Shown piece by piece: positions 1 through 64,000 of a stretch of DNA of 64,000 nt. Where the stretch lies: positions 97,888 through 161,887 of the forward strand of contig CAVQSR010000004.1 in the NCBI GenBank assembly GCA_963716055.1, written 5' to 3'. The translations under genes were made by a program, and so were the position numbers. The stretch's first letter is position 1, and each line of letters opens with the position of its first letter. The stretch comes from an uncultured Gemmatimonadales bacterium (GTDB lineage Bacteria; Gemmatimonadota; Gemmatimonadetes; Gemmatimonadales; GWC2-71-9). The notes under the pieces were generated by a model, which worked only from the letters and a program-made list of their open reading frames with translations, made no database searches and had not been told where the DNA came from.

Positions 1-689
1 GCCGCATCCGGCACGCGCCAGGCGACGTGGTGCACGGCGCCCGTGCCCCAGCGCCCGCGGGCCTGGTCCGGCAGCGCCCGCAGCTCGACGAGCGTGCCCG
101 CCGCACCGCGCGCGAGCCCGAACCGCGTCCAGCCGTCGTCCTCGCCGAGGCGGTGGAAACCCAGCACGCTCGTGAGGAACGCGACGGAGGGCCCGGGGTC
201 GCGCTCCCACAACCGCACGCCGTCCATGCCGCGCAGCTGATGCTCCGCCGGCACGGGGCTCGCCGCCCACGGCACGAACGGCCGGCGCCGCTCGGTCTCG
301 ACCAGCACGAGGGGTAGGCCGTGAGGGTCGCGCAGCGGGAGTACCGGCTCGTCGAAGCGCGGTGAGGACTCGCCCGGCGTCACGCCGTGGGCCAGAAGCC
401 GGTCGCGCCAGTACGCCAGGCTGCCGGGCGGCACGGCGAACGCGACCTCCATCGCGAGGCCGGTCCCCGGCTGCACCGGGGCCATGGCGGGCCACGGGAA
501 GAACGTGATGTCGGTGCCGGGCGTGCCGGCGCCGTCCGCGTAGAACAGGTGGTAGGTGTCGGGGACGTCCTGATTGACGCTCTTTTTCACGAGGCGCAGC
601 CCCAGGACACCGACGTAGAAGTCGAGATTCTCCTGGGGGTCACCCGCGATGCAGGTGACGTGATGAATGCCCTGGACGGCGGGAGCCAC
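1..689 (-). CDS. Ring-cleaving dioxygenase / glyoxalase (MhqO-like), runs off the left edge
   Basis: The minus strand from GTG at 689 reads VAPAVQGIHHVTCIAGDPQENLDFYVGVLGLRLVKKSVNQDVPDTYHLFYADGAGTPGTDITFFPW, the typical N-terminus of this family. It is not in the ORF track. Confidence 0.88.
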   Translation of the reverse strand, partial: MAPAVQGIHHVTCIAGDPQENLDFYVGVLGLRLVKKSVNQDVPDTYHLFYADGAGTPGTDITFFPWPAMAPVQPGTGLAMEVAFAVPPGSLAYWRDRLLAHGVTPGESSPRFDEPVLPLRDPHGLPLVLVETERRRPFVPWAASPVPAEHQLRGMDGVRLWERDPGPSVAFLTSVLGFHRLGEDDGWTRFGLARGAAGTLVELRALPDQARGRWGTGAVHHVAWRVPDA

Positions 690-697
690 GGCGCGAT

Positions 698-964
698 TCA
701 CTCGACCGGGTGGACCTGCACCTCCGGTACCCCGGCGGCATCGTACCACACGCGGACGCGCCACGGACGGCAGCACACCTCGCAGTCCTCGACGTAATCC
801 TGCGCGCGCCCGCCGCCCGGATCGAGGGCGATGGTCAGCGTCTGGCCACAGTGCGGGCAGGTGACGTCGGCCTCGGTCTCCAGGGCCGCGCCGTCGGCCT
901 GGGGGTCGTCCTCCAGGAACTCGGCGTCGTCATTCAGGCGGTCGGCGTCGTCGGAAGCGTCCAT
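698..964 (-). CDS. CPXCG-motif cysteine-rich protein
   Basis: C-terminal part of track ORF 698..1711, from ATG 964: acidic N-terminus, CPHCG, then YVEDCEVCCRPW. Confidence 0.85.
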   Translation of the reverse strand: MDASDDADRLNDDAEFLEDDPQADGAALETEADVTCPHCGQTLTIALDPGGGRAQDYVEDCEVCCRPWRVRVWYDAAGVPEVQVHPVE

Positions 965-1008
965 GGGCGCAGCCGCAATATACGCGGTGCGACCGTCGGA
1001 ACACCGCC

Positions 1009-1632
1009 CTAGGGGAAGCGCGGCTGGGCAGCGGCGGGGCTGATCTGGCCGAACACGGGGTCGCCGCGCGGCGCGCCGCGCTGGGAGAACGCCAACACCT
1101 GCTCGCGTGACCACCAGCACCACGTCTCCGAATCCACCGCGACGATGGCGAAGAGGTAGCCGTCGCGCGCCACGGTGCGGATGTCCGTATTGGACAGGGC
1201 GCAGTATTCCCGGGCGCTGGCGGCCGGATCGCCCCGAGGGCGGCGGTAGGAGGGATCGGCCCCGCGCGCGGGGGCCGGTGGATCCTCGACTGGGTGGTTG
1301 TGCCAGATCGCGACCGCCGTCGCCGGGCACGGCCCGAAGGCGGCGCCGTCCGGGCGGGACGAGTACGGCTCGGGCATCACGAACCCGGTGGCCGTGACCG
1401 TGTCGCCCGTCACCGAGCCGGTGAGGCACAGGACGATCTCGCTGTGCAGCGCGCCGGCGAGCGTGCGCAGCCGTGCGAGCAGCCCGGCATCGAGCAGCAG
1501 CGCGGCCGGCGGCTCGAGCGCCAGCGCCGACGCGGGCGCGGGCGCCACGGCCGCGAGTCCGGCCACCGCGGCACCGACGATCCGCCACGACGTGGCGCGC
1601 CGGCCGCGCGGCCCTCCACCACCACTCGCCAC
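1009..1632 (-). CDS. Exported protein with a JAB/MPN+-like metal motif
   Basis: Hydrophobic signal-like N-terminus; SEIVLCLTG ... IWHNHP ... LSNTD resembles the JAMM pattern E..HxH..SxxD with a long insert. Confidence 0.55.
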   Translation of the reverse strand: MASGGGGPRGRRATSWRIVGAAVAGLAAVAPAPASALALEPPAALLLDAGLLARLRTLAGALHSEIVLCLTGSVTGDTVTATGFVMPEPYSSRPDGAAFGPCPATAVAIWHNHPVEDPPAPARGADPSYRRPRGDPAASAREYCALSNTDIRTVARDGYLFAIVAVDSETWCWWSREQVLAFSQRGAPRGDPVFGQISPAAAQPRFP

Positions 1633-1854
1633 GGGTCGATCCCTCCGGGTGTCCTCCCCGCACGAGAGGGCAAGGCACGTGCCATGCGCCGCGAATTGTG
1701 CGCCCCGTCACGTCCCTGCGCGATCCAGGGCGGCGGCGCCGCAGGCGCCGGGGCAGGGCGAGCGGACCCTACTTGACACGCCCGGGGGGCCCGTCCCACA
1801 CTCCCGCACCGGGTGTCAGATCGCGGCCGCCGCCCTCCCTCGTCACGAGCCCCC

Positions 1855-2352
1855 ATGCACCAGATCATCGCAGCAGCCGTTGCGGCAGTCCTCGCAGGCG
1901 CCCTCGTGGCGTGCGGCAGTCCCGCCACGGATATCGCCGACGTCTCCATCGTCACCGTGCTCCCCAAGGAGGTCGGACCCGGTGGGTTTACCAGGACCAT
2001 CAGCGGCGACGGCGTTGCCAGCGGGTTCTTCTTCAAGGCCACGTTATCGGACTGCAGCTCCGCGATCGACTCCGTCGGCCGCGCGTGGGCGGCGGAGTAC
2101 GGGCTGGTGGGGACGCGGCGCACGGTCGAGAGCGAGCGCGCGACCCTCGGGTTCACCTCCGATCGGTTCCCCGACGGCGCATTCGTCATCGCGTACCGCG
2201 TGACGTCGGCGCGTGACCACGCGCTCATCCGGGTGACGTACGAAGCGACCTCCGGCCGCCGGACGCTGTCGGCCGACGAGCTGGGCGGCGTGGGCGTCGT
2301 CGCGCTCATCGACAACCTCGTGGCCGCAGGCCGCTGCGACGCGGGCGGCTAG
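1855..2352 (+). CDS. Hypothetical lipoprotein
   Basis: MHQIIAAAVAAVLAGALVAC lipobox-like signal; GC3-rich codon usage. Confidence 0.6.
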   Translation: MHQIIAAAVAAVLAGALVACGSPATDIADVSIVTVLPKEVGPGGFTRTISGDGVASGFFFKATLSDCSSAIDSVGRAWAAEYGLVGTRRTVESERATLGFTSDRFPDGAFVIAYRVTSARDHALIRVTYEATSGRRTLSADELGGVGVVALIDNLVAAGRCDAGG

Positions 2353-2539
2353 GCGGGCCCGGGCGGCGACCCGCCACCGGCTGATTCTCGGTCTTGCCCC
2401 GGCCACAGCCCTCCCGTGTGTGTTCCACATCACATGCCGACCACATCTGTGTCGCTGCCGTAGTTACCTTGTCTTAGGGCCCGCGGGTCTGTTTCCGTCT
2501 GTGCGGGGATCCGGGGGAACCAGGAGCCAGGAGGTCGAG

Positions 2540-2914
2540 GTGAAGATCACGCAGCGGGCGCCCGTCCCGGGCGCCGACGACGGCGACCCCGACGGCGCCG
2601 TGAGCGTCGAGTCGGACACCTTCGGCCCGCGCGTGCGCGCGCTCGCGGAGTTGCAGGGCGCGCTGCTCACGACGGAGGAGTTGTTCCAGCTGGGCGCGCG
2701 CTACACGGGGAGCCGGGGCAAGGAGCAGTGGGACGTGCGGGAGTACGTCGGGCGCGCCGGTGGCGGTACGCGCGAGTATCGGGTGGTGCGGGGCACCGGC
2801 GTTCACGAAGTGTACCGCAGCGGCGAGCGGGTCCGCGCCGCGGCGGTCGGGACGGCACTCAACGAGATCGAGGCCCAGGACCGCGCCCGGGACCTGCTCG
2901 GCCCGGTCCGGTAG
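2540..2914 (+). CDS. Hypothetical protein
   Basis: GTG start preceded by GGAGG; coding-like codon bias. Confidence 0.55.
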   Translation: MKITQRAPVPGADDGDPDGAVSVESDTFGPRVRALAELQGALLTTEELFQLGARYTGSRGKEQWDVREYVGRAGGGTREYRVVRGTGVHEVYRSGERVRAAAVGTALNEIEAQDRARDLLGPVR

Positions 2915-2955
2915 CGGATTCGTGAGGTGCCGGGCGATCCGGCGATCCTCGAGGT

Positions 2956-3165
2956 GTGATCGATGGCCAAGGAAGAGTGAACCGGTCGCTGAAGATGCGC
3001 CGCGCCGGGATGGTGACCGACGGTGGCCCGCCGCGCTGCCGGACCTGCGGGTTACCCCTCCAGTTCGGCACCGATCGGGACGGCCGGACCACGGAATCGT
3101 GTACCTGCGGATATCGCGGGTACGTGCTGACGCGGCGCGGACCGGCGGACGGCGACCGCGCCTGA
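2956..3165 (+). CDS. Small putative zinc-ribbon protein
   Basis: CRTCG ... CTCG cysteine pairs in 69 aa. Confidence 0.45.
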   Translation: MIDGQGRVNRSLKMRRAGMVTDGGPPRCRTCGLPLQFGTDRDGRTTESCTCGYRGYVLTRRGPADGDRA

Positions 3166-3191
3166 GCGGCCCGGGGGCGTGGCGCCCCCGC

Positions 3192-4223
3192 TCACGCAGG
3201 TGGGGACGATGATCCTGGGGTGACGGGCGCGGCGCCAAGCGGCACCGCAAGCCCCGCCCCGGACGCGAGCGCCCGCTCGTAGACCACCACCGCCGCCGCA
3301 GCGTCCTGCAGCGCCATCCCGGTCGAATCGAACACCGTGATCTCGTCGGGCGTCGCGCGTCCCGGCTTGCGGCCGGCCACGACCTCCCCCAACTCGGCCC
3401 GCACGTCCCCGCGGGCGCAGGCGCCCGCGGCGATCGCGTGGCGCAGGTCGCCGAACGCCGCGCACTGATCCAGCAGATCCACCACGACCGCCGCCCGCCC
3501 GAGGAGCGCCGGCGCCAGCTCCCGCTTGTGCTCGGCGTCGGCACCCACCCCCGCCACGAATGTGCCCGGGCGCACGTCGTCCGGCCCCACCAGGAACTCC
3601 TGGGCGGGCGTGCAGGTGACCACGAGGTCCGCGGCCTGGGTCGCCTCCCGCACGGACCCCGCGGCGGCGATCGGGATGCCGAGCTCGGCGGACAGCTCGG
3701 CGGCGAACCGCCGGGACGCCGCCGGAAGCGCGTCGAACGCCACGGCGCGCTCCAATCGCCGCACGCGCGCCAGCGCCCGCAGCTGCACCCTGCCCTGCAC
3801 CCCACACCCCACGATGGCCGCGACGGCCGCGTCCGGGCGCGCGAGGTGCCGCGCGGCGACCGCGGTGGCCGCCCCGGTCCGCAGGGTCGTGATCTCGATC
3901 GAGTCCATCAGCGCGAGGGGGCGGCCTAGCGCCGCATCGAACAGCGCGATCACGCCCTGCACGGTGGGCAGTCCGTGACGCTCCGGGTTGCCCGGGAAGT
4001 TCGCGTTGACCTTCACCGCGAACACCGGCCGCCCGTCGTCGAACAGCCCCGCCTTGATGTGGAACCCGCCGCCGGCCGCGTGCGCCCCCGCCACCACGGG
4101 CGGCGGTACCCGACCCTCACCCAGCAGGAGGAACGCCCGCTCCACCGCCGCGATGCAGGGGTCGAGGTCCAGCAGGCGGACCACATCCGCCCGCGTCAGC
4201 ACCAGGGTCGTGGAGGGTTCCAC
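3192..4223 (-). CDS. Ornithine cyclodeaminase / mu-crystallin family protein
   Basis: ITTLRTGAATAVAA, IVGCGVQG (Rossmann fold) and FDSTGMALQD motifs; likely GTG start at 4223. Confidence 0.92.
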   Translation of the reverse strand: MEPSTTLVLTRADVVRLLDLDPCIAAVERAFLLLGEGRVPPPVVAGAHAAGGGFHIKAGLFDDGRPVFAVKVNANFPGNPERHGLPTVQGVIALFDAALGRPLALMDSIEITTLRTGAATAVAARHLARPDAAVAAIVGCGVQGRVQLRALARVRRLERAVAFDALPAASRRFAAELSAELGIPIAAAGSVREATQAADLVVTCTPAQEFLVGPDDVRPGTFVAGVGADAEHKRELAPALLGRAAVVVDLLDQCAAFGDLRHAIAAGACARGDVRAELGEVVAGRKPGRATPDEITVFDSTGMALQDAAAAVVVYERALASGAGLAVPLGAAPVTPGSSSPPA

Positions 4224-4354
4224 CGGGTTTCTCCGCCAAGAGTAGGACTTCCAGCCGCCCAGGACCCTGGGGGTAGCCCGAGGTTCCAAGCGGGGTGGCC
4301 CCCGGTCCCCCCCCCCATATTCGCGCCGCTATATGCTCGGGGAACGCCGTCGTA

Positions 4355-4360
4355 TATAAT
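4355..4360 (+). promoter_or_regulatory. Consensus -10 hexamer TATAAT upstream of the hybrid kinase
   Basis: A perfect TATAAT in otherwise GC-rich DNA, 6 nt before the in-frame GTG at 4367. Confidence 0.45.
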
Positions 4361-4366
4361 GGGCCG

Positions 4367-6673
4367 GTGAGCACCGGATCCGGCGTTTCATTCGTGAACC
4401 TGTCGAGCCTTCGCGCACGCCTGTTGCTGCTGGTGCTGCTCGGGGCGTTGCCGGCGCTCGCCCTGGTCCTCTACTCGGCGGGCACCGAGCGGCGGCTGGT
4501 GCAGGCGCAGGCCGAGCGGGAGGCGCTGCGGCTCGCGCGCCTCGGCGCCAGCACCCAGGAGCGGTTTCTCGAGAGCGCGCGGGGACTCCTGACGGCGCTG
4601 GGCGAGACCGACGTGGTGCGGCGCCAGCGCGGGGCCGAATGCACCGCGCTGTTCCGCAAGATCATGGCGGCACGGCCGGCGTTCATCAATCTCGGCGGCG
4701 TGACGTCGGGCGGCCGGGTGTTCTGCAGCGCGCTTCCGACCGCCGCCGACGTGCGCCTGGACGACCGTCCGTACGTGCAGCGCGCCCTCGCGACCCGGAC
4801 GTTCGCCGTGGGGGACTACCAGGTCGGGCGCATCACGCGCCGACCGTCGGTGAACGCCGGGTACCCGGTGCTCGGGCCCGACGGCCGGGTGGAGGCGGTG
4901 CTGTTCGCGGCGCTGGACCTGACGGCGCTGAGCCGGGTCTTCGAGGAAATCTCCCTACCCCCCGGCGCCACGGTGCTCGTGGCGGACGCGCGGGGGACGA
5001 GTCTCGTGGCGTATCCCGACCCCGAGCGCTGGGTCGGCCGCAACATCCACGAGATGCTCCCCGGCCTGCGCCCGACCCAGGGCGCGACCGAGGGCGTGCG
5101 CGAATCCACGGGCCCCGACAGCACGCCGCAGTTCGTCGCGTTCGCCCGGCTCAACCACTCGATGGGCGGGGCGACGCCGATCGTGGCGATCGTGGTCCCG
5201 CGGGCGGCGGTGTTCAGCGAGGCGAACCGGATGTTCGGCCGCAGCCTGATCCTGCTCGGCGCGGTCGTGGTCCTCGCAATCGCCGCGGCCTGGATCTTCG
5301 GCGAGCTGCTGATCCGGCGGCGCCTGCGGACCCTGGCGCGGACCGCCGAGCGCCTGGGCGCGGGCGACCTCCGGGCGCGCACCGGGCTGGCCGCTAACAC
5401 CGACGAGCTCGGCGCCCTCGCCCGCTCGTTCGACGAGATGGCGGACGCGCTCGAACTGCATTCGCGCCGGCAGGCCCACCTCGAGAGCCAGCTGAGCCAG
5501 GCCCAGACGATGGAGGCGCTGGGACAGCTCAGCGCCGGCGTGGCGTACGACTTCCGCAACACCCTGTCGGTGATCCTGGCCAACGTCGAGCTGGCCCGCG
5601 CGGCCATGCCCGCCGACCGCCAGGACCTCGCCAGCTGTTTGCAGGACATCGACGGGGCGGCGCGGGGCGCCACGGCCATGGTCCAGCGCCTCCTCGGCTT
5701 CAGCCGGCAGGCCGACCTCGACCTCCAGCCCGTGAGGCTCGCCGACGCGATTCAGATCTGCGCCGACACGCTGCGCCCGATGCTGCCGCCCACCGTCCGG
5801 CTGCGCATCGAGCCGGACCCGTCGCGCACCGTGGTGCAGGCCGACGCCACCGCAATCCAGCACGTGCTGCTGAACATCGCCACCAACGCGCGCGACGCGA
5901 TGCCCGAGGGCGGCGAGCTCACCATGCGCAGTGAGCAGGTCACCCTGGGCGACGATGCCAAGGCGATCCGCCCCTGGCTGCGGCCGGGCGACTACTGCCG
6001 CGTGTCGATCACCGACACCGGCACCGGGATGGATGAGAACACGGTCGCGCGGATCTTCGACCCGCTGTTCACCACCAAGCCGCCCGGACAGGGCACGGGT
6101 CTGGGCATGGCCATGGTATACGGCCTCATGAAGCGGCACTGGGGGTTCGTGCACGTGTATAGCGAGCCCGGCCGGGGAACGACGGTCACGGTGTACTTCC
6201 CCGTGAGCGCCGAGCGGGCGGCCGTGGCGCCGGCGCGCGCCCCGTTGGCGCAGCTGCCGCGCGGCACCGAGACTGTCCTCGTAGTCGACGACGACGAGAC
6301 GCCGCGGCGCAGCGCGCAGCGCATCCTGGCGAAGCTCGGCTACCGCGTGCTCCTGGCGGCCGACGGGGTCGAGGCCCTGGCGACGTTCCGCGCGCACCGC
6401 AACCAGATCGACCTCGTCGTCTCCGACGTCATGATGCCGCGCATGGACGGGATCCAGTTGTACCACGCGCTGGCGGCGGAGGATTCCGGCCTGATCTTCC
6501 TGTTCAGCAGCGGCTACGCGGACCAGAGCGGGACGCCGTTCGGCGTGGCCCGGGTACCGTTCCTGCAGAAACCGTGGACCATCGGCGAAGTCGCGACCAA
6601 GGTGCGCGAGGTCCTGGACGCGGCGGCGCCGCGGCGGCAGGCCGCGTCCGTCGCCGGGTCGCGCAGCGCGTGA
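4367..6673 (+). CDS. Hybrid sensor histidine kinase/response regulator (Cache-HAMP-HisKA-HATPase-REC) with Tyr at the phospho-His position
   Basis: Two TM segments around a Cache-like region, a HAMP domain, H-box GVAYDFRN, N-box LLNIATNARDAM, G boxes DTGTGMD and GTGLG, REC motif VSDVMMPRMDG. Start uncertain (4295/4367/4394). Confidence 0.9.
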   Translation: MSTGSGVSFVNLSSLRARLLLLVLLGALPALALVLYSAGTERRLVQAQAEREALRLARLGASTQERFLESARGLLTALGETDVVRRQRGAECTALFRKIMAARPAFINLGGVTSGGRVFCSALPTAADVRLDDRPYVQRALATRTFAVGDYQVGRITRRPSVNAGYPVLGPDGRVEAVLFAALDLTALSRVFEEISLPPGATVLVADARGTSLVAYPDPERWVGRNIHEMLPGLRPTQGATEGVRESTGPDSTPQFVAFARLNHSMGGATPIVAIVVPRAAVFSEANRMFGRSLILLGAVVVLAIAAAWIFGELLIRRRLRTLARTAERLGAGDLRARTGLAANTDELGALARSFDEMADALELHSRRQAHLESQLSQAQTMEALGQLSAGVAYDFRNTLSVILANVELARAAMPADRQDLASCLQDIDGAARGATAMVQRLLGFSRQADLDLQPVRLADAIQICADTLRPMLPPTVRLRIEPDPSRTVVQADATAIQHVLLNIATNARDAMPEGGELTMRSEQVTLGDDAKAIRPWLRPGDYCRVSITDTGTGMDENTVARIFDPLFTTKPPGQGTGLGMAMVYGLMKRHWGFVHVYSEPGRGTTVTVYFPVSAERAAVAPARAPLAQLPRGTETVLVVDDDETPRRSAQRILAKLGYRVLLAADGVEALATFRAHRNQIDLVVSDVMMPRMDGIQLYHALAAEDSGLIFLFSSGYADQSGTPFGVARVPFLQKPWTIGEVATKVREVLDAAAPRRQAASVAGSRSA

Positions 6674-6677
6674 CGCG

Positions 6678-7055
6678 ATGCAGTTCCTGCTGTCCGCGCT
6701 GTCGGGCGTCGCCATTGCCATCGGTGCCGCGTTCCTCGCCCGGCGGCGTGCCGGCGACGACGCGGCGGTCCGAAACCTCGGCCGGGAGCAGCTCCTCGCC
6801 CTAGGCTTCAACCTCGCATTGTTCGCGGGGATGCTCCTGGGCATCGCCGCCAACTACTTCTGGGTGCACGGCGTCGAGGGGCCGGTGGACCTCAACGGGC
6901 TGTGGCGGCCCGTCCTGATCTCACCGATCATCTTCATGCCGGTCTACGTGGCGGCGACGCGGCAGCCGCGCGGCCTGATCCCGCTGCTGATCGCGTTTCA
7001 GAACGGCTTCTTTTGGCAGGCCATCTTCGAGCGAGCGGGACCCCTCGGCGGGTAG
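6678..7055 (+). CDS. Small membrane protein downstream of the kinase
   Basis: 125 aa with 3-4 hydrophobic segments; starts 4 nt after the kinase stop. Confidence 0.7.
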   Translation: MQFLLSALSGVAIAIGAAFLARRRAGDDAAVRNLGREQLLALGFNLALFAGMLLGIAANYFWVHGVEGPVDLNGLWRPVLISPIIFMPVYVAATRQPRGLIPLLIAFQNGFFWQAIFERAGPLGG

Positions 7056-7222
7056 GCCCCGCGGCGCCGGTCAGCCGCGCACTGCCTGAGTCCAGCCGCC
7101 GCCGGGCGCCGCCACCCAGGCGCGACCTTCCATGTCGAGCCACTCCCCGAACGGGCGATCGGGCTGCGGGTCCGATCCGAACCGCAGCACGTGCCCGTCG
7201 ACCATGGTTCCCTCGCTGGCTG

Positions 7223-8830
7223 CTAGCTCGGGCTGCGGGCAGTGAGCGCCCGGACTTCGCCGGCCGCTTCGATTCGCCGGTCCACGTGGTCACCGATCTC
7301 GCGGGCGCGCTCGAGCGCGAGCGTGAGGTCCGGCACGGACCCCGTCCCGGCCTGCAGCCGGAACAGCGCCAGCCGCAGGTGCTCGAGCGCCGCCACCACC
7401 CGCGTGAGGCGTTCGCCCGTGTCGCCGGCGGCCCGCAGCGCCTCGGCGTCCGCTTCCAGCCGCTCGAGCACGGGCGGGACGCCCGGGACCTGGTGCCGCG
7501 TCGCGTCGGGCAGCGCGTCGTAAGCGGCGAGGGCCGAGCGTCCCAGAACCAGCTCCGTGGGTTCGACCCCGGCGAGCGCGGGCCGCGTGGGCGCGTCGAG
7601 CCCCGTGCCGGCCACGCGGAAGAACCAGCGCCCCATCTTCCCCGCCCACAGGCGGTACCACAGGGTATCGAGCCGCCGGATCCAGCGCCGCTGCTGGATC
7701 ACCTCGGCCTCCTCGTTCTGGACCTGGGCTTCGGCCAGCAAAGCCGCGCGGATGTCGGCGAACGCGTAGCCTTCCCGGAGGAGGCGCCGGGCTACGGACA
7801 CCAGCTGGAAGACGAGGATCATGCCGATGATGCCCGGCCCACCGAACGACACGGACCCGGTGCCGGTGGTCGTGCCGATGGTCACGGTCTGGCCGGCCAC
7901 CGCCACCGCCAGCAACACCATGGTCGAGACCTGCGCGTTGCGGATGAACGCGCGCACCAGCGGCGGGGCCCGAAACTCCCGGCCCCGCGCTTCGCCCACC
8001 ACGCGAGCCAGGTCGTCGCCCGTCTGGAGGCGGTCGGCGGGGGCCTTGTGCAGACAGCGATCGATCGCCGCCGCCAGCTTGGCGGGCACCTCCGGCCGGA
8101 TCCCCTGGATGCGCGGCGCGGGCTCGGCGACCTGCCGCGCGAGGATGGCCGGGAGGTTGGGCCCCTCGAACGGGGCGCGTCCCGTGAGGGCGTAGTACAT
8201 CGTCGCCGCCAGAGAGTACAGGTCACTGCGGGCATCCACCGGCTCCCCGCACGCCTGCTCCGGGCTCATGTAGCGCGCGGTCCCGATGATCGGGCCACCC
8301 GGGCTCTTGTCGTCGCGCCGGCCGAGCGCGATGCCGAAGTCCGTGACCAGCGCGCGGTCGGTGCCCCGCTCGACCATGATGTTGTCGGGCTTCACGTCGC
8401 GATGGATGACGCCGCGCTGGTGCGCGTACCCGAGCGCCCACGCCACCTCCTGCATCAGCTTCATCCCCAGTCGCGGCGTGAGCGGGCCGGCGCGCTCCAC
8501 GCGCTCGCGCAGTGTTTCGCCGTCCACGTACCCCATCACGAAGAACACCAACTCGTCCCGGGCCTCGACCAGGTGAATGGGGACGATGTGCGGATGTGAC
8601 AGGCCGGCCGCCGTGCGGGCTTCCTTGAGGAAGCGGTCGCGGGCGTCCGCGCCGGCGGCCAGCTGCGGGGGGAGCAGCTTGATCGCGACCGGGCGGTCGA
8701 GCGCCACGTCGCGGGCGAGCAGCACGATGCCCATGCCGCCCCGGCCGAGCTCGCGCTCGATCGAGTAACGGCCGGCCAGCAGCTCCTGCAAGGCCAGGAA
8801 TTCGGGGCCGATCGGTGTGGTCATGTCCAC
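7223..8830 (-). CDS. Hanks-type Ser/Thr protein kinase with membrane segments and C-terminal extension
   Basis: LGRGGMG, VAIKLL, HRDVKPDNI, DFGIA and GTARYMSPEQ motifs. Confidence 0.95.
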   Translation of the reverse strand: MDMTTPIGPEFLALQELLAGRYSIERELGRGGMGIVLLARDVALDRPVAIKLLPPQLAAGADARDRFLKEARTAAGLSHPHIVPIHLVEARDELVFFVMGYVDGETLRERVERAGPLTPRLGMKLMQEVAWALGYAHQRGVIHRDVKPDNIMVERGTDRALVTDFGIALGRRDDKSPGGPIIGTARYMSPEQACGEPVDARSDLYSLAATMYYALTGRAPFEGPNLPAILARQVAEPAPRIQGIRPEVPAKLAAAIDRCLHKAPADRLQTGDDLARVVGEARGREFRAPPLVRAFIRNAQVSTMVLLAVAVAGQTVTIGTTTGTGSVSFGGPGIIGMILVFQLVSVARRLLREGYAFADIRAALLAEAQVQNEEAEVIQQRRWIRRLDTLWYRLWAGKMGRWFFRVAGTGLDAPTRPALAGVEPTELVLGRSALAAYDALPDATRHQVPGVPPVLERLEADAEALRAAGDTGERLTRVVAALEHLRLALFRLQAGTGSVPDLTLALERAREIGDHVDRRIEAAGEVRALTARSPS

Positions 8831-8863
8831 ATCGTCCTACGCACGGCCCACCGCGGCGTTTCG

Positions 8864-10219
8864 TCAGACACTCGGGCGACCACGCCGCAGCAGCGCGTCG
8901 ACCTCCGCGTACCCCGACGGGAACCCGACGCCGTCAGGCGACGCGCCGGCACCGAGCAGCGCCGCCACCGAGTCGGGCGATCGCGAATCGGTCCAATAGG
9001 AGTCCACGCACGCTTTGACGGCGAGCATCAAGGGCATCCGTCCGTGACCGTCCCGCGCGTCCACCGGCGCGCCACGCTCGACCAGCAGGCGCACCGTCGC
9101 GTGGCGCGCGCGCCACGCGGCGACGTGCAGGGCCGTGCTGCCGGGCGCCACGCCCCAGTAGCCGTCGCCCTCCACAAACCGCGCCGCCACGTCCACGCCG
9201 AGGTCGAGGAGGTGCCGCACGCCGTCCGAGTTGCCGTTGCCGGCGAACTCCGCGAGCAGCCGGCCGCCCTGCGCCACCACGTCGCGCACGACCGGCGGAT
9301 CGCCCTGCGCGATCGCCCGGACCGACGCGGCGTCGTTCCGCGCGCACGCGGCGATCAGGCTCTCGGCGCCCTCGAGCCCGACGGGAACGCCGCGGCGCGC
9401 GAATAGCTCGAGCAGGTCGCCGCGACCGCGCCGCGCGGCCCGGGCCACGGCCGACCGGCCCTCCGTCTCGGCGGTCGCGTCGGCGCCGTGGTCCAGCAGC
9501 AGCTCGACGATGGCCCGGTCGTTGTCGCGCGCGATCGCGTGCTGCAGCGCGGTGAACCCCCAGCGGCCCCGGTGGTTCGGGTCCGCGCCGTGCGCCAGCA
9601 GATACCGGACGCCCGCGAGGTCGTGCCAGTCGTGTTTGCGCACCAGCATCGTCGCGAGGCTGTCGGCCGAGAGCCGTCCGGATTCGACCAGGACCTCGAG
9701 AGCGGCGTTGTCGTAGGTCTCGGGGGTGTGATAGGCGACCTCGTCGTCGTTGGGGTCGGCACCGCGCTCGAGCAACAGGCGGGTGAGCTCGGCGTGGTGG
9801 GCGATGCCCGCGGCGCCGTACAGCGCGCTCTCCCATTCCGGCTCGGGCGCGTGGTTCGGCTCCCAGAACCCGGTCCGGGCGTCGGCACCGGCATCGAGCA
9901 ACGCCCGCGCGGCGCGCACGAAGCCGTCGGATCGCGCGGGGTCGAGGCGCAGGTAGCGGGAGAAACAGAGATGGGTGAGCGGGTCCCACGCATACGGGCC
10001 GCCCGTCGCCGTCGCGGTCCCGGCGTCGCGCGCGAGCCAGCTGCTCAGCGCCCGGTCGTCGCCCAGGATCGCGGCGGCGTGGATGCCGGCCGTCGCGATG
10101 TCGGGGTGCGCGGCCAGGAGGGCCTGCGCGTCGTCCAGCGTCCCCGACGCGTGCGCGGCGTCGCGCGGCACTGTGGCCGCACGGATGAACGCCATCAATG
10201 GATCGCCGTCGTGAGTCAT
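8864..10219 (-). CDS. Ankyrin repeat protein
   Basis: Repeated LLERGADPN, GFTALQHA and GSTALHVAA ankyrin motifs; ATG at 10219. Confidence 0.9.
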   Translation of the reverse strand: MTHDGDPLMAFIRAATVPRDAAHASGTLDDAQALLAAHPDIATAGIHAAAILGDDRALSSWLARDAGTATATGGPYAWDPLTHLCFSRYLRLDPARSDGFVRAARALLDAGADARTGFWEPNHAPEPEWESALYGAAGIAHHAELTRLLLERGADPNDDEVAYHTPETYDNAALEVLVESGRLSADSLATMLVRKHDWHDLAGVRYLLAHGADPNHRGRWGFTALQHAIARDNDRAIVELLLDHGADATAETEGRSAVARAARRGRGDLLELFARRGVPVGLEGAESLIAACARNDAASVRAIAQGDPPVVRDVVAQGGRLLAEFAGNGNSDGVRHLLDLGVDVAARFVEGDGYWGVAPGSTALHVAAWRARHATVRLLVERGAPVDARDGHGRMPLMLAVKACVDSYWTDSRSPDSVAALLGAGASPDGVGFPSGYAEVDALLRRGRPSV

Positions 10220-10396
10220 GGCTCGTCCCCGGTGTATGCTATCTCGCCCTCGCCGAGGCGTCCACATCCGTGACCGCCGCGCCGAGGCTCCGGCGGGGCA
10301 AACCGGTTATCATTCGGTCGGAGCCTCGGGCACTGGAGCGCAGGGCTATCGCGGAGGACCAACGCCACACCCCACCCGACGCGGACGCCACGCCTG

Positions 10397-13300
10397 ATGG
10401 CGTGGCGCCGCTTTTTCGGAGACCGCCACCGCGCGGGGGCCGCGCAGCCCCTCCGCGGGGAGCTCTTGAGCATCGAGCGTTTGGAGGAACGGGCTCGGGC
10501 GCTCGCCGCCAGCTTCACCCTGGCCCGGAATCCGCGCCGCAACACCCGCCCGTTCTTCTCGCGCCTGGAGGACAACGCCCGCGTCCTGCGTGAGGCCTAT
10601 CGCCTCCTCGCCGACGACGTGCACCGCGGCGAGTTCGTGCCCCCGGCCGCGGAATGGCTGCTCGACAACTTCCACCTCATCGAAGGGGAGATCCGGGACG
10701 TCCGGCGCGACCTGCCGCGGCCGTATTACCGGGGACTGCCCAAGCTCGCCTCGCGGGAGATGGCCGGTATCGCGCGCGTTTACGCGATGGCCCTGGAGCT
10801 GATCCGCCACACCGACGGGCGCCTGGACCAGCAGCAGCTCGTGCGCTTCGTGGCGGCCTACCAGACGGTGGCGCCCCTCACGATCGGCGAGCTGTGGGCG
10901 TGGCCCAGCATGCTGAAGCTCGGCCTCATCGAGAGCCTGAGGCGGCTGGCCGACGAAACGCTCGCAGGCCGGGACGCGCGGCGCAGGGCCGACGCGTATC
11001 TCGCCCAGATCGGCGGCACGCCGGACGCCGCGCCCCTGCGGTCCCTGCCCAGAATGCTGGAGACGCCCTATGTCGTGCGCCTCCTGCAGCGGATGCGCGA
11101 GTACGGACCGCTGGTCTGGCCCGTCCGCGCCGCGGTGGAGCAACGTCTCGCCACGCAGGGCATCACCGCCGAGGACGCGATCCGCTCGGAGCACCAGCGG
11201 CTGGCTGCCGGGCAGGTGTCCGTCGCCAACGCCATCACGAGCCTGCGGCGGTGCGCCACCCTGGACTGGACGCAGTACTTCGAGACCGTCAGCCTGATCG
11301 AGCAGGTCCTGCGGCGCGACCCGGCCGGCGTCTACCCGAGAATGGACTTCCGCAGCCGGGATCGCTACCGGCAGGCGGTCGAGGAGCTGGCCGAGCCGAC
11401 CGGTGAGGCCCAGCTGCGCGTGGCCCTGCGCAGCGTCGAAAGCGCCCGCCAGGCCAGCGAGCTGCGCTCGGCCGACGACCGCGCCACCCACGTCGGCCAC
11501 CACCTGATCGGGACGGGCCGGCGCGAGCTCGAGACCGACGTGGAGTACGCCCCGCGTCTCGTCGGACGGCGCGCGCCGGTTCCTGCTCGCGCACGCCACC
11601 AGCTTCTATCTCGGATCCATCGGGCTCGTGACCGCCGCCCCGCTCGCGCTGGCGGTCGCCTATCTCCGGGCCGCGGGGGCTCCCGTGTGGGCCCAGGCCC
11701 TGGGCGTCGTGCTGCTGCTGCTGCCAGCCAGCGACTTCGCCGTCGCGGCCGTGCAGCGGCTGGCGGCGCACCTCGTGACGCCGCTGCCCCTCCCCCGCCT
11801 CGACTTCAAGACCGGGGTGCCGGAGGACTCGCGGACCATGGTCGTCGTCCCCACCCTGCTCACGAGCGTCGCCGGCGTGGCCGAGCTGCTCGAGCACGTG
11901 GAGGTCCTGGCCCTCGGCAACGCGGACCCGCACATCCACTTTGCCGTCCTGGGCGACTTCGCCGATGCGCACGCCGCCGAGCTGGCGACCGACGACGAGA
12001 TCCTGAACGCCGCCCGCGCGGGCGTGCACGACCTGAACGCCCGCCTCGGCCGCGGTCGCGACGATCGGTTCCATTTGTTCCTGCGCGCGCGCCTGTGGAA
12101 CGCGAGCGAGGGGTCGTGGATGGGATGGGAGCGCAAGCGCGGCAAGCTCGAGGAGTTCAACCGCGTGCTGCGAGGCGCCACGGACACGAGCTACAACGTC
12201 CACGTGGGCGACCCGGAGGTGCTGCGCCACGTCCGCTACTGCATCACGCTGGACAGCGACACCCGGCTACCGTTGCACGCGGCCCGCAAGCTGATCGGCA
12301 TCATCGCCCACCCCCTGAACCGGCCCCGCTTCGACCCGCGCCTGCGCCGCGTCACCGAAGGGTACGGCATCCTCCAGCCGCGGGTCAGCGTGACGATGGC
12401 GAGCGCGGCCGGATCGCTGTTCGCCCGCGTGTATGCGGGCCACACGGGCGTCGATCCCTACACCACCGCGGTGTCGGACACCTACCAGGACCTGTTCAAC
12501 GAGGGAATCTTCACGGGCAAGGGACTCTACGACGTGGACGCCTTCATGGCCGCCCTCGAGGGCCGCGTCCCGGAGAACGCCCTCCTGTCCCACGACCTGT
12601 TCGAGGGGCTGCACGCGCGGGCCGCGCTGGTGACGGACGTGGAGGTGGTGGACGATTACCCCGCGAGCGTGCTCGCGCACGCGCGGCGCCAGCATCGGTG
12701 GGCGCGCGGAGACTGGCAGATCCTGTTCTGGCTGTTCCCCCTGGTCCCGACCCGCGCCGGCCTGGAACGCAACCGCCTGCCGGTCATCGCGCGCTGGCGG
12801 ATCCTGGACAACCTGCGGCGGACGCTCGTGGCCCCCGCCACGGTCGCGATTCCTGGCGCTGGCGTGGCTGGCGCTGCCGGGCGATCCCGTGATCTGGACC
12901 GTCGGGGTGCTCGCCGCCATCGCCTTCCCGCTCTACCCGTTGGCCGTCCGCCTCGCGGCCGGGCCGGACCCCCAGCAGCCACTCGGCGTGTTCTTGCGGA
13001 TCCTGGGCGAGGACGTGAAGACCGCGGTCGCGCAGACGCTGCTCCAGATCACGTTCCTCGCCTATCACGCCTCTGAGATGGCCCACGCCATCGCGCTCAC
13101 GCTGGCTCGGCTCGTGTTCACGCAGCGCCGCCTCCTCGAGTGGGAAACGGCGGCGGCGGCGAGCGCCCGCGCGGCCGGCCACGGCCCACGAGCCGGGGCC
13201 CTGCTCTTCCTCGGAGACATGGCGGCCAGCCCGGCGATCGCCCTCGTCCTGGCAGCGCTCATCGCGATCGCCCGGCCGGGCAGCCTCGCGGTGGCCGCTC

Positions 13301-16300
13301 CCCTGCTGGCGCTGTGGCTGGCCGCGCCGCAGCTGGCGTACTGGCTCAGCCGCCCGGTGGCGCCCGAGGGCCGTCCCCTGAGCTCGGCGGACCGCCGCTT
13401 CCTGCGTCTCGTCGCTCGCAAGACGTGGCGCTATTTCGAGACGTTCATGAGCGCGGCGGACCACGGCCTGCCGCCGGACAACGTCCAGGAGACGCCGGCG
13501 CCGATCGTCGCCCACCGGACCTCCCCGACGAACATCGGGATGGGGCTGCTCGCGACCCTGGCCGCCCACGACCTCGGCTTCATCCGCACGGCGGAGCTGG
13601 TCGAACGGCTGGACGCCACGCTGTCCACGCTGGACGCGCTGGAGCGGTTCAATGGCCATCTGTTCAACTGGTACGACACCACCACCCTCGCGCCGCTGCC
13701 GCCCCGCTACATCTCGACCGTGGACAGCGGCAACCTCGCGGGCGCGCTCCTCGCCCTGGCCGAGGGCCTGCGGCGCCTGGCCGGCACACCCCAGTCGGCC
13801 GAGCAGATCTGCGCCGGCCTGGCGGACACCGCGGCGCTGACGGGGCGAGCCCTGGGCCTCGAGGAAACGCCCGGTGTGCACCGCGCCGCGCGAGACCGCC
13901 TCGCCGCCGTGGTGCGGTCCGTGCTCGACGCGTTGGACGGCCCCGAGAAGGCGGAGGTGAAACTGGCGCGCGCGGCCGGCGAGCGCGCCGCGCTCGCCCG
14001 GGCGATGGCGGCCGACGCGTCGCCGACGCCGGCGGGCAACGACCGGGCCCAGGTGGCCTACTGGTCGCAATCCCTCGCCGCGGAGCTGGCGGCGTCGGCC
14101 CCGCAGTCCGCCGGGTTCACGGCACGCCTCGAGGACCTCGCCGCTCGCAGCCTCGCACTGGCCGACGGCATGAGCTTCGCTTTCCTCTATGAGCGCGAAC
14201 GACAGATCTTCGCGATCGGTTATCGCCTCGCCGACGCGCAGGGTCCCGGCCGTCTCGATCCCTCCTACTACGACCTCCTCGCGTCCGAGGCCCGGCTCGC
14301 GAGCTTCGTGGCGATCGCCAAGGGCGATGTCCCCGACAGTCACTGGTTCCACCTGGGGCGGCTGCTCACCAGTGTGGACGGCGCCCCCACCCTCCTGTCG
14401 TGGAGTGCCAGCCTGTTCGAGTACCTCATGCCGCTCCTCGTGATGAAGAGCTACCCGGGAACGTTGCTCGACCAATCGTGCCGCATGGCCGTACGTCGGC
14501 AGATGGAGTACGGCAGACAGCACGGGGTGCCCTGGGGGATCTCGGAGTCCGCCTTCAATGCGGTGGACCGTCATGGCGTCTACCAGTACAAGGCCTTCGG
14601 CGTGCCCGGACTGGGGCTGAAACGGGGCCTCGGCGACGAGCTCGTGGTGGCCCCCTACGCCACGGCCCTGGCCGCCATGGTGGAACCGCAGCGGGCCGTC
14701 CAGAACTTCCGCCGCCTGGCCCGGGAGGGACTGGACGGCGCGTACGGGTTCTACGAGGCGATCGACTACACGCCGCGGAAACCGGACGACGGCGAAAGCG
14801 CCGGCGAGCGGCGACCCCAGGGCTCGCGTGGCGTGGTCGTCCAGGCGTTTCTGGCACATCACCAGGGCATGAGCCTGGTGGCGCTGGCCAACGCCGTCCT
14901 CGGCCATCCGATGGTCGAGCGCCTCCACGCCGACCCCCGGGTGCAGGCCACCGCCCTGCTGCTCCAGGAGCGCCCGCCGCGCCACGCGCCGATCACCCGG
15001 CCCCGGCCCGCGGAGGCGACGCGGGTGGCGGCGCCGGTGTCCGCCGCGCCCGTCCGGCGCATCCGGTCGCCCCACACGCGCTATCCGCACGCGCAGTTCC
15101 TGTCCAACGGCGGCTACACCGCCATCGTCACCAACGCGGGAGGCGGGGCCAGCTTCTGTCGCGGCCGCGCCGTCACCCGGTACCGCGAGGACGCGACTCG
15201 GGACCTGGGAAGCCAGTTCATCTACCTGCGCGACGTGCGCAACGGGTCGGTGTGGTCCGCGGCCTACCATCCGACGGACCGGGAGCCCGAGGACTATCTC
15301 GTCACGCTGCAGGCCGAGAAGGCGTCCTTCCGCCGCCGTGACGAGGACATCACGACCCAGCTCGACATCGCGGTCTCGACCGAGGACGACGTCGAGGTGC
15401 GGCGGTTGACCGTCACCAATCAGAGCGACCGGCCGCGCGAGCTCGAGGTCACGAGCTACGCCGAGATCGCGCTGGCGGCCGTGGCGGAGGACCTGACCCA
15501 CCCCGCCTTCAGCAAGCTGTTCGTGGAAACCGAGTATCTGCCGGAGAGCGCCGCGCTCGTGTGCGGCCGGCGGCCCCGCTCCCATGACGAGCCGCGCGCG
15601 TGGGCGGTGCACGTGTTGAGCGTGGACGGCAGAATGCAGGGACCCGTGGAGTGGGAGACCGACCGCGCCCGCTTCCTGGGCCGCGGCCGCGGACCCGAGG
15701 ATCCCGCGGCCCTCGACGGGCGGCCCCTGTCGGGGACGACGGGAGCCGTGCTCGACCCGATCGTCAGCCTGCGCCAGCGCATCCGGCTGGCCCCCGGCGC
15801 ATTCGTGCGCCTGTCGTTCGCGACGGGGATGGCCGCGAGCCGGGATGGCGCACTCGCGATGGCGCACAAGTACCACGACCCCAGCGCCGCCGCGCGCACG
15901 TTCGCCCTGGCCTTCACGCAGACGCAGAGCACCCTGCGCCACCTCGGCATCTCGGCCGACGAGGGCCAGCTCTTCGAGCGCCTCGCCTCCCGCGTGCTGT
16001 ACACGGACGCCTCGCTGCGGGCCGAGCCCGGGGTCCTGGAGCGCAACGTGCTGGGGCAGCCGGGCCTGTGGCCCCACGGGATCTCCGGCGACCTCCCCAT
16101 CCTGCTCGTGCGCGTCGTGGACGAGAACGACATCCCCCTCGTGCGGCAGGTCCTGCAAGCTCAGGAGTACTGGCGATTGAAGGGCCTGAGCGCGGACGTC
16201 GTGCTGCTGAACGAGCACCCGGTGAGCTACCTCGACGAGATGCACGTCCAGCTCGCGGCGCTGCTCGATACCGGGCCCTGGGGAGCGTGGAAACACCGCC

Positions 16301-18990
16301 CCGGGGGAGTGTACCTGCTGCGCAGCGACCGCATGAACGAGGCGGAGCGGATCCTGCTCGCCAGCGTGGCCCGAGCGATCCTCAGCGGCGACCGCGGCGA
16401 GCTGGCAACCCAGCTGGACTGGCCGTACGCCGAGGCGGCATGGCGCAGCGAACCGCACCAGCCGGCGCTCGCGATCGCGCGGCGCGACGAGCCGGACCGC
16501 GCCGGGACTCCGGTGCCCGCGCTCACCTTCCCCAATGGGATGGGCGGCTTTGCCGACGGCGGCCGCGAATACGTCGTGGTCCTGGACGGCGACCAGGAGA
16601 CGCCGCTCCCCTGGGTCAACGTGATGGCGAACCCCGGCTTCGGCACCATGGTCTCGGCGTCGGGTGCGGCGCACACGTGGGCGGCGAACAGCCGCGAGAA
16701 CCGGCTCACGCCCTGCGCGCACGATCCCGTGACCGATTCCAGCGCCGAAGCCCTCTATGTGCGGGACGAGGAGGAGGGTGGGACCTGGTCCCCCACGCCG
16801 GGACCGATGCGGCGCACCGGCGCGAGCGGCCGGTTCGTGACGCGGCACGCCGCCGGCGTCTCGCGGTTCACGCATGCGTCCCACGGGATCCACCACGACC
16901 TCGCGGTCTTCGTGGACGCGAACGACCCGGTGAAGTTCTCCCTCCTGACGCTCACCAACCGCAGCGGCCGACCGCGGCGGCTGAGCCTGTACTCGTACAG
17001 CCGCTGGCGCCTGGGACCGCCGCGGCCGGATGACCATCTGCACGTGATCACGGCGCTCGACCCGGAGACGGGGGCCGTGCTCGCGACGAACCCCTACAAC
17101 CACGATTTCACGGACCACGTCGCCTTCGCCGCCGCCAGCGAGGCCCCGCGCTCGGCGACGGGAGACCGCGTGGCGTTCCTGGGACGCAACGGCTCTCCCG
17201 CGAATCCGGCCGCGTTGCGTGAGCGCACGCTGTCGGGCCGGTTCGGCGCCGGACTCGATCCCTGCGCCGCCCTGCAGATCGAGATCACCCTGGATCCGGG
17301 AGCGAGCCGTCGCGTGGTCCTCCTGCTCGGGCAGGGACGGAATCGGGAGCACGCCCGCGCGCTGCTGCGGCGCCACGCCACGGTGGCCGCCGCCGAGCGC
17401 GCCCTGGCGGCGGTGCAGCAGTCCTGGACCGACACCCTCGAGACGATCCAGGTGCACACGCCGGACGACTCCTTCGACCTGCTGATGAACCGGTGGCTGC
17501 TGTACCAGAACGTGAGCTGCCGGCTCTGGGCGCGGTCCGGCTTCTATCAGCCAGGCGGAGCGTTCGGGTTCCGCGACCAGCTGCAGGATGGCATGGCGAT
17601 CGCGCTGGCCCGGCCCGACCTGGTGCGCGCCCACCTGCTGCGCGCCGCCGGCCGGCAGTTCATCGAAGGAGACGTGCAGCACTGGTGGCACGAACCCTCG
17701 GGCGCCGGCACGCGCACGCGCTGCTCCGACGACCTGCTGTGGCTGCCGTTCGCCGTGGCGCACTATGTGGACACGACCGGGGACGTCGCCGTGCTCGACG
17801 AGCCGGTGGCGTTCCTCGAGGCCCCCGTGCTCGCCGCCGGCGAGACGGAGGCCTACGGTCAGCCGCGCGCCTCCGCCACCGCGGCGCCGCTCTTCGAGCA
17901 TTGCGTGCGCGCCATCGACAAGGGCCTGACCGCCGGCGCCCACGGCCTGCCGTTGATCGGCAGCGGCGACTGGAACGACGGGATGAACCGGGTGGGGCAC
18001 GGGGGCCGCGGCGAGAGCGTGTGGCTGGGGTGGTTCGCGTACGCGGTGCTGCGGCAGTTCATCCCGCTGTGCGAGCGCCGCGACGCGGCGCGGGCGGCGC
18101 GGTACGCGAGCGAGGCCGCCCGGCTGGCGGGCATGCTCGCGCAGTCGTGGGACGGGGAGTGGTACCGCCGCGGGTACTACGACGACGGCGCGCCCCTGGG
18201 GTCGGCGCAGAGCGACGAGTGCAAGATCGACGCGATCGCCCAATCCTGGGCCGTGCTCTCGGGAGCCGCGCCGTTGCCGTACGCCGAACGGGCCATGGAC
18301 GCCGTCCGCACCCACCTGGTGCGGCGCGGCGCGCGGGTGGTGTTGGTGCTCACGCCCCCGTTCGACCAATCGGCGCGGGACCCCGGGTACGTCAAGGGCT
18401 ACCCGCCCGGCGTGCGTGAGAACGGCGGGCAGTACACCCACGCCGCCGCATGGACGGTCATGGCGGTGGCCCGGCTCGGCAACGGGGACGAGGCGGTGGA
18501 GTTGTTCCACCTGCTCAACCCGATCAACCACACCCGAACGGCGGCGGACGTCGAGCGCTACAAGACCGAGCCCTACGTCACCGCCGGGGACGTCTACGCC
18601 CACCCGGCCCATGCCGGGCGCGGCGGGTGGACGTGGTACACGGGCTCGGCGGGATGGATGTACCGCGCGGGCCTCGAGAGCATCCTCGGCCTCACGCGCC
18701 ACGGGGCGAGCTTCGAGCTGGATCCCTGCATCCCATCGGCCTGGCCCGAGTACGCGATCGCCTGGCGCCACGGCACCAGCCGCTACGAAATCTCCGTCCT
18801 CAATCCGGAGCACCGCTGCCGCGGCATCGCCACGGCGGAATTGGACGGCCAGCCCGTGGAGCCCGGCGCCATCCCCCTCCTGGACGACGGCGCGGTGCAC
18901 CAGGTGCGGGTGGTGCTCGGGCGCCCGCCGCTCGTGGGGCAGCGGACGGCGCGGCGCGGCGCCGCCGCGCACCTGCCGGGCGATCGCTGA
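10397..18990 (+). CDS. ndvB: Cyclic beta-1,2-glucan synthase / GH94 phosphorylase fusion (NdvB/Cgs-like), split by two apparent frameshifts (~11575, ~12850)
   Basis: Three overlapping track ORFs (10397..12892, 11628..13076, 12889..18990) give one continuous family sequence: [66 protein letters not shown]. Confidence 0.88.
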
Positions 18991-19240
18991 CGGCGCCGGT
19001 CGCCCGGGGCCCTTGACTTTCGCCCGCCGATTATCAATGTTTCCCTGCGAGCGAACAGGCTGTGGCGTATTGCTTCAGCTGAACACCAGCGACGGATTCG
19101 GGGACCTGGGCATCGCCTGCGGTCCTCGTTTGTGTTTCTGGGTTTCGCTCGACGGTGCTGGCAGCACAGGTAGCGGCTCGGCGTAACGCGCAGACCGCTC
19201 GGCACCGGGAACGTTTTTCTAGTCAGGAGTCATCACACAG

Positions 19241-19450
19241 ATGGCACGCATCAACGGTACCGTGAAGTGGTTCAACGACGCGAAGGGGTTCGGTTTCATC
19301 ACGCCCGACAACGGCGAAAAGGACTGCTTCGTCCATCACTCCGCCATTCAGGCCCAGGGCTTCAAGTCCCTGGCCGAAGGCGACAAAGTCGAGTTCGACG
19401 TCGTGCAGGGCCAGAAAGGCCCGGCGGCGGAGAACGTCGTGAAGCTGTAA
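19241..19450 (+). CDS. cspA: Cold-shock protein
   Basis: [15 protein letters not shown] (RNP1) and DCFVHHSAI (RNP2). Confidence 0.97.
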
Positions 19451-19474
19451 CCACACGGCGGTATCTCGGTACGA

Positions 19475-19506
19475 CACGGCGCCCGTTCGCAAGAACGGGC
19501 GCCGTG
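19475..19506. terminator. Hairpin between convergent genes, probably a bidirectional terminator
   Basis: Perfect 14-bp stem CACGGCGCCCGTTC / GAACGGGCGCCGTG with a GCAA loop. Confidence 0.8.
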
Positions 19507-19510
19507 CTGT

Positions 19511-20711
19511 TTACAGGTAGCTCAGCCACCACTGCCGGCGCGTGGCCTTGAGTGCGGCGAACCAGCGGCACACCGGATACAGCAACGACGATCGCCACCG
19601 CGAACACCACGTACAGCAGCGTCAGGCTCCAGGTGTAGCCGTCGGGCGGCGGCGGATTGCCCATCGGATGGTTGACGAAGAGCCACGGGCTCACCCCACC
19701 CAGCCGGAGCTGCGACACCACCACGGCGAGCGCGTGGATCAGCGGGATGTGCAGCATGTAGTAGAAGAACGGCACGCGGCCGAACACCGTCACCCACCGG
19801 GCCACGGCGCCGCGGGCCCGCTCGAGCACCGGAATGAGCGCGATCGTGGGACCCAGCGTCATGAGCAGGAACTGGAGCGACGCCGGGTACTTGGAGGTAT
19901 TGAGAAAATCGAGCGCCACCGGCATCGGCGTGCCGTCGAACCACTGGCCGGTCGTGCTCCACGCCCGCGGCTCGCCGTAGAGATTGAATCCGCGCAGCAC
20001 GAGAAACAGCGCCGTGGCGCCGAGGCCCAACTGCAGGCAGATGCGGTTGCGCCCGGCCGGCTCGAGCATGGCGATCGCGCCGAACGCGTAGCCCGCCGCC
20101 ATCACGCCGATCCACGGGATGATCGAGTACAGCACGATCAGGCTCGGGCCGTCGGGGCCGGCCTGGATCGGGCCCGCCCAGAACCCCACGTAGAAAATCT
20201 TCCACAGGGCCCCGACGTCGCCCTGCGGCATCGGGATCAGATTGTGGCCGGCGATGATGGCCACGCCGACGGCGGCGATGGCGCGCAGCGGCAGCTTCAC
20301 GAGGCCCGCCAGCAGGATCATGCACCAGCCGATGGCCCAGATCACGCCGGCCATGTTGTACTGCGCGAAATCGAGATTGAACGTCCACGCCACCCGCAGG
20401 AACGTCAGCTCGAGCAACACGAGCCACGCGCCGCGGATCGCGAGGAAGCGCGACAGGTCCCCGTGCTTGCGGCCGTAGAAGAACGCGCTCGTCCCTGCCA
20501 GGAACAGAAACGCCGGCGCGCAGAAGTGCGTCACCCAGCGCGTGAAGAAGATCCCGGCCGTGGGGCCGCCCGGCGGGAGCCCCGAGTACACGCGCACGTG
20601 GTCGATGGCCATCAGGATCATCACGGCGCCGCGGATGAGATCCACGGACGCGACGCGCGGAGTCGCGGCGGTCGCCGGCGCCGGTGGGGTGACGGGCAAC
20701 GTGGCGCTCAT
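19511..20711 (-). CDS. DUF1624 / heparan-alpha-glucosaminide N-acetyltransferase-like membrane protein, apparent frameshift near 19590
   Basis: [23 protein letters not shown] and KYPASLQF motifs; the family-type end ...WWLSYL* lies in another frame, stop at 19511-19513. Confidence 0.8.
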
Positions 20712-20932
20712 CGCCCGCCAAGCTGCGCTGCGGCCGTCGGGCGGTCAATGCCCGCCCGGGGCTCCGAGCTGCGCGGGCGCGCCGCCGCCGCCAGCCGCGC
20801 GAACCGGGGGTCGTCGCGCACGGCGTCGAACTCCGGCAGCTGCAGCCGGAACCAGAACTCGGCGGTGCGCTCGGTCACGCCCTCGAGGCGCCGGATTGCG
20901 GCGTCGCGCCGCCCCACGGCGACATCCGCCAT
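20708..20932 (-). pseudogene. Possible orphan C-terminal fragment of a TPR/kinase-type protein
   Basis: ...LPEFDAVRDDPRFARL resembles the D..R.DPRF tail of kinase-TPR proteins; an in-frame TAG lies just upstream. Confidence 0.3.
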
Positions 20933-20977
20933 CGCCAGCTACCGAGGCTCCACCCACGCGGTCCACTACAAGGCCCG

Positions 20978-22611
<1,634 letters not shown>

Positions 22612-22677
22612 GCGCCGCTCGGGAGAGAGACGAGCAGAAGATGAAGGCCGGACCGGATGTAGGGAAGCGGAGCTACG

Positions 22678-23217
22678 CTACAGCACGACCGCGAGCGGGC
22701 AGGCGAACCCGGGCAGCACCTCCCCGCCGTCCAGCGCCTCGTCCGCGCCCACGATCGCCTGGCTGCCAGCGAGGTCGTATACGCGCGCCAGCCGGCGCCC
22801 GGGATCGATGACCCAGACGAGCCGCGTCCCCGCCGACAGCCAGTCGGCGATCTTGGCGAGAACGTCGCCGGGTCGGTCGTCGGGCGACAGCACCTCCACG
22901 ACCAGGTCGGGGGCCAGCTCGGGGAACCCGGCCGGCTCGGGATCGGGCAAGCGCTCGCGCCGCACGAACGCGATGTCGGGGGCGCGGACGGTGTCGGGCC
23001 CGCGCGCGAGCGTGAAGCCCGTCTCGGCGGCGAACAGCTGACCCGCGCCGGTCTGGTGGACATGGGCACCAAGCCGAAGGGCGAGGTTCATCGCGACGCG
23101 ACCGTGCCGGTATCCGGCCGGCTCCCGCACGACCAGCTCGCCGCGAACCAGTTCCGCTCGCTGGTGCGGCAGCCGCTGACGCAGCAACTCGTCGGCGGTC
23201 ATCGGCGCGACGGGCAT
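22678..23217 (-). CDS. Uma2 family (DUF820) putative endonuclease, copy 1
   Basis: ELVRGELVVREP, RAPDIAFV, APDLVVEVLSPDD and GTRLVWVIDP motifs. Confidence 0.9.
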   Translation of the reverse strand: MPVAPMTADELLRQRLPHQRAELVRGELVVREPAGYRHGRVAMNLALRLGAHVHQTGAGQLFAAETGFTLARGPDTVRAPDIAFVRRERLPDPEPAGFPELAPDLVVEVLSPDDRPGDVLAKIADWLSAGTRLVWVIDPGRRLARVYDLAGSQAIVGADEALDGGEVLPGFACPLAVVL

Positions 23218-23466
23218 GACGGGAACGTAGGCTTCCTCGGCGGGCATGGCAACGGAATGTGTCGGCCGCGCATCAACACCCGATCAACCACCAGTGAATC
23301 CGCGGATGGCCGCGGCCGTGGCTTGTGCAGGGGCGGGGTGCACGCTCAGCGGGCCCCGGCGCGCAAGCGGCGGGGGGCGCCCCAGGCCGCGGCGCGAGGC
23401 GAGCCGGCGTGCCACGATGGGGCGCGTCAGGTCCCCGAGCGCGTCCCTGCCGAGACGACGCACCGG

Positions 23467-23940
23467 CTATCCTCGGTGGTACGCGTCGGTCAGGCCCTGG
23501 ATGTCGATCTTCCCCATCGTGAGCATCGCCGCCATGACCCGCTGCGCCTTGGCCGGGTCCGGATCGCCGAGCATCCGGCCCAGGGCCGTGGGGATGATCT
23601 GCCACGACAGGCCGAACTGGTCCGTCACCCAGCCGCAGCGTTGCGGCTCACCGCCCGCGGCGAGCTTGTCCCACAGCTCGTCCACCTCCCGCTGCGTCTC
23701 GCAATTCACGAAGAACGAGATCGCCGGCGTAAAGTGAAACTGCGGGCCGCCGTTCAGGGCGTGGAATTGTTGCCCGTCCAGCTCGAACGTCACGTCCATC
23801 ACCGTCCCCTTCGGTCCGGGCCCCGCATCGCCGTAGCGGGCCAGGCGCACGACCCGTGAGTTGGGGAAGATCGAGACGTAGAAGTTCACGGCCGCTTCGG
23901 CGTTGCCGTCGAACCACAGGAAGGGCGTGATCTTCTGCAT
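23467..23940 (-). CDS. VOC family protein (PhnB / 3-demethylubiquinone-9 3-methyltransferase-like)
   Basis: MQKITPFLWFDGNAEAA, ALNGGP, CGWVTDQFGLSWQI. Confidence 0.93.
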   Translation of the reverse strand: MQKITPFLWFDGNAEAAVNFYVSIFPNSRVVRLARYGDAGPGPKGTVMDVTFELDGQQFHALNGGPQFHFTPAISFFVNCETQREVDELWDKLAAGGEPQRCGWVTDQFGLSWQIIPTALGRMLGDPDPAKAQRVMAAMLTMGKIDIQGLTDAYHRG

Positions 23941-24068
23941 GAGACTCGTCCTCGTTCGGGGGGGCGCGGGCTCCGAGTGCCAGGAAAAACTGCATGCCAC
24001 GATGCGGGAGTGCGAGGGGCGGTGTTCCGCCGTAGCCCGAGGCGTGCGCCATACGTAGGTTGAGTACC

Positions 24069-25481
24069 ATGACCGATCTCGATCGCCGCACCTTCCTGCG
24101 CTCGGCCGTCCAGTACGGCGGCGGCGCCCTGCTGGCCCCGTCCCTCGTGGGGCTCATCGCGTCCGCCGACCGCGCCCGGCTCGGCGACGCCGCGCGCGCC
24201 GCCCGCGGGAGCGGCGGCTACGGTCCGCTGGCGCCGAGCGCCGACTGTGCCGCGCTCGCGCTCCCGCGGGGGTTCCGTTGTGTGCGGCTCAGCCAGGCGG
24301 GCGATCGGATGACAGACGGCCACCCCACCCCGAATGCGTTCGACGGCATGGCGGCGTTCCCCCTCCCCAACGGCAACATCCGGCTGATCCGCAACCACGA
24401 GATCCGCGATCCCGTGGAGGTCGCGCGCCCGTTCGGCGATCCGGCCAAGGCGTACGACCAGAAAAGCGGCGGGGGCACCACGTCGCTCGAGGTCGCCGTG
24501 CGGCACGACGGTAGCCGCGAGCTGGTCCGCCATTACGCGTCGCTCACCGGGACGCACGTCAACTGCGCCGGCGGGCCGACGCCGTGGGGCAGCTGGATCT
24601 CGTGCGAGGAGACCACGGAAGGCGCGGCCCAGGGCCGCGGCGCCGAGCACGGCTATCCGTTCGAGGTGCCGGTGAGCGCCACCGCCGAGGTGACGCCGGT
24701 GCCCATCAAGGCGATGGGACGGTTCGTGCACGAGGCGCTCGCCGTCGATCCCGCGACCGGCATCGTGTACCTGACCGAGGATGCGCGATATCGCCACGAC
24801 GATCCGGCGCGGCCCGGCGCGGGGTTCTACCGCTACGTGCCGCGCGAGCCCGGGCGCCTGCTCGCGGGCGGCCGGCTCCAGATGCTCGCCGTGGCGGACC
24901 GGCCGCGGTACGACTCGACCCGGGGCCAGCGCCCCGGGCGCGCGTTGCCCGCGGTGTGGGTGGACATCCCCGATCCCGATCCGGCCAACGCGGCGAGCGA
25001 TTCGGCGGCGGTGTTCCGCCAGGGGCTCGCGAAGGGCGGCACGATCTTCCAGCGCCTCGAGGGGTGCTGGTACGGCGACGGCGCGGTGTATTTCAACGCG
25101 ACGGCGGGCGGCGACGCGGGGCACGGGCAAGTGTGGCAGTACCGCCCGGGAGTCGGCGCGGGCGGTGCGCTGACGCTCGTGTTCGAGTCGCCCAGCGCGG
25201 ACGTGCTCGATTCGCCCGACAACCTGGTCGTGTCGCCGCGCGGCGGACTGGTCCTGTGCGAGGACGGCGACGAGGTACAGTACCTGCGGGGCCTGACCCG
25301 GGAGGGCGCGATCTTCGACTTCGGGCGCAACGAGGCGAACGGCGACGAGTTCGCGGGCGCGTGCTTCAGTCCCGACGGGCACACGCTGTTCGTGAACATC
25401 CAGGGGGCCACGCGCTCCACCGGCACGAATCGGGGGATGACGTTCGCGATCTGGGGACCGTGGGCGGACGGGGCGCTGTAG
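24069..25481 (+). CDS. phoX: PhoX-family alkaline phosphatase (DUF839), Tat-exported
   Basis: RRTFL Tat motif; NCAGGPTPWGSWISCEE, MGRFVHEA, LDSPDNL, LCEDG and EFAGACFSPDG motifs. Confidence 0.9.
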   Translation: MTDLDRRTFLRSAVQYGGGALLAPSLVGLIASADRARLGDAARAARGSGGYGPLAPSADCAALALPRGFRCVRLSQAGDRMTDGHPTPNAFDGMAAFPLPNGNIRLIRNHEIRDPVEVARPFGDPAKAYDQKSGGGTTSLEVAVRHDGSRELVRHYASLTGTHVNCAGGPTPWGSWISCEETTEGAAQGRGAEHGYPFEVPVSATAEVTPVPIKAMGRFVHEALAVDPATGIVYLTEDARYRHDDPARPGAGFYRYVPREPGRLLAGGRLQMLAVADRPRYDSTRGQRPGRALPAVWVDIPDPDPANAASDSAAVFRQGLAKGGTIFQRLEGCWYGDGAVYFNATAGGDAGHGQVWQYRPGVGAGGALTLVFESPSADVLDSPDNLVVSPRGGLVLCEDGDEVQYLRGLTREGAIFDFGRNEANGDEFAGACFSPDGHTLFVNIQGATRSTGTNRGMTFAIWGPWADGAL

Positions 25482-25490
25482 CGCCCCCGG

Positions 25491-26927
25491 TCACAGGTAG
25501 GGCGAGAACAGCCGCGCGACGCCGTCGCGCAGCCGGATCGGCAGCGGGCGCGCGTCCACTTCGGCGAGCGTGATCTCGCGGCTGACGCTGCGGCGCGTGG
25601 CAATGAGGTCGTCCACCGTCGCTGCGAGCGCCGGGTCGTAGCACTCCACATCTAGCTCGAAATTGAGCCGCAGGCTGCGCGGGTCCCAGTTCGTGGACCC
25701 GAACATGGTCCACGCCCGGTCCACCACCAGGAGCTTGGCGTGGTCGAACGGCGCGGGCGAGAGAAACACGCGGCACCCCGGCGCCAGGACCTGCCACAAC
25801 AGCGCGGGCGTCGCCCACCGCACGGGCGGGATGTTGCCGTGCGCCGGGAGCACGATGTCCACCCGCACGCCGCGCATGGCCGTCACCGCCAGTGCCGCGA
25901 TCATCGCCTGGTCGGGCAGGAAGTACGGCGTCACGATGCCGACCGATTCCGTGGCCGCGGCCAGGGCGCCGAGCAGCACGGTGCGGATGACCTCGAAATC
26001 GTCGTCCGGCCCGCCGGTCAGCACGCGGGCGGCGGTCGGCCCGGACTCCGTCAGCGACGGAAACCACGCCGGACCCTCGAGCAGCTCGCCGGTGGCGAAC
26101 GCCCAGTCTTCGGCGAACGTTTCCTGGAGCTGCCCCACCACGGGGCCCTCGAGGCGGAAGTGCACGTCGCGGGTGGCCCAGCGCCCGCCCGTGCCGACCA
26201 CGTGCCGGTCTCGGATGTTCATGCCGCCGCAGAACGCCGTGCGCCCGTCGGCGACCAGGATCTTGCGGTGGTTGCGCAGATTGAAGAACGCGAGGCCGCG
26301 GCCGCTCGTGATCGGGAGAAACCGGGCCACGGGGATGCGGGCGCTGCGCAGCACGCGGTGGATCGGGGGCCAGCTGTAGCGGACGCCGGCGCCGTCGATC
26401 AGCACCCGGACGGCGACGCCCCGGCCCGTCGCGCGCGCGAGGGCATCCACGAAGTGGCGGCCGACGGTGTCGGCGGCGAAGATGAAGCTGCTCAGGGACA
26501 GGGATGCGGTGGCCGCGTCGATCGCCTCGAGCATGGCGGGATAGGCCTCCTCGCCGTTCTCGAGCGGTGTCACGCGGTTGCCGGCCACGAGCGCCCGGCG
26601 GCCGACGCGCTCGCCCAGGCGGGCGAGGGCCAGGAGACCGGGCCGCGGCGCCGCCGCCCCCACCTGCGACGGTCGTCCCCGCAGGGTCGCCGTGCTGGTG
26701 AGGGCGCCGGGCGTGCGGCGCAGCGCGATGGCCCGGCGGCGGATGCGATTGACGCCGAACGCCGCGTAGATCACGGCGCCCAGGCCGGGGACGAGCCAGA
26801 TCAGCCCGACCCAGCCGATGGCAGCGCGGGAGTCGCGCTTGCGGAGGATGACGTGGGCGCTCGCGACGAGATTGACGAGGGCCAACGCCGCGCCGAGGAC
26901 GGCGCCGTTGCGGTCCAGCGGACCCAT
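25491..26927 (-). CDS. cls: Cardiolipin synthase (PLD superfamily)
   Basis: N-terminal TM pair and two HKD motifs (NHRKILVAD, DHAKLLVVD). Confidence 0.92.
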   Translation of the reverse strand: MGPLDRNGAVLGAALALVNLVASAHVILRKRDSRAAIGWVGLIWLVPGLGAVIYAAFGVNRIRRRAIALRRTPGALTSTATLRGRPSQVGAAAPRPGLLALARLGERVGRRALVAGNRVTPLENGEEAYPAMLEAIDAATASLSLSSFIFAADTVGRHFVDALARATGRGVAVRVLIDGAGVRYSWPPIHRVLRSARIPVARFLPITSGRGLAFFNLRNHRKILVADGRTAFCGGMNIRDRHVVGTGGRWATRDVHFRLEGPVVGQLQETFAEDWAFATGELLEGPAWFPSLTESGPTAARVLTGGPDDDFEVIRTVLLGALAAATESVGIVTPYFLPDQAMIAALAVTAMRGVRVDIVLPAHGNIPPVRWATPALLWQVLAPGCRVFLSPAPFDHAKLLVVDRAWTMFGSTNWDPRSLRLNFELDVECYDPALAATVDDLIATRRSVSREITLAEVDARPLPIRLRDGVARLFSPYL

Positions 26928-27144
26928 GGGGGGGACAACTCCGGTGGTACTGGGTGCTGTATCTTATCCGCCCGCAGTGATTCCGGCGCGCTCGCGAACG
27001 CGTTTGCGACCCGCGGCGCGGCACCGCCGGGAGGATGGGAAGGACCGACCCACGCCAAGAAACGGACCGTGCGATGACACGGACGTTCCGGACGACGCTC
27101 GCGATGGTGGGGGCTTGGCCCCGAAGCGGCTGTAGCGCCGGGAG

Positions 27145-27696
27145 TCAGAGAATCGACGCAAGCGGACAGGAGAAGCCTGGCAGCACATCCTCGCCGTCCA
27201 GCACCCCATCCTCGGCCACTAACGTCAGGCTGCCATCCAGCCGGTACACGCGGGCCGCGCGGCGCTCCGGATCGACGACCCACACGAGCCGGCTGCCGGC
27301 GGAGAGCCAGTCTGCCACCTTGGCGAGGACCGCGCCGGGCCGATCGCCGGGCGAAAGCACTTCGACAACGAGGTCGGGCGCGCCAGCCGCGTATCCCGTG
27401 GTCTCGGTGGCCGGCAGGCGGTCGCGCGCGACATAGGCGACGTCCGGGGCGCGCACCGTGTCGGGATCGGTGGCGAGCTGGAAGCCGGTCTCGGCCGCGA
27501 ACGTCCGTCCGGCGCCGGTCCGCCTGGCGTGGCTGCCGAGCTCGATCCCGAGGTTCATCGCCACGAGTCCGTGGCGGGACCCGGCGGGCTCGCGTACGAC
27601 CAGCACGCCCCGCACGAGCTCCACCTGTTTGTCCGGGACGTGCAAGTGGAGCAGCTCGTCGGCGGTGATCAGCGCCGGGGGGCCGGGGGGCGCCAT
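27145..27696 (-). CDS. Uma2 family putative endonuclease, copy 2
   Basis: Same motifs as copy 1 (RAPDVAYV, APDLVVEVLSPGD). Confidence 0.9.
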   Translation of the reverse strand: MAPPGPPALITADELLHLHVPDKQVELVRGVLVVREPAGSRHGLVAMNLGIELGSHARRTGAGRTFAAETGFQLATDPDTVRAPDVAYVARDRLPATETTGYAAGAPDLVVEVLSPGDRPGAVLAKVADWLSAGSRLVWVVDPERRAARVYRLDGSLTLVAEDGVLDGEDVLPGFSCPLASIL

Positions 27697-27807
27697 GTCG
27701 CCAACGTAGGCGCGCTCGGCGGGCATAGCAAGCAATCGTATCGGTGGGTCGTCAACCGGCGGTCAACGGTTGTGCCGCGGAAGATCTCGTGGCGCGGCGG
27801 CCGCCGC

Positions 27808-28995
27808 TCAGCGGGTCCGGCGGCGCCGTGGTGGCGTGGCGAGCCGCCAGAACTGGCGCTCGCCGATCACTTTCACCACGTGGCCGCGCGCCGCGAGGCG
27901 CTTGATCTCGAGCAGCTTCAGTCCGCCGCGCGTGCCCGCGATCTGGAGCGCGTTGGCCCGGCCGCGGACGAGGATGTCGGTCGAGGGACCGGGTTTCGAC
28001 TGCACGGTCGCGCCGGCCCGCCGCGCCGCGGCGATCGCTTCGCTCCGCGGCCGGCTCAGGAATCCCGTGAACGACAGCCGCTTGCCCTTGAGGCTCGGCA
28101 CGCGGCCGAACTGCGGCTCGGTGCGCGGATGGCGCAGCGCCGCGATCAGCTCGCCCGCCGCCTCGTAACGTTTGCCGCGCACGCCGAGGCAGCGGTGAAT
28201 GACCTCCTTCAGGTGGTCGCTGCACGGCAGCGTGCGCACGTCGCGGCTGCGGATCGGGCTCGTGATGTCGCCCCGCAGCAGCATCACGGCGATCAGCCCC
28301 ACCTGGTAGATATCGTCGCGCTGCTGCCAGCGGCGGACCCTGCCCCACGCGATCTCGTTCGGCACGTTGAACAGGTTGAAGGCGTCGGCCGTCACGCCGC
28401 GGTGACTCAGCTGGTGCGTCGCGATTCCGAAATCACCGAGCTTCAGCTGCCCGTCGTGACACACGAACACGTTGAACGGCGTCAGGTCGCGGTGCAGCGC
28501 CTGTCCCCGGTGCAGCGCATCGAGCACGGCGAGGATGCCCGCGAGCTCGCGCCGCACGAAGCGCTCGGGTTGCGGCCCCGTGCGCTCGAGCCAGGCGCCG
28601 AGGTCGCCGTGCTCGGCGTATTCCAGGGCGAGGCAGTAGCGCGTGCGCCCGCCGTCGGTGGCCACGAAGCGGTCGAAGATGCGCAGAGCGCGCGTCTCGC
28701 GGTGCAGCAGCTCGGCGAAGTACGACTCGCGGAGCCACGGTGACAGGCGTTCGGTCAGCTTGACGCACACCTGCGCCGGGAGCGCTCCGCGCGGGTGCGG
28801 CGTGGCGAGGTAGACCTCGCCGAAGCCGCCCTTGCCGATCAGCTGGAGCAGCTCGTAGGTCCGGCCGCTCTCCGAGCTGTGGGCGCTCGTGAGCGCGCCC
28901 GGCGCCGGCGGCGGCGGGTGACCGACGCCGCGCTTCACGGTACGCCGGAGGCGCCGCGTCGCGGACGCGCGAGTCGAACGGGTCGTGCGGGGCAT
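27808..28995 (-). CDS. Ser/Thr kinase-like domain fused to a C-terminal BRCT domain
   Basis: IGKGGFGEVY, HRDLTPFN, DFGIA; the C-terminus LKGKRLSFTGFLSRPRSEAIAAARRAGATVQSKPGPSTDILVRG...KL...V.VIGERQF matches the ligase-type BRCT pattern. Confidence 0.85.
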   Translation of the reverse strand: MPRTTRSTRASATRRLRRTVKRGVGHPPPPAPGALTSAHSSESGRTYELLQLIGKGGFGEVYLATPHPRGALPAQVCVKLTERLSPWLRESYFAELLHRETRALRIFDRFVATDGGRTRYCLALEYAEHGDLGAWLERTGPQPERFVRRELAGILAVLDALHRGQALHRDLTPFNVFVCHDGQLKLGDFGIATHQLSHRGVTADAFNLFNVPNEIAWGRVRRWQQRDDIYQVGLIAVMLLRGDITSPIRSRDVRTLPCSDHLKEVIHRCLGVRGKRYEAAGELIAALRHPRTEPQFGRVPSLKGKRLSFTGFLSRPRSEAIAAARRAGATVQSKPGPSTDILVRGRANALQIAGTRGGLKLLEIKRLAARGHVVKVIGERQFWRLATPPRRRRTR

Positions 28996-29154
28996 GCGGG
29001 TCGCGAGAGTGAGGCTCCTAATTGAGGGTGGCGGGCCATGCCGTCAAGCGCGCGGAAGGTCGTCGCGGGTGGGCCAAGGCTCAGCGGGCCCCCCTACTGG
29101 GAGGTTGCCGACCACCGGGGTGAGGGGCAGATTGGCCCCTTACCCACACCGAGG

Positions 29155-29958
29155 ATGTTCTCCATGCCGTTGCGTCAACCAGCACAGGCGCTCGCGATCC
29201 TGCTGATCGTCGTGGGAGCCTGCAAATCAACGCCGAGCGTTGCCGTGGTGAACGGCGAGTGCGTGGACGTCTATCACGGGCAGGTCTGCAGCTGGGCCCG
29301 CATGCAGGGTGACTCGGTGCTGGCCGTCGGGGTGACGGTGCCCGTCGCGGTGATCGACAGCGCTCCGGCCGATGGGGGCCCGATGACCTGGCCGCCGGTG
29401 GCGGCCGCCGTGCTGCAGCTGCCGGCGTCGGCGCAGCAGCCGAGCGGACTGACCCACTTCACGATGTTCTGGGAAGCCCACGGTCACCCGCCGACGCCGT
29501 ACTTGACGCCGCACTTCGATTTCCATTTCTACACGATTCCCACCGCCGACCGCTCCGCCATCGACTGCGCCAACACGGCGAAGCCGGCCGCATTGCCGGC
29601 GGGCTACGCCTTGCCGGACGAGCAACTGCCGCCCGACATCGCCCAAGCGATCGGCGTCCCGGTGCTGGTCGGCATCTGTGTGCCCACGATGGGAATGCAC
29701 TCCCTGCTCGCCTCCGAGCTCGAGAGCACGACGACGTTCCGCGGCACCATGGTGATCGGGTACTACGACGCCAAGCCGATTTTCATCGAGCCGATGATCA
29801 GCCGGGCCATGCTGCGGGAGAAGCAGTCATTCGACCTGCCGATTCCCGCGATCCCCGGCATGCGGGGCAATCATCCGGCCACGTTCCGCGGCGAGTACGA
29901 CGCGCAACAGGGCGCCTATCACTTCGTGTGGTCGGATTTTCAGGCCGGCGGCATGTAG
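29155..29958 (+). CDS. Exported lipoprotein-like protein, DUF5602/TTHB210-like
   Basis: Lipobox-like VVGAC and the WEAHGHPP...YLTPHFDFHFY motif. Confidence 0.6.
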   Translation: MFSMPLRQPAQALAILLIVVGACKSTPSVAVVNGECVDVYHGQVCSWARMQGDSVLAVGVTVPVAVIDSAPADGGPMTWPPVAAAVLQLPASAQQPSGLTHFTMFWEAHGHPPTPYLTPHFDFHFYTIPTADRSAIDCANTAKPAALPAGYALPDEQLPPDIAQAIGVPVLVGICVPTMGMHSLLASELESTTTFRGTMVIGYYDAKPIFIEPMISRAMLREKQSFDLPIPAIPGMRGNHPATFRGEYDAQQGAYHFVWSDFQAGGM

Positions 29959-30015
29959 CGGGCGCAGGAACCCGGGCTGCGGGGGGGGGGACGCCGATGC
30001 GCCCCCCTTCCGCTG

Positions 30016-30354
30016 CTAGACCTGGAGCCCCGCGAGCGCGTCGGCCTCCGTGGCGAACACGGCGAAGATCGCGGAGAACCCGGAGATCTGGAACACCTCC
30101 CCCACCGACTCGTTCAGCCCGAACAGGCGCAGCGCGCTCCCCGCCCCGCTCAGCCGCTTCGCCGTGCCCAGCAGGACGCGGAGGCCGGCGCTGCTGATGT
30201 AGTCGAGCGCCGTGAAGTCGATCAGCAGCTTCCGGCCGCCGCCCGTGAGGATCCCGTCCAGCGCCTGCTGCGCCTGCGGCGACGTCTTGCTGTCGAGACT
30301 CCCCCGGAAGGCGACGATGGTCACGTCGTGCTGCGCGCGGGTGACGATCTCCAT
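30016..30354 (-). CDS. STAS-domain anti-sigma factor antagonist (RsbV/SpoIIAA-like)
   Basis: LLIDFTALDYISSAGLRVLL with the conserved phosphorylatable Ser. Confidence 0.92.
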   Translation of the reverse strand: MEIVTRAQHDVTIVAFRGSLDSKTSPQAQQALDGILTGGGRKLLIDFTALDYISSAGLRVLLGTAKRLSGAGSALRLFGLNESVGEVFQISGFSAIFAVFATEADALAGLQV

Positions 30355-30379
30355 GAACTTCCTCCGTGATGATCTGCCC

Positions 30380-30916
30380 TCATCCGGGCGTCAGGCGCTT
30401 CGCCAGGACGAGGACGTTGCGATCCGCCCGGCGGTCATAGGTGACCTCGTCCATGATGTGCCGGACCAGGTGGATGCCAAGCCCGCCGATCCGCCGCTCC
30501 TGGGTGGTGAGCGTGGTGTCGGGGGCGGGCATCTCGAGCGGATCGAACGGCCGGCCGTCGTCGGTGAGGGTGACGCACACCCGGTCCGTATCCAGCACCA
30601 CCTCGACCGTCACCTCCCCGCCTTCCCGGCCGGCGAATCCGTGCATGATGCTATTGCTCAACATCTCGTCGAGGGCGATGTGCAGGCTCCGCCGGACGGA
30701 CCCGGACAACGCGTGCGTGTCCGCGAACTCGGAGAACGCCGCGGTGACCCCGGCAATCTCGCTGCGATCGGCACCGATCGTCATGCGGAAGCCTGGCCGC
30801 ATCCTGTCCTCCGGCACGCCCCTGTCCGACTCCGCCACGGCCATAATATGGTCGGCCGGCCCGCCGTCGGCGCGGGGGCCGTCCCGGGCGGCGGCGGCCC
30901 CCCCCTCCGCCGGCAT
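30380..30916 (-). CDS. Anti-sigma / Ser kinase (RsbW-like, HATPase_c_2)
   Basis: IALDEMLSNSIMHG, DDGRPFDP, RIGGLGIHLV; start uncertain. Confidence 0.88.
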   Translation of the reverse strand: MPAEGGAAAARDGPRADGGPADHIMAVAESDRGVPEDRMRPGFRMTIGADRSEIAGVTAAFSEFADTHALSGSVRRSLHIALDEMLSNSIMHGFAGREGGEVTVEVVLDTDRVCVTLTDDGRPFDPLEMPAPDTTLTTQERRIGGLGIHLVRHIMDEVTYDRRADRNVLVLAKRLTPG

Positions 30917-30979
30917 TTGCCGGGGGGCACCACGGAGTGCACGTTACCCCTGACCAACCTTTGACGGTCTGGATTGTAA

Positions 30980-31531
30980 TTGAAAGAGACACCCACGGCG
31001 GTAGACGCACAGGACCGCGCGCTCGTCCGGCGGTACCTGGCAGGTCAACGGGACGCGGCCACCGGTCTCGTCGATCGCTACCAGCAGCGCCTGTTCAACG
31101 TCGCGCTGCGCATGCTCGGCAACGTGCAGGACGCCGAGGACGTCACCCAGACGGTGTTCCTGAACGCGTTCCTCAAGCTCCGGACCTACGACCCGAGCTA
31201 CCGGTTCTTCAGTTGGATCTATCGCATGACGGTCAACGAGTCGCTGAACACGCTGAAGCGCCGGAAGCACACCGTGATGCTGGACGACGAGCCTCGCATC
31301 CCGGCGCCGGGCGCCGAGCCCGGTGGCGCGACGGAGGCGCAGGACCGGGTCGGGAGGGCGCTGATGGGACTGAAGCCCGACGACCGGGCCGTCGTGGTGC
31401 TCAAACACTTCGTGTCCTTCTCCTACGAGGAGATCGCTGACGTGCTGGAGATCCCCGTGAAGACCGTCAAGTCGCGCCTGTTCACGGCGCGGGAACGGCT
31501 GCGACACACGCTGCGCGAGTCAGCGAGGTAA
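30980..31531 (+). CDS. ECF sigma-70 family RNA polymerase sigma factor
   Basis: DAEDVTQTVFLNA, FFSWIYRMTVN, SYEEIADVLEIPVKTVKSRL. Confidence 0.93.
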   Translation: MKETPTAVDAQDRALVRRYLAGQRDAATGLVDRYQQRLFNVALRMLGNVQDAEDVTQTVFLNAFLKLRTYDPSYRFFSWIYRMTVNESLNTLKRRKHTVMLDDEPRIPAPGAEPGGATEAQDRVGRALMGLKPDDRAVVVLKHFVSFSYEEIADVLEIPVKTVKSRLFTARERLRHTLRESAR

Positions 31532-31533
31532 CC

Positions 31534-32868
31534 ATGCTGAAGCAGGAACAGATCGAGCTGATCCATCGGGAGATCGACGGCGCGAACACGCCGGACGAGA
31601 GCGCCGCCTTCCGGTCCCTGCTGGAGCGGGATGCCGAGGCCAGGGCGCTCGCGGCGGACCTGCGCCAGGTCGCCCTGCTCTTCGACCATGTGGGAGCGCG
31701 CGAACCGCCCCCGCATCTGAAACAGGCCATCCTCGAGGCGTTGCCAGAGCCGGCCCCGGCGCCCTCGAGGACCGAATGGGGATGGATGTCCCCGCGTGCG
31801 ATCCTGCGATGGTCCGTGCACCAACTGAAACTCGGCGCCGAACACATGGAGGAGGCGATTATGACCAAGAAGACGATGCTCATCGGAGGCACGGTGGTGG
31901 CGATCGGGATCGTCATTGCCGGCATCGTGACGGGCTTCCCACCCACGGGTGGTGAAGCCGGCACGATCGGCGGGGTCGAGAAGGCGTCGCGGTATCAGGG
32001 GCGGGCCATGACCGAAGCCGACGTGACCATCAAGAACCCCGAGATCGCGGTGCTGCTCCAGAACCCGGAGGTCCTGCGCCTGGTGCAGAGCGACGAGTTC
32101 CGCCAAGTGATGAAGAACAAGGCATTCCAGGCACTGCAGGCCAACGAGGCGTGGCAGGCGCTGCAGGCCAACCAGGCGTTCCAGGCGCTCCAGGCCAGCG
32201 AGGCGTTCCAGGCGCTCCAGGCCAACCAGGCGTTCCAGGCGCTCCAGGCCAACCAGGCGTTCCAGGCGCTCCAGGCCAACCAGGCGTTCCAGGCGCTCCA
32301 GGCCAACGAGGCGTGGCAGGCGCTCCAGGCCAACCAGGCATTCCAGGCGCTCCAGGCCAGCGACGCGTGGCAGGCGCTGAGCGCGAGCGAGGCATTCCAG
32401 GCGCTGCAGGGCCAGGCAAACCAGGCGCTGCAGGCCAACCAGGCGTTCCAGGCGCTCCAGGCCAGCGACGCGTGGCAGGCGCTGCAGGACAACCAGGCGT
32501 TCCAGGCGCTCCAGGCCAGCGACGCGTGGCAGGCGCTGCACGCGAACCAGGCGTTCCAGGCGCTCCAGGCCAACCAAGCGTTCCAGGCGCTGCAGGCCAA
32601 CCAGGCGTTCCAGGCGCTCCAGGCCAGCGACGCGTGGCAGGCGCTGCAGGCCAACCAGGCGTTCCAGGCGCTGCAGGCCAACCAGGCATTCCAGGCGCTG
32701 CAGGCCAACCAGGCGTTCCAGGCGCTGCAGGCCAACCAGGCATTCCAGGCGCTGCAGGCCAACCAGGCATTTCAGGCGCTGCAGGCCAACCAGGCATTCC
32801 AGGCCCTCTCGCAAAGCGAGCGGCTGTCCGGATTGTTCATGAGGGAGGCCGAGCAAGTCGCCCGCTGA
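31534..32868 (+). CDS. Putative transmembrane anti-sigma factor with a C-terminal tandem nonapeptide repeat
   Basis: Starts 2 nt after the ECF stop; helical cytoplasmic N-domain, one TM (LIGGTVVAIGIVIAGIV), then the repeat. Confidence 0.75.
   Translation: MLKQEQIELIHREIDGANTPDESAAFRSLLERDAEARALAADLRQVALLFDHVGAREPPPHLKQAILEALPEPAPAPSRTEWGWMSPRAILRWSVHQLKLGAEHMEEAIMTKKTMLIGGTVVAIGIVIAGIVTGFPPTGGEAGTIGGVEKASRYQGRAMTEADVTIKNPEIAVLLQNPEVLRLVQSDEFRQVMKNKAFQALQANEAWQALQANQAFQALQASEAFQALQANQAFQALQANQAFQALQANQAFQALQANEAWQALQANQAFQALQASDAWQALSASEAFQALQGQANQALQANQAFQALQASDAWQALQDNQAFQALQASDAWQALHANQAFQALQANQAFQALQANQAFQALQASDAWQALQANQAFQALQANQAFQALQANQAFQALQANQAFQALQANQAFQALQANQAFQALSQSERLSGLFMREAEQVAR
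32122..32820 (+). repeat. 27-bp coding tandem repeat, 26 units of A(F/W)QALQA(N/S)(Q/E/D)
   Basis: 699 nt = 25 nine-residue units plus one eight-residue unit, counted from the translation. Confidence 0.97.
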
Positions 32869-32994
32869 CGTGACGCGGCGGATGCGCCGGCCCCGCCAAA
32901 TTGGGCTGGTGCAGTGCGGTGATCCCGGCTCGTGCTGACGCGAGCCGGGATCGCCGCTTACATTATCCCGCGCCGTGCCGACCACGAGCTGACA

Positions 32995-35982
32995 ATGCAT
33001 CGCATCCGATTCACGACGAGCGCCCGCCGCCGCACCGCGGCGGTCCTCGCCGCTCTCTTGTGCGTGGTGACGCTCGCGCCGTGCGGTCTCGCCGGGCAGT
33101 TCCAGACGCTCGAGACCGGCAACCTGCGGCTGGTCTTTACCTCTCCGGTTCAGTCCTACCTGGTGCCCCAGGTGGCCTTGAGCTTCGAGAACTCGCTGCG
33201 GTTCCACCGCGATCTCTTCCAGTACACGCCACCCGGCAAGATCAACGTGCTGATGCACGACCTGTGGCATTACGGCAACGCCGGGGCCCGCGCGATGCCG
33301 GAGAACCATATCGAGGTCGGGATCGCTCCGTTCCAGCACGTCTACGAGTCGGCGCCGGGTCCCGAACGAATGGTCTTTCTGCTCAACCACGAGGTGGCCC
33401 ATGTCGTCGTGGTCGACAAGACCACCTCGGCCGACCGGCTCTTCCGGTCGGCCTTCTTCGGCAAGGTCAGACCCAACGCCGAAGTACCGCTGTCCATGCT
33501 GTACAGCTACCTGACCACGCCGCGGTGGTATTCGCCCCGGTGGTACCACGAGGGGATCGCCGTCTATCTCGAAACGTGGATGGATGGAGGTCTGGGACGC
33601 GTCATCGGGCCCTACGACGAAATGGTGTTTCGGACGCTCGTGCGCGACAGCGCCACCATCTACGACGTGGTCGGACTGGAATCGGAAGGGACGACGATCG
33701 ACTTCCAGACGGGGGTGAACTCCTACCTCTACGGAACGCGCTTCGTCAGCTACCTGGCGCTGCGCTACGGGAACGACAGCCTGTTGGCGTGGTTCAACCG
33801 GACGCCCGGCAGCCGACGGTACTTCTCGTCGCAGTTCCGGCACGTTTATGGCCGGTCCCTCCAGGACGAGTGGTCGCGCTGGATCGCGTGGGAGCGTGAG
33901 TGGCAGGAAGCCAACCTCGCGGCGATCAGACGGCATCCGGTCACGGTGTCCCGCCCGCTCACCGATCGGGCGCTGGGATCGATCTCGCGGGCGTACTATG
34001 ACGCGACGAGTCGGAACATCTACGTGGCCCTTCGGTATCCGGGGCAGGTGGCCCACATCGCCGCCATCGACGTCGCGTCCGGGCAGATCACGAAGATCAG
34101 GGAGGTGCTGGGAGCCTCGGGCTTCTACGTGACCGCCCTGGCGTTCGATGCGGCGTCGAAGACCCTGTTCTATACGAGCAACAACGCCGACTGGCGTCAC
34201 CTCGTCCGGCTGGATCTCGCGACCGGCCGGACCACGGTCCTGCAGCGGAACGCGCGGGTCGGCGATCTCGTCTTCAACCCGGCGGACCGCTCGCTCTGGG
34301 GAGTTCGGCACGACAACGGACTCTCGACGCTGGTCCGCATTCCCTCTCCCTATCGCGAGTGGCAGCAGATCCGGACCCTGCCGTACGGGCGGGACCTGTT
34401 CGACCTGGACATCTCGCCGGATGGAGCGACCCTGATCGGATCCATGTCGGAGATCAGCGGGAAGCAGCGCCTGGTGCGGATGGACCTGGCGGCGCTCGTG
34501 CAGGGGGACACCACGCACGAGGTCCTGGCCGACTTCGACGAATGGGCGCCGTCGAACTTCGTGTTCTCTCCCGACGGGCGGTACCTGTTCGGTTCGTCCT
34601 ACTACTCGGGGGTCTCCAACATCTTCCGCTATGACGTCGCCACGGGCAGCACGGATGCCCTGAGCAACGCGGAAACGGGACTCTTCAAGCCGGTCCCGAT
34701 CTCGGAAGACTCGATCGTCGTCTTCCGGTTTACCGGCCGGGGATTCGTGCCCTCGATGATCCCGAACCAGGTGCCCGACAGCGTGAGCGCGATCCGCTTC
34801 CTGGGGAACGAGATCGCCGAGCAACGGGCCGAGGTGCAGTCGTGGATGGTGTCGCCCGCCTCGAGCATCGACCTCGACTCCCTCACGACCTCCACGGGCG
34901 CCTACCGCTCGCTGAGCCACTTCAAGCTGGACAACGTGTTTCCCGTGGTGGAGGGGTACGAGGATGCGGCCGGCCACGCCGCCGTGGCCGGAGGCGTGCG
35001 CGTCAACTTCTCCGATCGGATCGGCACGACGGCGCTCGATCTGACCGCGTCATACTCTCCCGACCGGCGCCTGTCGTCGTTCGAACGGCTGCACCTGGGC
35101 GCGGACTTCCACCACTGGAACTGGCGGGTCTCCGCGGCCCTGAATCGCGCCGACTTCTACGACCTCTTCGGACCCACGAAGGCGAGTCGCCGCGGGTACT
35201 CGCTGGCGCTGCAATATCAGGACAATCTCGTCTTCGATGGACCGCGAAGGCTCGGATACACCCTGCAACTGGCGGGATACGGCGAGCTGGAGACGGTGCC
35301 GGAGTATCAGGCGGTGGCGGCGTCGTTCGACAAGCTCCTGTCGTTCTCGAGCAACCTCGAGTATCGGTCGCTGCGGAGCTCGCTGGGAGCCATCGAGGAT
35401 GAGCTGGGGACGACGTGGGGAGTGACGTTGCGGGGCAACTACGTCAATGGGTCGCTCTATCCCCGCCTGAGCGTGGATGCGTCCCAAGGGGTTCTCCTGC
35501 CGTTGAACCACTCGTCGCTGTGGTTCCGCGCCTCGGCGGGAGCGGCGCTGGCCGGGGACCGGAACGAGCCCTTCGCCAACTTCTTCTTCGGCGGGTTCGG
35601 CAACAACTGGGTGGATTACCGGGCCATGCGGCAGTTCCGGCACACCGAGAGCTTCCCGGGCATCGCGATCAACGACGTCGGCGGTGCCAACTACGGCAAG
35701 GCCCAGATCGAGTGGACGCTGCCGCCGCTGCGGTTTCGTCGCGCCGGAATCCCGAGCTTCTATCTCCGGTGGGCCGGCCTGTCGTTCTTCGCGACGGGAC
35801 TCGCGACCAACGTCGATGAGCCGGCGGTCCGCCGCACGATCGGCAGCGTGGGCGCGCAGCTCGACATCCGCCTGGTCACGCTGTCGCATCTCAACTCCAC
35901 CCTGTCGGTCGGCTTCGGCGCGGCCGGACAGCGGGGTGCTCGGGGCACCAGCGGCTGGATGTTCTCGTTCAAGATCCTGTGA
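32995..35982 (+). CDS. Large outer-membrane protein: gluzincin-like metallopeptidase + beta-propeller + beta-barrel-like C-terminus
   Basis: Signal peptide; HEVAH (33388-33402) plus downstream WYHEGIA; repeated (F/I)SPDG PD40/TolB-like motifs; amphipathic strands ending FSFKIL. Confidence 0.72.
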   Translation: MHRIRFTTSARRRTAAVLAALLCVVTLAPCGLAGQFQTLETGNLRLVFTSPVQSYLVPQVALSFENSLRFHRDLFQYTPPGKINVLMHDLWHYGNAGARAMPENHIEVGIAPFQHVYESAPGPERMVFLLNHEVAHVVVVDKTTSADRLFRSAFFGKVRPNAEVPLSMLYSYLTTPRWYSPRWYHEGIAVYLETWMDGGLGRVIGPYDEMVFRTLVRDSATIYDVVGLESEGTTIDFQTGVNSYLYGTRFVSYLALRYGNDSLLAWFNRTPGSRRYFSSQFRHVYGRSLQDEWSRWIAWEREWQEANLAAIRRHPVTVSRPLTDRALGSISRAYYDATSRNIYVALRYPGQVAHIAAIDVASGQITKIREVLGASGFYVTALAFDAASKTLFYTSNNADWRHLVRLDLATGRTTVLQRNARVGDLVFNPADRSLWGVRHDNGLSTLVRIPSPYREWQQIRTLPYGRDLFDLDISPDGATLIGSMSEISGKQRLVRMDLAALVQGDTTHEVLADFDEWAPSNFVFSPDGRYLFGSSYYSGVSNIFRYDVATGSTDALSNAETGLFKPVPISEDSIVVFRFTGRGFVPSMIPNQVPDSVSAIRFLGNEIAEQRAEVQSWMVSPASSIDLDSLTTSTGAYRSLSHFKLDNVFPVVEGYEDAAGHAAVAGGVRVNFSDRIGTTALDLTASYSPDRRLSSFERLHLGADFHHWNWRVSAALNRADFYDLFGPTKASRRGYSLALQYQDNLVFDGPRRLGYTLQLAGYGELETVPEYQAVAASFDKLLSFSSNLEYRSLRSSLGAIEDELGTTWGVTLRGNYVNGSLYPRLSVDASQGVLLPLNHSSLWFRASAGAALAGDRNEPFANFFFGGFGNNWVDYRAMRQFRHTESFPGIAINDVGGANYGKAQIEWTLPPLRFRRAGIPSFYLRWAGLSFFATGLATNVDEPAVRRTIGSVGAQLDIRLVTLSHLNSTLSVGFGAAGQRGARGTSGWMFSFKIL

Positions 35983-36989
35983 CGGTCGTCCTCGCCGCTG
36001 CCGTCGGTGTCCTGCCGGTCTTTCTGTTTCTCGGAGCGCTCGTCGTCATCGACAGCTACAAGCTCGTCACGCTGCGGGCCGTGCTGCTGTCGGTGGCCGC
36101 CGGCGCGCTCGCCGCCGGCGCGAGCTACGGGGTGAACGTCGCCCTCCGGCCGGCCCTCGGCCTGGACTTCAGCCGCTACTCCTGGTACGTGGCCCCGGTC
36201 GTGGAGGAGACGCTCAAAGCCACCTTCGTCGTGTATCTGCTGCGGGGGAACAAGGTGGGGTTCGTCGTGGACGCCGCGATCCACGGCTTCGGTATCGGCA
36301 CCGGCTTCGCGGTGCTCGAGAACATCTACTACCTGTACGTGAGCCCTGACGCGACCCTCTGGACCTGGATCGTGCGGGGGCTGGGCACCGCGATCATGCA
36401 CGGGGGCGCGACGGCGATCATGGTCATGGTCTCCCGGACGCTCCTGAACCGGGTCGACGCCTTTCGCGTGTGGCTGCTGCTGCCGGGGCTCGGCGTGGCC
36501 GTGGTCCTGCACTCGCTGTACAACCACTTCCTGCTGCATCCGCTCCTGGCGACGGGGCTCATCGTGCTGGTCATCCCGTACCTCAGTGTGGCCGTGTTCC
36601 AGCGGAGTGAGCGCGACACGCAGACGTGGGTGGGCACGGGGTTCGACACCCATCTCGAGCTGCTGCGGGTCGTGCGCTCGGGCCAGGTCTCGCGCAGTCC
36701 GGTCGGGAAGTACCTCGCGACCCTGCGCAGCCGGTTCGCGCCGGAGGTGATCGTCGACATGATGTGCCTCCTGCGCCTGCGTGCCGAGTTGGCCATCCGC
36801 GCCAAGGCCGTGTTGCTGATGCGCGAGGCCGGGTTCGAGGCCCCGCCGGACCCGGCCCTGAAGGACACGTTCGAGGAGCTGCGCTACCTCGAGCGGAGCA
36901 TCGGGAAGACGGGGCTGCGTGCCGTGCATCCGTTCCTCGACACCAGCATGCGGGACCTCTGGCAGCTCAACATGCTGAGCGAGCTCTGA
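35979..36989 (+). CDS. prsW: PrsW-family intramembrane metalloprotease with a C-terminal soluble extension
   Basis: PVVEETLKA, GFAVLEN and LHSLYN motifs; GTGA overlap with the upstream stop. Confidence 0.88.
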   Translation: MTVVLAAAVGVLPVFLFLGALVVIDSYKLVTLRAVLLSVAAGALAAGASYGVNVALRPALGLDFSRYSWYVAPVVEETLKATFVVYLLRGNKVGFVVDAAIHGFGIGTGFAVLENIYYLYVSPDATLWTWIVRGLGTAIMHGGATAIMVMVSRTLLNRVDAFRVWLLLPGLGVAVVLHSLYNHFLLHPLLATGLIVLVIPYLSVAVFQRSERDTQTWVGTGFDTHLELLRVVRSGQVSRSPVGKYLATLRSRFAPEVIVDMMCLLRLRAELAIRAKAVLLMREAGFEAPPDPALKDTFEELRYLERSIGKTGLRAVHPFLDTSMRDLWQLNMLSEL

Positions 36990-37021
36990 CGCCCTAGCTG
37001 CCTCCCCCGGCGACCCGTAAC

Positions 37022-38299
37022 TTGACCGGCCACCACCGCCACCCACGATCGAGCGTGACGACTCCACCACCTCAGGGAACGACAGCGCCGCCGCCCGGCG
37101 GCCCACGGGCGCGCGTGCTGGTGGTCGCCCACGCGGCCGCCGATCGCGACGCCCTCGGTGGTCACGTGGGGGCGGACGGGCACGCCGTGGACGCAGTCGG
37201 CGAGGGTGGCGCGGCGTTCGCGAAGCTCCGGGCCGAGCCGTTCGACCTGGTGCTGCTGGACGCGCACCTGCCAGGGATGGACGGCCCGCGGTTCCTGCAG
37301 GCCCTGCGGAACGATGCCGACCTCGCCCACGTCCCGGTCATCGTGGTGTCGGGGGGGGACGACATCGATGCCCTCGCGCAATGCCTCGAGGCGGGCGCCG
37401 ACGACTATCTCCCCAGGGAGTTCCGGCCGGTCATGCTGCGGCTCCGGCTCCGCGCGGCGCTCGACCGCAGCCGCCTGCGCGACGCCGAGAACCTCACGCG
37501 CGAGATGGCCGTCGCGCGGAACATCCAGCGGGACTTCCTTCCCGAATCGCTTCCCGTCGCCCGGGGGTGGCAGCTCGAGGCGGCGCTGCATCCGGCCCTC
37601 GACGTCTCCGGCGATTTCTACGACGCGTTCGTGCTGGCGCCATCCGGCACGATCGTCCTGGTCGTGGGAGACGTGTGCGACAAGGGGTTCGGCGCCGCGC
37701 TGTTCATGGCGCTGTTCCGCAGCCTCATCCGCGCCTCCGCCGATCCCGTCGAGGGGGGGGCGATCCAGATGATCGGCGGCCGTCGCACCCTCGTGCGCCA
37801 GGCCCTGGACGCCGCCACGCCGGCCGACCTGCTGACCCGGGTCGCCGGCTTCACCAATGACTACATCGCTCGGCTGCACGGGCGCACCAACATGTTCGCC
37901 ACGGTCTTCCTCGCGGCGCTCAGTCCGATGAGCGGGCAGTTCGATTATGTCAACGCGGGTCACGTGCCGGCGCTGGTGATCGGTCCGGACGGCCCCACGC
38001 AGGAGTTGCACCCGACGGGCCCCGTGCTCGGGGTCCTCCCGGACCAGGTGTTTCAGGCGGGCGAGGGGACGCTCGAGCGCGGGCAGTCCATCTTCGCGTT
38101 CACCGATGGGCTGGTGGAGGCGCGGAGCCCGGCCGGCGAGGCCTTCGGTGCGGAGCGATTGCGGGACGCCCTGCAGGCGAGCCACACCTCGGCCGTCGAT
38201 CTCGTCCGGGGTGTCATGGACAGGGTCACGGCGTTCACCGGATCGGCCGAACCCCACGATGACGTGACGCTGGTCGCGGCGACGCGCACGATGGGGTGA
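37022..38299 (+). CDS. REC-PP2C (SpoIIE/RsbU-like) phosphatase
   Basis: REC motif LLDAHLPGMDG; PP2C motifs VSGDFYD, VVGDVCDKG, NAGH, FTDGL and DDVT. Confidence 0.92.
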   Translation: MTGHHRHPRSSVTTPPPQGTTAPPPGGPRARVLVVAHAAADRDALGGHVGADGHAVDAVGEGGAAFAKLRAEPFDLVLLDAHLPGMDGPRFLQALRNDADLAHVPVIVVSGGDDIDALAQCLEAGADDYLPREFRPVMLRLRLRAALDRSRLRDAENLTREMAVARNIQRDFLPESLPVARGWQLEAALHPALDVSGDFYDAFVLAPSGTIVLVVGDVCDKGFGAALFMALFRSLIRASADPVEGGAIQMIGGRRTLVRQALDAATPADLLTRVAGFTNDYIARLHGRTNMFATVFLAALSPMSGQFDYVNAGHVPALVIGPDGPTQELHPTGPVLGVLPDQVFQAGEGTLERGQSIFAFTDGLVEARSPAGEAFGAERLRDALQASHTSAVDLVRGVMDRVTAFTGSAEPHDDVTLVAATRTMG

Positions 38300-38371
38300 C
38301 GACGTCGGGGAAGTGAGCCGCCGAGACACCGCGGCTGCCCGGCGCGCCGCGGGCCGCTCGCTGAGGACGCC

Positions 38372-38917
38372 CTACGCGTTCGCCGCCAACACTGCGCGGA
38401 GGCTGCAGGCGAACCCCGGAAGGACGCCCTCCCCATCCAGCGCGTCGTCCAGGCCGAGGATCGATACCGAACCTTCCTGGCGATAGACACGCGCCACGCG
38501 CCGCTCGGGGTCGATCACCCACACCAGCCGGGCACCCGCGGTGAGCCAGTCCGCAACCTTGGCAAGCGTCTCGCCGCTGCGGTCACCGGGGGACAGCACT
38601 TCGACCACGAGGTCCGGGGCAACCGGCGGGAAGCCCGCGGGAGATGGCTCGGGCATTCGCTCCCGGCTGACGAAGGCGACGTCCGCGCCACGCACCGTGT
38701 CGGGATCGGATTGGAGCCTGAACCCCGCATCTCCGCCGACGACGCGGCCGAGGTCATGGACCTCGACGAAGGTGCCGATGGCGATCGCGAGCCGCACGGT
38801 GACCTCGCCGTGTCGAAACCCCGGGGGCTCACGCACCACCAGGACGCCGCGGACGAGGTCCGCGTGCTCGGGGGTACCAGGCCGCAACAAGTCTGCGGCG
38901 GTCATCAGCGGGGGCAT
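38372..38917 (-). CDS. Uma2 family putative endonuclease, copy 3
   Basis: RGADVAFV, APDLVVEVLSPGD, GARLVWVIDP. Confidence 0.9.
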   Translation of the reverse strand: MPPLMTAADLLRPGTPEHADLVRGVLVVREPPGFRHGEVTVRLAIAIGTFVEVHDLGRVVGGDAGFRLQSDPDTVRGADVAFVSRERMPEPSPAGFPPVAPDLVVEVLSPGDRSGETLAKVADWLTAGARLVWVIDPERRVARVYRQEGSVSILGLDDALDGEGVLPGFACSLRAVLAANA

Positions 38918-39009
38918 GCGCGGAACGTAGGGGTGATCGGCGGGCACGGCAAGGAATCTCTCGCTCGGCATCAACGGCGGATCAACGAGGATTTCTGCGC
39001 TGCCTGTCG

Positions 39010-39200
39010 GTGAGGTGCTCGCCAAGGCCGCCGACTGGCTCTCAGCCGGGACCCGGCTCGTTGTGGGTCGTGGACCCCGGGCGCCGGGTCGCCCGGGTGT
39101 ACCGCCACGACCGGAGCGAAGCGATCGTGGCGGCGGACGGCGCGCTCGACGGGGAAGACGTGTTGCCCGGGTTCTCCTGCCCGCTGGCCGCGATCTTCCA
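39010..39200 (+). pseudogene. Frameshifted 3' fragment of a fourth Uma2 gene
   Basis: EVLAKAADWLSAGTRL / WVVDPGRRVARVY...ALDGEDVLPGFSCPLAAIF read across two frames, with no 5' half. Confidence 0.75.
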
Positions 39201-39308
39201 GGGAAGGCTGCACAGGCAGGCGCTGTTCCCGCTCGTCACGAAGACGACCCCGTTCGCGCTGCTCCGCCCCTCCAGGGCGGTGGAGTATATTGGAGCGGGA
39301 GGTGTCCC

Positions 39309-39506
39309 ATGAAGTACAAGATCGCGCTGCAGCAATCGGATGAAGGCTACAGCGTCTCGGTTCCGGGGCTTCCGGGTTGCTGGTCGCAGGGAGCCACAGA
39401 GGAGGAGGCGTTGGAGAACATCCAGGACGCCATTCGCGAGTACCTGGCGACGCGCGACGATCTGCTCCGGGGCGCCACGGTCCGCGAGATTGAAGTCGCG
39501 GGCTGA
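39309..39506 (+). CDS. hicB: HicB-family antitoxin (short, UPF0150-type)
   Basis: GYSVSVPGLPGCWSQGATEEEALENIQDAI; GGAGG SD sequence. Confidence 0.9.
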   Translation: MKYKIALQQSDEGYSVSVPGLPGCWSQGATEEEALENIQDAIREYLATRDDLLRGATVREIEVAG

Positions 39507-39509
39507 ACG

Positions 39510-39722
39510 GTGCCGAAGGTCCCGGGCGTCAACCACCTGGACGCGGTGCGGGCACTCGAGAGAGCGGGATTCGGAGTCGTGCGAACGGGGAAGCACATCG
39601 TGATGACCGACGGCGTGCGGATCCTGACGATCCCGCGCCACGATCCCGTGAACGCATTCACGATGGGCGGCATCGTGCGGGACGGGGGGCTCGCGGTCGA
39701 CCAGTTCCGCAAGCTGCTCTGA
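39510..39722 (+). CDS. hicA: HicA-family toxin
   Basis: ALERAGF..VRTGKHIVM...LTIPRH. Confidence 0.88.
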   Translation: MPKVPGVNHLDAVRALERAGFGVVRTGKHIVMTDGVRILTIPRHDPVNAFTMGGIVRDGGLAVDQFRKLL

Positions 39723-39866
39723 ATGTGCCTCCCCCGCTCGGCCAGGAGAAGCCCCACCGCTCAACTCACGGTGAGGCTTGATCCTCAGCGAATCGGGACG
39801 GCGGGATTTGACCGCCGAGCCCCGAGCGCAGCGAGGGGCGGCGGCTGAAGCGCGCCGGCCCGACGA

Positions 39867-39894
39867 AAAACGGCGAGCCATTCGGCTCGCCGTT
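39867..39894 (-). terminator. Intrinsic terminator downstream of the displaced tRNA 3' end
   Basis: AAACGGCGAGCC-ATTC-GGCTCGCCGTTT inverted repeat with an A5 tract on the + strand (U-tract on the tRNA strand), abutting 39895. Confidence 0.75.
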
Positions 39895-39940
39895 TGAGTC
39901 GGGACGGCGGGATTTGAACCCGCGACCCCCTGAACCCCAT
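39895..39940 (-). repeat. att site: displaced 3' half of tRNA-Pro, 46-bp exact direct repeat of 48975-49020
   Basis: TGAGTCGGGACGGCGGGATTTGAACCCGCGACCCCCTGAACCCCAT is identical at both positions. Confidence 0.95.
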
Positions 39941-40212
39941 GCGCACGACTAGGGGGACGAGTTACGACACCCAGTAGCACTCATGCGGTGTTCTGGGCAT
40001 CGGTGTCGTGACACGCCGCCCGAAGATCAACCGAGTGTCGTGAGAAACTCACAGCAGAACTCACACCACGGCGACCCCCGAGGGACACTAGAGGGTCGTC
40101 GTCTTTAATGGCCGCCGGATGCTGCGCTCCCGTCACACCTTTGCGAGGCAAATGAAGAACGAGGCGTCCGCGCCGCTCATAGTAGATCAAACCAACCGCG
40201 CGGTTGGCTTCC

Positions 40213-40779
40213 TCACGAGTGCCGAGGTGGGCGCAGCTTGTGAGAAGGCAGATGGCGTATATCTGAAGCGACCACCTGCGGCACGGGCTCCTTGCCCGCC
40301 AGCCAACCCCGGACTTCACTGGGCCTCACTCCAAGCTTCTGGGCGAGTCGCGCTTGCCCCCAGGCGATGCGCTGTAACTCGCGCTTGAGTTGTGCAGGAG
40401 TCAATGTTCTCTCCGATAGGTGGGCGGACGCTACCACGTGACGAGCTGGGGCGCGCGCGGGTTCGCGTGCTCCCCGTCCATCTCCCTTGCCAGGGACATT
40501 CCCCGCTTCTCCTCCCCCACTGTTCGGTGGTCGCGCACGCAGGGCGCGCTTCATGAAGTCGGCGACACGGTCTAAGGATAGTGCGTGAAGCTTCTTGTCG
40601 GTCGGTAGCTGTCTCCCTTCGAGGGGCAGGAAGTATTTGTCGCCCTTGTCCGAACGAAACGAGAGACCACCCATGTGGGATAACGCGTGACGCTCGCCCG
40701 TGGCGCGGGCGCCGCCCGTGACTCGTGGCTGGGTGGTGATCGTCCAGACACGTTCTTCGAAGGTCACCATCCGGGTCAT
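40213..40779 (-). CDS. Hypothetical protein with a C-terminal XRE-like HTH
   Basis: LTPAQLKRELQRIAWGQARLAQKLGVRPSEVRGWLAG. Confidence 0.55.
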   Translation of the reverse strand: MTRMVTFEERVWTITTQPRVTGGARATGERHALSHMGGLSFRSDKGDKYFLPLEGRQLPTDKKLHALSLDRVADFMKRALRARPPNSGGGEAGNVPGKGDGRGAREPARAPARHVVASAHLSERTLTPAQLKRELQRIAWGQARLAQKLGVRPSEVRGWLAGKEPVPQVVASDIRHLPSHKLRPPRHS

Positions 40780-40837
40780 ACCTGGGCCCTCCTATCTTCG
40801 CCTTCCAGGCTAATGAAGCACCGCCCGTAGTTTCGCG

Positions 40838-41194
40838 TTACGGTTGTGAACGCCGCCAACTCTGACGCGGCACGAAGATGATGCGCCCTTGCGGCTCAAC
40901 GCCCATCAGGTGTGTGATCGGATCGCTGCGGAGTTTCGCAGCAACGTGGTCGCGATCGAGCGCGGCGATAATCTCGTCAACCGCATGGTGATCGAACACT
41001 TCTTGGGCGATCCACAAGGTTGGCGATGGCGCACCCTGCTCAACCTCAAAGCGATAGACGGTCGGCGTGCCCTCCTCCCGCAGCTGCGTCTTCGCAGGTT
41101 GGAATTCCTTATTCATCCATGCTCGGATGCCGTCGAGCGACTGCTGCGGCACCGTCATTGCTCTCTCCTTCACCACGCTCGGTGGACCGGTCAC
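40838..41194 (-). CDS. Hypothetical protein
   Basis: 118-aa ORF with globular-like composition, co-oriented with its neighbours. Confidence 0.45.
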   Translation of the reverse strand: MTGPPSVVKERAMTVPQQSLDGIRAWMNKEFQPAKTQLREEGTPTVYRFEVEQGAPSPTLWIAQEVFDHHAVDEIIAALDRDHVAAKLRSDPITHLMGVEPQGRIIFVPRQSWRRSQP

Positions 41195-41205
41195 AAGACG
41201 GTTGT

Positions 41206-41484
41206 CTACCTCATGCCCCGTTCCGCCGACGGCTTTCCCGGCGGATTACCACCCTGGAACACCTCCTGATTCTTCGCGATGAATGACTTCCACTGCGGGG
41301 GCACGTCCTCCTCCACGAAGATCGCCGTCACCGGGCACTCCGGCTCGCACGCGCCGCAGTCGATGCACTCGTCGGGGTGGATGTAGAGCTGGTCCTCCCC
41401 TTCGTAGATGCAGTCCACGGGACACACGTCCACGCAGGAGCGATCCTTCACGTTGATGCACAGCTCAGCGATCACGTACGTCAT
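41206..41484 (-). CDS. fdxA: 7Fe-type ferredoxin (FdxA-like)
   Basis: MTYVIAELCINVKDRSCVDVCPVDCIYEG...CIDCGACEPECPV. Confidence 0.93.
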   Translation of the reverse strand: MTYVIAELCINVKDRSCVDVCPVDCIYEGEDQLYIHPDECIDCGACEPECPVTAIFVEEDVPPQWKSFIAKNQEVFQGGNPPGKPSAERGMR

Positions 41485-41817
41485 CAACTGTCTCCGAAAA
41501 AACCGCGACCGGCTCCAGCCCCAATTTTCCGGGGCCGCGGCCGGTCGCGAGACTCGTGCAGCCGTTTACGCTATACGAAACCCACGCCCGCTCCGGGCCC
41601 CAATCGCGGGACCCCACGATAGAAGCAGGCTGTGGCCCGCCTGCCAGTCATGCGTCGAGGACCATTCGCCATCGCTACGTATAATGATGACGCAGACCGT
41701 CGGCATGTCAAGGAAGGCGAGGTTCTGTGATCCTCCTCCTGCGGCGTCTTATCCCGTCCGACCGCTCACACACGAGTTTGTCAGCTTGTTACTGTTCAGT
41801 GAAACGTGGAGGGCCCA

Positions 41818-42129
41818 ATGGGCAAGCTAATCGAAGTATCGACACTGACCGATCTCGCGCCGGGCGCGTGCCAACAGGTGGACGCGGCTGGCCAGCCGGT
41901 GGCAGTGTTCAACGTGAACGGCACGATCTACGCGATCCACGGGACGTGCACCCATCGCGGTGGTCCCTTGGGGGAAGGCGAGCTGGACGGCTCGGTGGTC
42001 ACCTGCCCCTGGCACGGCGCCCAGTCTGACGTGACGACAGGGCAGGTCGTAGGCCCGCCCGCGCCGCTGAGCGTGCCGACGTACAAGGTTGTCGTTGAAG
42101 GCGAACTGATCAAGGTTGAAGTGACCTGA
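41818..42129 (+). CDS. Rieske [2Fe-2S] ferredoxin (dioxygenase-type)
   Basis: CTHRGGPL and CPWHG ligand motifs. Confidence 0.9.
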   Translation: MGKLIEVSTLTDLAPGACQQVDAAGQPVAVFNVNGTIYAIHGTCTHRGGPLGEGELDGSVVTCPWHGAQSDVTTGQVVGPPAPLSVPTYKVVVEGELIKVEVT

Positions 42130-42158
42130 CACCTATGCCCCCGTGAGTGCTCGGCCTG

Positions 42159-42428
42159 ATGTCACGGCGCACTATCGTGGTAGACAGCAACATCTGGAAG
42201 GTGTATCCCGCGGGCCGCGTGACAGTCTACGGGAAGGACGAATTTGGGTTGCTGTTCGAGCTGGGGACCGGCCCCGAGCGCAAGCGTCGCTTCACCCGCC
42301 ATTCGCCTCTCGGGTCCCGCAGTCCCGACGCGTCTCTTGCCGAGCTGACTGAGCGGCAGCTCGTAGATCTCTTCCGCCAATCGCAGCCCGCCTGGACGTC
42401 GCCGGAGGGCGCGTACGGCGCACAATGA
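42159..42428 (+). CDS. Small hypothetical protein
   Basis: MSRRTIVVDSNIWKVYPAGRVTVYGKDEFGLLF...; coding-like composition. Confidence 0.6.
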   Translation: MSRRTIVVDSNIWKVYPAGRVTVYGKDEFGLLFELGTGPERKRRFTRHSPLGSRSPDASLAELTERQLVDLFRQSQPAWTSPEGAYGAQ

Positions 42429-42488
42429 TCCCTTCGCTGTGATTTCACGCAGTGGTCGACAGGCGCAACTCGTTGCCTTACAAACGGA

Positions 42489-42576
42489 CGACCCCCTGAA
42501 AGGTCATGCCCGATTAGTCGGCGGAGTCAAGACAACGAGTAGCAACTACGCGATGTTCTGGGCATCGGTGTTGTGA
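42489..42576. repeat. Degenerate copy of the att-adjacent region 39923-40011
   Basis: CGACCCCCTGAA followed 37-38 nt later by AGTAGCA...TGTTCTGGGCATCGGTGT.GTGA at both loci. Confidence 0.65.
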
Positions 42577-43250
42577 TTCGAGGACCGAAAATCGACGGAA
42601 ATTGCAGCAGAATCACAACGAGACTCACAACTCGATTGAGCACAAGATACAAGTCGGCTCTCTGAGCAAATCAGGGGGTCTACTTTTTTGGACACGGAGC
42701 CAAGAAACCACTCACAACAAACTCACAACGCCGTTAGTGTCCAGACGATCAGGCGCGTTGCCGAACCCGCCTAGTCACAGTGGAGACCGGCGGAAAGACC
42801 CCACCGAACAACGCGCCCCAGTGGCCCACCTCGGTGTCCTCCCTTCGACTCCGCTCGACGTCGTCAAGCCGAGCGAGGGCAACGTCGAGCTTCTCAATGA
42901 AGCGATTCGCTCCTTCCTCGTCCCAACCTTCAGCTACGTTGACATCGGGCAGCGCGGGGTCTGTCACCGTGGGATCGTCGTCCCAACGCGGCCACCTACT
43001 TCGTCCCAGCGTCGCCTGCCCTGCAGCAGAACTCCCAGCGCGCATGCCTGCGCCGGTCAGGTGCCTGACTTCTCTCGCACAGCATGCGAGCCGGTGACAG
43101 AACAGCTGAGAATGCTCCTTGCCCGGCGTGGCAGCAGACTCCTTGAGAAGGAATTGGCGGAGGGATGAACCCCGCTTACACCGACGATCCGAAGGCGAGC
43201 CGGTCTACCACCCACAGATGGTACCTCACGGTTTGGACCGGGGGCCGCCC

Positions 43251-43374
43251 AGCTGGCGGGCGCCGCCAAGCAGGGTAGAGTTCCATTTGTGCGCCTGTTG
43301 AGTGGCGCGGACCGAGCGGGCGGTCGCAGCGCCAGCGGGCGCCGCGCCCGCAGCTCATGCGCATCACGTTAGGC
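43251..43374 (+). repeat. attC-like site 1 (left end truncated)
   Basis: A 124-nt near-identical copy of 45585-45708, ending GCAGCTCATGCGC..CGTTAGGC. Confidence 0.75.
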
Positions 43375-43437
43375 GGCCTTACACATCTCGACAATGCCGA
43401 TACTTCATCCGAATTCACGCCACATGAGGAGAAGGAC

Positions 43438-43953
43438 ATGAGCCCCACTTGGAGAGCCGTTCTGCTATTCGCAGTGCTCCCTGGCGTTGCCGCGGCTCAA
43501 AACCGCGCCCGCACGCCAGTGGAGGGCACGTGGAAGGTGACGGAGATCGTTGTCACGGGAACGGGTGCGTTCCGCAACGCGGCCCCGCAGCCCGGCCTTT
43601 TCATCTTTACTCCCACCCACTACAGCTTCCTGTACGTCCCTGACAACGAGGCTCGGGCGCTTTTCGAAGGTCCGGTAGCTACGGACTCGGAGAAGCTCAG
43701 AGCCTTTGATTCCTTCCTCGCAAATGTTGGCACCTACGTGATTAGTGGGACGACTGTGATGCTGAGACCGATTGCCGCGCGTGTGCCCAACTGTGGAACG
43801 GGAGCGTCCATGCGATTGCAGTTCACCGTCGATAGCGCGGCGCTGCTGCTGACGCAAAAGAACACTGACGTCACGTGCGTCTATGGCGGGCAGATGGCTT
43901 CGCCAGGGGCCGGGCCGAGCGAGTCGCGACTCCGGCTCGTCCGCGTCGAGTGA
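43438..43953 (+). CDS. Cassette gene: exported lipocalin-like protein
   Basis: Signal peptide, VEGTWKV and GTYVISG motifs; GAAGGA SD; follows attC 1. Confidence 0.6.
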   Translation: MSPTWRAVLLFAVLPGVAAAQNRARTPVEGTWKVTEIVVTGTGAFRNAAPQPGLFIFTPTHYSFLYVPDNEARALFEGPVATDSEKLRAFDSFLANVGTYVISGTTVMLRPIAARVPNCGTGASMRLQFTVDSAALLLTQKNTDVTCVYGGQMASPGAGPSESRLRLVRVE

Positions 43954-43969
43954 AGGAGACAAAGCGACC

Positions 43970-44086
43970 GCCTAACCAGCGCTTGAAGCTGTCGGTGGCA
44001 GGTTCGTCCCGTGAGTTCGGCGGGCATGCAGTGCAATCCATGACAGCGACCGGAGAGCCTCAGTTCCGGCCCCACTCTGACCAGGC
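43970..44086 (+). repeat. Degenerate attC-like site 2
   Basis: Begins GCCTAAC-CAGCGCTTGAAGCTG (R''/L''-like) after the gene stop; the right end is only ACCAGGC. Confidence 0.45.
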
Positions 44087-44092
44087 GGCGAC

Positions 44093-44770
44093 ATGAAGCA
44101 TGGCTTCTGGTTCGTTCTCGGTCTATGGATGACAACGGCGTGTGTTCAGCATGTCACTCCAGTCGTCACGCCCCAGAAGATCCCACCGGTGTCGCCGCCG
44201 ATACGGGCCCGTGCACTCCTCCTCATCACACCGTCCTTCGAGGGATACCTGAGCCGGGAAAAGAACTACAGCTCCCATCAGGTGTTTCGCTACGGTGAAG
44301 CGGGCACCAAGGCGCTGTCCGCCCTCGTCACCGAGTCGTTTACGGTCGTCGAGATCAGGCGTGTTGCGGCTGCGGACGTGCAACGTTTGATGGCTGGACC
44401 GGCCGATACGTCAGTCGCAGACATCCTGCTTGCGCCCGCCTTTGAAGGCGGCGGCGCCCGGCTTCGAATGATTGCGGGGGATCCGATCTACATTCCCGCA
44501 CCCGTCGTCGACTCCATGCAGGTCAGCAACGTGTACACGACCGAAATAACGGCGTCGGTCACCCTCCGACTTGACGCCCGTTCGTTCCCTACCGGGAGCA
44601 GTTTCACATGGATGACGGTGGGTGGCACCGGCCCCGTGCTGACGTCGTTGGGACGCGCCTCCGGCCTTGCGCTCGAAATCGCGCTGCACGCCATCAGCGA
44701 TTCTCTGGCCGCTCATCGGAAGGAGTTGGAGCTCGGCACGCCTTCTGTCCCGAACAAAGAACGGCCGTAG
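44093..44770 (+). CDS. Cassette gene: hypothetical lipoprotein
   Basis: Lipobox-like MTTAC; 225 aa between attC-like sites. Confidence 0.6.
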   Translation: MKHGFWFVLGLWMTTACVQHVTPVVTPQKIPPVSPPIRARALLLITPSFEGYLSREKNYSSHQVFRYGEAGTKALSALVTESFTVVEIRRVAAADVQRLMAGPADTSVADILLAPAFEGGGARLRMIAGDPIYIPAPVVDSMQVSNVYTTEITASVTLRLDARSFPTGSSFTWMTVGGTGPVLTSLGRASGLALEIALHAISDSLAAHRKELELGTPSVPNKERP

Positions 44771-44898
44771 CTGCGACGGCCTCCGTCGCTCGTCAGCGCC
44801 CGAAGTTTGTGGTGCGGTACAAGGCTGCTGCTGGGGTCCATGGGTCTGGGGAGACTCCATGGTAGCAACAAGGGGCGCGCTCTCAACATGCGTTAGGC
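44771..44898 (+). repeat. attC-like site 3
   Basis: Ends GCGCGCTCTCAACATGCGTTAGGC (R' GTTAGGC at 44892-44898); left boundary unclear. Confidence 0.5.
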
Positions 44899-44939
44899 GG
44901 CGCTGGCACGCTTCACCACTTCACTCCACAGGGGGCTCC

Positions 44940-45467
44940 ATGCACAGGATCGTGGCCGTTGCAGCGCTCGTCCCCACTCTCGCGCTCGTCGGCGGGAGCG
45001 ATCTGGTCGCGCAGCGTCGTGGATTCATCATCGGATTTGGCATCGGCGCCGGCGTGACGAGTTATGCCACCGCCAGCTCGAACCGACAGTCAGACGTGGG
45101 TCTCGCGACCGATTTCAAGATCGGCGCCCAGGTTAGCAAGTCGGTGCAGGTCTATTACTTGGGCCGCACGAACTGGTTCAATTCAGATCTATCGAATTCT
45201 ACCGTCGCCGCTGGCATCTCGGCCATCGGCGTCAGCTACGTCCTTCCAACCGCTCCGGTACACATCAGTGGCGGGTTAGGTTTCGCCACGTTCCTGAAGA
45301 TTTGTGTGGAGTGCAGCGATCCATCGAGGTCAGGGTTCGGGGTGACAGGCGGCGTTGGCTGGGAGTTCGCCGATCTCTGGCTCCTCGACGTCGCGGTTAC
45401 ATACGGCAAGCCCGGTGACCTCGATGTGTTGGCGGCAAGGGCTGGGATCAGTATCCTGAGTCACTAG
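44940..45467 (+). CDS. Cassette gene: small outer-membrane beta-barrel-like protein
   Basis: Signal peptide followed by alternating Gly/aromatic strands (GFIIGFGIGAG, GFGVTGGVGWEF). Confidence 0.65.
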   Translation: MHRIVAVAALVPTLALVGGSDLVAQRRGFIIGFGIGAGVTSYATASSNRQSDVGLATDFKIGAQVSKSVQVYYLGRTNWFNSDLSNSTVAAGISAIGVSYVLPTAPVHISGGLGFATFLKICVECSDPSRSGFGVTGGVGWEFADLWLLDVAVTYGKPGDLDVLAARAGISILSH

Positions 45468-45567
45468 CGCCGGCCCCACCAGGCCCTGAAGCGTAGTGAA
45501 GAGTGCTGCGGCGACTCACGCCCCAGTCCTTCGGGATTGCCTCGAGCGAATGTACCCCGGGCGCGCG

Positions 45568-45708
45568 GCCTGACCGGCGCGTGAAGCTGGCGGGCGCGGC
45601 CAAGTAAGGTAGAGTTCCATTTGTGCGCCTGTTGAGTGGCGCCGACCGAGCGGGCGGTCGCAGCGCCAGCGGGCGCCGCGCCCGCAGCTCATGCGCGTTT
45701 CGTTAGGC
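45568..45708 (+). repeat. attC-like site 4 (most complete, 141 nt)
   Basis: GCCTGAC...TGAAGCTG at the left end and CAGCTCA...GTTAGGC at the right; arms GCTGGCGGGCGCGG / CCGCGCCCGCAGC are complementary with an extra base. Confidence 0.8.
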
Positions 45709-45730
45709 CGCCTGCAAGGACCAACCCCGC

Positions 45731-46465
45731 GTGATCAACAAACACGGCCTTTCACGTGACATCCCTGAGCCCATAAAGCGCCAAGTACGGACGGCCAGTG
45801 GTTTCGACTGTGTCGTTTGCGGTGCTAGTCTCGTGCAATACGAGCACGTCGACCCACCATTCGCAGAAGCCAAAGAGCATCGTTCCGATCAAATCACGCT
45901 CTTGTGCCATTCGTGCCACGGCCATGTGACGCGCGGCTACTGGTCAAAGGACAGAGTAAAGCTGGCGATGGCCGATCCCTATTGCCGCCGCGAGGGATTC
46001 TCCTGGGGGAACTTCGACTTCGGTGACCGTCACCCATCTGTGCGCTTCGGTGGCGTCCTTTTGAGCAATTGCGACATGCCCGTCGTAGTCCGTGGCCAAC
46101 CACTGTTTCTCATTCAAGGGCCAGAATGCCCGGGCGCACCATTCCGGCTCTCTGCGTTCTTCTCGGATGCCAGCGCCAATCCTCTGCTAACGGTTCATGA
46201 GAACGAGTGGCGCGTTGCTGCGGGGGTGTGGGACGTCGAGTTCACTGCGGGACGGATTCTAATTCGCGATGGGCCGGGCACGTATTCACTGGTTCTCGTC
46301 GCCGAGCCCCCCAATGGCATACGTATTGACCGGCTCCGAATGCATCACGGCGGCCTCCTGTTCGACGCTGACCCCGACACTCTCAGAATCGGTGATGGTG
46401 TCAACTGGAGCACGATGACTGGGTGCGTAGCGGACAATTGCAGGGTAGGCCTCATGCTTGGCTAG
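45731..46465 (+). CDS. HNH-type endonuclease domain protein (cassette-positioned)
   Basis: CVVCG...EHVDPPF...HRSDQITLLCHSCH Zn/HNH pattern; starts 22 nt after GTTAGGC. Confidence 0.8.
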   Translation: MINKHGLSRDIPEPIKRQVRTASGFDCVVCGASLVQYEHVDPPFAEAKEHRSDQITLLCHSCHGHVTRGYWSKDRVKLAMADPYCRREGFSWGNFDFGDRHPSVRFGGVLLSNCDMPVVVRGQPLFLIQGPECPGAPFRLSAFFSDASANPLLTVHENEWRVAAGVWDVEFTAGRILIRDGPGTYSLVLVAEPPNGIRIDRLRMHHGGLLFDADPDTLRIGDGVNWSTMTGCVADNCRVGLMLG

Positions 46466-47128
46466 TGCAGGCGGCGTAAGCTCAACTTTGACGTGCAACG
46501 TTCACCACGATAGCGCGTCTTTCGGCGGGGTTCATCGGGCATAGCATTCCTCCGGAGTGCGGTAGCCGAGGCGCTTGCGGGGGCGCTGGTTGAGCGTCCG
46601 CGCGAATCGCGACATTCACCTCGGTGTCGCGGGCTTAGTGGACACCACCGTCACGATCATCACTGAGATTCCCGATGCGAGGTGTAGCGGAGCCTGTCGG
46701 TCAGGGTTCGCGGCGTACTACGCCCGGGCTCGGCAGACGCTTGAGGAGCGCCTGGCAACCTGGACAGACGCCGCCCCAAGCTGGCCGTGGTTGCGGTCGA
46801 AGAACCCCACGCCCATGACCTCACCTCCCTGCTCCTCCGCCTAGAGGCCACCCCACAGCCTCTAACCGGAGCGGCCCGGACGATGGCGGAGGAGGCGCTG
46901 GTCGAGGCGGTGCGGACGTGCGAGTTGCCCGTGGTGTACGGGGTCGGGCTGGCGGGGCGGCCGTCGCGGAACTAGATGGCAGGCGGGCAGACGGTACCCG
47001 TCTACCACCCATGGATGGTACCAGAGTCTTGCACCGGAAGTGGGCCGGGGCCGACCACGAGAGTGGGTAAGCCAACGACCCAGTGGTCCGCCTCCTCAGT
47101 GCGGAGCTTTCAGCCCATGCGGATCACG

Positions 47129-48730
47129 CTACATAACAGCACCGCGCATCCGTTCTGCTTCGGCTTTCGTGATCGCCGGGAATCGCGTGGAACCCTCCGG
47201 CGGTTGGTGCCGGAGAATGAGTGCGAAGTCTGGCGATGCGGAGAATCGGCCGCCCGTCAGGTGGTCGTAGACTGACACCGGGTGCCGCGGATCAAACGCG
47301 AGCGACGGCGCGACCGTCGGATGTGGTCGCATCAGCTTCAATCCCATGCGACGGACCTGGGAATGGCTCAGGAACGCGTGACACATAAAGAGAAGCGCGT
47401 GCACTGTGTTGGGGTCTAACCGCTGCTGGAGGCGGAGCCACGAAGCGGTGCTGCGCGAATCGGACGCAGCGAAATGGTAACCCCCGCAATTACGAAACTC
47501 GCGCAAATCTGATGCGCGCGCCCGCCAGAGTGGCCACAAGTACGTTGAGAACAGCGACCTCGCTGTCAGCGGCAGGATTTGCCAGTTTGCTTCTGCAGCC
47601 CTAACTAGGTTGATGCGTCCGGGCTCAAAGAGGCGTACAACGCTCGCATACAATACCTGGAGGATGCGGGTCCGTGCCATTGCACGTGTGAGCGGCCCGG
47701 CCAGAAAGTGCCCGCGGCCGACTCCGATCTCCTCGCGGATCAACGCCGCGTAGAGTTGAGATAGAGCCGCGCTCCCGTTGGTGCCATGAGCCGCTTGCAG
47801 AATAACGGCTGCATCAGGGGCAGCGTGCCATTGGGTGTGTTCGCGGGCACGTCGCTGGTCGGCCCAGTCTGCGACTGCTCGAAGCGTCAGTACGCCAAGC
47901 GAACCTGGCCACCGCACCAGCCTGCCGACTATGTGCTGTACGGACGGGAAGACCGGCCAGAGCTCCGGAACATCGAGGGCCCAGCCAAACGCAGTGGACT
48001 TGTCGAACGTGTGGTACCACGCCCCCAGGTCAGCCGCATACGCGGGGTCGGCCGGTTCGAGAAGTGATGCAGCGCAGTAATGGGCGAGGACCACTAACTG
48101 CATTAGGTCTCGAAACTTCACGCGGCTGAGCGAATCTATGCCATGGTTGTGACCCTCGATCGTGGAGGGTGCATGGTGAGCCACGTTATTGCGGATGGAC
48201 AGGACCGATGGTTTTAGCCGGCGCCAGTTAGCGACCAACATAGCCCGCATTGCGGCGGCGTCCGAATCCGGCACCGGGCGCGAATCGAGAAATCGCAATA
48301 GATCGACGCCAGAGCGATCAAACAGCAGGCCAACATCGGCCGCTGCGTACGCACTGAGATGGCGCACGGCGCGCCCCAATTCCCCAAGGGTGATAAACGC
48401 GCACGTCCCGCCGAGTTTGACGTCGGCTTGGGCTAGAGCTCCGACGCACGAAATGGTGAGCGAGGCGCTTTGGATGCTCGCGAGTGCGGCGACGAGTTCG
48501 GAATCGCGCACACCATCCAGAGGGAACACTCGCTCGCTTGCTGCGGGCTCGGGAGCCAGATGCGACCACATCTCGCGATGGCGGCCAGTTTCGGGTGCAA
48601 TGCCATGCCGCACAAACATGTGCCTGAACTCTTCGAGAGTAGCGTCGTTAATGCGGTGTGGTTCGCGGCTCTGGTCCGGCTCGGTTGAAAGATCACCGTT
48701 TTTCGGAGCGCAGGGGCGTCTACCACCCAC
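47129..48730 (-). CDS. Hypothetical protein with two HEPN-like Rx4-6H motifs
   Basis: IRNNVAHH (48176-48193) and FRNCGGYH (47474-47494) in predicted helical halves; start uncertain. Confidence 0.55.
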   Translation of the reverse strand: MGGRRPCAPKNGDLSTEPDQSREPHRINDATLEEFRHMFVRHGIAPETGRHREMWSHLAPEPAASERVFPLDGVRDSELVAALASIQSASLTISCVGALAQADVKLGGTCAFITLGELGRAVRHLSAYAAADVGLLFDRSGVDLLRFLDSRPVPDSDAAAMRAMLVANWRRLKPSVLSIRNNVAHHAPSTIEGHNHGIDSLSRVKFRDLMQLVVLAHYCAASLLEPADPAYAADLGAWYHTFDKSTAFGWALDVPELWPVFPSVQHIVGRLVRWPGSLGVLTLRAVADWADQRRAREHTQWHAAPDAAVILQAAHGTNGSAALSQLYAALIREEIGVGRGHFLAGPLTRAMARTRILQVLYASVVRLFEPGRINLVRAAEANWQILPLTARSLFSTYLWPLWRARASDLREFRNCGGYHFAASDSRSTASWLRLQQRLDPNTVHALLFMCHAFLSHSQVRRMGLKLMRPHPTVAPSLAFDPRHPVSVYDHLTGGRFSASPDFALILRHQPPEGSTRFPAITKAEAERMRGAVM

Positions 48731-48978
48731 CGATGGTACCAGACCCGGATGGCCGGATCACCGGGTGCCGGCTCGGAGGGTGGCTCCTGTCACGGTCAGG
48801 TGGACCGATCTAACGTCAGAATCCGGGCCGCTTGGCGTCAGCATCGGACCGGCGGCATGCCCGACCGGGGCGGCTCCCAGCGCGACGGAAGCTCAACTTA
48901 GCGGAGAAACTAGCGGAGGGCGTAACGGGCGAGCATGTGCCCGCCCGTTAGGTGCTGCTGTCACAACGACTTCGTGAG

Positions 48979-49052
48979 TCGGGACGGCGGGATTTGAACC
49001 CGCGACCCCCTGAACCCCATTCAGGTGCGCTACCGGACTGCGCTACGTCCCG
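48979..49052 (-). tRNA. tRNA-Pro (GGG)
   Basis: CGGGACGTAGCGCAGTCCGGTAGCGCACCTGAATGGGGTTCAGGGGGTCGCGGGTTCAAATCCCGCCGTCCCGA folds into a cloverleaf with anticodon loop ATGGGGT; CCA is not encoded. Confidence 0.96.
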
Positions 49053-49431
49053 AGGGATTACAATCTACTACATCTTTACAACTTGCGCCCTTCGCGGTGG
49101 ATCGTCCGTCTTGCTACATGGAGTGAATCTCGTGGAGTAAGACTTTGGAGTAAAACGACACCGATTCCGCGGCGCCACCCCGCTCAGGGGCGACACCCCG
49201 ACCTTCCAAAACCGTTTGAATCGTCTCGCAGGTAAGGCCGAGGTGACGTGGCCCACCGGGTACAACGTCAACGCCCCCCTGACTGGTATTCAGGTGCGCC
49301 GCTTTTCTAGCGGTCTGACGAACACCGCACAGATCCGGCGTGTCTCCAGGACGGCTGCGCCCGGCGACGGTGTTCTAGGTGTTTCCCGCCGCGCACTGGA
49401 AGAAGATCCGAACGACCAATGGACTCGAGCG
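49014..49431. repeat. ~420-bp diverged direct repeat, copy 1 (tRNA 5' half + arm-like repeats + IS256 scar); copy 2 at 62096-62518
   Basis: Collinear similarity from ACCCCATTCAGG through TGGAGTAAGACT.TGGAGTAAAA to GGACTCGAGCG. Confidence 0.93.
49379..49431 (+). pseudogene. IS256-family transposase fragment
   Basis: FPAAHWKKIRTTNGLER; the second copy at ~62467-62545 continues LHDETKRR. Confidence 0.7.
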
Positions 49432-49690
49432 CCCGCTCGAGTTCCTTGATCTGCTGCAACGCCGCCCGGAACTCACTCGCCGGGACGACCTCCTCGTTCG
49501 CACTGACCGCCGCCGCGCTCCCGTTCGTACTCAGCCGCTGCCAGCGCCGCACCACCGACGGCGACACCGTCAGCTCCCGCGCGAGCTCCGCGAGCGTCAC
49601 CTCTCCGCGCACCACCCGCGCGATCTGTGCCTGCTTGAACTCGGCCGTGTCGATGCGCCGACCGTCCGACCCCCGCCGATGCGTTTCCAT
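49432..49690 (-). pseudogene. Truncated IS3/IS2-family OrfA transposase
   Basis: RRIDTAEFK...VTLAELARELTVSPSVVRRWQ...EEVVPASEFRAALQQIKELERAL; GGAGG SD; breaks at the IS256 fragment. Confidence 0.8.
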
Positions 49691-50175
49691 CCGACGATCC
49701 TCCTTCGAGAAGTAGACCTACTCTTCCCAAAGTGCCTCGTCGAATTGGGGTACACAGCAGTCGTGACGAGGCTTCCTCGGCGACGACCCGAACGGGCATC
49801 GCGTCCATATCCATTAGTGCCTGAAGCTCTGAGGCACTTTGCCGAGTGTTTGCCACATTGAGCGCTTGACCACGCTAGCCCTGAATGTGGATGAGTTGTC
49901 GCCAGGGTGCGGGAGCGCCTTCTTGCCATGCCTGGGATGATGCTCGAATCCACAGTGACAGGGACGCCTCAGCACTATGCGCTAGACCAGCCGATCTTTA
50001 GGAATCAACGGATCAGCGATTCTGACGGTGGTTCCCGTCCGCCTCTCTCTTCTGGCATCAAGTGGCATTGGCGTGCATGATACTGATGATGCGGGCCTTC
50101 GGCAGCTTGTCCCGAACGGAACAGGTCGTGTACCGGCACACGTCCGCTCTCCACTCAGAACGAGACTAGCAAGGG

Positions 50176-53100
50176 ATGACGACGGCTGGCCCGCCGGAGC
50201 CTGCGCTTCCTCGTGCACTGATCGTCACGGCGCTGGAAGTCGAATACTTACAGGTGCGAGCACAGCTCGCTGACGTGCGTAAGGAAAGCGACCCGCGCGG
50301 TACCGTGTACGAAGTCGGGCTCTTCAAGGCCGGGGCGAGAGCTTGGGAGGTTGTCGTGCTCCAAGCTGGGCCCGGTAACGTCCCAGCGGCTATTGAGTCC
50401 GAGCGTGGAATCGAACGGTATCAGCCGCGAGTGGCCCTATTCATCGGGGTTGCTGGCGGTCTCAAGGACGTCCGTCTAGGCGACGTAGTAGCGGCGAACA
50501 AGATCTACGGATATGAGTCAGGAAAGGCTGCGATGGCTTTCCTGCCCCGACCGGATGTGGGCAGGTCGACGTACCCAATGGTCAACCGCGCTCGTGCAGA
50601 AGGACGGGAGAAAGACTGGCTGAGATGGCTGGGCGAACAAGTGCCCGACGCGCCGACAGTGTTTGTAGGGCCGATCGCCGCGGGGGAGAAGGTCGTTGCC
50701 TCGACGCGCTCCCCTGTCTTCCAATTCCTGCGCTCTGAATACAGCGACGCTCTCGCAGTCGAGATGGAGGGGCGCGGCTTTCTCGAGGCGGTCTACTCCA
50801 ACCCAGGAGTCGATGCTCTTGTCATAAGGGGCATATCGGATCTGATTGAGAATAAGTCGAGTGTCGAAACGACGGGCTCGCAGGAAATGGCTGCACGGAA
50901 TGCTAGCGCGTTCGGTTTCCAGATCCTGGCTAGCCTAGCGGGTGAACCAGCGTCGGTGGAAGTGCCTGACATCACACTTGCCGCGGCGCAAGTAAGAGAG
51001 GCCCTTGACCCACATGTGCTGCCGCGAATCGAGCGAGCCATCGTTTCAGACAAGTTAATACCAGCCGTCTTAAGAGGCGTTCGTGACAGCAGGCAGAGGG
51101 TAGTCTGTATCGTCGGCCCGGCAGGCTACGGAAAGAGCACGATCCTCGGGACCATGTACGACGACTTGGTTCGGGAGGGCATTTCATGGGTGTCTCTGGT
51201 CAGATGTAACGATATCGCGCTCGGGTTTGAGAACAGCGTTGAAGGTCTGGACCAAGCGCTAGGTGAAGCCGCTTCTGGACGTCGAGGTTCGATAGCGCAG
51301 ATCGCCCGTGTCGTTGCACAGGTGAGGGGGAGAGGGGTCCTGCTGATCGACACGCTAGACCTATTGTTATCGGAACGCCTTGTAGCCCCGCTGCGCGGGG
51401 TTCTCTTGCGCCTGGCGGAGACAGGCACGACGGTCGTACTCACGTGCCGCGACTTTGAGTACAATGCCTTCCTTGAGCCAAGCACTGATAAGCTCCCCGG
51501 CCTGTCGACCAGCATAGATCGCTACAACGTGCCGCCGTTTTCTACCGAAGAGGTGAAGCTCGCCGCGATCGCCTTTGTGAACAGCCAGCCAGAACTCAGC
51601 CAACAGACGCGCAACGAGACTTTCGCCAATGGAATCGTCCGCCTTTCAACAGATAATCGCCCACTACAGGAGATCACCCACAATCCGCTGCTGCTCGGGA
51701 TGTTGTGCGAACTGTTCGGAAGAGACGGATCCGTGCCCAGAGATCTGTCCGTGAATCGCCTCTACGCGGAGTATTGGAGGCGAAAGGTTACAGCTAGTCG
51801 CAAGCACGGCCCAGGCTCTGCCGTGGCGATGCGAAAGGAGCAGTATTGCCTTCGAATCGCTCGGGCTCTCTACCAGCTGTCCGATGACCGGCTCTTGGAA
51901 TCGCTTTACGAAAGTGACCTCGACACTCATTTGGATGAAACCCTCGCTGCAGCACGGGCGGAGCTACTAAGCGATGATGTACTAGACTACGTGCAACAAA
52001 CAGGGCGAACGCGCTTCTTTCACCAAACTTTCCTGGAGTACGCGATTGCGCGATGGCTGGTCACGGAATCGGGAAAGCCGGAGAGGGATGCCTTGTTCGG
52101 GCGAGTCCGTTCCGCAGAGTCGGGGATTCACTGGTGGCCGATCGTTCGTCAGGTGTTGACTAGTGTGGAGGAAGGTGAGTTCGACCGGCTCGTAGACATC
52201 CTGGATCTTTCAAGGATTGAGGCATTTCGCTCAGCTGCTCTCGCTGCGGCTGCGAGGCTAGAAGGCAATCGGGTTTCCAGGCTCCTCTCTTTGGCCCTCA
52301 CTCTTGGATCACAGCATCAGAAGGCGCTCTTTCTCGCACTGCATTCGACTGCATCAGTGGTTCGGCGAGAGACCTGGCACGCAATCCTGTTGTTGCTTGA
52401 GCACGGTGATTCCACCACAGCGTCGCGATTAGCTCAGGCAGTTGGTGAGCTGCTCCAACGGTCGGACTTGCCCTTAGACCATGGGCTTGATAGCGCTATG
52501 GCAGCCATCGAAAGGCGTCCTGCAGAGACATCGGTCGAGCGCGCCCGAAGCCGAGAGATCATGTGGGGGTGGATGGTCAGGTCATGCATGTCGCTGCTGC
52601 AAAGCGCTGTAGACGTAAAGGCACTGGAAGTGCTGCGCCAGAGATATGCGTCTTTCGGCATCCGGACGCAACTATCCGTTGTTCTCCTCCACCTCGCTCT
52701 AGGTGTTCCACGAGGAGCGGTTCGCGAACTCTTGGCAATCATCGTTGGACGCCCACTTCCTACAGAGTTGAGGCAAGCCGCATCGGACTTGTTAGAACGC
52801 TTCGAGAGGGCGCGCGCAGCAGAAGAGCACGACGCCTTAGTGCCCATGTCAATCAAGGGCCTTCATGGTCTACTCTCGGACGGGTGGAGTGAAGTGATGG
52901 CGGGCGTGCTCGGTCGCTTGGCATGCGACCAACCTGATTTGCTGTCTGAGCTGGTTCAGAACCTACTACTTCCAGACAACCGACGACCTGATCTGGAACT
53001 ACAGGCTCTCAGAGAGGTCATTCGACAAGGGGCAGCCCACAAGGTACTAGCATTGATACTCGAATCTCCTTTAGAGCATGTTCTAGAGAGTCGCTTCGTC

Positions 53101-54204
53101 CTGGTCTCAACGTTGGTAAGTGAGATTGCACGAGCCGAACGGTTCATCGATGCAGATGGGATCGCTAGGAGACTTCAGAACATTGCGGTGAAGGCACCGG
53201 AAGTCTTTGCTCGTGCCTATGCAGCCCTGACGGATCGATCTGAGTTGGCGCGCAAAATCGTGCCCGAGCTTGTCGCAGCCCTTCCCGTAGATAGACGGGC
53301 TCCAACGGTCACGAGGATAATCCGTGAACTGCCAGCAGAAACCGTTGAGATCTTGGCCCCCGAGCTAGGGCGGTTCCTGGCAACAGCCGAATCGGATCGC
53401 GCCCAGAACATTGCATCAATCAGGCTCTTTGGAGCACTAGGGCGTGCGTCCCGAGAGGCTGTGTCGGCCCTCGTAGAGCGGTGTGCGTCTTCATCTATGA
53501 AGGTTGCTCTAGCAGCTGGATCTCGCCTTGTCTTGCTTGTGGGCAGTGAGAATAAGCTTTCGCCCAGCGACTTGTTGAGCCTGGCACAGTCCCGCTTTCA
53601 AGGAGTGCGACTGCATTGGCTCGAGGCACTCAGCCGCATGTTGGAGCTCCGTCAACCGTTCTCGGAGCAAGACCTTGTTGCAGCATGCAAAGCAGCTGTG
53701 TTCGAAAGATCCGATCCTGTCGTCCGCCTGCTCCTTTCGCTCGTGGCCAATTGGGTTCGGGAGAATGGTCGAGCCCCTGGGGCCAGTGCGGAGGTTGTTG
53801 GAGCAATCGCGCTGCGCTTGGTGGGGCGAGGCCAAGTAGAGAGCGGCATGCTCAGATCGTTGATCATCGCACTCAAGACTATTGCGCAAACTGAAGAGCT
53901 TGGGCTGCAGTTACAGTTGCGCTTGTGGACAGTAGCGTTAATACGTTCGACGGACTTACGGCGTGGCCATGGTGCGGAGCCGCAAGCCATTGATCTGCTT
54001 AGTGCCTTGGCCCGTCTGGACCCAACCTTCCTGGGGGTCCTGGTCGCGGACTCAAGTAGTTTCCCAGTCGGGAACCTCCGCGCGCTAGTGCTCGCCATTC
54101 GGCGAGTTGACGGAGTACGATCACCTCTACTTGACGAGGTTCTTGGTGCTCCCTGGTGCGACTCGGACACGAAGGCCCTAGTACTCGGGTGGCGTGGAGC
54201 TTGA
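50176..54204 (+). CDS. PNP/MTA-SAH nucleosidase-like effector + STAND NTPase + long helical C-terminal domain (Avs/NLR-like candidate defence protein)
   Basis: PNP motifs IVTALEVE, FIGVAGG, AVEMEG and IRGISD; Walker A GPAGYGKST (51115-51141); Walker B LLIDTLD; sensor VLTCR; NPLLL; FFHQTFLEY; Leu/Ala-rich helical tail. Confidence 0.85.
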   Translation: MTTAGPPEPALPRALIVTALEVEYLQVRAQLADVRKESDPRGTVYEVGLFKAGARAWEVVVLQAGPGNVPAAIESERGIERYQPRVALFIGVAGGLKDVRLGDVVAANKIYGYESGKAAMAFLPRPDVGRSTYPMVNRARAEGREKDWLRWLGEQVPDAPTVFVGPIAAGEKVVASTRSPVFQFLRSEYSDALAVEMEGRGFLEAVYSNPGVDALVIRGISDLIENKSSVETTGSQEMAARNASAFGFQILASLAGEPASVEVPDITLAAAQVREALDPHVLPRIERAIVSDKLIPAVLRGVRDSRQRVVCIVGPAGYGKSTILGTMYDDLVREGISWVSLVRCNDIALGFENSVEGLDQALGEAASGRRGSIAQIARVVAQVRGRGVLLIDTLDLLLSERLVAPLRGVLLRLAETGTTVVLTCRDFEYNAFLEPSTDKLPGLSTSIDRYNVPPFSTEEVKLAAIAFVNSQPELSQQTRNETFANGIVRLSTDNRPLQEITHNPLLLGMLCELFGRDGSVPRDLSVNRLYAEYWRRKVTASRKHGPGSAVAMRKEQYCLRIARALYQLSDDRLLESLYESDLDTHLDETLAAARAELLSDDVLDYVQQTGRTRFFHQTFLEYAIARWLVTESGKPERDALFGRVRSAESGIHWWPIVRQVLTSVEEGEFDRLVDILDLSRIEAFRSAALAAAARLEGNRVSRLLSLALTLGSQHQKALFLALHSTASVVRRETWHAILLLLEHGDSTTASRLAQAVGELLQRSDLPLDHGLDSAMAAIERRPAETSVERARSREIMWGWMVRSCMSLLQSAVDVKALEVLRQRYASFGIRTQLSVVLLHLALGVPRGAVRELLAIIVGRPLPTELRQAASDLLERFERARAAEEHDALVPMSIKGLHGLLSDGWSEVMAGVLGRLACDQPDLLSELVQNLLLPDNRRPDLELQALREVIRQGAAHKVLALILESPLEHVLESRFVLVSTLVSEIARAERFIDADGIARRLQNIAVKAPEVFARAYAALTDRSELARKIVPELVAALPVDRRAPTVTRIIRELPAETVEILAPELGRFLATAESDRAQNIASIRLFGALGRASREAVSALVERCASSSMKVALAAGSRLVLLVGSENKLSPSDLLSLAQSRFQGVRLHWLEALSRMLELRQPFSEQDLVAACKAAVFERSDPVVRLLLSLVANWVRENGRAPGASAEVVGAIALRLVGRGQVESGMLRSLIIALKTIAQTEELGLQLQLRLWTVALIRSTDLRRGHGAEPQAIDLLSALARLDPTFLGVLVADSSSFPVGNLRALVLAIRRVDGVRSPLLDEVLGAPWCDSDTKALVLGWRGA

Positions 54205-54770
54205 AACGGAAGAACGGCCACCGTCTGGCTGGGAGCTGGATGCGCCGGGGTGCGTTCGCGCCGCTGCTGCAAGCCAAACCCAAGCATGCGAACAAGGTGT
54301 TGTACGCACGCAGCGAGGACACCTCCTGGCACCGACCCAAGTGGACACCGAAGCTCAAGGCAGCACTAACAGCTCTCGGCTCTAAGGTTGAACGAGCTCT
54401 GATGCACAACGCACACCGCGAGATCAACATCGCCGAGGGCGTCCGCGTTCGCCTTTTCGCGGGTAGTGGAGACGGCGCCTACACGTTGGTTTCCGCCCAC
54501 ATCCGATATCACGGCGCGCGACTCCTGTTTACTGGCGCCGCCCACTGCGAGTACTAAAGGCAGTTGTTTCAACAGGTCGGCGAAGAGGATTTCCGCGCGA
54601 CCTCCTCAATGTGACCCTTCACGGAAGCAGTACGGGAACTGCGTCCCGTCGTGCAGCTGGTGAAGCAGGGCACAAGTTGACGCGATGGTTAGCGGTGCGC
54701 AGCGGATGACCAATCCTCTGCGCATCTCTGGGGTGGCAAGATGCACCGCATTGGCGGCGCGGCAAGTGAC
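54156..54770 (+). pseudogene. Decayed ComEC/Rec2-like MBL-fold hydrolase remnant
   Basis: IRYHGARLLFTGAAHCEY* then, after a frame change, LLNVTLHGSS, resembling the LFTGD and LKVxHHGS motifs; ends at the IS21 insertion. Confidence 0.45.
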
Positions 54771-54839
54771 TATTGTCAACGGCGGCCAGGAATTGCGCAT
54801 TTTCGGCGGCGAAAAGTGCACACTCGCCGGGGGACGAGC

Positions 54840-55676
54840 CTAGGGCGTCGGGGCCTCCTGGCGGCGGGCGCCGCGGCGGGAAGCGGGACGCTCGGCGGCA
54901 CGGGGCGGCGGGCTGAGCAGCTGTTGGAGATCGGCGTGCCGGCGCATCCGGTAGCTGTTGCCGCGGATGTTGACGATGTGGCAGTGGTGGACGAGGCGGT
55001 CGATCAGGGCGCTGGCCATGACGTCATCGCCGAAGACGTCGCCCCAGTCCTCGAAGCCCTTGTTGCTGGTGAGGACGGTGGAGGCCCGCTCGTAGCGGCG
55101 ACTCATAAGTTGAAAGAAGAGCATCGCCCCGATTCGGCTGATCGGCAGGTAGCCGAGCTCATCGACGACGAGGAGCGAGGGGAAGACGAGAGTCTTGAGG
55201 CGCTGACTGAGACGCCCGGCCGCCTGAGCCTCTTCGAGTGACGTGATGAGGTCGGAGAGGGTGCCGTAGTAGACCCGGCGGCCGCTTTGGGCGGCGGCGA
55301 TCGCGAGGCTGATCGCCAGGTGCGTCTTCCCGACGCCGGGCGGCCCGAGGAAGATGACGTTTTCGCGGCGCTCGACGAAGCCGAGGGTGTGGAGGCTGTC
55401 GATCTGCTCGCGCTGGAGCGAGGGCTGGAAAGCGAAATCGAAGTCGACCAGGGTCTTCACGGCGGGGAGCCGGGACGAGCGCATGGCCGCCACCAGCCGG
55501 CGGTTGTTGCGCAGGGTGATCTGCGCGCCGAGCAGGGCCTCGAGGGCGTCAGGGGCCTTGAGGTGGCCGCCGTCGATGCGGGCGAGGATATCGTCGAGGG
55601 CTTCGAGCGCGCCGGGCATCTTGAGGTCGGCGAGCTGGGCGCGGAGCCGGTCGCGGAGCGAGGGGGCGGTCCTCAT
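54840..55676 (-). CDS. istB: IS21 helper ATPase
   Basis: GPPGVGKTHLA, LLVVDELGY, TSNKGF, ALIDRLVHH. Confidence 0.96.
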   Translation of the reverse strand: MRTAPSLRDRLRAQLADLKMPGALEALDDILARIDGGHLKAPDALEALLGAQITLRNNRRLVAAMRSSRLPAVKTLVDFDFAFQPSLQREQIDSLHTLGFVERRENVIFLGPPGVGKTHLAISLAIAAAQSGRRVYYGTLSDLITSLEEAQAAGRLSQRLKTLVFPSLLVVDELGYLPISRIGAMLFFQLMSRRYERASTVLTSNKGFEDWGDVFGDDVMASALIDRLVHHCHIVNIRGNSYRMRRHADLQQLLSPPPRAAERPASRRGARRQEAPTP

Positions 55677-56701
55677 CGCCCCTCCGCCGCGAGCTGTGCG
55701 TAGGCCGTGAGCGGGCGCCGCTCGACGGCGACGCGGGGGACGACGCCCTGGCCCGCCGGGGCCGGCGGGGCGTCGGGCAGCAGGACGAGCGACCGATACG
55801 GACGAGCCGCGAGCGCCTGCAGCACCGCGCGCTCGTCGCGCGCGAAGCGCCCCGCCGGCGGCTCGTGGGTCGTGCCGTGGTCACGGACATTGGCCACGGT
55901 GGCGAGCCAGTGCAGCGCTTGGGCATTGAGGTCGGCGTCGCCGGCGAAGGCCCGGCCGTACAGGAAGCTCTGCCGGACGTACCGGATCGGCCGTTCGACC
56001 TTGCCCTTGGTCTGCGCGCGGTAGGGGCGACAGGCGCGGATCCGGAAGCCCCAATGGGCGGCGAAGCGCAGGAACTCGGGATTCTCGAGGACGCGGCCAC
56101 CCTGGGGGCGACGATCCTCCAGGATGACGGCCTTGAGCTGGTCGAAGAGCAACTCGTGGGGCACGCCGCCGAGGAACGCAAAGGCTGTCTCGAGGCCGGT
56201 CAGCAGGGTGCGGAGCGTCTGGCGGGGGTAGAACTGGACCCAGAGCAGGCGTGAGTAGCCGAGGACGACGATCAGCGCGAAGCGCTTCCCCCAAGGCAGG
56301 CGCATCTCGGCGAAATCGACCTGGCCCTGCTGGCCTGGCGGCGTTTCGAAGCGGACGATCGGCTCCGGCGCCGGGACGGGCCGGACGCGCCGGACGAAGA
56401 CCTTGAGCTGGGTCAAGCTGCCGGGGTACCCGGCGGCGCGGACCTCTTCGAAGAGCCGGACCGCGGTCAGATCGGGATACGTCTCGAGCCGTTGCCGGAT
56501 GAGGTCGTGGTAGGGATCCAGTTGGGTGGGCCGCGGCGGATAGCGTACGCTGCCCAGCTCGACCGCGCGGTCGAGATCGCCGTGGGCGATCCAATTGTAG
56601 ATGCAGCGCCGGCTGACCCCGATGCGCTCGGCGATGGCGGTCTTGGAGAGACCTTGCTCCAGATAATGGCGCAGCAGCACACGCGGCTCCCAGTCGTACA
56701 T
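55673..56701 (-). CDS. istA: IS21 transposase
   Basis: RFETPPGQQGQVDF, LFDQLK, CRPYRAQTKGKVERPI. Confidence 0.96.
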   Translation of the reverse strand: MYDWEPRVLLRHYLEQGLSKTAIAERIGVSRRCIYNWIAHGDLDRAVELGSVRYPPRPTQLDPYHDLIRQRLETYPDLTAVRLFEEVRAAGYPGSLTQLKVFVRRVRPVPAPEPIVRFETPPGQQGQVDFAEMRLPWGKRFALIVVLGYSRLLWVQFYPRQTLRTLLTGLETAFAFLGGVPHELLFDQLKAVILEDRRPQGGRVLENPEFLRFAAHWGFRIRACRPYRAQTKGKVERPIRYVRQSFLYGRAFAGDADLNAQALHWLATVANVRDHGTTHEPPAGRFARDERAVLQALAARPYRSLVLLPDAPPAPAGQGVVPRVAVERRPLTAYAQLAAEGR

Positions 56702-57496
56702 CGCGTCTCCCGAGGGGGGCGACGCGAATCTGCTAACGGGCCGGAGGGCGGCGACCGGTGAGGATCTCAGCCCCCGGTGGGATCGGGGCCGAGTGTGCAG
56801 TTTTGGCCGCCGAATTCGTGCAATCTGGGGCCGCCGCTAACAACTATTACGCTGCGGCGGGTGCCACTTGCGGTCTTGGCACCTATGCGCGGGGCTCGCC
56901 CAGCACACCGGCGGCAAGACTCTCGCTACCTCGTCACGTGCCGGATCGCATTGCCACGGCATGGGATGCGGCAGACGGGGGCTCGATGAGAGACAAGAAC
57001 TGGAAGCGCTTGAAGGTCGGGACGCGTGGTTTGAGCGCCTGGAGTCGCAGGAGGTCGCCGTGCGCTGTCACCTAGAATTAGCGCGGCGGCGCCCAGCGCA
57101 GCGAGGGGGGCACGTCCGGCTTGTCGATCCCTATTCCTTGCCGCGGAGCCGAACCGCGCATGCTGCGCGTCCGCGCCGGCTTTCCACCGCACGCTGCGCG
57201 TGCCGCTCGTGCTCAACACGCTGGATGCTCGGCAGAAGTTGACACAGAAGTTGACACAGTTCTATCGGGACTCAGTAATGGACGAGCGCGGAAAACACCG
57301 GACTTTGGCGACGAGGGGCCACGTGCGGCCCCCTCGTCGCATGAGGCAGTATCAGCTTTTCCTCCCACCCGTTCCCTGATCTGGCAGGTCGGCGGCGTCG
57401 ATTCTTGTCCGTGGCCGCTGCAGGCCGCAGCTTTCTGTGAAGCGGCGCACCCGTTAGCTGGCGCGGGAAACAATCCGAGGATCATCGGAGGCAAAT

Positions 57497-59140
57497 ATGT
57501 GGAAGTCTTTGGCACTCGCGTTTGGGGCTCTATATCTGGTCTCCACAGAATCAGTGTCGGCGCAGGACCTCCGCCTTGTGTTGAGGAATCTAGACCCCGC
57601 CAGAAGTGCGGCGGTCCGCCTCGCTGGTTTGAAGGCGGTGGATACGCTCCTCCGGGACAACCCCAGGACGGCTACGCAGATCATCTTCACCGCCATTCGT
57701 CCGATGCTGGGTGATCCCAGCTTGGAGATGAGGACCGCTGCTCTTTCAACGGTCGAGCTTCTCTTTCTTGCGGCACCTTCTTTGGCCACGGAGGCGAACT
57801 TCAGCCCAGTGCTTGAGTGCGTAACTCGAACCTTGACGGGTTGGCAAGGGATGCTGGCGGAGCCCGACATGAAGGCTCGATACGAATCGTTTCTCGCGGT
57901 CCAGCTTGCTTTCAATGTGGCGCCTTCGTTGGCGACCCAGGCGAGTTATGACTATTTTCGTGGAGGCGCGGTGGACCCAGACGATGATAACGCCTTCGGT
58001 GTGCTCGCTTCATTCTTTATTGCGAACTCCAAGCTCTCGCCGGCCTTTCTTGAGTTGCACCGCAGCCGAATCACAGCCCAAAACTTCAGGGACGTTCTCA
58101 CCCGATTGTTTGGGCAGGCAGATTCTCGATGGCGGCAGGGAGCTCTGCTCGAAGCCCAATGGTTTGTTGAGGCGGACCCCTCTTTGGCTAACTCTGAGGC
58201 CGCGACAGAAGTTCTGAACCAGATTCAGTTGCAGGTCTCTCAGGACCACCTGGACGTTCTGCTTTTCCAAGGACTGCCCGCTCTTGATCTGTTGATTGGC
58301 ACCAACGCGGCTCTCGCTACGCCGGAGCGGTTCCGACAAGTCAGTCTGCTGCTTTCTCATGAGGCTTGGCCAATCAGGAATGCCGTCAGAAGGACTGTCG
58401 ACTTGTTTCTCAAAGTGAACCCGTCACTCAGGCAGGCATCAACATCCCTGCAACAGCGAGATCTCCAGTCTAGCGAGCGTTGGCGTACCGATTACGCAGC
58501 GTTCGCCGAGGCGTACGGACTCTGCCTGCGTCGAGCGTCATGCGACGCCATTGCCACCTTCAGACGAAGGACTGTTACGTGGCAGGGCACGCTAAGGAGC
58601 TTCAAAGAGACCGCGCGCAAGACACTGCTGGGAACCGATTCCATCGGGCGCGCCGAGGTCCACATGACTCCAGAAAGCGTGTTGCTCACGGACCGACATG
58701 GTACTTCCCGCAAGCTTGTTTGCTGCTCGTTCGAAACGGCCGATCCCAGGCGCTGGCGACAATTGCCTCTCGGCGCGGTGGTCACGTTTCGCGCTGTACT
58801 CGGGGGCTACGAGGAGCCTGTGGAGGTCCTTCCCAGCCATGCCCACGTTTGGCTGGACTACGGCGAGCTCCCTGCCGGTGCTCCTCCTACCGCGGAGGAT
58901 AAGGACGTGGTATCGGGCGAGATTCTCCTAGTGGACGTGGCAGCAGGCGGGATTACCGTGAGGCTGTATGAAAGGACCGACGATGATCGTCAACAACATC
59001 TCACTGTGACTTTTGAACCGAACACCGACATTACCAACGGCACGAGCAACGTCGCGGTGAGATCGTTAAAGACCGGCGACGAGGTAGACGTTGAGTACTA
59101 CTTGCAGACCAACATCGCGACCTATGTCTTTGTTCACTGA
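57497..59140 (+). CDS. Exported hypothetical protein with a HEAT-like helical N-terminal half
   Basis: Signal peptide, helical Leu/Ala repeats and a beta-rich C-terminus; GGAGG SD. Confidence 0.65.
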   Translation: MWKSLALAFGALYLVSTESVSAQDLRLVLRNLDPARSAAVRLAGLKAVDTLLRDNPRTATQIIFTAIRPMLGDPSLEMRTAALSTVELLFLAAPSLATEANFSPVLECVTRTLTGWQGMLAEPDMKARYESFLAVQLAFNVAPSLATQASYDYFRGGAVDPDDDNAFGVLASFFIANSKLSPAFLELHRSRITAQNFRDVLTRLFGQADSRWRQGALLEAQWFVEADPSLANSEAATEVLNQIQLQVSQDHLDVLLFQGLPALDLLIGTNAALATPERFRQVSLLLSHEAWPIRNAVRRTVDLFLKVNPSLRQASTSLQQRDLQSSERWRTDYAAFAEAYGLCLRRASCDAIATFRRRTVTWQGTLRSFKETARKTLLGTDSIGRAEVHMTPESVLLTDRHGTSRKLVCCSFETADPRRWRQLPLGAVVTFRAVLGGYEEPVEVLPSHAHVWLDYGELPAGAPPTAEDKDVVSGEILLVDVAAGGITVRLYERTDDDRQQHLTVTFEPNTDITNGTSNVAVRSLKTGDEVDVEYYLQTNIATYVFVH

Positions 59141-59269
59141 CCCGTGGTCGTGCACGAGCACGTTCATGGAGGACGACTCATATTCTTGCCCCGGTACACC
59201 GGAAGCTCCAAGCCTTCGCCCATCAGAGCATGTTCCCGCCTGGCCCGAATTCATCCTAGAGAGGCAGCA

Positions 59270-59734
59270 ATGACTCCCCAGCGAAAGAACCTCGACCCGC
59301 AGGCCATCTCCACGGCGGTCGCCTTAGTGGTGGTACTCGCAGCGGTCCTCGCACCGAGCCCCTCTGCCGCCCAGGGCCCCCCACCATCGACAATGGTGAT
59401 CGCGGACTCAAAGGGCGTCACCCATGAGGTCACGGACTACGGCCTAGTCTGGTGCTTCCCCGAACAGAAGACCACATTTGTCAAGGTTTCTCGCGGTAGT
59501 GCAGAGGAGCAGTATCCGTTCAAACAGATCGCCAGAATCGAGTCGCGTCTTGTCAAGCCTCCCGGCCGCTCAGCGACCCAATGGGACCTGACCCTCACCC
59601 TCATCGATGGACAGGTCATCACATCTCAAGACAACAGCGGAGCTGGATGTGTCTATGTGGTAGGGCGCAGCAAGACCGGTGGCGCATTCCGACTCCTGCT
59701 CTCGTCGGCGCGGCTCATCACCTTTAGACCGTAG
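59270..59734 (+). CDS. Exported hypothetical protein
   Basis: ATG 59270 after GAGG; signal peptide ending PSAA-Q. Confidence 0.55.
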   Translation: MTPQRKNLDPQAISTAVALVVVLAAVLAPSPSAAQGPPPSTMVIADSKGVTHEVTDYGLVWCFPEQKTTFVKVSRGSAEEQYPFKQIARIESRLVKPPGRSATQWDLTLTLIDGQVITSQDNSGAGCVYVVGRSKTGGAFRLLLSSARLITFRP

Positions 59735-59811
59735 CAGGCTCCCTGGGTGGGTGCGTTGGGACCAGCCGAGGACCGGACCCACCCACAGACGGCTGTCTTG
59801 GGAGGTAGATC

Positions 59812-60540
59812 ATGAACAGGCGAAGCCGCATTCTCGCTGCGGCACTTCTGTTGGCATATCCGGTTGCGACCTTCGCCCAGGAAGCACCGAGACGTGCCGA
59901 ACGCAATTCAGACGTGATGAAGCGTCTGGAGGCAATCCTCGGCCCGCTGATACCAATAACAGGCGAGGCCGCTGAGTCGCTGAATGCTCTTGCCGATCGC
60001 CTTGAGGAATTGGGCGAAACATATCTCTTGCCGGAAGAGGAGGCCGCCTTTCCGCCGCTTCTTCTCGCTGCGGCTAAAGGTCGGCCCACCGAAATACTGT
60101 CGCGGCTAGCGGCGGGTGACGACATCAATAAAACGCGGGACAATAAGGGCCGAACCGCGCTACACGTTGCCACGTTTCATAACCACCCAAGCGTCGTCAG
60201 GCTCCTCCTGAATCGCGCCGCTGATATTAATGCTCGTGACAACGACGGCGACACTCCACTAATCACTAATATCGCAATACGGGATCGGAGAAAGAGTGTA
60301 AGTGCCATTCTAGGGATGCTCCTTCTCGCTGGAGCGGACGTCAATGCACAGAACACGTCCGGCACGACGCCGCTGCTGCTTGCCGCGCACAGGGGCCACG
60401 TGAATACGTGCGAGGCCCTAATTGTGATGGGTGCCGATGTCAACTACGAGGCGACCCCATCTGGCATCACGGCCCTGATGCTGGCGAAGGGGAACCGAGA
60501 TCTTGTTCGTCTCCTGCAAAGAGCTGGAGCTCGCAAGTGA
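59812..60540 (+). CDS. Exported ankyrin repeat protein
   Basis: Signal peptide; GRTALHVA, GADVNAQNTSGTTPLLLAA and GITALMLA repeats. Confidence 0.88.
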   Translation: MNRRSRILAAALLLAYPVATFAQEAPRRAERNSDVMKRLEAILGPLIPITGEAAESLNALADRLEELGETYLLPEEEAAFPPLLLAAAKGRPTEILSRLAAGDDINKTRDNKGRTALHVATFHNHPSVVRLLLNRAADINARDNDGDTPLITNIAIRDRRKSVSAILGMLLLAGADVNAQNTSGTTPLLLAAHRGHVNTCEALIVMGADVNYEATPSGITALMLAKGNRDLVRLLQRAGARK

Positions 60541-60559
60541 ATGCGGTACGGGCGCTGGT

Positions 60560-61070
60560 GAAACAAGGCGCCAGTGAGCGCATTCAACGTTATGGCCAAA
60601 GCAGCAGGGACGTGTTGCTGCACCTGTTTTGTCGAGAATCGAGCCAGTTGCTGAGCCAGGAATTCAACGAGACCCGTATTCTCTTTGAGCAGGCTGCGAC
60701 ATATGTCTGGTGATGTGTCCTCTTCTGAGGTGGCGAGAATCAGCAAGGCTTGGGCCCGAACGAAGCGACGACGGGCCTCTGCGTCCGGTATGGCGTTTGT
60801 GAACCGAGCCCCGCGTTCAGTGCACTCAAACGCGAACTCGGCTGCATCCGCGTGCGCGCTGCGAAGAGTGACAGCTGCCATGCCCAGGTTAATCCAGAGC
60901 CCAGCGATCTGATCTTGTCTCGCCAGGCCAGCCTCTTCCCACCCTCTCACATAGGTGTTTTCAAGGAAGTCTGGAAGGTCTCGACTGAGCTTCACAGACA
61001 TTAGAAACCTTTGGAGTTCGCTGAAAAAGGCAGCATCCGGAGCCGCGCCCAGTACCTCATCCCACCCCAT
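60560..61070 (-). CDS. Hypothetical protein (3' end uncertain; track ORF overlaps the ankyrin gene)
   Basis: Globular-looking N-terminal ~150 aa. Confidence 0.4.
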
Positions 61071-61265
61071 AAGAATCCCCTTCTAGGTAGGTGGCAGATC
61101 AGTGATCGGGTGACCGCCCCTCGTTCAACTCACCAATAGGGTAGTACAGTACTATTGGTCTCATTGAACCAACACTTCAAGGGATAGCGTGGCTGACGGT
61201 GCAAGCTAGCAAATCTCTATTGGATTCGTGCCGAGGGTGCCTCTCTATTTCCGAAGAGACCTTGA

Positions 61266-61375
61266 TGACCAAGACAGGCGAACCCTCCCTGGAACTTGCC
61301 AAGAATAAGCCCGTCGGCATCTGGATCCGGGTCTCGACCGAAGACCACGCCAAAGGCGAAAGCACCGAGCCAACC
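61266..61375 (+). pseudogene. N-terminal stub of a serine recombinase
   Basis: KPVGIWIRVSTEDHAKGES matches the (Y/W)xRVST catalytic motif; similarity stops after ~35 aa. Confidence 0.65.
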
Positions 61376-61435
61376 GCCAGGGCGCAGCCTGAGAAGCATC
61401 TCCTGAAGCGCCTCTTGTCTGCACTGTTCGAAGGG

Positions 61436-61955
61436 TCAGCCCACCCCGCGCCGATCCAAACTACGGTACTGGATCGCCTCGCTCACGTGCTTGGGCTGGA
61501 TGTCGGTCGCTCGGTCCAGGTCGGCGATGGTCCGGGCGATCTTGAGCACGCGATGATAGCCGCGCGCCGATAGCCCGAGCCGCGTGATCGCGGTGCGCAA
61601 GAGCCCGTCGGCCCCGTCGGACACGCGACAGAACGCCCGGATGTCGCGCGGCGCCATGTGGGCGTTGGCGTGAATGCCCTGGCGTTTGGCGAACCGCTCG
61701 CGCTGCACCAGTCGCGCCCGGTCCACGCGCTCGCGAATCGCTTCGCTCGGCTCCCCCCCGCCCCGCTCTGCCAGCGCCTGATACGCCACCGCCGGCACTT
61801 CGAGATGGAGATCGATGCGATCGAGCAGCGGGCCCGACACGCGCGCCAGATAGCGTTGCACGCCGAGCGGCCCGCAGGAGCAGTTGTGCTGCGGGTCGCC
61901 GAACCAGCCGCAGGGACAGGGATTCATGGCGACCGTGGACATGAAACGCCGGGGC
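61436..61955 (-). pseudogene. comM: 3' fragment of comM/yifB (Mg-chelatase-like ATPase)
   Basis: AMNPCPCG, RVSGPLLDRIDL, LSARGYHRVLKIARTIADL, EAIQYRSLDR; no Walker A or 5' half. Confidence 0.9.
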
Positions 61956-62095
61956 TAGGACCGGCCTTGGAGTAAGAGTTGGAGTAAGAACGTGCTACTT
62001 CTGCGGCCTTTCCTCTACATCAGGTACTACACGAGGACGCCCTAACATCGCGTGAGTACAACATTTGGTAGTACCTGACGCTTGTTGCCGCGTGC

Positions 62096-62134
62096 ACCCC
62101 ATTCAGGTGCGCTACCGGACTGCGCTACGTCCCG
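62096..62134 (-). repeat. att junction: 5' half of tRNA-Pro only
   Basis: ACCCCATTCAGGTGCGCTACCGGACTGCGCTACGTCCCG is identical to 49014-49052; the 3' half is absent. Confidence 0.93.
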
Positions 62135-62588
62135 AGGGATCACAATCTACTACATCTACACGACTTACGCTTTTCGCAGCGCACCATCGGTCTTGCTACA
62201 TGGAGTGAATCTCGTGGAGTAAGACTGTGGAGTAAAAAGACACCGATTCCGCGTCGCCACCCGGCTCAGGGGCGACGCTCCGACTTCCCAAGATCGTGTG
62301 AATCATCTCGGAAGTATGTCCGAGGTGAGCTGGCCCACGGTTGACAACGTCAACGCCCCCCTGGCTGGTATTCAGGTGCGCCGTTTTTCTAACGGTCGTC
62401 TGACGAACAGCGTCCAGATCCCGGCGTGTCTCCAGGACGGTTTCGCCGCGGCGACGGTGTTCTAGTCGTTTCCCGCCGCGCACTGGAAGAAGATCCGAAC
62501 GACCAATGGACTCGAGCGGCTGCACGACGAGACCAAGCGGCGCATCCTTTCCCCGATCGGGCGAGTGAGGCCCCACGCCGGATACCCA

Positions 62589-62880
62589 AGTGTGCAATTT
62601 CAATCGGCGAATTGCACACTCGGGGGGCGGCCAGCCCAAGGGTAAGGCGCTCGCCTCCTGCCGGCTGGGCCGGCGGGGACGGGGCAACGGGGATTTGGCG
62701 GGGGCGGCCGCCAGGCGCGTGGCGAGCGCGGTGCTCGCGCATCCGGTAGCTGTTGCCCCGGATGTCCACGATGTGACAATGATGGAGGAGCCGGTCAATC
62801 AGGGCCGCGGCCATGACCTCGTCGCCTAGCACCTCGCCCCACTCCTCGAAGCTCTTGTTGCTGGTGAGCACCGTGCTGGC
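62589..62880 (-). pseudogene. IS21 remnant: istB 3' end plus terminal repeat
   Basis: LTSNKSFEEWGEVLGDEVMAAALIDRLLHHCH; AGTGTGCAATT / AATTGCACACT inverted repeat at 62589-62620. Confidence 0.85.
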
Positions 62881-62902
62881 GTGCTCGTACCTTGCGCCTA
62901 GA

Positions 62903-63403
62903 TCACTGGTTCTTGATCAGGCCTACCTGAAGCGTTGCTTGCACTCTCTTGTTGTCCCTGAACGTCACCGAGCCATCGAAAAGGTTGAACTCGATGGCTC
63001 GGACCTTGCTGGCGTTGAAACCACGGCCAGCGGCTTCCGAAAGGGCCGCCGTGCCTTGCAGGGCATTCAGCAGGGTGGCCTCGGTGTAAGTAGCGCCGTT
63101 GTAGACGGCCTTTAGAAACCTTCCCTTGGCGTCAAGCAGGACGTAGTTCGCGTGTCGTGCAGTGTCTGCTGATGCCGCTTCGAGGGTGCTGAGGTCAAAG
63201 ATCGCCGTCCTTTTGTCTGACAACTTGTAGATGAGCAAGACACCCTGGCCAGTCAACCGGGCATCGGCGGCGACGATTCTGGTGCCCTGCAGCTCGTCGC
63301 GGCTCGCCAGTATTGAATCGGCCTTTTGATCCTGTTGGGCGGCACCCTCCGTCAAGAACGAAGGGAACAGCAGACCTAAGATCAGAATGTGTCTAGGGCT
63401 CAT
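62903..63403 (-). CDS. Exported hypothetical protein
   Basis: Signal peptide MSPRHILILGLLFPSFLTEGAA; GGAGG SD. Confidence 0.6.
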   Translation of the reverse strand: MSPRHILILGLLFPSFLTEGAAQQDQKADSILASRDELQGTRIVAADARLTGQGVLLIYKLSDKRTAIFDLSTLEAASADTARHANYVLLDAKGRFLKAVYNGATYTEATLLNALQGTAALSEAAGRGFNASKVRAIEFNLFDGSVTFRDNKRVQATLQVGLIKNQ

Positions 63404-63580
63404 GATAACCCTCCTAGTCTCTTGAACGGACCGATGTCGCTATGCCGCTGGCCTCGCTCACAATGCGGGCGAGGTCGGGTGTTGCTCCAAGAGGGCGGTC
63501 ACCCCGTCGAGATTATCGCGCTCGATCGCCCGGTAGATTCCTTGACTGCTCATGGCAAAGCATACCAGCACTTATTCAGG

Positions 63581-64000
63581 CTACCCCTGCCATGCTCCTA
63601 TTCCATCCCATACGAATTCGAGGTTGCGCGGCGCACCATGGACGGTACATGTGTGAGCAAACTCCGCATGAGCGGCCCGCATCAGATCCATTCCTCCCCT
63701 CTTGTTGAACATCTCGCCGATTCCCCGAAGTTCTTGCTCGGGTGCCCCTCCCTGACCTTGAACGAATCCCTGCGGATGATCACTATAGATGGAGACCATT
63801 TTGTCAATTGCCTCACCGAACCAAGGCTCACTTGGACGCGCTACGTCCGCCCTACGGGCCGCTTCTTTCGCGGAGTCCACTCCGGCTACTGTAAACCCCA
63901 TTTGGCGCCACATTTCAGCTTGGCGATCAATGGCCTCCTCGGCAACTGTGGAACCACCTTTCTGCGTAGATTTGTTTGTCTCGCTCTGCGGTGCCTTGCC
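63581..64000 (-). CDS. Hypothetical protein, 5' end outside the window
   Basis: The frame stays open from 64000 to the stop; ends GGMDLMRAAH...RNLEFVWDGIGAWQG. Confidence 0.55.
   Translation of the reverse strand, partial: GKAPQSETNKSTQKGGSTVAEEAIDRQAEMWRQMGFTVAGVDSAKEAARRADVARPSEPWFGEAIDKMVSIYSDHPQGFVQGQGGAPEQELRGIGEMFNKRGGMDLMRAAHAEFAHTCTVHGAPRNLEFVWDGIGAWQG

What the first reader, a model, noticed from the sequence alone, without database searches (positions are those of the whole stretch)
32122..32820. 26 x 9-residue AFQALQANQ repeat as the extracytoplasmic domain of the putative anti-sigma
Seen: a nearly charge-free Q/A/N-rich nonapeptide array with F/W and L at fixed positions, in which W units tend to follow an acidic residue (E/D-AW). 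It is preceded by NPEIAVLLQ-NPEVLRLVQ-SDEFRQVMK, which has the same 9-residue register. Inference: short N-capped helices (STI1/DP-like solenoid), a periplasmic ruler whose length varies by repeat slippage, or a Q/N-rich self-assembling (amyloid-like) sensor.
Basis: partly seen in the sequence, partly recalled or inferred. Interest (0 to 1): 0.66.

Follow-up and report, generated by a model that had tools for sequence, protein, structure and literature searches.

The report
Two-armed mini-helix repeat on anti-sigma factor
The outer half of this membrane-bound anti-sigma factor is a real array of 26 nine-residue mini-helices laid out as two equal arms around one odd unit; it belongs to an unnamed repeat family that always sits beside a PrsW protease and a large outer-membrane-like protein, so it is probably the sensing or gating part of an unstudied envelope signalling system.

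Summary
Residues 195-428 of the 444-aa ORF 31534..32868 (+) are 26 tandem units, 25 of nine residues and one of eight. Fifteen read NQAFQALQA.

The protein is an ECF anti-sigma factor. It has an RsiW-like N-terminal fold, one transmembrane helix, and starts 3 nt after an ECF sigma gene.

The array is not a private oddity. About 150 relatives, mostly Gemmatimonadales and a few from other phyla, carry the same membrane-proximal motif, N-cap and in-phase 9-mers, with 8 to 36 units.

- **Unit structure:** position 1 is a helix N-cap residue in 86% of units and position 2 is sometimes Pro. AlphaFold2 gives one 7-8-residue helix per unit.
- **Array layout:** an odd unit lies at the exact centre in 87 of 101 relatives (chance about 29). 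Here the split is 14|1|14, which suggests a fold-back hairpin.
- **Gene context:** the gene always precedes a ~1000-aa HExxH/propeller/Omp85-like protein and a PrsW protease.
- **Closest resemblance:** STI1/DP, but below threshold.

The Q-rich, charge-free composition and the E/D-W rule are specific to this lineage. The amyloid reading is not supported.

The parts
30954..30978 (+). Promoter-like motif CCAAC-N15-TTGTA upstream of the ECF sigma gene
   Evidence: It is conserved upstream of the ECF gene in all related loci, including those from other phyla. It is the only exact match in the 3.59-Mb genome. A TAA at 30977-30979 shows it is not coding.
30980..31531 (+). ECF sigma factor, 183 aa
   Evidence: Matches Sigma70_r2 (8.6e-16) and Sigma70_r4_2 (8.4e-15). 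The best NCBIfam matches are SigW models, below their cut-offs.
31534..31740 (+). Cytoplasmic anti-sigma domain (res 1-69), four helices, no Cys (non-zinc)
   Evidence: AF2 pLDDT is mostly above 89 (it dips to about 57-67 over res 51-70). Foldseek matches RsiW 5wuq_C (TM 0.68), RslA 3hug and MucA 6in7. NCBIfam 'antisigma' NF052375 scores 9e-7, below its cut-off.
31876..31938 (+). Single transmembrane helix (res 115-135, MLIGGTVVAIGIVIAGIVTGF), preceded by TKK
   Evidence: Read from the sequence. K113, G118, A123, G134 and P136 are nearly invariant in the family alignment.
31960..32034 (+). Conserved membrane-proximal motif GTIGGVEKASRYQGRAMTEADVTIK (res 143-167)
   Evidence: This is the most conserved extracytoplasmic segment. 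G, T, G, G, V, A, Y and D are invariant across phyla. It is present whether or not the protein carries an anti-sigma domain.
32035..32115 (+). N-cap: three degenerate 9-mers, NPEIAVLLQ NPEVLRLVQ SDEFRQVMK (res 168-194)
   Evidence: They are in register with the array. N, P, L, Q, N and F are invariant. This is the site of the sub-threshold STI1-HOP_DP and UBQLN1 matches.
32116..32412 (+). N-arm: units 1-11 (res 195-293). With the 3 cap units the arm has 14 units.
32413..32436 (+). Central odd unit QANQALQA (res 294-301): 8 residues, no aromatic, preceded by Gly293
   Evidence: AF2 shows a coil at 294-297 and a pLDDT dip to 70. In the domain-only model the pLDDT minimum (49-54) lies just downstream, at domain residues 161-180 (full-length 300-319).
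32437..32817 (+). C-arm: units 13-26 (res 302-428), 14 units
32818..32868 (+). C-cap SERLSGLFMREAEQVAR and the stop codon
   Evidence: The family consensus is ..AFRSLSxSxxLSxAFMxEAMRxxQ.
32932..35982 (+). 1016-aa partner protein: signal peptide, HExxH (HEVAH), beta-propeller, possible Omp85-like C-terminus
   Evidence: It lies immediately downstream of the repeat gene in every locus where enough downstream sequence is present, at 45-76% identity. Pfam matches are weak: Peptidase_MA_2 and SGL, PD40 and Omp85_2 in orthologues. It has no PDB relative.
35979..36989 (+). PrsW-family membrane protease, overlapping the previous gene by 4 nt
   Evidence: PF13367, 7.4e-19, 68.5 bits, above the cut-off. 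Syntenic wherever the contig reaches that far.
37022..38299 (+). Response-regulator receiver + PP2C (SpoIIE) phosphatase
   Evidence: PF00072 and PF07228. Syntenic.
30016..30916 (-). Divergent RsbW-like kinase (30380-30916) and STAS anti-anti-sigma (30016-30354)
   Evidence: HATPase_c_2 3e-25 and STAS 1.9e-19. Syntenic.

Best explanation
The array is the periplasmic ectodomain of a single-pass, non-zinc class I anti-sigma factor. This factor holds the ECF sigma encoded just upstream.

**Unit.** Each nine-residue unit is an N-capped, two-turn amphipathic helix. Position 1 (N/S) is the cap. A3, F/W4, L7 and Q8 form the apolar face.

**Array.** The 29 in-register units (3 cap units plus 26) form two equal arms of 14 around one odd 8-residue unit. 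The chain therefore most likely folds back as a hairpin of stacked mini-helices. This would return the conserved C-terminal cap to the conserved membrane-proximal segment (GTIGGV..RY..DV.I.NPE).

**Inferred mechanism.**
1. The folded hairpin shields the membrane-proximal segment from the operon-encoded PrsW site-1 protease.
2. An envelope signal opens or degrades the hairpin. It is probably delivered by the always-adjacent 1016-aa HExxH/propeller/Omp85-like protein acting on the distal tip or arms.
3. PrsW cuts, and then an M50 site-2 protease cuts.
4. The released sigma transcribes its own operon from CCAAC-N15-TTGTA.

**Shown:** the array, its register, the family, the cap residues, the equal arms, the synteny, and the single promoter-like site.

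**Inferred:** arm-to-arm contact, shielding, which protease cuts where, and the nature of the signal.
For: **Architecture**
- ASD fold matches RsiW, RslA and MucA.
- The gene starts 3 nt after an ECF sigma gene.
- There is one TM helix with KK on the N-terminal side.

**Family**
- 96 protein hits, about 89 with the same layout.
- 62 genomic loci, about 57 from Gemmatimonadales and a few from other phyla.

**Strict phase**
- Aromatic spacings are almost only 9, 18 or 27.
- The N-cap to C-cap distance is 7 mod 9 in 58 of 78 proteins, and 6 mod 9 in 17, including this one.

**Mini-helices**
- Position 1 is N/S/T/D in 86% of 929 units, A3 in 77%, F/Y/W4 in 86%, and L/V/I/M7 in 81%.
- Some arrays have Pro at position 2 in nearly every unit: L080 NPNFQSVLA and L071 NPAYRELSA.
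- AF2 gives one 7-8-residue helix per unit, broken at position 1. pLDDT is 85-95 over the repeats in the full-length run and 72 on average for the domain alone.

**Equal arms**
- An odd or non-aromatic unit lies within one unit of the exact centre in 87 of 101 proteins. Chance expectation is 28.8 +/- 4.4, with a maximum of 44 in 2000 shuffles.
- This holds for 42 of 56 distinct patterns, at array lengths from 12 to 36.
- The window is 14|1|14. My own hand counts from the sequences give L081 12|hinge|12 and L080 13|1|~13.

**Module**
- STAS, RsbW | ECF, repeat protein, ~1000 aa, PrsW, REC-PP2C are syntenic in all loci, and PrsW scores above its Pfam cut-off.
- The repeat gene precedes the ~1000-aa gene even when it lacks an anti-sigma domain or carries a zinc-ribbon N-terminus.
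- The genome holds four M50 loci.
- The promoter-like site is unique in the genome.
Against: - No coordinates or PAE were available, so arm-to-arm contact is not seen in any model. pTM is only 0.51-0.58.
- 14 of 56 distinct patterns are not centred, and 20 of 121 proteins have no odd unit. Some of these may be collapsed assemblies; for example P0013 has 14 units against 33 in L023 with an identical N-terminus.
- A Bacteroidota orthologue has unrelated 8-mers and a Calditrichia one has 10-mers. The precise unit therefore may matter less than repetitiveness.
- The C-cap is not conserved outside Gemmatimonadales.
- No experiment exists for any member, and nothing shows that PrsW cleaves this protein.
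- Family proteins are phylogenetically related, so the shuffle statistics overstate independence.
Confidence: 0.55

Rival explanations
1. The array is an STI1-like client-binding module. The stacked amphipathic mini-helices would form a long apolar groove, Met-rich in most relatives. The groove would bind unfolded outer-membrane proteins, lipoprotein or other hydrophobic peptides in the periplasm, and ligand binding would be the signal. This can coexist with the hairpin model.
For: - STI1-HOP_DP and UBQLN1 are the recurrent top Pfam matches for four family sequences, best 1.2e-5 at 25.6 bits.
- The Hop DP2 region appears in the PDB profile search at E = 2.1.
- Position 8 is Met in 32% of family units.
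- STI1 domains are helical hands that bind hydrophobic helices (PMC8010706, PMC13083928).
Against: - All these matches are below the gathering threshold.
- They cover mostly the N-cap NPE..LLQN motif, although the best match for one of the four sequences tested lies in the repeat units.
- The window's own array has no Met and has Gln at position 8.
- Orthologues with 8-mers of polar composition exist.
Confidence: 0.15
2. The array is a straight solenoid rod that acts as a periplasmic spacer or ruler. It would reach from the inner membrane to the outer-membrane partner without folding back, and its length would be tuned by repeat slippage.
For: - Unit number varies from 8 to 36 among species.
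- The 27-bp units are up to 100% identical, with 80-nt exact repeats, which makes them good slippage substrates.
- Close relatives differ by 1 to 19 units.
Against: - A rod gives no reason for the odd unit to sit at the exact centre over lengths 12-36.
- A more than four-fold length range argues against a fixed distance being measured.
- In-frame slippage in one arm would break the observed symmetry.
Confidence: 0.13
3. Each arm is one continuous long alpha-helix, forming an antiparallel coiled-coil hairpin or an oligomeric bundle. AlphaFold's one-residue breaks would be artefacts.
For: - The composition (A, L, Q) is strongly helix-forming.
- Equal arms also fit a two-helix hairpin.
- In the domain-only model the predicted breaks are only one residue long; in the full-length model most are two residues.
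Against: - Nine residues equal 2.5 turns, so F4/L7 would alternate between opposite faces. No heptad, hendecad or other coiled-coil period fits (my geometry, from the established 100 degrees per residue).
- N-cap residues occupy every position 1.
- Pro at position 2 in every unit of some arrays is incompatible with a continuous helix.
Confidence: 0.07
4. The Q/N-rich array is a self-assembling (amyloid-like or condensate-forming) sensor, or it is simply disordered.
For: Q + N make up 38% of the array and charged residues only 4%. STI1 regions of ubiquilins drive phase separation (PMC13083955).
Against: - The Q-rich, charge-free state is a lineage extreme. The family median charge is 0.22 and typical units are xDAFRELMA.
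- AF2 pLDDT is 85-95 with helical units in the full-length model.
- There are no Gly/Pro/Tyr-rich features of prion-type repeats.
- Strict phase and conserved caps indicate a fold.
Confidence: 0.05
5. The count of 26 units is an assembly artefact (collapse or expansion).
For: - The array contains 80-nt exact repeats.
- Short-read relatives break or possibly collapse in the array. G110 contigs end inside it, and P0013 has 14 units against 33 in L023.
Against: - The genome is in 9 contigs and this contig is 515 kb.
- Units carry many distinguishing synonymous variants.
- The array obeys the family's symmetry rule exactly (14|1|14), which a one-sided collapse or expansion would break.
- Arrays of equal or greater length occur in large-contig assemblies of relatives (L023 481 aa, L030 36 units).
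Confidence: 0.05

Closest known systems
Bacillus subtilis sigmaW / RsiW / PrsW / RasP regulated intramembrane proteolysis
   Same: - An ECF sigma whose best NCBIfam matches are SigW models.
- A single-pass anti-sigma whose N-terminal fold matches RsiW 5wuq.
- A PrsW-family protease and M50 site-2 protease candidates.
   Different: - There is no zinc-binding HxxxCxxC motif.
- The ectodomain is a 9-residue repeat array instead of RsiW's non-repetitive domain.
- PrsW is in the same operon.
- The host is diderm, with an extra ~1000-aa HExxH/propeller/Omp85-like partner and an RsbW/STAS/REC-PP2C partner switch.
- Cleavage by PrsW is untested.
STI1/HOP DP domains and ubiquilin/Sgt2 STI1 'helical hand' (Pfam PF17830, PF23195)
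   Same: - Short helices start with N/D-P.
- The motif NPE[IV]xxLLQNP in the N-cap resembles the DP motif.
- The apolar faces are rich in L/M/F/Q.
- These are the recurrent best Pfam matches, and Hop appears in the PDB profile search.
   Different: - Scores are below the gathering cut-off (25.6 at best against 29.1).
- STI1 domains have 5-6 helices of unequal length and are cytosolic eukaryotic chaperone modules.
- Here there are 8-36 strictly phased 9-mers, in the periplasm, and two-armed.
E. coli RseA / RseB / DegS / RseP envelope-stress cascade
   Same: In both, the periplasmic domain of a single-pass anti-sigma gates site-1 cleavage, followed by an M50 site-2 protease. Both respond to outer-membrane status.
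   Different: - The site-1 protease type differs (PrsW rather than DegS).
- There is no RseB homologue.
- The ectodomain is unrelated.
- The signal is unknown.
FecR-type trans-envelope anti-sigma factors
   Same: An inner-membrane anti-sigma whose periplasmic part is genetically coupled to an outer-membrane protein.
   Different: The partner is not a TonB-dependent transducer. There is no FecR domain, and the contact is not demonstrated.
Other short-period solenoids (pentapeptide, hexapeptide LbH, RTX nonapeptide beta-roll)
   Same: Strictly phased short tandem units, with capped ends and variable unit number.
   Different: Those are beta-structures with Gly or Asp signatures. This one is predicted all-helical, and the ectodomain model has no Foldseek match in the PDB.

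Membership tests
Class I anti-sigma factor (ASD-containing, RsiW/RslA/ChrR type) | N-terminal four-helix anti-sigma domain fold | tested here: met
   AF2 gives helices 4-14, 20-32, 34-52 and 60-69 at pLDDT mostly above 89, falling to about 57-67 over res 51-70. Foldseek matches 5wuq_C RsiW (TM 0.68, prob 1.00), 3hug RslA and 6in7 MucA.
Class I anti-sigma factor (ASD-containing, RsiW/RslA/ChrR type) | Encoded next to, and co-transcribed with, its ECF sigma | tested here: met
   The start lies 3 nt after the stop of the ECF gene. This adjacency is kept in about 57 Gemmatimonadales loci.
Zinc-binding anti-sigma (ZAS) subfamily | HxxxCxxC zinc motif in the ASD | tested here: not met
   There is no cysteine anywhere in residues 1-110 (sequence).
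PrsW-dependent RIP substrate (RsiW-like) | Site-1 cleavage of the ectodomain by PrsW | not testable with these tools
   Only genetic linkage is shown. PrsW (PF13367, 68.5 bits) lies two genes downstream wherever the contig reaches that far.
STI1/HOP DP domain (PF17830) | Score above the Pfam gathering threshold (29.1 bits) | tested here: not met
   The window sequence scores 13.1 bits (E 0.092). The best family member scores 25.6 bits (E 1.2e-5). The PDB profile search finds Hop 7kw7_E at E = 2.1.
Plasmodium histidine-rich protein (PF05403) | His-rich AHH-type repeats | tested here: not met
   The Pfam score of 63.4 is above the 45.8 cut-off, but the array has a single His. The match comes from Ala-rich periodic composition and is a false positive.
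Coiled coil | Heptad, hendecad or other period giving about 3.5-3.67 residues per turn with one apolar seam | tested here: not met
   The period is strictly 9. N-cap residues or Pro occur at each unit start.
Prion-like Q/N-rich repeat (Sup35-type nonapeptides) | Q/N-rich, low-charge, disordered repeats with G/Y/P | tested here: inconclusive
   Q + N is 38% and charge 4%. However, there is no G/Y/P, the array is predicted helical, and the trait is absent from most of the family.
Unnamed 9-residue mini-helix repeat family (this report) | TM helix + GTIGGV..A.RY..D[VI].L.NPE[IV]..L[LF]QN cap + in-phase 9-mers x-x-A-[FYW]-x-x-[LVIM]-x-[AS], immediately upstream of the ~1000-aa HExxH protein | tested here: met
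Unnamed 9-residue mini-helix repeat family (this report) | Two equal arms around a central odd unit | tested here: met
   The window is 14|1|14. The family figure is 87 of 101 centred, against 28.8 expected.

The most novel reading that the evidence does not exclude
The nonapeptide array represents a protein architecture with no solved analogue. It would be a length-adjustable hairpin built from N-capped two-turn mini-helices whose two arms must stay equal in unit number. It would be the gate or sensor of a multi-phylum trans-envelope proteolytic circuit consisting of the repeat protein, an Omp85-like HExxH/propeller protein and PrsW, in which the ECF sigma appears to control only its own operon.
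Probability: 0.35. Interest if true: 0.82.

Novelty: new variant of a known kind. Interest (0 to 1): 0.62.

Why it matters
How PrsW-type site-1 proteases are kept off their anti-sigma substrates, and what they sense, is still open even in Bacillus.

This system offers a diderm version in which the substrate's ectodomain has an unusually readable design:
- strictly phased units;
- conserved caps;
- a central hinge;
- equal arms.

These features make direct predictions that deletion series can test. Symmetric deletions should be tolerated where one-arm deletions are not.

The repeat family has no Pfam or NCBIfam model, and its ectodomain model has no fold match in the PDB. My searches found no literature on it. 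It is nevertheless present in dozens of soil Gemmatimonadales species and in some other phyla, always with the same two envelope proteins.

If the mini-helix hairpin is real, it would add a new class to the catalogue of solenoid and repeat folds. It would also be a natural scaffold of tunable length.

Tried and rejected
- **Reads check.** Repeat number in reads and strains could not be checked, and read laying was not used.
- **Same-species contigs.** Exact 27-30-nt flank patterns found nothing in metagenome contigs. The closest protein in 5.8 billion clusters is only 60-66% identical.
- **Exhaustive phmmer with the ectodomain.** It returned 922 hits. The non-family ones I inspected are collagen-like GxQ or other low-complexity repeats. 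They reflect composition, not homology.
- **Foldseek.** The full model matched only the ASD. The ectodomain model matched nothing.
- **The conserved mid-array pair 'QGAFRxxQS-xEAMRxLQ'.** A regex search found it in only about 20 of 121 proteins. It became informative only when generalised to 'any odd unit'.
- **An 18-residue (5-turn) parity rule.** Rejected, because both parities are equally common, 29 against 29.
- **The E/D-W coupling as a structural rule.** Rejected.
- **The minus-strand 1184-aa ORF (31423..34977) and the +2-frame collagen-like ORF (32151..32873).** Both are by-products of high GC content and the repeat. Only the +1 frame is conserved as protein in relatives.
- **Source names on two relatives.** 'Phage head maturation protease' and 'lactoylglutathione lyase' have no support.
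- **Model coordinates.** The tool returns no coordinates or PAE, so superhelix geometry and arm contacts could not be measured.
Full report
**1. The observation**

Tandem Repeats Finder reports a 27-bp period from 32116 to 32804, with 25.6 copies, 85% matches and score 921. The array lies in ORF 31534..32868 (+), 444 aa.

Cut in register, residues 195-428 are 26 units. Twenty-five have nine residues. Unit 12, QANQALQA (res 294-301), has eight. Fifteen units read NQAFQALQA. They are encoded by six different 27-mers that differ only synonymously, which fits a protein-level constraint. Eight 27-mers are identical, and the longest exact direct repeat is 80 nt.

The three preceding units, NPEIAVLLQ / NPEVLRLVQ / SDEFRQVMK, are in the same register. 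Its coordinates describe the same array read two residues out of my register.

**2. The protein**

The gene starts 3 nt after an ECF sigma gene (Sigma70_r2 and r4_2; the best NCBIfam matches are SigW models).

AlphaFold2 on an 89-sequence alignment models residues 4-69 as four helices at pLDDT mostly above 89. Foldseek matches that part to the anti-sigma domains of RsiW (5wuq_C, TM 0.68), RslA and MucA. The protein has no cysteine in that domain, so it is not a zinc-binding ZAS.

Residues 115-135 form the only hydrophobic helix and are preceded by TKK. The repeats are therefore outside the cytoplasm. The call 'extracytoplasmic domain of an anti-sigma factor' holds.

**3. A family, not a singleton**

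A word-indexed search found 96 proteins, about 89 with the same layout. A scan of one genome per species found 62 loci. About 57 are from Gemmatimonadales or Gemmatimonadaceae MAGs. Single loci are labelled Acidobacteria, Calditrichaceae, Calditrichia and Bacteroidota. Eight of 121 sampled genomes of the window's own GTDB family have the gene, and the own genome has one copy.

All members share three features:
- a membrane-proximal motif, GTIGGV..A.RY......D[VI].L;
- the N-cap, NPE[IV]..L[LF]QN....L[VI].S..F;
- in Gemmatimonadales, a C-cap, AFRSLSxSxxLSxAFMxEAMR.

No Pfam or NCBIfam model covers the repeats. The Plasmodium_HRP hit (63.4 bits) is a compositional false positive, because the array has a single His. 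No paper in the library combines PrsW, ECF and Gemmatimonadetes.

**4. The unit is a capped mini-helix**

Over 929 family units:

| Position | Residues | Share |
|---|---|---|
| 1 | N/S/T/D | 86% |
| 2 | D/E/A/Q | 83% |
| 3 | A | 77% |
| 4 | F/Y/W | 86% |
| 5 | R | 70% (Q here) |
| 7 | L/V/I/M | 81% |
| 8 | Q or M | 75% |
| 9 | A/S | 79% |

Positions 3, 4, 7 and 8 fall on one face of a two-turn helix, and positions 2, 5, 6 and 9 on the other. This is my geometry, using 100 degrees per residue. Position 1 carries the classical N-cap residues.

In several arrays Pro occupies position 2 of nearly every unit: NPNFQSVLA in L080 and NPAYRELSA in L071. A helix can start there but cannot run through it.

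The phase is kept with almost no indels. Aromatic spacings are 9, 18 or 27. The N-cap to C-cap distance is 7 mod 9 in 58 of 78 proteins, and 6 mod 9 in 17, including this one.

AlphaFold2 gives one 7-8-residue helix per unit with the break at position 1. It does so both for the full protein (pLDDT 85-95 over the repeats, pTM 0.58) and for the ectodomain alone (mean pLDDT 72, pTM 0.51). A continuous helix or coiled coil is unlikely, because nine residues are 2.5 turns and would place F4/L7 alternately on opposite faces.

**5. Two equal arms**

Many arrays contain one odd element. It is a unit without an aromatic, a unit with an indel, or the pair QGAFRxxQS-xEAMRxLQ.

I segmented 121 complete arrays with a dynamic-programming register finder. 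I then asked how close the nearest non-aromatic or odd-length unit lies to the exact centre. It is within one unit in 87 of the 101 proteins that have such a unit. Placing the same numbers of odd units at random gives 28.8 +/- 4.4, with a maximum of 44 in 2000 trials. Collapsed to distinct patterns, 42 of 56 are centred, at array lengths 12, 16-26, 28, 29, 33 and 36.

Individual cases:
- The window is 14|1|14. The N-arm is 3 cap units plus units 1-11, the centre is unit 12, and the C-arm is units 13-26.
- The longest arrays obey the rule too: L030 is 17|2|17 and L023 is 16|1|16.
- So do the stand-alone proteins of other phyla. My hand counts from the sequences give L081 12|hinge|12 and L080 13|1|~13.

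The proteins are related, so these are not independent trials. Even so, centring at sixteen different lengths means the arms change length together.

The simplest reading is a hairpin. The chain goes out, turns at the odd unit, and returns, pairing unit for unit. The C-cap then ends beside the membrane-proximal motif. AlphaFold2 puts a coil at residues 294-297, with a pLDDT dip there in the full-length model. In the domain-only model the dip lies about 10-20 residues downstream. The tool gives no coordinates or PAE, so arm contact is inferred, not seen.

The arms also differ slightly in composition. Y at position 4 is 0.42 in the N-arm against 0.13 in the C-arm, and E at position 6 is 0.28 against 0.09.

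The symmetry also serves as an internal check on the assembly, because a one-sided collapse would break 14|1|14. P0013 has 14 units and no hinge, while L023 has 33 units with a 100% identical N-terminus. This shows what such a loss looks like, whether it is real or an artefact.

**6. Context**

tblastn of the window's proteins against 70 related loci shows a fixed module:

STAS <- RsbW-like | ECF sigma -> repeat protein -> ~1000-aa protein -> PrsW (PF13367) -> REC-PP2C

The neighbours are 55-80% identical. The repeat part is only about 30-55% identical, and each lineage has its own homogenised unit, which indicates concerted evolution.

The ~1000-aa protein has a signal peptide, an HExxH motif, propeller-like repeats and a weak Omp85_2 match at its C-terminus. 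It has no PDB relative.

The repeat module is separable from the anti-sigma domain.
- In L030, G110/L052, L081 and L084, a separate ASD-TM-beta-domain anti-sigma precedes a stand-alone TM-plus-repeat protein.
- L080 also encodes a stand-alone TM-plus-repeat protein, but no ECF sigma or anti-sigma gene was found upstream of it.
- In P0090/P0091 the N-terminus is a zinc ribbon.
- The ~1000-aa gene still follows in L030, L080, L081, L084 and P0090; the G110/L052 and P0091 contigs end before it.

The tightest partnership is therefore between the repeat protein and the ~1000-aa protein. A GT[IL]G motif follows the TM helix in both the stand-alone anti-sigmas and the repeat proteins.

A Calditrichia orthologue uses 10-mers. 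A Bacteroidota one uses unrelated polar 8-mers.

Upstream of the sigma gene, CCAAC-N15-TTGTA is conserved in all loci. It occurs only once in the 3.59-Mb genome, so the sigma may control little beyond its own operon. The genome has four M50 (site-2 protease) loci.

**7. How it most likely works**

Shown:
- a membrane-anchored periplasmic array of capped mini-helix units;
- two equal arms and conserved caps;
- fusion here to an RsiW-like anti-sigma domain;
- genetic linkage to PrsW and to a large envelope protein.

Inferred:
1. The folded hairpin brings the C-cap onto the conserved membrane-proximal segment and keeps PrsW off it.
2. An envelope signal opens or trims the hairpin. It is probably transmitted by the ~1000-aa HExxH/propeller protein at the distal tip or along the arms.
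3. PrsW and then an M50 protease cut.
4. The released sigma induces its own operon.

I put about 0.85 on 'folded helical-repeat ectodomain of this module', about 0.6 on the hairpin, and about 0.35 on the shielding mechanism. The rivals are STI1-like client binding, a straight ruler, long coiled helices, a Q/N aggregate, and an assembly artefact. They are weighed in their own sections.

**8. Comparison with what is known**

The system works most like sigmaW/RsiW/PrsW/RasP. It differs in five ways:
- a non-zinc ASD;
- a repeat ectodomain;
- PrsW in the same operon;
- the extra outer-membrane-like partner;
- a partner-switch trio.

The unit and N-cap resemble the DP motif of STI1/HOP and ubiquilin STI1 regions. 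STI1-HOP_DP and UBQLN1 are the recurrent best Pfam matches (best 25.6 bits against a cut-off of 29.1), and Hop appears at E = 2.1 in a PDB profile search. That is a resemblance, not membership. The ectodomain model has no Foldseek match in the PDB.

**9.

The E/D-A-W coupling is real in the window (6/6 against 2/19). It reflects copies of two founder units. It is absent elsewhere, where 0 of 27 W units follow an acidic residue.

The charge-free, Q-rich composition is the second most extreme of 137 arrays. It is a lineage trait, so the amyloid idea has no family support.

**10. Limits**

- No same-species contigs were found.
- No structure coordinates were available.
- No experiments exist for any family member.
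- Earlier notes of this scan describe the same family in other genomes. I used them as leads and re-tested the synteny, the STI1 resemblance, the split architecture and the equal-arm claim on my own data.

Noticed in passing
window 30954-30978: The promoter-like motif CCAACCTTTGACGGTCTGGATTGTA (CCAAC-N15-TTGTA) ends 1 nt before the annotated TTG start of the ECF gene. It is conserved in all related loci, including other phyla, and is the only exact match in the genome. The transcript may be leaderless, or the true start codon may lie downstream (possibly the GTG at residue 15).
   Followed up: partly
L023:6001-7446 versus P0013: The two proteins have 100% identical N-terminal regions, but L023 has 33 units (hinge centred, 16|1|16) and P0013 has 14 units and no hinge. 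This is either an assembly collapse across near-identical units or a real strain-level deletion of 19 units.
   Followed up: partly
L083:6001-7170 and L084:6019-7083: The Bacteroidota orthologue keeps the ASD, TM helix and GTIGGV motif, but its array is made of unrelated polar 8-mers (KDANASLT, QKGEPITM, QKGEGNTI). The Calditrichia orthologue uses 10-residue units (LDNAxxRAAL). The period and composition of the repeat are therefore not fixed across phyla.
   Followed up: no
P0092-P0095; L081:5108-5890; L084:5179-5931: Stand-alone anti-sigmas of the same module (ASD + TM + beta-rich domain, no repeats) carry a GT[IL]-type motif a short distance after the TM helix, as the repeat proteins do. This could be a shared recognition or cleavage site for PrsW or for the ~1000-aa protein.
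   Followed up: no
window 32932-35982: The 1016-aa protein (HEVAH motif, propeller-like middle, weak Omp85_2-like C-terminus ending ...FSFKIL) has no PDB relative and only sub-threshold Pfam matches. It is 45-76% identical across all loci and always follows the repeat gene. It is itself an uncharacterised conserved family.
   Followed up: partly
window 31423-34977 (-) and 32151-32873 (+, other frame): A 1184-aa minus-strand ORF and a collagen-like (GxP/GxQ) alternative-frame ORF run through the repeat. Both are by-products of high GC content and the 27-bp period. They could mislead gene callers, and the ectodomain query also draws collagen-like proteins in composition-driven searches.
   Followed up: yes
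window 30016-30916 (-) and 37022-38299 (+): An RsbW-like kinase, a STAS protein and a REC-PP2C phosphatase flank the operon in every locus. This suggests a second, cytoplasmic partner-switching input on the same ECF sigma, or on another target.
   Followed up: no
family arrays: The N-arm and C-arm units differ systematically. Tyr at position 4 and Glu at position 6 are enriched in the N-arm, and Phe and Ala in the C-arm. Each arm seems to be homogenised separately.
   Followed up: partly

Follow-up and report, generated by a model that had tools for sequence, protein, structure and literature searches.

How a row of four genes, separated by repeats that resemble integron recombination sites, came to lie in a tRNA island with no integron integrase gene beside it is the question raised by positions 43251-46480 of the window, i.e. 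the whole 64,000-nucleotide stretch of DNA analysed here, from a Gemmatimonadales genome. The preliminary description of this locus had proposed gene cassettes detached from intI and moved by a different element.

The resident integron and its attC family

The genome encodes an integron integrase, IntI, on contig C1 (C1:1076380-1077318; TIGR02249, 436 bits vs a cut-off of 265; 0 stops). Directly 3' of intI lies a resident array of 62 attC sites, all on the + strand and spanning 53 kb, which provides the further copies of the repeat that the preliminary description had suggested looking for; intI and the cassettes are co-directional, with a HicAB-like pair between intI and the first attC. A large chromosomal integron is thus documented in Gemmatimonadales, in a phylum, Gemmatimonadota, where integrons are listed yet little described (PMC8618304). 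When the whole genome was searched in six frames with TIGR02249, only contigs C1 and C3 gave matches and C4, the contig of the window, gave none, in agreement with the proposed detachment from intI.

The members of the attC family are about 145 nt long and their consensus R''/R' boxes, GCCTAAC...GTTAGGC, are 97.8% paired. Comparison of 51 members revealed that the stems are paired in 96.1-96.6% of cells, against 23-38% with partners slid; compensatory cells number 25, vs 4.9±1.7 in shuffles, and three stem pairs show compensatory changes. attC sites have 2-3 extrahelical bases around positions 16 and 23-24, separated by 6 bp of stem and placed on the arm opposite the bottom-strand AAC (Nivina 2016, PMC5027507). 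In this family the bulged bases occupy alignment columns 22 and 29, which correspond in the R''/L'' arm to positions 16 and 23; a 6-bp stem separates them and they are found on the arm opposite the bottom-strand AAC. Read on the bottom strand, these bases are C and variable, not G and T. A covariance model (CM) was trained solely on the 51 sites beside the genome's own intI; it is family-specific, nonetheless it detects variant sites of 72-150 nt in the resident array.

These data bear on the possibility that the repeats are unrelated to integrons and represent intergenic elements of REP or MITE type, or else fortuitous GC-rich hairpins. GC-rich genomes give many weak hairpins: 155 CM matches were obtained at E<10, and a simple scan gave 28 R''/R'-like pairs per strand. 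Conversely, about 60 of the 68 family matches found by nhmmer in the whole genome fall in one uniform-strand array, which starts 1.2 kb after the integrase gene, and canonical boxes, bulge positions, covariation and cassette-end complementarity are all present. The probability of this explanation is practically nil, as it is already refuted by the integrase, the resident array and the covariation results.

Recombination sites and remnants in the window

The block contains one intact site, one truncated site and three fragments, and it is followed by the remnant of an insertion sequence:

43251-43374, + strand: 5'-truncated attC (attC_A), without its R'' box and the initial ~13 nt of the L'' arm
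43967-43997, + strand: 5' arm of an attC alone, with R'' GCCTAAC (43970-43976) and L''; the 3' arm is missing
44892-44901, + strand: vestigial R' box GTTAGGCGGC, the same as the family R' plus flank, as read from the sequence
45568-45708, + strand: intact attC (attC_B), with R'' GCCTGAC (45568-45574) and R' GTTAGGC (45702-45708)
46474-46480, + strand: degenerate R'' stub GCGTAAG; the remainder of the attC is cut off
46535-46615, - strand: C-terminal remnant of an IS30-family transposase, ending in LNQRPRKRLGYRTPEECYAR and the stop (six-frame translation); it adjoins the truncated attC

Only attC_B retains all the parts of a foldable, recombinogenic bottom-strand hairpin. Its ends follow the attC boxes R'' RYYYAAC and R' GTTRRRY with one departure in R'' (G for A, position 5), and 6/7 R''/R' positions are paired; the CM matches it at full length with 132.2 bits (E 4e-28, 45562-45712) and two unpaired pairs. 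Folded as DNA, the bottom strand reaches -42.2 kcal/mol (z -3.0): the R boxes and the L boxes pair, the R''/L'' arm carries two bulges, and the shape agrees with an attC hairpin that has an unpaired central spacer and a variable terminal structure. By its end boxes, hairpin fold, bulge positions and a family arrayed beside an integrase, attC_B is a genuine attC, which IntI would be expected to recombine as single-stranded DNA.

attC_A has an intact R' box, GTTAGGC, at 43368-43374, and scores 83.5 bits (43238-43378) with the 5' arm deleted: in the CM alignment model positions 10-15 and 20-23 are deleted and nine R/L-stem pairs are non-standard, while its nhmmer match corresponds to model positions 24-150. 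No R/L hairpin is formed by its bottom strand on folding, and the two arms of an attC are not both present. attC_A and attC_B share a direct repeat of 129 nt (43251-43379 vs 45585-45713; 94% identical), and after them the third-best CM score in the 64 kb is 16 bits. The repeats had been identified as attC sites from their ends, and the two CM scores, together with the paired boxes and two bulges in the bottom-strand fold of attC_B, confirm it. The near-identical spacer pair also stands; the remaining spacers do not share this repeat, one holding the 31-nt 5' arm and the other the 10-mer GTTAGGCGGC. Similarly, folding of the bottom strands, proposed as a check, gave the expected structure for attC_B and neither for attC_A nor for the spacers 43954-44092 and 44771-44939.

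In the first of these spacers the 5' arm at 43967-43997 is matched by nhmmer (E 4.9e-6, model positions 4-34) and by the CM at 11 bits. The whole spacer was rejected as a complete attC, with the same 11 bits and a fold worse than shuffles (z +2.3), as was a 52-nt GCCTAAC...GTTCGGC hairpin within it, whose folding is no better than that of shuffles. Apart from the 10-mer, spacer 44771-44939 has no profile or CM match to attC; it forms strong hairpins (44773-44790; CCATGG...CCATGG) that do not involve the R' box, and was likewise rejected. A perfect GCTCAAC/GTTGAGC pair at 46480-46595 is no attC either: the interior is unpaired (z -0.15), and GTTGAGC falls within the LNQRPRK codons of the IS30-like remnant. 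About 27 codons of the latter survive; its best tblastn matches are plasmid genes annotated as IS30 family transposase (E 0.02-0.3), a NCBIfam search with the 27-aa peptide, which is too short, gave no match, and a full copy of the element was not found in the genome.

GTTAGGC/GCCTAAC occurs four times on the two strands of the 64-kb window, where ~3.4 occurrences are expected, and all four lie within 43368-45708, a clustering far beyond chance. At the gathering threshold Rfam reports only tRNA in the window; there is no match with E≤1 in 42900-47300 and none of attC type.

The genes of the block

Four open reading frames are found on the + strand, as first reported:

43438-43953, + strand: g1, cassette gene, 171 aa, signal peptide, weak lipocalin-like match
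44093-44770, + strand: g2, 225 aa, lipoprotein-type signal (…MTTAC)
44940-45467, + strand: g3, cassette gene, 175 aa, signal peptide, weak match to outer-membrane beta-barrel proteins
45731-46465, + strand: g4, cassette gene, 244 aa, putative N-terminal HNH (CxxC…H…CxxCH) nuclease domain and a domain of unknown function
46466-46480, + strand: end of the g4 cassette, TGCAGGCG followed by the degenerate R'' (GCGTAAG)

GTTAGGC is present on the + strand at 43368, 44892 and 45702, ending 63, 41 and 22 nt before g1, g3 and g4, consistent with the reported start of genes shortly after this box. The intervals themselves had been given as 115-140 nt; they measure 139, 169 and 263 nt, with 187 nt ahead of g1.

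The description of the products as three envelope proteins and one HNH protein holds in part. The best Pfam matches of g1 (PF13924, E 0.004) and g3 (PF13505, E 5e-4) are under the cut-off and g2 has no Pfam or PADLOC match and no family, so "envelope" rests on signal peptides and weak matches. The HNH assignment stands at family level: g4 itself matches PF01844 with E 0.074, under the cut-off, whereas in its family of 82 homologues 18 of 29 members match it (best E 1.4e-6), residues C27, C30, H39, H50, C59, C62 and H63 are invariant across the 29 homologues, and the profile matches the HNH domain of IscB (E 0.003). Among 301 genomes of the order, 8 contain a homologue of g1, which in one case adjoins an attC, and 2 contain a homologue of g2. 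The closest homologue of g4 (62% identical) is also in a cassette array (L028), with an IS110-family gene inside its attC. g1-g4 have no paralogues in the genome, resident array included.

At the end of g4, the 8 nt preceding R'' are complementary at 8/8 positions to the 8 nt that follow R' in attC_B; across the resident array this complementarity averages 5.9/8 at true ends vs 3.7/8 in controls. Judged from these ends, g4 is demonstrably a complete cassette. Since the ends of g1 are complementary at 3/8 only and no attC belongs to g2, a rearrangement may have affected g1-g3, or g2 was perhaps not a cassette at any time.

The tRNA-Pro island

The surroundings of the block include the following features:

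39895-39940: left boundary (attL), a copy of the 3' half of tRNA-Pro
43203-43225, + strand: 23-bp motif D2a, GTCTACCACCCAnnGATGGTACC; a decayed stretch like a tRNA 3' half lies ahead of it (~43155-43190)
47000-47022, + strand: motif D2b
48718-48740, + strand: motif D2c, 235 nt from the 3' end of tRNA-Pro
48978-49052, - strand: tRNA-Pro(GGG), reported by ARAGORN and by Rfam (66 bits); the right boundary (attR) is formed by its 3' half, 48975-49020

The nesting of the block in a tRNA island, already suspected, is borne out by the boundary repeat of 46 nt (39895-39940 vs 48975-49020), which is 100% identical and encloses 9.1 kb. At the left boundary the GC content falls from ~72% to ~62%: the island has ~62% (62.5%), vs 71.5-72% in the flanks, and the values for the genome and the resident array are 71% and 65%. 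A direct repeat of a tRNA 3' end thus bounds DNA of atypical composition, as in islands of this kind. No integrase gene was found for it, with no recombinase match on C4 and none among the island ORFs scanned with Pfam, and for this reason its mobility is inferred from the boundary repeats alone; the island looks decayed.

The cassette block starts ~25 nt after motif D2a and has at its left border a truncated attC, fused to the element-end motif. This border bears on a possible origin of the block as the remains of a complete island-borne integron whose intI was later deleted. One accepted way in which CALINs originate is the loss of intI (Cury et al., PMC4889954), and the distinct attC subtype, the low GC, the heavy decay and the IS scars would all fit. 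However, no attI-like region is found at the left border and the six-frame search, which also detects Xer-type recombinases, revealed no intI pseudogene on C4; this origin is considered distinctly improbable.

The 23-bp motif has only four copies in the 3.6-Mb genome. On two contigs from other Gemmatimonadota, a fragment similar to the 3' half of tRNA-Pro precedes it by ~30 nt; by its sequence context, this conserved motif marks ends of tRNA-linked elements in other Gemmatimonadota. It was rejected as part of a tRNA or tRNA-like gene, as ARAGORN reported none and cloverleaf fits by eye failed. A decayed copy of the truncated attC may follow D2b (~47040-47135), on evidence that is suggestive only: the alignment lies ~3 sd above shuffles, with one shuffle higher, and nhmmer matches 47110-47131 to model positions 123-144 with E 0.4.

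A second island, at tRNA-Gln, contains the same truncated-attC junction (C1:1432351; 13/16 upstream nt shared) and the 23-bp motif, which here lies ~950 nt upstream of the junction, from which an IS21 fragment separates it. Both the attC subtypes and the cassettes differ between the two islands. The truncated attC at tRNA-Gln has 97% identity with resident sites and 80% with the window copy, so a single origin of the junction needs later gene conversion. The exact joint between motif tail and attC had no match in a metagenome scan, and a 96% match in a relative (G025) was rejected as chance, lying inside a coding region.

The joint between array and element DNA falls on the same nucleotide of an attC L'' arm in both islands. 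The pattern could reflect site-specific capture at attC, or a landing pad made of the motif plus half an attC, as opposed to an accidental deletion that was then inherited. From this observation comes the idea that a family of tRNA-targeting integrative elements is a dedicated, IntI-independent vehicle for integron cassettes in the lineage, which is regarded as distinctly improbable.

Origin of the block

The reading preferred here, to which a probability of roughly two in three is given, is that block 43251-46480 is a fossil integron cassette array, carried as cargo in the tRNA-Pro island. The array would have been assembled by an integron of this lineage. Comparison with the 51 resident sites on C1 revealed that attC_A and attC_B are at most 85% identical to any of them, while 94% identical to each other; thus, the array would not derive recently from the present resident one.

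The same comparison weighs against a splitting of the block from the resident integron by rearrangement, e.g. by IS-mediated translocation within the genome, in which case block and C1 array would be parts of a single element. This route is listed for CALIN formation (Cury et al., PMC4889954); the attC family is shared with the C1 array, the genome encodes IntI, IS remnants flank the block and the truncated attC of the tRNA-Gln island is indeed close to the resident sites. However, the lack of paralogues of g1-g4 and the position of the block within the island boundaries, beside the element-end motif, add to the divergence of the sites, and the splitting is unlikely, if still to be reckoned with. 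Alternatively, the cassettes could have been inserted singly in situ, at attG-type secondary sites of the island, by the IntI that the genome encodes; off-site insertion of cassettes, as a route to SALINs and CALINs, has been shown experimentally (Loot et al., bioRxiv 10.1101/2022.09.11.507474). This predicts a genomic G|TT on the left and a complete attC on the right, whereas the observed left border is an attC without its 5' arm; moreover, the same truncated junction recurs in the second island and the attC subtype of the window differs from that of the resident array, so that such insertion is very improbable.

As cargo, the array would have arrived with an integrative element that used the 3' end of tRNA-Pro as its insertion site. 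The decay of the sites comprises deletion of an arm (attC_A), reduction to scraps after g1 and before g3, where all but the R' box is lost, and truncation by an IS after g4. Excision by IntI needs two folded attCs and none of g1-g4 is flanked by two; thus, these genes, three for exported or envelope-type proteins and one for a putative HNH-family nuclease, would now be fixed accessory genes, promoter-less in appearance. The locus offers a clean example of how cassettes may leave an integron and become ordinary fixed genes, in one genome that shows the integrase and the parent attC family as well as the carrier island and the steps of decay. No new mechanism is added, unless the recurrent junction of motif and half attC proves to be site-specific.

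Comparison with known systems

The resident array resembles the VCR array of Vibrio cholerae in its long and homogeneous attCs, which have R and L boxes, bulges at 16 and 23 and a terminal structure that is long and variable. It differs in the host, a Gemmatimonadales, in the bulged bases, C and variable instead of G and T, and in having intI co-directional with the cassettes and a HicAB-like pair before the first attC. At the right edge of the block, the IS remnant abutting a truncated attC recalls the arrays interrupted by insertion sequences (IS1111-attC / IS110 group) and IS-mediated decay; unlike in those cases, the remnant of the window is IS30-like and only ~27 codons of it are left.

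As in CALINs, attCs and single-ORF cassettes are found away from intI, with IntI encoded elsewhere in the genome, the cassettes have unknown or accessory functions and IS elements are close by. About half of CALINs are in replicons encoding IntI (Cury et al., PMC4889954); here intI is absent near the block and lies on another contig, so the locus is not a complete integron. By definition, a CALIN has two or more attC sites clustered within 4 kb (Cury et al. 2016, PMC4889954). The block has an intact site, a truncated one 2.2 kb away from it and three fragments, and reaches the two-site rule only by counting the truncated attC_A; unlike in a typical CALIN, one attC is intact, one has lost an arm and the rest are scraps, and the array lies at the end of a tRNA-integrated island. 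One functional-type attC with an adjacent CDS and no intI is also what characterizes SALINs, which have been proposed to arise via IntI-mediated insertion at attG (Loot et al., bioRxiv 10.1101/2022.09.11.507474); differently from these, the flanking remnants point to a former multi-cassette array that has since decayed. The locus is therefore classed as a degenerate CALIN, of SALIN grade by strict count and, with one recombination site intact, it represents a known kind of element in an ordinary, fossilised form.

The resident integron and its attC family

The genes of the block, g1 to g4, are co-oriented, as the preliminary description had it, and all lie on the + strand; the spacers, given there as 115-140 nt, measure 139, 169 and 263 nt. 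The near-identical repeats correspond to a direct repeat of 129 nt (43251-43379 versus 45585-45713, 94% identical). The heptamer GTTAGGC, counted on both strands, has four copies in the whole 64-kb window: three on the + strand, at 43368, 44892 and 45702, and one as its complement GCCTAAC, at 43970. Shuffled sequences have about 3.4 per entire window.

An integron integrase and further copies of the repeat, sought in the whole genome (3.59 Mb, 9 contigs), were both found on contig C1. A six-frame search with the TIGR02249 model gave a sole match above the curated cut-off of 265 bits, an intact gene of 317 aa without stops at C1:1076380-1077318 (436 bits); the remaining matches, on C1 and C3, belong to Xer-like genes, and none lies on C4, the contig of the window (C4:97888-161887), in agreement with the reported lack of an integrase near the block. 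BLAST and iterated nhmmer retrieved 68 repeat matches, of which about 60 form a single array beginning 1.2 kb after intI, where a covariance model identified 62 attC sites between 1078508 and 1131281, all on the + strand. The intI match and this array establish that the genome carries a large sedentary chromosomal integron and that the window repeat belongs to its attC family:

C1:1076380-1131281 (L006-L008), attC sites on + strand: sedentary chromosomal integron with intI, HicB/HicA-like pair and 62 attC sites

The HicB/HicA-like pair follows intI on the same strand and precedes the attC sites, which extend over 53 kb; intI is co-directional with the cassettes, not divergent, and GC content is 65% in the array versus 71% in the genome.

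Alignment of 51 C1 sites gave the boxes R'' GCCTAAC and R' GTTAGGC. The helix comprises the R stem of 7 bp, an unpaired central spacer (2 nt/6 nt), three stems of 6 bp separated by two single bulged bases, and a variable terminal structure of about 85 nt. Paired cells amount to 96.6%, versus 23-38% when partners are slid by 1-3 columns, and 25 cells are changed on both sides, versus 4.9±1.7 in shuffles. Bulge positions on the R''/L'' arm, the one facing the bottom-strand AAC, are 16 and 23; their placement and the 6-bp stem between them agree with the attC geometry already reported, in which the first and the last extrahelical base enclose a stem of 6 bp, whereas the extrahelical bottom-strand bases are C or variable here and G and T in those sites (PMC5027507). 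Within the array, the octamer that follows R' is complementary to the one preceding the next R'' at 5.9/8 positions on average, versus 3.7/8 when both octamers flank a single site; this is the mark of cassettes that were formerly circular.

attC sites and remnants in the window

Features of the block, in window coordinates:

43251-43374, +: site A, attC beginning at model position 24; R'' is lost, as are the initial ~13 nt of the L'' arm
43438-43953, +: g1, ORF
43967-43997, +: 5' arm scrap after g1, model positions 4-34 (R'' and L'' arm), E 4.9e-6
44093-44770, +: g2, ORF
44940-45467, +: g3, ORF
45568-45708, +: site B, attC; bottom strand -42.2 kcal/mol, z -3.0, R/L boxes paired, two bulges
45731-46465, +: g4, ORF
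46466-46480, +: g4 cassette end, TGCAGGCG followed by a degenerate R'' (GCGTAAG), where the attC stops

The covariance model, trained on C1 sites only and able to pick up array variants 72-150 nt long, recognized 45562-45712 at full length (132.2 bits, E 4e-28) and 43238-43378 (83.5 bits), the third-best score within the 64 kb being 16 bits; the repeats are thus attC sites, as proposed. Site B looks intact, and the expected bottom-strand folding holds for it, whereas the bottom strand of site A did not form the attC hairpin. The attC-like character attributed to the spacers comes down to one intact site, one half site and scraps. In the spacer after g1 no 3' arm of an attC was found, and the spacer folds more poorly than shuffled sequences; a 52-nt hairpin considered there as an attC was no better than background. 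Before g3 the attC is reduced to GTTAGGCGGC alone. The g2-g3 spacer also holds two strong hairpins without a T-run, outside any attC, at 44773-44790 (GCGACGG-CCT-CCGTCGC, directly after the g2 stop) and at 44838-44866 (CCATGGGTCT-GGGG-AGACTCCATGG).

TGCAGGCG is complementary at 8/8 positions to CGCCTGCA, which follows R' of site B; by these ends, g4 is a complete cassette, running from the G|TT start through its own degenerate R''. The point where its attC is cut off adjoins a remnant of an IS30-family transposase on the minus strand (46535-46615; the last ~27 codons, ending in LNQRPRKRLGYRTPEECYAR and a stop); no full copy of this element was found elsewhere in the genome. Since none of the cassettes lies between two foldable attC sites, IntI would be unable to excise any of them.

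The cassette genes

The product of g4 belongs to a family of proteins of about 245 aa (82 members detected), some called HNH endonucleases in the source annotation, with invariant C27, C30, H39, H50, C59, C62 and H63. The HNH label is supported at family level, where 18/29 members match PF01844 and the profile touches the HNH domain of an IscB, while g4 itself is sub-threshold (E 0.074). Its nearest homologue (62% identical; GCA_037025745.1, contig JBAIGU010001654.1, L028) lies 7 nt after an attC (46.8 bits with the model trained on C1 sites), in an array also bearing ParE/Phd-type toxin-antitoxin cassettes; an IS110-family (DEDD) transposase gene interrupts the attC after it (L028:2552-3990), a situation typical of attC-targeting IS1111/IS110 elements. 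The assignment of the other three products to the envelope is supported by signal peptides in g1 and g3 and a lipoprotein-type signal in g2; family matches are weak for g1 (lipocalin-like) and g3 (OMP beta-barrel), and no family was found for g2. Among the 301 genomes of the order, this one included, g4 and g2 occur in 2 each and g1 in 8; one g1 homologue adjoins an attC. No paralogues of g1-g4 were found in their own genome.

The tRNA-linked islands

GC content drops from about 72% to about 62% near 40 kb of the window. The proposed location of the block in a tRNA island is confirmed by a perfect 46-nt repeat on either side, the 3' half of tRNA-Pro at 48975-49020 and its copy at 39895-39940; the two copies delimit a 9.1-kb island, in which no integrase gene was found. 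The tRNA-Pro 3' end recurs without mismatch over 19 nt at 39793-39811, some 100 nt to the left of the copy at 39895-39940, which suggests an older integration scar. Another repeat (49014-49431 and 62096-62518; 420 nt, 88% identical), which includes the tRNA-Pro 5' half, bounds a second island on the opposite side of the same tRNA-Pro, which thus has foreign DNA on both sides.

Copies of a 23-bp motif, GTCTACCACCCAnnGATGGTACC, are located as follows:

window 43203-43225, 47000-47022 and 48718-48740: island copies
C1:1431381-1431403: tRNA-Gln island copy
L025:1929-1950 and L026:2231-2252: copies on other Gemmatimonadota contigs

The motif is invariant save two central bases, and its only 4 copies in the genome each lie in a tRNA-linked island. 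Other genomes holding it are mostly Gemmatimonadota MAGs; in two Gemmatimonadota contigs it lies about 30 nt past a tRNA-derived, att-like fragment that resembles the 3' half of tRNA-Pro, and a similar decayed fragment precedes the copy at 43203. Metagenomes yielded further copies, none accompanied by attC sites. Some 60 nt upstream, loci L041 and L044 each show the half-site GATGGTACCAAA again. The motif can be read as an end feature that tRNA-linked integrative elements of one family have in common, and it may be a recombinase, accessory-protein or arm-type site. The cassette block would then be cargo, starting about 25 nt inside a decayed element of this kind.

A second small cassette cluster lies in another island:

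C1:1431114-1436313 (L010:11114-16313): 5.1-kb island between copies of a 37-nt repeat from the 5' half of tRNA-Gln

Besides the motif copy, it contains an IstB (IS21) fragment, an IS110-family fragment, a full attC (142 bits), cassette-like ORFs of 195 aa (lipoprotein-like) and 122 aa, and an attC whose truncation point is, to the nucleotide, that of site A, 13/16 upstream nucleotides being common to both. This truncated attC shares 97% identity with resident sites and 80% with site A, whereas sites A and B match each other at 94% and none of the 51 C1 sites compared exceeds 85% identity with either. Given these divergent identities, the shared truncation point has two explanations: possibly there was a single old junction, which recombination with other attC sites homogenised later, or capture may have recurred at the same attC point. 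The exact motif/attC junction had no match in metagenomes.

Comparison with known integrons

Cury et al. proposed that CALINs, attC clusters of at least two sites without a nearby intI, stem from a rearrangement, from loss of intI or from insertion off-site, and found about half of them in replicons encoding IntI (PMC4889954). For the window block, insertion in situ by IntI at secondary sites is at odds with the half-attC at the left border. Derivation from a former complete integron that lost intI has no supporting pseudogene, the six-frame search having returned none on C4. The original reading of cassettes detached from their integrase is essentially right, with carriage by another element as the probable route, and from its sequence the locus can be classed as a degenerate CALIN, in which a predicted working site is accompanied by a half site and three scraps. 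The CALIN rule asks for two or more attC sites, and this locus offers one intact and one half site, assigned with a family-specific model; single attC sites have been termed SALINs (bioRxiv 10.1101/2022.09.11.507474). Gemmatimonadota are already on record for integrons (PMC8618304). The locus is of a known type, and its sole unusual feature is the recurrent junction between the motif and a half attC.
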